From the NCBI GenBank assembly GCA_030747675.1, contig JASLKH010000003.1:1-12236 (forward strand): 12,236 nucleotides of DNA. Reading direction: 5' to 3'. Both the position numbers and the translations under genes were made by a program. The notes under the pieces were generated by a model. That model saw only the letters and a list, made by a program, of their open reading frames with translations. It had not been told where the DNA came from and did no database searches. The stretch is from Candidatus Thalassarchaeaceae archaeon. Lineage in GTDB: Archaea > Thermoplasmatota > Poseidoniia > Poseidoniales > Thalassarchaeaceae. Of the stretch, positions 1-12,236 are shown one piece after another (position 1 is the first letter of the stretch; every line of letters begins with the position of its first letter).

Positions 1-2
1 AA

Positions 3-1619
3 TCACGCGCCAATGACGCCGAAGCAAAGCATGCTGAAGCAGTTGAAAAGCGCCAGGCTGCATCTGATGCTTTACTCAAGAGTACCCCCGAGCATCTTTC
101 AGACAGACTTCGATCATGTGAAGAATTACGAAATAATGCAATGATGGCCAAAATTGAAGCTGAAGCGAAATTGGCAAGTGGAAATGCGCAGACTGAATTG
201 CTTGAAAGAAGTGTCAGCGACATAGAGAGAAGACAGAAAGAGCAGAAACAAGTTGTTGAAAAATCAGAATTGAAAATAAAGGGACTAACATCCGAAATAG
301 AAACCCTTTCTGGAGAATTATCTACTGTTAGTGAGGCACATGAGCAGGTAGCAGAAGAACATCGTGAATTGAATGAACAAAGCAAGTCGATGCGCGAAGA
401 TAGAGCTGGGTTAAAGGCCCAACTTGATCAGAATAGTGCGCAACGTGAAACTTTGAGAGGCCGAGTCGACGAACTATCAAAAGAAATCGAAACCAAGCGT
501 AGACTTTTGGAGGAATTGACGCAAGAAATGGCGACACAAGAAATTGAACCCATTGCAGAAGATATTGATTTACCAAGTGTCGGTGACGCCGAAGGATTTG
601 TTAGAAATATCGAGAAGCGAATTGGGAATCTTGGTGATGTGAACATGCTATCCATTGAGCAATATGACGAGGCTGAGGATCGTTTAAGCCGTATTTCCGA
701 TGATTCAAAGGTCTTACGTCAACGTAGAAAAGACCTCATTGGACTTGCTGAGAAACTTGAAGGTGAGAGGAAATTAAGATTAACAACAGTCCTTGAAATC
801 GTATCGGAAAATTTCAAGCGTGTTTACAAAAGATTATCCGATGGCGGCAAGGGAGAACTCCGACTTGAGAAGCCAAAAGACCCCTTTTCTGGTGGATTGG
901 AGATGTGGTGCCAACCTCGTGGAAAATCGAATAAGAGCAAATTGAGTTTACTTTCGGGTGGCGAAAAATCAATGGCTGCATTAGCCTTAATATTTGCAAT
1001 CCAAGATTATGACCCAAGCCCATTCTATTATTTTGATGAGGTTGACCAGAATTTAGATTCATACAACGCAGAGCACATTGCAAGGTTGTGCCGCTTGAGA
1101 AGTAAACGCGCACAATTTATCATGGTGACTTTGCGAAAGGTCAGTCTACAACTTGCCGATCACCACATTGGAATAACGCACGCAGGTGATGGTTGCAGTC
1201 GCCGTATTACTGACTTTGATCGTGAGCAAGCAATAGGCATGGGAGAAAAGGAAGAAGAACGCAGAGAAATCGCCTTGAAACAAAAGACAGAAGTTGTCAA
1301 GAACCTACCTGATCCATCGAATATGGAGAATGTTCCAGATGAATTGCCAACACCTGCTAGTCTCGGAGGTAGCCTACTAGATAATTCCGAATCTCAGACT
1401 AGTGAATCTGATATTAAGGCTGAATCTAGCCCCGAAATCAATGAAGTTGAAGGACCAGACATTAGCATTACATCACTTGCTGAAAGGGCTGAAGACCTTA
1501 AGGAAGATATGACTGAGCGTAATGATTGGCAGAAAGCTGTTGACAATACTGATGAATCTGTAGAAAACACGGCCGATGATGAGGTAGAAATTGAAGCCGA
1601 AGTTGAGGAACAGGAGTGA
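3..1619 (+). CDS. smc: Chromosome segregation protein SMC, C-terminal part (5'-truncated by the window edge)
   Basis: The frame of ORF 141..1619 is open back to position 3 (SRANDAEAKHAEAVEKRQ...). A long coiled coil leads into 'LGDVNMLSIEQY', the ABC signature 'LLSGGEKSMAALALIFA', Walker B/D-loop 'PFYYFDEVDQNLD' and the archaeal-type 'QFIMVTLR' strand. It is followed directly by scpA. Confidence 0.97.
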   Translation, partial: SRANDAEAKHAEAVEKRQAASDALLKSTPEHLSDRLRSCEELRNNAMMAKIEAEAKLASGNAQTELLERSVSDIERRQKEQKQVVEKSELKIKGLTSEIETLSGELSTVSEAHEQVAEEHRELNEQSKSMREDRAGLKAQLDQNSAQRETLRGRVDELSKEIETKRRLLEELTQEMATQEIEPIAEDIDLPSVGDAEGFVRNIEKRIGNLGDVNMLSIEQYDEAEDRLSRISDDSKVLRQRRKDLIGLAEKLEGERKLRLTTVLEIVSENFKRVYKRLSDGGKGELRLEKPKDPFSGGLEMWCQPRGKSNKSKLSLLSGGEKSMAALALIFAIQDYDPSPFYYFDEVDQNLDSYNAEHIARLCRLRSKRAQFIMVTLRKVSLQLADHHIGITHAGDGCSRRITDFDREQAIGMGEKEEERREIALKQKTEVVKNLPDPSNMENVPDELPTPASLGGSLLDNSESQTSESDIKAESSPEINEVEGPDISITSLAERAEDLKEDMTERNDWQKAVDNTDESVENTADDEVEIEAEVEEQE

Positions 1620-1624
1620 TTGAT

Positions 1625-2635
1625 ATGAGTCTCCTTGAGACCCGAAAGATGCAATCTGAGATTGTTCGCCAACTCCTTGGTGAGCAGAAAGAAACGGAAT
1701 TGGACAAACATCGTTACATTGACAGGTTATTAGAAATCGCAGATCTTGAAAGTGCAGAGCATCAAAGTTTAGTTGAACCATTCGATCGTTCAGTTGCGTT
1801 AGTTTTTCAAATGTTCAATGACGATGCACTAGATCCATGGGACGTAGATTTGTCTGTATTTATTGAACAATTCAATAAGCGCATTAAAGATGCAGAAAAC
1901 ATCGATTTACCTACTTGTGGGCGATTGATTAGGATGGCTTGGAGAGTTCTATATGGTCAGGCAACAACTCTTCTGGAACGTGCAGAACGTGTAGATGATG
2001 AATGGGAAGATGACCCATGGGCATTGGATGGTTGGCAGACATCATTTGAGGACGAAGAATACAATTTCAGTGTTGGAATAATTTCCGGACAGACTACCGA
2101 TTCACTTCCAGGGTTACTTGATGGACGCATCAAACGCGAAGAAGGCCGTCCTGTGACATTGTCTGAATTGTTAATGTCTTTACAGGGGGCACATTTGGAT
2201 GCAGAGGATCGCCGAATACGCGAAGAGAATCGGGTAAAGCATGCTGCTGAAGTTGCTGATTGGATGTCTAATGTTACAAACCGAGTTCACAAAGAAGATT
2301 TGGAAGACGACATACGTCGTTGTTGGAATGCAATGCGTTCTGCCTCACCAGATGGTGCACCGGTTACTTTGGCGCAACTGTCAACTACACTCGCCGAGCA
2401 TTCTGCCGCTGAAGGTTGGACTTTGAAGGAAGCTGAGGAAGAAGGACAAGTAGCGGGTTTTGTTTCAGCTTTATTCCTCACCCATAGAGGGTACTCTGAC
2501 TTGTGGCAAATGGAATATCCAAATGGGGATATCTTCCTTCAAGATAAATGGCCAAAACTCCCTGACTTCGAAGCAGTTTCTGAGGAAATAGGGATTGGTC
2601 CAAGAATAGCAGAAAGGGGTGATGAGGATGAATGA
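1625..2635 (+). CDS. scpA: Segregation and condensation protein A (kleisin ScpA)
   Basis: Archaeal ScpA motifs 'LDPWDVDL', 'IDLPTCGRLI', 'RPVTLSELL' and the C-terminal 'FVSALFLTHRG...LWQMEYPNGDIFL'. Lies directly after smc. The ORF track starts at GTG 1616; ATG 1625 is preferred because the SD-like GGAGTGA (1613-1619) precedes it. Confidence 0.9.
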   Translation: MSLLETRKMQSEIVRQLLGEQKETELDKHRYIDRLLEIADLESAEHQSLVEPFDRSVALVFQMFNDDALDPWDVDLSVFIEQFNKRIKDAENIDLPTCGRLIRMAWRVLYGQATTLLERAERVDDEWEDDPWALDGWQTSFEDEEYNFSVGIISGQTTDSLPGLLDGRIKREEGRPVTLSELLMSLQGAHLDAEDRRIREENRVKHAAEVADWMSNVTNRVHKEDLEDDIRRCWNAMRSASPDGAPVTLAQLSTTLAEHSAAEGWTLKEAEEEGQVAGFVSALFLTHRGYSDLWQMEYPNGDIFLQDKWPKLPDFEAVSEEIGIGPRIAERGDEDE

Positions 2636-3272
2636 TCCTGAATTACAAACATTGTTGGAATCGACACTTTTTGCAGCAGGTCACTCCTTGTCAGTCGATG
2701 AATTATCAGAAGCCTTTGAAGTTACGCCGGGCACAATTATAGCATCTTTGGAGGCACTTCAAAGTACAATGAAAAGACGTAGAGGGGGTGCTTTACAACT
2801 TACTGATGTGAGTGGGCGTTGGGTGATGGAGGTGAAACCAAAATTAGCAACTCATATCCCTTCATCATTCAGAACTGAAATACCAAAACGATTACTTGCT
2901 CCAGTTGCATTAATTGCTTACCATCAACCAATGGCACAAAGTCAATTGGTGGATATGGTTGGCCAAAGAGCCTATGATCATGTGCGAGAATTAGCAAATC
3001 TGGGACTTGTAGATCGCCGCCGCGATGGTTTGACTCGAAGATTAACAACAACTCGGCGTTTCGCAGAATATTTTGGATGCCCGTTTGCAGAATCAAGGAA
3101 AGTTAGGAAGTGGTTTCGAGAGGAAGCAGCAAATGCAGGTTTAACTGGAGCCGAACTTGCAGCAGCCCTTGGTGGATCCGAGAGTGGAGATATCCAAGAA
3201 GCCCCAGAAGTCCCAGTTAGTGACGATTGGGATGAAAGCAGCGCTGAGATAATTGAAGATGATGAAGAGTAA
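2628..3272 (+). CDS. scpB: Segregation and condensation protein B (kite ScpB)
   Basis: ScpB motifs 'LESTLFAAGHSLSVDEL', 'ALIAYHQPMAQSQLVDMVG...YDHVREL...GLV' and 'TTTRRFAEYFG'. Overlaps the end of scpA. The ORF track starts at GTG 2619; ATG 2628 has the SD-like GGGGTGA (2616-2622) upstream. Confidence 0.93.
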   Translation: MNDPELQTLLESTLFAAGHSLSVDELSEAFEVTPGTIIASLEALQSTMKRRRGGALQLTDVSGRWVMEVKPKLATHIPSSFRTEIPKRLLAPVALIAYHQPMAQSQLVDMVGQRAYDHVRELANLGLVDRRRDGLTRRLTTTRRFAEYFGCPFAESRKVRKWFREEAANAGLTGAELAAALGGSESGDIQEAPEVPVSDDWDESSAEIIEDDEE

Positions 3273-3275
3273 TTA

Positions 3276-4568
3276 TTATTCTCGCAAAGATTTGAGTGCA
3301 TTTTCAATTGTAGCAGCAGTGATTCTTTCCCCACTTGCTCGAATCATGTCAACAACAAGATCGACCTCATGATCTTCAGCACCTGCAGTTACGGCCATGT
3401 TCCTTGCATGTAGTTTCATGTGCCCTGCTTGGATACCGACAGTTGCCAAAGCACGCAATGCCCCAAGGTTTTGTGCAAGTCCTGCTGCAGCCATCACTTT
3501 TGACAATTCATCAGCAGTACGGGCACCAACAATGGCAACATTTGCCTTTGCAACAGGGTGTACTCTTACAGCGCCGCCTACTAATCCTACGGGCATAGGT
3601 AATTCGATTGAACCGAATAGATTGCCTTCTGAGTCCTTTTCCCAGTGAGTCAAAGACCCATATGTCCTTTCATGTGATGCGAATGAATGTGCTCCGGATT
3701 CTATTGCTCGCCAATCCTGGCCACAAGCAACACCAATTGGCGATATCGCATTCATGATTCCCTTATTGTGCGTGGTCGCACGAAATGGATCGGCAGCGGC
3801 AAAATGATATGCTTGAAGAATACCGTCGATGACATCAGAACCTTGCTCAGAATCTCCAGAATCTGACATTTCAAGAGGGGTGAATGTCGCACTGACTTTA
3901 GCAAGTCTGTGTATTGCCAAATTACTGATAATTCTCAGAATCACAGTACCCCCAGTTATGACTTCAATCCGGGGTGCGATTGTTTCAGCCATCGTATTGA
4001 CAGCATTTGCACCCATGGCATCTCTGCAGTCTACTAAGATGTGCGCAATAACCATCGGTCCAGATTGTGTATCGATAACTCGAGCATTAAGGTCGCGACA
4101 ACCCCCTCCGAATTTGACCAATATTGGATCTACTTCGTTACACGAATCTATAAGTTCTTTTTTAGAATCCAGTATAGCCTCTTTTGCAGCAAATGCATCT
4201 TCGCATCCCACAACTTGTATTTGCCCAATCATAATGGGATCTGTATTGTTTGAAGTAAAGCCACCTTTAGCATGACACCTTTTGGCCATATTGCTTGCTG
4301 CAGCAACAACCGAAGGCTCTTCAAGTGCAAAGGGAATTATGTAGTGTTCTCCATCGATAATAAAATTCGTGGCAATACCTACTGGAAGCGCCATTGTCCC
4401 AATTACATTTTCAATAATTCGGTCAGCAGCCTCTTCAGAAAGTTCTCCTGTAGCGGCTAAAGAATCAATTGCATCTTGATCCAATCCTGCTAGTTCAGCT
4501 ACCTTTTCTCGACGTTCTTTCACACTCAACTTGTAAAATCCTCTTAGACGGCTATTTTCGATTGGCAT
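3276..4568 (-). CDS. mvaA: Hydroxymethylglutaryl-CoA reductase, class II (bacterial-type, MvaA-like)
   Basis: Class II motifs: N-terminal 'SRLRGFYKLSVKERR', 'IENVIG', 'EEPSVVAAAS', 'DAMGANAVN', 'THNKGIMN', 'GQDWRAIE' and 'GIQAGHMKLHARN' (catalytic His). SD-like GAGGGTAGG upstream of the ATG. Confidence 0.96.
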   Translation of the reverse strand: MPIENSRLRGFYKLSVKERREKVAELAGLDQDAIDSLAATGELSEEAADRIIENVIGTMALPVGIATNFIIDGEHYIIPFALEEPSVVAAASNMAKRCHAKGGFTSNNTDPIMIGQIQVVGCEDAFAAKEAILDSKKELIDSCNEVDPILVKFGGGCRDLNARVIDTQSGPMVIAHILVDCRDAMGANAVNTMAETIAPRIEVITGGTVILRIISNLAIHRLAKVSATFTPLEMSDSGDSEQGSDVIDGILQAYHFAAADPFRATTHNKGIMNAISPIGVACGQDWRAIESGAHSFASHERTYGSLTHWEKDSEGNLFGSIELPMPVGLVGGAVRVHPVAKANVAIVGARTADELSKVMAAAGLAQNLGALRALATVGIQAGHMKLHARNMAVTAGAEDHEVDLVVDMIRASGERITAATIENALKSLRE

Positions 4569-4598
4569 GTCCTACCCTCAATTGATTCCCTTAGACGG

Positions 4599-4610
4599 CC
4601 CCCCTAAATG
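4599..4610 (-). promoter_or_regulatory. Putative TATA-like element plus G-run upstream of the HMG-CoA reductase gene
   Basis: The minus strand reads CATTTAGGGGGG, with the G-run starting 36 nt before the ATG at 4568. A similar motif at similar spacing precedes rps6e. Confidence 0.4.
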
Positions 4611-4669
4611 GTTACGAGTGTATATTTCGCAAGGTGAGTTCGGGATACTTTGCATTTTCCTTTATGCTG

Positions 4670-4733
4670 GAAACCCGTTAGCAAAGCGTTACTAACGCTT
4701 CCGACGCGTTAACAAAGCGTTAGAAACACGTTA
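4670..4733 (+). repeat. Array of five 11-bp direct repeats ending in CGTTA, with one inverted copy
   Basis: GAAACCCGTTA 4670-4680, GCAAAGCGTTA 4681-4691, CCGACGCGTTA 4701-4711, ACAAAGCGTTA 4712-4722, GAAACACGTTA 4723-4733. The inverted copy TAACGCTT at 4693-4700 forms the perfect palindrome AAGCGTTA-C-TAACGCTT (4684-4700). Confidence 0.9.
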
Positions 4734-4770
4734 ATAATATATTTATTAAAAATTAAAAATAACAAAAATA
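4731..4770. other. Extremely A+T-rich tract (candidate DNA-unwinding element)
   Basis: TTAATAATATATTTATTAAAAATTAAAAATAACAAAAATA: 39 of 40 bases are A/T, far above the surrounding coding DNA. It abuts the repeat array. The sequence is directly seen; the function is inferred. Confidence 0.6.
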
Positions 4771-4844
4771 AGCGAAAATCGAATTCGGCACCATCTTCAA
4801 CGCTTACAAAACAATTTCTGTGAGTGTTAGATACGCGTAAATGT

Positions 4845-4851
4845 GTTAAAC
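4845..4851 (+). promoter_or_regulatory. Putative TATA box for a leaderless transcript of the ATPase-wHTH unit
   Basis: GTTAAAC lies about 25-30 nt upstream of ATG 4875, and there is no SD sequence before that ATG. Confidence 0.3.
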
Positions 4852-4874
4852 CCAATTGCTATTCGCTGCCGTAT

Positions 4875-6584
4875 ATGTCAGTAAGCGCTCTTGAACATCT
4901 CCATTTGCCCCCTATGCGTGGGAATCCGTTCTCGACACGGCCAATAGAGGCCAATGATGCCGATTTACTCGTTGGAAGAAAGCAGTTAATGTCGGATTTA
5001 GGCCATCATCTTCGTTTCGGAGGGCCGCGTTTGATGATTTTACTCGGTGAAAGAGGTACAGGGCGGACATCAGTATTGCATGCACTGGGTAATTTCGCAT
5101 CAAATACACATCACATCTCTCTTTATCCAGAAGAGAATCCAGCCCAAACGTTGTTGAATGAGCTATATTGCTTGATTGCAGGTTATGATGTACCTGGTTC
5201 TTCAAGTAAATTGATCGAACAATTAGTCTCATCCTTGGAAGGTAAATCGATAGATTTACCACTGATATCATTTGATTTCCCAGGAATAAATGGTCTAGAC
5301 CTCGCTCTTGTTTTTGAGAGAATCACACCCATATTGGCTAGAATGCGAGCTTTGATTGTCATAGCATTGACTCCTGCACAATTGAGTGCATGGTCTGAAG
5401 ATCTTCGGGAACCATACCATATTTCGCCTCCTTTAGTTGATTTTGATGCCATATCCGTGCGCTCCCTTATTGACTCTAGGATGCAGAAGGTTAGCAAGGA
5501 AAAGTGGGTTGCTAGTGATGATATCATTGCTTCCGCTATTGCAGCCACTGGTGGAAGGCCAGCGATACTTATTCGTTATTTGAGAGACATAATCGATTCC
5601 AAGAGAGGAGTATCCTCACCTCTTTCTAGGAAATTAGAAGTTATTGGTTCGATGGATATTGAGAATGCAAAAACGAACCCTAATGATGCGAGGAATAGAA
5701 TGGCTCCCGAAATTTCAGAAAATACACCTTTAGACATCGAAGATGAACCAAAAATGGAAGGAAAGGACGAAGAAACGCTTCTTGATGGCTCGGAAAGCCT
5801 CGATATCGAAGAGTTAAATGCAGATGATGAATTATTCCAAGAAAGTGATTTAGATTTTCAAATACCTGAGATTGAAGATGACATCGACGTTGAAGATGAA
5901 TCTAATCCTCTTCCCTCATTAGAATTAGAGGATATAGTTGAGCCAGACATGTCTGCTGCTTTTGGTGGCGCAGTTCTTGAGATGGATCCAGGTACCGAAC
6001 CACCTGCAGAACGAAGTGCATTTGGGGGACTAAAAAATCGGCATCGAAATGCTAGAATTGAGCAAGGATTGGATCGTTCCCTTGAGCGCTCACCTTCTAA
6101 TGGACCAATGAATGCAAAACCAGATACTTCAATCCCTGCCTCTTCAACAAATCCAAATATTGAATCTGAAGAAACAGCATATTGGGTTTCAGACTCAACC
6201 TCCATTAGTGAAATCGAGCCTGAAGATTCCCATTCGCAGCCAGTAATGGACCCCATGGCTGCTAAGACCTTCGGTGATGCTCTCCGTGCTCAACGACCAA
6301 TTCCTAGGCGATCAGAAATCCCTAATGCATTGGACATTGGGCGAATCACAAATTTAGATGAGCGTGAAATATTAATTGTCGAAGCCGCAACTGCGAGAGA
6401 GGTATCCCCTTCAGATCAGGCCTTACAAGCTCATCTTTCAGTGGGTAGGCCCCGTCTTTCGCAAATTTTTAACGGATTACAAAAAGCAGGAATATTGGCT
6501 GTGCGAAAGAAGGGGCGTACACGCTTATTCCGTCTTTCTGAATCTGCTAAAGCCCACCTATCTGGTGGCCATATGGAGGCCTGA
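4875..6584 (+). CDS. Uncharacterised P-loop ATPase (STAND/AAA+-like) with long acidic linker and C-terminal winged helix-turn-helix
   Basis: N-terminal 'GNPFSTRP...LLVGRKQL', Walker A-like 'LLGERGTGRTS' (5046-5072), Walker B-like 'LISFDF' (5262-5279) and GxP-type 'TGGRP' (5547-5561). Then a D/E-rich low-complexity middle, and a C-terminal 'LDEREILIV...LQAHLSVGRPRLSQIFNGLQKAGILAVRKKGRTRLFRL' typical of wHTH. ATG 4875 is preferred over GTG 4824, which lies in the noncoding-looking region. Confidence 0.8.
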   Translation: MSVSALEHLHLPPMRGNPFSTRPIEANDADLLVGRKQLMSDLGHHLRFGGPRLMILLGERGTGRTSVLHALGNFASNTHHISLYPEENPAQTLLNELYCLIAGYDVPGSSSKLIEQLVSSLEGKSIDLPLISFDFPGINGLDLALVFERITPILARMRALIVIALTPAQLSAWSEDLREPYHISPPLVDFDAISVRSLIDSRMQKVSKEKWVASDDIIASAIAATGGRPAILIRYLRDIIDSKRGVSSPLSRKLEVIGSMDIENAKTNPNDARNRMAPEISENTPLDIEDEPKMEGKDEETLLDGSESLDIEELNADDELFQESDLDFQIPEIEDDIDVEDESNPLPSLELEDIVEPDMSAAFGGAVLEMDPGTEPPAERSAFGGLKNRHRNARIEQGLDRSLERSPSNGPMNAKPDTSIPASSTNPNIESEETAYWVSDSTSISEIEPEDSHSQPVMDPMAAKTFGDALRAQRPIPRRSEIPNALDIGRITNLDEREILIVEAATAREVSPSDQALQAHLSVGRPRLSQIFNGLQKAGILAVRKKGRTRLFRLSESAKAHLSGGHMEA

Positions 6585-6586
6585 AA

Positions 6587-7621
6587 ATGTCTGAAGACTG
6601 GGAGATTTCTTGGAGCCATCAAGTTGAGGGGAGAGTCGGTGCAATTTGTTGCGTAGGTGAAGACAGTCTAATTGCAGCAGGAAATATTGTTCGCCGCCTA
6701 AATTCAGATGGTGATTTCATTTGGAGGAGAGAATTTTCATTTGATGTCTACCGTTTAGCACATGACGGTACGAACATGGCAGTTCTAGCAGGTTCAGCCT
6801 TCTTTATTCTCGACCTATCCACTGGAGAACCAATCGGTGAAGGCCGTTCTGTTGCGGGAGGTTTCAGAGATGTGATAGTTAGACCTGGAGGGGGATGGGT
6901 ATTGGCGGATCGTGGAGATCACATTCACCTTTTCAATCGTAGAGGAAGGGGGATACGTAGATTACGCCCAGGTTCTTTGATGAAGATGATTGGTTGGCTT
7001 GATCGTGAACTTTTATTGGCACAGGACGCAGATGGCTGTATGCGTGCCCTTCGTTTGGGAGGAGATGATGCACAAAGGAAGATTGAATCGATACGATGGT
7101 CTTGGATATCTGAATTGCAAGAAGGCCGATTAGTGGTGCAAAAAATAGACGGTAGTTTGTATGAAGGTGTCCCCAACCCATTTGGGTGGGATCAATTAGA
7201 GCGAATTCCTGGAGACGGTTTAATCCCTATATCTGCAGCTTGGACAGGAGAAGGATGGTGGACATTAGATGTATCTTGTGATTTAATTAGATTACCAATG
7301 AGTGACGATTCAATTCGTCATCCTGCTGGTGATTTACTAGTTTCAAATAAAGTTGATCGGATGCTTACCTCTACAAGAGATGGACTAGTTCGAATGTGGG
7401 TTGCCCCTCACCTTGCAAGTAGGAGGCGTTTGCTATTCGAAGAAATTGCCACGGGCGAAATTCGTCGATTGGATTGGGAGCAACGACAGGTCATTTTTGA
7501 AGCCGCCAGAGATGCTGAAGAGAATGGGATGCTTAGCCGTGCCATTGAGTTGTATGACTCTCTAGGGCGCGCTGATGATGTTCATCGCTTAATTTCTCTA
7601 AGGGAGGGATATGATGAATAA
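6587..7621 (+). CDS. Hypothetical protein, probable beta-propeller (PQQ/WD40-like) with short C-terminal helical segment
   Basis: Repeated short beta-strand units with Gly/Trp/Asp turns ('RRLNSDGDFIWRREF', 'FILDLSTGEPIG', 'IHLFNRRGRGIRRL', 'TSTRDGLVRMW'). Helical end 'FEAARDAEENGMLSRAIELYDSLGRADDVHRL'. GGAGG SD at 6575-6579; starts 2 nt after the upstream stop. Confidence 0.6.
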   Translation: MSEDWEISWSHQVEGRVGAICCVGEDSLIAAGNIVRRLNSDGDFIWRREFSFDVYRLAHDGTNMAVLAGSAFFILDLSTGEPIGEGRSVAGGFRDVIVRPGGGWVLADRGDHIHLFNRRGRGIRRLRPGSLMKMIGWLDRELLLAQDADGCMRALRLGGDDAQRKIESIRWSWISELQEGRLVVQKIDGSLYEGVPNPFGWDQLERIPGDGLIPISAAWTGEGWWTLDVSCDLIRLPMSDDSIRHPAGDLLVSNKVDRMLTSTRDGLVRMWVAPHLASRRRLLFEEIATGEIRRLDWEQRQVIFEAARDAEENGMLSRAIELYDSLGRADDVHRLISLREGYDE

Positions 7622-7913
7622 TCAGAATACTGAAGTCACAGAATCTCTAATTTCTCGATATTTGAAATTGACTCATATGGCAAGAGAAAAGGCCACACCA
7701 GTACACGATAAAGGTACAAATGAATCGAAAAACCTCGAAATTATGATGGAAATGGCAGACTCTTATGCATCAGATGCAAAATGGTTTGTTGGTCAAGGCG
7801 ATTTTGTCCGTGCATTTGGAGCAATTAATTATGCACATGCCTGGATTGATTGCGCTGTAAAAATCGGTTTACTGGATGGGCATGGCGATGATGACATGTT
7901 CACCTTACCTTAA
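7611..7913 (+). CDS. DUF357 family protein
   Basis: The pattern 'MEMADSYASDAKWFVGQGDFVRAFGAINYAHAWIDCAVKIGLLD' matches the archaeal DUF357 helical family as I recall it. SD-like GGGAGG lies just upstream; the gene overlaps the previous stop. Confidence 0.85.
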   Translation: MMNNQNTEVTESLISRYLKLTHMAREKATPVHDKGTNESKNLEIMMEMADSYASDAKWFVGQGDFVRAFGAINYAHAWIDCAVKIGLLDGHGDDDMFTLP

Positions 7914-7914
7914 T

Positions 7915-8283
7915 TTATTCAATTAATCGAAGACCCTTTGAAGAAGTCACTTCAATAACTGCTGCATTAGCTGCATGAAGTCTAGATTTGAGTGTTTTAT
8001 CTACAGTTAATACGGGAAGAGATTGTGAGATTGCTAATTCAAGGATTTCATCATCTGTGTGAGTATAATCTCTCTCAGAATTGATTATTTCCGCCCTTTC
8101 TTCCAATAATTCAAGTAATAACCCACTTCCGTTTTGGTTTTCTAATATTTTGAGCTCATTCAATATTGAATTTGTAATTTTTATCTCAACAGGGCCAATT
8201 TGACTTTCAAGAGATAAATCGATATTTATTCTTGCATCTACTATTGCTACCCAACCACAGGTATCAATAATGATTCCAGTCAA
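7915..8283 (-). CDS. PIN-domain ribonuclease (archaeal Fcf1/Utp24-like, eIF2-gamma-linked)
   Basis: PIN acidic motifs 'IIIDTC', 'ILNELK', 'TDDEIL' and 'LTVDKTLKSRL'. Lies directly downstream of eif2g, a known conserved archaeal gene order (rps6e-eif2g-PIN). Confidence 0.85.
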   Translation of the reverse strand: MTGIIIDTCGWVAIVDARINIDLSLESQIGPVEIKITNSILNELKILENQNGSGLLLELLEERAEIINSERDYTHTDDEILELAISQSLPVLTVDKTLKSRLHAANAAVIEVTSSKGLRLIE

Positions 8284-8287
8284 GTAA

Positions 8288-9535
8288 TCACCCTGTGATT
8301 ACACCGTGACCAATTAATCTCCAACGGCTACCAATCCGTCTTGAGAGTGTGATTCGGCTACCAGTTGGGGCACAAATTGGGAGGCGTAAGGAAAGGGAAG
8401 ATGCCTTACCTTTGACCGATGTAACGACTCCAACGCTAGTTGCCGTTGCTGAATTAAGCATCAGCATCTCTCCTGGTTGCAATGGCCGAACTTTTTCAGG
8501 ACCACCTTCTCCACTTGTCACCATTTCATTCAGAAGGTTGAGTTCGATGTCCAAGTCCTCCCAAATAGGTGGTAATTCTCCTGCTCGTGCCATGACTTGT
8601 CCAGAAAGGTTGTCTGATTTTGTATGTACTGGATCAAGTGGTGTTGCAATTCCACAGAGCCCTCCTGCGTGAACTGAATTCAAATCCAGTCCTCCTCCCT
8701 GAACACTGCTAATTGTAGTTGTGATTGGCTCCCATCGCGATTTGTTTCCTTCTGCGATTTTACGGCCAGGGGCGATAACAATTTCATCACCAATATTGAA
8801 TTCCCCAGTTACAACAGAACCACCGATAATTCCTCCTTTAAGTTTCGACGGTCTTGCCCCTGGACGATTGATATCAAAAGATCGAGCAACATACATCAAA
8901 CCATCTTCCTTTTTCCTCAAGTCTGGAGTCGGTATGGTATCTTCTATAGCATTAATCAATATATCTAGATTGACATCATGATGAGCACTAACTGGAATGA
9001 TAGGAGCATTTTCAGCAATCGTCCCAGATATGAATTCTTGAATTTCTTTATGAGATTGTAAAGCCCTTTCTTTGCTCACAATGTCGACTTTATTTTGGAC
9101 TACGACAATGTTATTGATACCTGCGATTTCAAGAGCCATTAGGTGTTCCCTAGTTTGTGGTTGTGGACACTTTTCGTTTGCAGCAATCAGAAGTAAGGCA
9201 CCATCCATAATTGAGGCACCTGAAATCATTACTGCCATCAATGTCTCGTGACCAGGTGCATCCACAAAGGAAACAACTCTCAAAAGTTCCTTTTCATCAT
9301 CTTCTTTGCCATTGGGGCGTTTCCCACTTGCATAGGATTCTCCTTTCTTAGTTCGGAAAAATGCAGTATCAGCATATCCTAATTTGATACTAATGCCACG
9401 CTTTCTTTCTTCAGAATGAGTATCGGTCCAAGTTCCTGAAAGTGCTTGAGTAAGTGTTGTTTTGCCATGATCCACATGACCAACTAGGCCGATATTGACT
9501 TCCGGTTGCCCGGGTAACAATTTCTTTTTGGCCAA
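8288..9535 (-). CDS. eif2g: Translation initiation factor 2 subunit gamma (aIF2-gamma)
   Basis: 'QPEVNIGLVGHVDHGKTTLTQALSGTWTDTHSEERKRGISIKLGY', 'VSFVDAPGHETLMAVM', 'QNKVD', 'PVSA', 'ARSFDINRPG' and the C-terminal 'RWRLIGHG'. TTG start at 9535 with SD-like GGAAGTGA upstream. Confidence 0.98.
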   Translation of the reverse strand: MAKKKLLPGQPEVNIGLVGHVDHGKTTLTQALSGTWTDTHSEERKRGISIKLGYADTAFFRTKKGESYASGKRPNGKEDDEKELLRVVSFVDAPGHETLMAVMISGASIMDGALLLIAANEKCPQPQTREHLMALEIAGINNIVVVQNKVDIVSKERALQSHKEIQEFISGTIAENAPIIPVSAHHDVNLDILINAIEDTIPTPDLRKKEDGLMYVARSFDINRPGARPSKLKGGIIGGSVVTGEFNIGDEIVIAPGRKIAEGNKSRWEPITTTISSVQGGGLDLNSVHAGGLCGIATPLDPVHTKSDNLSGQVMARAGELPPIWEDLDIELNLLNEMVTSGEGGPEKVRPLQPGEMLMLNSATATSVGVVTSVKGKASSLSLRLPICAPTGSRITLSRRIGSRWRLIGHGVITG

Positions 9536-9551
9536 CGCATCACTTCCCTAA

Positions 9552-10043
9552 TCACTCCGCGTCAGCATCGCTTGAAGCGTCGCCATCTGCTGCGAATATG
9601 TCTTCTAGGGACTTGTTGCCATTGTCGATAACTTTGAGGTTTATCTGTCGAGTTGCTGCCGAAATCACGTTACCACGAAATACACGACGCTTTCGCAGTC
9701 CATCATATGTGTAGCGATATCGCTGGCCTTTTTTCTTCACAATCTTATGGCCTTTGAATCCAGTACTCGGTGATACGAGTACCTTCTTTCGATTCCCCCC
9801 ATCGAGGTCAGCTCGCATTGGTGTACCTGTTAAGTCAGATCCACCTGTGATTTCAAGCTTGAATCCACCAAGAGTCACCTCTCCTTCGCCAACGAATAAT
9901 CCGTCAACAGTATCACCGATTTTCTTGCCAAGGAAATGATTGTAGTTCGATCCACTAATGTCAATTGAGTACGACTTGCCGCCGTTCTTTGGGTCGGTGT
10001 CATTTACGACCGCTTTGAACACTTGTTCTGCTCGTTGTGCCAT
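9552..10043 (-). CDS. rps6e: 30S ribosomal protein S6e
   Basis: 'FLGKKIGDTVDG', 'KLEITGGSDLTGTPMRADL' and 'RRVFRGNVIS...QINLKV'. Adjacent to eif2g; SD-like GAGGA upstream. Confidence 0.97.
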   Translation of the reverse strand: MAQRAEQVFKAVVNDTDPKNGGKSYSIDISGSNYNHFLGKKIGDTVDGLFVGEGEVTLGGFKLEITGGSDLTGTPMRADLDGGNRKKVLVSPSTGFKGHKIVKKKGQRYRYTYDGLRKRRVFRGNVISAATRQINLKVIDNGNKSLEDIFAADGDASSDADAE

Positions 10044-10075
10044 AGGTCAATCCTCGTGCGCCTCGGCGAGAGTCG

Positions 10076-10086
10076 CCCCCTATAAG
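10076..10086 (-). promoter_or_regulatory. Putative TATA box plus G-run upstream of rps6e
   Basis: The minus strand reads CTTATAGGGGG, with the G-run starting 37 nt before the ATG at 10043. Confidence 0.45.
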
Positions 10087-10137
10087 AGCGGTTCGGCCCA
10101 ATACGCCGTAGGCGAGAGAACCAATTTGACTATTTTT

Positions 10138-11313
10138 TCATTGATTCAAAGCCTGCTCAAGACGTTTTTCAAGAGTTCCGGGCAAACTATCTGGCATTGA
10201 AATGTACTGGGTCCGCCCCCGTCCAGCCTTTGCAGTTGCCATTCGAGTTACCATCAATCCCCTGGACTCTAGTGACTTGATATTTTTCCAAAATGTTGTG
10301 TGGCTGCGTGGTTTGGCACTAAATTCTTCACAAACCACTTTATACAATTTTTCGGCATCTCCTGTGGTAATTTCAGGATCCCGCCGCAATCTTCGACAAA
10401 TGGCAAGAAGAGTCAATTTTTCGTGTTCTAGAAGTTCATTGACAAGACTCGGTTCAACAGTCTGTAGTTTGGAGTCTTTCCTTTCTTGGTCCACATGCTG
10501 AATTTCTACTTCTCTAGATCCATCCATTTCAGCTGACTTCACAGACGCTTCGAGTAGTTCAATTGCAACTCTAGCATCTCCAGATTCAGCGGCTACTTGC
10601 CCAATTAAAGTTAGTATTGATTCTGACACAGCCCCATGCCTAGTTGCCAATTCTGCACGTTGAGATGCAATTGCAGTCAATTGTTCCGATGTGTAAGGTT
10701 TGAGTGCGAGATGATTTGATTTCCCGAAACGTGAAATTATCGCCCCTTCTAATTGATCTAAAACTTGTTCTTGACTAACCAATATGAGTGACAATGTACC
10801 ACTTTCATCTCGCCCTTCATCTATTCTGAGGAGTTGATAAAGAAGATCGCCTCCCTCTCTACGTAGTAAATGGTCAATTTCATCTAAAATTAGTAGCATA
10901 TGTTGGTTCCTTGTTCTCAAATTTCTTCGAATTCCCTGAATTACCTCACTTGATGAGAATCCGCGGTCTGGCCATCTTTCGTCGAGTGTTTTCGCAATAC
11001 GTTGAAGCACCTGTGCGATAGAAGGGTGGTTTCTACAATTGACATGTACAGTTGTGATCGTTCTAATTGCAGATAGATGACGTGAGATATCATCGCCGAA
11101 AGCACGACTAAGCACAGTCTTTCCACATCCAACATTGCCTGTAATGACAGCTCTGCAAGATATACCTGGGGTTCCGATTGCTGCGAACATTGCTGCCAGG
11201 GCCTCTTGCTCCTTTCCTCGTCCGACAATTTCAGGTGGCACCCAATCATAGGAAAGAGGTGTTGCATCGAGCAAGATTAGCCCGGCGCCAATTCGTTTCA
11301 AGTAATCAGCCAT
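10138..11313 (-). CDS. cdc6: Orc1/Cdc6 family replication initiation protein
   Basis: 'LSYDWVPPEIVGR', Walker A 'GNVGCGKT', 'HVNCR', Walker B 'LILDEID', Arg finger 'SRF', 'KPYTSEQL', sensor-2 'GDARVAI', and a C-terminal winged helix 'TTGDAEKLYKVVCE...RSHTTFWKNIKSLESRGLM...GRGRT'. Confidence 0.97.
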   Translation of the reverse strand: MADYLKRIGAGLILLDATPLSYDWVPPEIVGRGKEQEALAAMFAAIGTPGISCRAVITGNVGCGKTVLSRAFGDDISRHLSAIRTITTVHVNCRNHPSIAQVLQRIAKTLDERWPDRGFSSSEVIQGIRRNLRTRNQHMLLILDEIDHLLRREGGDLLYQLLRIDEGRDESGTLSLILVSQEQVLDQLEGAIISRFGKSNHLALKPYTSEQLTAIASQRAELATRHGAVSESILTLIGQVAAESGDARVAIELLEASVKSAEMDGSREVEIQHVDQERKDSKLQTVEPSLVNELLEHEKLTLLAICRRLRRDPEITTGDAEKLYKVVCEEFSAKPRSHTTFWKNIKSLESRGLMVTRMATAKAGRGRTQYISMPDSLPGTLEKRLEQALNQ

Positions 11314-11341
11314 CGCTGAAGCCCACAGTTGGCTGTTCTTG

Positions 11342-11348
11342 AATATAT
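11342..11348 (-). promoter_or_regulatory. Putative TATA box upstream of cdc6
   Basis: The minus strand reads ATATATT about 30-35 nt upstream of ATG 11313; no SD precedes this ATG. Confidence 0.3.
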
Positions 11349-11408
11349 GGACTGATAGAAGGTAAATGAATGCTCGATACGGACTTGATTTAATACACGA
11401 GATGGGGT

Positions 11409-12236
11409 CTAAGGAATTTCATCGAATTGGTAGCCCATTTCCCATTTTTTCTCACCAAGTGCAACTTCCAGCTCAAATGGTGTAATCAGTGGTTTGGCGT
11501 ACCGAACCGAATCATCAATCGCAATTCGTGGGCAGGCTGTATTGACAAATGCGTCTACAGGATAGAAGTCGATCAACTCAGGACCGACGTGTTCCAAAGC
11601 CAATAGGTACCCCTTCTTGCCATGCTTTTCGAGAATTTTCTTCATCCTCAATGCCAGTGTGCGACGCATTTGGCCAGGTTTCTCACCGATTAGAATGCCA
11701 AACGTTTCTGCATTGTCACAAGCCATGATGAGGCCGAATCGCTGCCTTAGGATTCTCTCAATGCGTCCGAATGACATTTCCTCCGCATCTCCAGAGTAAG
11801 GGTCGAGCATGGCCAGAGGTTTTCCAGTGTGGAGTACCAAACCAATGGGGTGGAAATCACCACTGCCAAGGAATAGGTAGTGTCCAATGTCGTCTTGGTC
11901 GCCAGAATAGTTGCACCCTAATACTTGACCAGGGAATGTCAATCTAGCACCTCCAACGGGGACTTCAACCTCAAAGCCAGCGGCTTCTAACCGTTCTTTG
12001 TACTCAAAAATAAGATGTAAATGTTGGATGCTGCCCACCAGACCTAATTTGGTCCCTGTTAGAGGAGCTACACGCCCAACTGCATCGAGGAAACGTTCCT
12101 GCGCCTCGTCAGTGCTAACCGCCTGTTCGGATTGTGCATTCGCCAATCTTTGCTCAGCAATTGCATGATGTTCTGCGAGAATCGGCAATATGGGGTCGAT
12201 GGCAGGGTCTCCATCGTAAGTGACATTGATGAATTG
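11409..12236 (-). CDS. dph2: Diphthamide biosynthesis radical-SAM enzyme Dph2 (5'-truncated by the window edge)
   Basis: 'KLGLVGSIQH', 'GQVLGCNY' and 'VNTACPRIAIDD' (two Fe-S ligand Cys motifs), 'GSGDFHP', 'GEKPGQ', 'ITPFELEVAL...YQFDEI'. The frame is open from 12236 (QFINVTYDGDPAIDPILPIL...), so the true start is outside the window. Confidence 0.96.
   Translation of the reverse strand, partial: QFINVTYDGDPAIDPILPILAEHHAIAEQRLANAQSEQAVSTDEAQERFLDAVGRVAPLTGTKLGLVGSIQHLHLIFEYKERLEAAGFEVEVPVGGARLTFPGQVLGCNYSGDQDDIGHYLFLGSGDFHPIGLVLHTGKPLAMLDPYSGDAEEMSFGRIERILRQRFGLIMACDNAETFGILIGEKPGQMRRTLALRMKKILEKHGKKGYLLALEHVGPELIDFYPVDAFVNTACPRIAIDDSVRYAKPLITPFELEVALGEKKWEMGYQFDEIP

Follow-up and report, generated by a model that had tools for sequence, protein, structure and literature searches.

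A conserved array of helically phased boxes upstream of an order-specific AAA+-winged-helix gene in Poseidoniales: a candidate operator platform

Among the planktonic archaea of surface oceans, the uncultured Poseidoniales (Marine Group II) are the most abundant. To our knowledge, nothing is known about gene regulation or the start of replication in this order. We analyzed a stretch of 12,236 nt (the window) of a Thalassarchaeaceae genome, in which one intergenic region combines a dense array of short repeats with an extremely A+T-rich tract. An initial annotation had proposed that this region may be a lineage-specific replication origin or another chromosome-organizing site with a new repeat code. 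Does the array serve replication, chromosome organization, or the control of the adjacent genes?

Six CGTTA cores lie within 58 bp (4676-4733), mostly at a spacing of 11 bp. The direct cores on the plus strand start at 4676, 4687, 4707, 4718, and 4729, i.e. in steps of 11, 20, 11, and 11 bp, and an inverted core, TAACG, is found at 4693. The resulting distal array (4673-4737, plus strand), with five direct boxes and one inverted box, takes in a perfect palindrome, AAGCGTTA-C-TAACGCTT (4684-4700). The box unit is asymmetric, about 8 bp long, and reads (A/G)GCGT(T/G)A(A). A spacer tract with 39 A+T in 40 positions (4731-4770) separates the distal from the proximal boxes, which include an inverted box, AACGCTT, at 4799-4805. 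All these elements, i.e. the core positions with their steps, the inverted copies, the palindrome, and the tract, had been reported in the initial annotation and were found in the sequence as described. The TTTCC-N8-GGAAA dyad at 4656-4673 is also present; a role as a functional part did not hold up, as it lies inside a variable stretch (4626-4672) that is the least conserved of the region (mean column identity 0.55), and judged from the sequence it is probably due to chance.

The array is exceptional in its genome. CGTTA occurs 1146 times on both strands of the 1.68-Mb assembly, compared with 1557 occurrences expected under a Markov-1 model, and for a stretch of 58 bp with at least six cores, the Poisson expectation over the entire genome is about 9e-6. 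The second-densest cluster of the assembly has three cores per 150 bp, so that a genome-wide count yields the array as the only cluster of its kind, and a weight-matrix scan revealed only scattered single boxes outside of it. A regulon-wide motif was considered and rejected, as no second intergenic cluster was found in the genome (weight matrix and cluster scan) or in the complete genome of a relative from another family, G026 (cluster scan). The array of G026 is likewise unique, and the sole other dense CGTTA cluster in that genome sits within an ORF of 2738 aa.

The region had been placed between smc-scpAB and cdc6. Its direct neighbors are different ones, namely hmgA on the left (3276-4568, minus strand), which encodes HMG-CoA reductase (Pfam PF00368, E 7e-104), and a gene for a 570-aa protein on the right (4875-6584, plus strand), which consists of an AAA+ domain, an acidic linker of 220 aa, and an ArsR-type winged helix-turn-helix (wHTH) domain. 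The ORF of this AAA+-wHTH protein had been listed with a GTG start at 4824, and the conserved start codon is the ATG at 4875, which is present in 18 of 18 sequences of the genus. The second gene of the operon (6587-7621, plus strand) encodes a seven-bladed WD40/BamB-like beta-propeller with a helical C-terminal tail (AlphaFold2 pLDDT 88; Foldseek matches to WDR5 and BamB); it directly follows the AAA+-wHTH gene in all relatives read, with identities of 76-85% within the genus. The third gene (7611-7913, plus strand), which overlaps the propeller gene by 11 nt, encodes a DUF357 protein (Pfam PF04010, E 3e-20). The divergent hmgA is a neighbor of the AAA+-wHTH gene in every genus read, and smc-scpA-scpB follow directly beyond hmgA, both here and in G026. 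The cdc6 gene (10138-11313, minus strand; Pfam Cdc6_lid and Cdc6_C) is an Orc1-2-class paralogue, lies 5.3 kb from the array, and is not part of the element.

Conservation of the array was followed through the order. The array and the adjoining AAA+-wHTH gene co-occur in every Poseidoniales genome read (14 genera of three families), and in every genus examined the boxes are retained at fixed distances from the start of that gene. About 20 species of the genus share exactly the same spacing of the distal array (mean column identity 0.89), an equivalent phased array is present in all other genera, and the CGTTA core is invariant across the order. Neighboring direct boxes are separated by 11 bp in 19 of 45 cases across genera and by 22 bp in five of 45. 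When box positions are counted from the conserved NPF codon of the AAA+-wHTH gene, the distal boxes of family f1 are found at the near-invariant positions -247, -236, -230 (minus strand), -216, -205, and -194, and further boxes at -118, -96, and -86. The boxes of family f3 extend from -205 to -157, with an additional pair at -119/-110, and the entire intergenic region comprises only about 200 bp, which has to accommodate two promoters. Column identities are 0.89-0.93 for the boxes versus 0.55-0.63 for the spacers, a contrast that is expected of binding sites. The initial proposal of a lineage-specific, putatively protein-binding repeat code is thus in agreement with the order-wide conservation of the repeats and their 11-bp phasing; the A+T tract, which had been thought to be part of the same element, is not conserved (see below). 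Conservation of the array is not explained by RNA structure, as RNAalifold predicted only -2.8 kcal/mol and no compensatory pairs for a structured RNA or 5′-UTR element in 4775-4880 (18 sequences of the genus) and an Rfam search of the window gave no match.

The proximal boxes are in register with a putative promoter. The inverted box is carried by a proximal block, TTCGG...CTTCAACGCTT(C/A)CAAAAC (4784-4811), with a mean column identity of 0.87. The value is 0.93 for the promoter-proximal block (4825-4851, plus strand), in which TGTTAGA is followed by a box and then by a TATA-like sequence. This box reads GCGTTAAC in relatives and is degenerate in the present genome (CGCGTAAA, 4834-4841). The TATA-like sequence, GTGTTAAAC (4843-4851), has its TTAAA centered 27 nt upstream of the conserved ATG and would represent the TATA element of the AAA+-wHTH gene; the transcription start assigned from it is equally putative. 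Proximal boxes generally abut a TATA-like element about 27-33 nt upstream of the start codon, and in other genera GCGTGA boxes adjoin ATATTA or CATATAC at the promoter-proximal position. On the opposite side, a block at 4603-4618 reads CTCGTAACCATTTAGG on the minus strand, includes a TATA-like TTTAGG about 39 nt before the ATG of hmgA, and has a conserved counterpart, TCCTAAAgGgTTgCGA, in 20 genomes of the genus; it presumably is the hmgA promoter.

The A+T tract behaves differently from the boxes. In this assembly, it is one of only two 40-mers with at least 39 A+T. In relatives, the length of the spacer is conserved, and its sequence and A+T richness are not. Within the genus, the best 40-nt windows have 27-36 A+T; the values are 25-32 for other genera and 24 for G026. 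The latter value is unexceptional, because 2872 tracts of that genome reach at least 26, and the region upstream of its Orc1-1 gene reaches 31. Therefore, the extreme A+T content is specific to this genome. Here, the spacer between oppositely oriented boxes does look origin-like, and this counts against an operator function.

The AAA+-wHTH family is restricted to Poseidoniales, as a phylum-wide genome search showed. The only Pfam match of the protein is AAA_16, with 23 bits and thus below the cut-off of 32.6 bits. None of the Cdc6 family models (Cdc6_lid, Cdc6_C) matched, whereas the true Cdc6 of the window matches all of them, and a comparison with the Orc/Cdc6 sequences in the PDB yielded no match even at E 10. 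The best structural matches of the ATPase domain are nonetheless replication initiators (Orc1/Cdc6), tied with MuB, TnsC, and RFC, which is a further point against an operator function; compared with solved STAND NODs, initiator-clade AAA+ proteins are the closer match in fold. The Walker A motif is G-x-G-R-T/S in 11 of 12 orthologues, i.e. Arg replaces Lys, and in Walker B the D is invariant and not followed by E (12 orthologues). Based on these two substitutions, the AAA+ module is probably hydrolysis-dead. The nearest relatives outside the family are AAA_16/ATPase_2/KAP-type proteins of 370-440 aa, several of them with a C-terminal wHTH, which match AAA_16, ATPase_2, and NACHT. The C-terminal 100 aa have profile matches to ArsR-family structures (BigR, 1.9e-5), and the recognition helix (R-x-R-L-S-Q-I) and the wing (G-R-x-R) do not vary among ten orthologues, which represent three families. 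For a large protein that is universally conserved in its order, it is unusual to have only one target locus, and this observation does not favor an operator function either.

As judged from the sequence, the box array most likely consists of operators that regulate only the flanking genes. An operator function is favored because the distance between the boxes and the start of the AAA+-wHTH gene is fixed and boxes adjoin its TATA-like element. The register of the boxes to this promoter is retained together with the gene, and the neighboring gene encodes a DNA-binding domain; both features are characteristic of an autoregulatory winged-helix operator array. With moderate confidence, we propose that the array is a distal-plus-proximal operator platform on which the neighboring AAA+-wHTH protein oligomerizes, thereby controlling its own operon and perhaps hmgA.

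The proposed mechanism is as follows. The array would be a two-part docking platform within a bidirectional promoter region that serves hmgA on one side and the three-gene operon of the AAA+-wHTH, WD40-like propeller, and DUF357 proteins on the other. In the distal cluster, the spacing of the five direct boxes and the inverted box by one helical turn would turn all sites to the same side of the double helix. The proximal boxes, i.e. the inverted one at 4799-4805 and the direct one that abuts the TATA-like element, would follow after a spacer of free sequence and conserved length. The most likely binder would be the C-terminal ArsR-type winged helix of the adjacent protein, with each flexibly tethered wHTH reading one box. 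The N-terminal, initiator-clade-like AAA+ module could drive cooperative oligomerization along the phased array and bridge the distal to the proximal boxes by bending or looping of the spacer. In this way, the protein would control the operon that encodes it, which is probably leaderless, and possibly the divergent hmgA promoter as well. As in a STAND system that is split into two polypeptides, the propeller protein may act as sensor or partner. The identity of the binder, its oligomerization, the looping, and the direction of regulation are all parts that we infer.

Several known systems resemble such a platform. MalT boxes at the mal promoters of E. coli are also short and asymmetric, occur in direct and inverted orientation, spread over 100-200 bp upstream of the promoter, and are occupied cooperatively. 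MalT and other STAND proteins likewise join an NTPase oligomerization module to a C-terminal HTH and have a repeat-type sensor, which would here be a separate WD40/TPR-like protein, if it is a sensor at all. The STAND layout of NOD, repeat sensor, and effector may have counterparts here in a weak AAA_16 match and a WD40-like propeller that is encoded immediately downstream. In contrast to MalT/STAND, the fold of the ATPase comes closest to initiator-clade AAA+ modules and not to a classical NOD, its Walker A motif has Arg instead of Lys, the effector is an ArsR-type wHTH and not a LuxR-type HTH, and only one target locus exists in the genome. Because the host of the array is an archaeon, the promoter is of the TATA/BRE type, unlike that of MalT. 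In Sulfolobus, the Orc1/Cdc6 paralogue Orc1-2 regulates transcription (PMC9738581) and provides a precedent for an initiator-type AAA+ protein with a winged helix that acts at promoters and not at origins. However, Orc1-2 truly belongs to the Orc1/Cdc6 proteins and has a genome-wide regulon and another short motif (PMC9738581), whereas the AAA+-wHTH protein is outside the Orc1/Cdc6 family, has the long acidic linker, and has a single target locus.

A replication origin, as initially proposed, is not the best reading of the region, considering the unconserved A+T tract, the operator-like register, the Orc1-2 class of the nearby cdc6, and the ambiguous skew. We regard it as unlikely that the region is a non-canonical second origin, in which the phased boxes would be initiator sites and the A+T tract the unwinding element, with either the AAA+-wHTH protein as an order-specific initiator or the nearby Orc1-2 acting on it. 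The layout of this genome is compatible with that possibility. As in archaeal oriC regions (Sulfolobus, Pyrococcus, and the 13-bp repeats of Methanothermobacter), repeats in both orientations flank an extreme A+T tract, here one of the two richest of the assembly, and the array is unique and directly upstream of a gene for a protein with AAA+ and winged-helix domains. In addition, an Orc1-2 gene is located 2-6 kb from the array in five of five genomes checked (four genera), the array region is the only long intergenic region near it, and smc-scpAB adjoin in this genome and in G026. There are also differences from archaeal oriC. The array has no ORB or mini-ORB consensus and no G-string; a search for TCCANNTGGA with up to one mismatch gave six matches in the window versus seven expected by chance, none of them in 4569-4874, so that the reported absence of canonical ORBs was confirmed. 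The A+T richness is not retained in other genera, and the short intergenic region of family f3 also has to hold two promoters. The neighboring protein does not belong to the Orc1/Cdc6 family and lacks both the Walker A Lys and the Walker B Glu.

The initiator genes also point elsewhere. The closest solved relative of the Cdc6 encoded in the window is 1fnn (8e-40), and the value for A. pernix ORC1 is only 6.5e-28. This cdc6 has no long upstream intergenic region, and a repeat search there gave only chance 8-mers. The Orc1-1-class gene, next to which an ORB-type origin would be expected, is not adjacent to the array. It is found on contig C47, behind an AT-rich region of 389 bp with inverted repeats of 15-17 nt, which is a better origin candidate and looks classical; in relatives, the region upstream of the Orc1-1 gene contains TCCAATTGG dyads. 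A literature search retrieved no paper on Poseidoniales origins.

Skew was analyzed in the complete 2.06-Mb genome of G026 and in flanks of about 80-100 kb on each side of the array in two further genomes, G029 and G032. In G026, the detrended cumulative GC skew has its minimum at 654 kb; the array of this genome is located at 695 kb. In G032, the right flank of the array has a higher GC skew than the left flank. In contrast, the switch points of AT skew and gene orientation in G026 are elsewhere, at about 0.1-0.2 Mb and 1.0-1.3 Mb, and neither G029 nor G032 has a sign flip at the array. The skew signals of G026 are thus conflicting, and the GC skew of this genome is ambiguous. The distance of 41 kb between the GC-skew minimum and the array is an observation that counts against an operator function.

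The array and the AAA+-wHTH protein could also form a replicator-initiator pair, i.e. a second, non-ORB chromosomal origin of Poseidoniales that is served by a degenerate Orc-like protein, which we consider rather doubtful. The ancestor of the order would have acquired such a pair next to smc-scpAB and Orc1-2, and its promoter-overlapping boxes would autoregulate, as at classical cdc6-linked origins. Plasmid iterons with winged-helix Rep proteins invite a similar comparison, because they are helically phased tandem direct repeats near an A+T-rich stretch, lie upstream of the gene for the winged-helix protein, and include inverted copies through which Rep autoregulates. However, iterons are about 17-22 bp long with a period of about 22 bp versus 8-bp boxes with an 11-bp period, and the array is chromosomal, syntenic across the order, and not accompanied by mobile-element genes.

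Another factor could, as far as the sequence tells, read the boxes, which counts against our preferred reading of an operator platform for the neighboring protein. The array might then be an operator of an unlinked transcription factor, e.g. a dedicated regulator of hmgA and isoprenoid lipid synthesis, with the AAA+-wHTH gene merely as a co-regulated neighbor; this seems rather improbable. The hmgA gene encodes the committed step of the mevalonate pathway, a plausible control point. Its presence as divergent neighbor in every genome read would fit such a factor, and so would family f3, in which the array begins at a constant distance of about 57 nt from the hmgA start codon, just upstream of the presumed TATA element. 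In family f1, however, the distance between the hmgA start and the array varies by 100 nt (67 to 167 nt), whereas that to the AAA+-wHTH start is fixed, and the proximal boxes are located at the TATA-like element of the latter gene. Moreover, the product of the adjoining gene has a DNA-binding domain whose recognition helix is invariant, and because the motif cluster is found nowhere else in the genome, the array would be the only target of such a hypothetical factor.

In archaea, the centromere sites of SegB and AspA are single-copy repeats or palindromes upstream of the operon for a small wHTH-type binder. A centromere-like or chromosome-organizing site that loads or anchors SMC-ScpAB, or at which the AAA+-wHTH protein nucleates a segregation complex, would be in line with the single-copy phased array upstream of the putative binder's gene, the position of smc-scpA-scpB just past hmgA here and in the complete relative, and the fold class of the ArsR-type wHTH, which resembles AspA-type centromere binders. 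Yet this is highly improbable, because the locus has no ParA/SegA-type ATPase and the register between array and promoter is more simply explained by transcription control. The putative binder also differs from SegB and AspA in carrying an AAA+ domain.

The locus offers a concrete candidate DNA-protein pair for Poseidoniales, i.e. a code of 8-bp boxes and an order-specific, universally conserved AAA+-wHTH protein, which adjoins hmgA, whose product catalyzes the committed step in the synthesis of membrane-lipid precursors. If the operator reading is true, the pair would constitute the first candidate for a circuit that regulates hmgA in this order, and an initiator-like AAA+ scaffold would have been reused for promoter control. 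If instead the array is an origin, it would represent a new type of archaeal replicator. Under either reading, assemblies of Poseidoniales can readily be searched for this conserved locus by means of its box motif, a single-copy landmark.

Between hmgA and the divergently oriented gene of the AAA+-wHTH protein, five CGTTA cores start at 4676, 4687, 4707, 4718, and 4729 (forward strand), and an inverted core, TAACG, starts at 4693. A perfect palindrome, AAGCGTTA-C-TAACGCTT, spans 4684-4700, and the array is accompanied by a 39/40 A+T tract (4731-4770), an inverted partial copy, AACGCTT (4799-4805), and a TTTCC-N8-GGAAA dyad (4656-4673). All of these elements are present exactly as described in the initial annotation. 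The window is one entire contig of an assembly of 1.68 Mb in 100 contigs that is 78% complete. In this assembly, CGTTA is rarer than expected, with 1146 copies on both strands versus 1557 under a Markov-1 model, and the chance expectation of six cores within 58 bp is about 9e-6 per genome. The genome-wide motif count that had been suggested found a single such cluster, the next-densest site having only three cores per 150 bp, and a 13-nt weight matrix derived from the repeats yielded only scattered single matches elsewhere. Only two 40-mers of the assembly reach at least 39 A+T, one of which is the tract of the array. The rarity of the core, the cluster statistics, the genome-wide scans, and the rare A+T tract thus show that the array is real and far beyond chance. 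The second extreme tract (at least 39/40), which is flanked by two short ORFs on the reverse strand, extends over about 100 bp of a 4-kb contig (C63:3643-3751).

The genes upstream encode the SMC C-terminus (3-1619; Pfam), a probable ScpA (1616-2635, forward strand), which is assigned by its position between smc and scpB and gave no match in Pfam or NCBIfam at the applied thresholds, and ScpB (2619-3272; Pfam). The array had been placed between smc-scpAB and cdc6; the Pfam-based gene order shows that it does not lie directly between scpB and cdc6, but in the divergent 306-bp intergenic region between hmgA (HMG-CoA reductase; 3276-4568, reverse strand; Pfam) and an ORF of 586 codons, called mechanically from a GTG at 4824 (4824-6584, forward strand). 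The real start of this ORF is the ATG at 4875, which is conserved in 18 of 18 sequences of the genus; the upstream part of the ORF, the first 17 codons of which overlap a conserved promoter block, contains stop codons in relatives. One database gene call for the protein encoded here begins even later (531 aa). The second gene of the operon (6587-7621, forward strand; 344 aa) is followed by a DUF357 gene, and the reverse strand carries genes for eIF2-gamma, S6e, a Cdc6/Orc1 that is genuine by Pfam (10138-11313), and Dph2.

Across about 20 species of the genus, the spacing of the array is identical, with zero indels, although the AAA+-wHTH proteins are only 51-67% identical. The genus consensus is GCGTTAACAAaGCGTTACTAACGCtTTa.AcGCGTTAACAAtgCGTTAAcaAtGCGTTAAT. 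Mean column identities are 0.89 for the distal array, 0.87 for the proximal block with AACGCTT, and 0.93 for the block TGTTAGA-(G)CGCGTTAAC-TTGTTAAACCC directly ahead of the start codon. The values are 0.55 to the left of the array, including the TTTCC/GGAAA dyad, and 0.63 for the A+T spacer, the length of which is kept while its sequence is free. A conserved RNA structure was sought as the cause of the conserved blocks; none was found, and Rfam gave no match.

The divergent pairing of hmgA with the AAA+-wHTH gene recurs in 13 further genera from three families, where the intervening region contains 5-9 boxes built on a CGT(T/G)A core, some of them forming palindromes (for example, TAACGCGTTA). 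Relative to the NPF codon, which is conserved in the AAA+-wHTH protein, box positions are nearly constant across genera. In family f1 they are -247, -236, -230 (inverted), -216, -205, and -194, with proximal boxes at -118, -96, and -86; in family f3 they extend from -205 to -157, with further boxes at -119/-110. Intervals between direct boxes are 11 bp in 19 of 45 cases and 22 bp in five. The repeats and their 11-bp phasing, the conservation of which the initial annotation had proposed to check, are therefore shared by the genus and the 13 further genera. In f3, the array lies about 57 nt from the hmgA start; within f1, this distance varies by 100 nt. Next to the proximal boxes is an A/T-rich hexamer, namely TTGTTAAA in this genome, ATATTA in several genera of f1, and CATATAC in f3. 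It precedes the start codon by 27-33 nt, where the TATA box of a leaderless mRNA would be expected in archaea, and is probably such a box. In G026, a complete genome from another family, 15 middle bases of the homologous array (C1:694898-694992) are withheld or masked and read N; its sibling G031 has TCATTAACGCGTTAC there. The only other dense CGTTA cluster of G026 (five in 128 bp, C1:1809754-1809881) lies within an ORF of 2738 aa and is probably a coding coincidence.

The predicted structure of the AAA+-wHTH protein shows an AAA+ core plus lid at residues 18-285 of the listed ORF (pLDDT 85). Matches to MuB and TnsC (13.5-14.6) and RFC (13.2-13.8) follow close behind the best one, so that the modeled fold ties among DNA-associated AAA+ clades. 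By sequence, the protein is not an Orc1/Cdc6: in tests for membership of that family, the sole Pfam match was AAA_16, under the cut-off, and a PDB sequence search gave no match. The Walker A motif reads G-x-G-R-T/S in 11 of 12 orthologues, and Walker B retains the Asp and lacks the Glu, which makes ATP hydrolysis doubtful. The AAA+ part is followed by about 220 aa of D/E/P/S-rich linker and then by a final 100 aa that form an ArsR-type winged helix (profile match to BigR, 1.9e-5); an alignment of ten orthologues, drawn from three families, shows an invariant recognition helix (R-x-R-L-S-Q-I) and wing (G-R-x-R). The protein family is present in 41 of 41 close relatives and, among sampled genomes, in 40 of 41 Poseidoniales versus 0 of 160 other Thermoplasmatota; all database copies carry the annotation hypothetical. 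The nearest outside relatives, identified by searching 1.8 billion proteins with a profile, are 370-440-aa AAA_16/ATPase_2/KAP-type proteins, several with a C-terminal wHTH. The gene directly downstream is always that of a WD40/BamB-like propeller, which has seven blades and a four-helix tail and matches no Pfam family. The propeller is 76-85% identical within the genus and 36-45% across families; the AAA+-wHTH protein, at 51-67% and about 30%, is far less conserved.

In this one genome, the element is similar in anatomy to archaeal origins and to plasmid iteron regions, and a lineage-specific replication origin or chromosome-organising site with a new repeat code had been proposed. A non-canonical origin is nevertheless unlikely. 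A motif search of the window detected neither an ORB-type dyad nor a G-string, in agreement with the earlier statement that the canonical ORB is absent, and the element falls outside ORB-type origins in membership tests. Every genome has two Cdc6/Orc1 paralogues. The one in the window is of the Orc1-2 class (best solved relative Pyrobaculum Cdc6, 8e-40; A. pernix ORC1 only 6.5e-28); its gene lies in a co-oriented run, dph2-cdc6-S6e-eIF2gamma, with gaps of only about 95 bp, and is thus tied to translation genes rather than to an origin-type intergenic region. The Orc1-1-class paralogue (A. pernix ORC1, 6.5e-87; S. solfataricus Orc1-1, 7e-76) is encoded elsewhere (C47:31100-32401, reverse strand). 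Upstream of it, an A+T-rich region of 389 bp (C47:32402-32790; locus L135:4403-4791) contains three to four inverted repeats of 15-17 nt of the GGTTTAAAAAATATC type, a G7 run, and a TGTCCAC inverted pair; the corresponding region of relatives has conserved TTTTGAGATA...TCTCACA...TCCAATTGG elements. This more conventional region is a better candidate than the array for a classical oriC. The extreme A+T richness proved unique to this genome: the best 40-nt window of the intergenic region has 27-36 A+T in the genus, 25-32 in other genera, and 24 in G026, where 2872 tracts reach at least 26 and the region upstream of the Orc1-1 gene reaches 31. In f3, moreover, the entire intergenic region of about 200 bp must hold two promoters.

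The best point in favor of an origin in this neighborhood comes from the complete G026 sequence (2,064,136 bp, assembled from fetched pieces): the array is at 695 kb, and the detrended cumulative GC skew reaches its global minimum 41 kb away, at 654 kb; beyond about 690 kb, the skew stays positive. However, the curves for AT skew and gene orientation have their switch points at about 0.1-0.2 Mb and 1.0-1.3 Mb, and the Orc1-1 gene (1.83 Mb) lies at no extreme, so that skew is not a reliable guide in this lineage. In flanks of about 80-100 kb per side from two more genomes, which are syntenic and thus non-independent, the right side of the array has the higher skew, and no change of sign occurs. 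The skew analysis proposed initially therefore gave a divided answer. GC skew is unusually strong and positive in the stretch C1:100000-200000 of G026 (+0.043 when corrected for gene strand), and a sharp reversal at 204 kb coincides with a gene-orientation switch; an island, a join in the assembly, or a replication landmark could explain this. In summary, the defining features of an origin are absent or unconserved; of the original proposal, the conserved, lineage-specific repeats remain.

We lean towards the array being a nucleoprotein platform that controls a bidirectional promoter and is bound by the neighboring AAA+-wHTH protein. This is suggested by the short asymmetric box used in both orientations, the phasing of the distal cluster by one turn, the spacer fixed in length and free in sequence, the proximal boxes on a TATA-like element, the strict register to the start of one gene, and the strict co-occurrence of this single-copy array with a neighbor encoding an invariant tethered wHTH and an AAA+ module presumed to oligomerise. 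That the boxes are instead read by an unlinked factor is improbable, and a centromere-like or SMC-related site is more improbable still. The architecture of the DNA, its conservation and uniqueness, and the domains and taxonomic range of the protein are established by the sequence data; for the control platform, we infer binder, assembly, looping, and direction of control as follows. One wHTH would read one box via its long flexible tether, and the AAA+ domains, probably hydrolysis-dead, would line up side by side along a single face of the distal array. Bending of the spacer would bring this complex to the proximal boxes, and transcription of the operon that encodes the AAA+-wHTH protein would thereby be set; hmgA may also be controlled, especially in f3, in which 57 nt separate the array from the hmgA start. 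The propeller/TPR-like protein may serve as sensor or partner, which would make a split STAND-like system.

The closest functional analogues are the MalT/STAND activators, the asymmetric boxes of which likewise form arrays, and Orc1-2 of Sulfolobus, a protein of the initiator type that acts as a transcription factor (PMC9738581). We rate the element as an operator array with its cognate regulator, a known type, in which the box and the order-restricted protein family are new.
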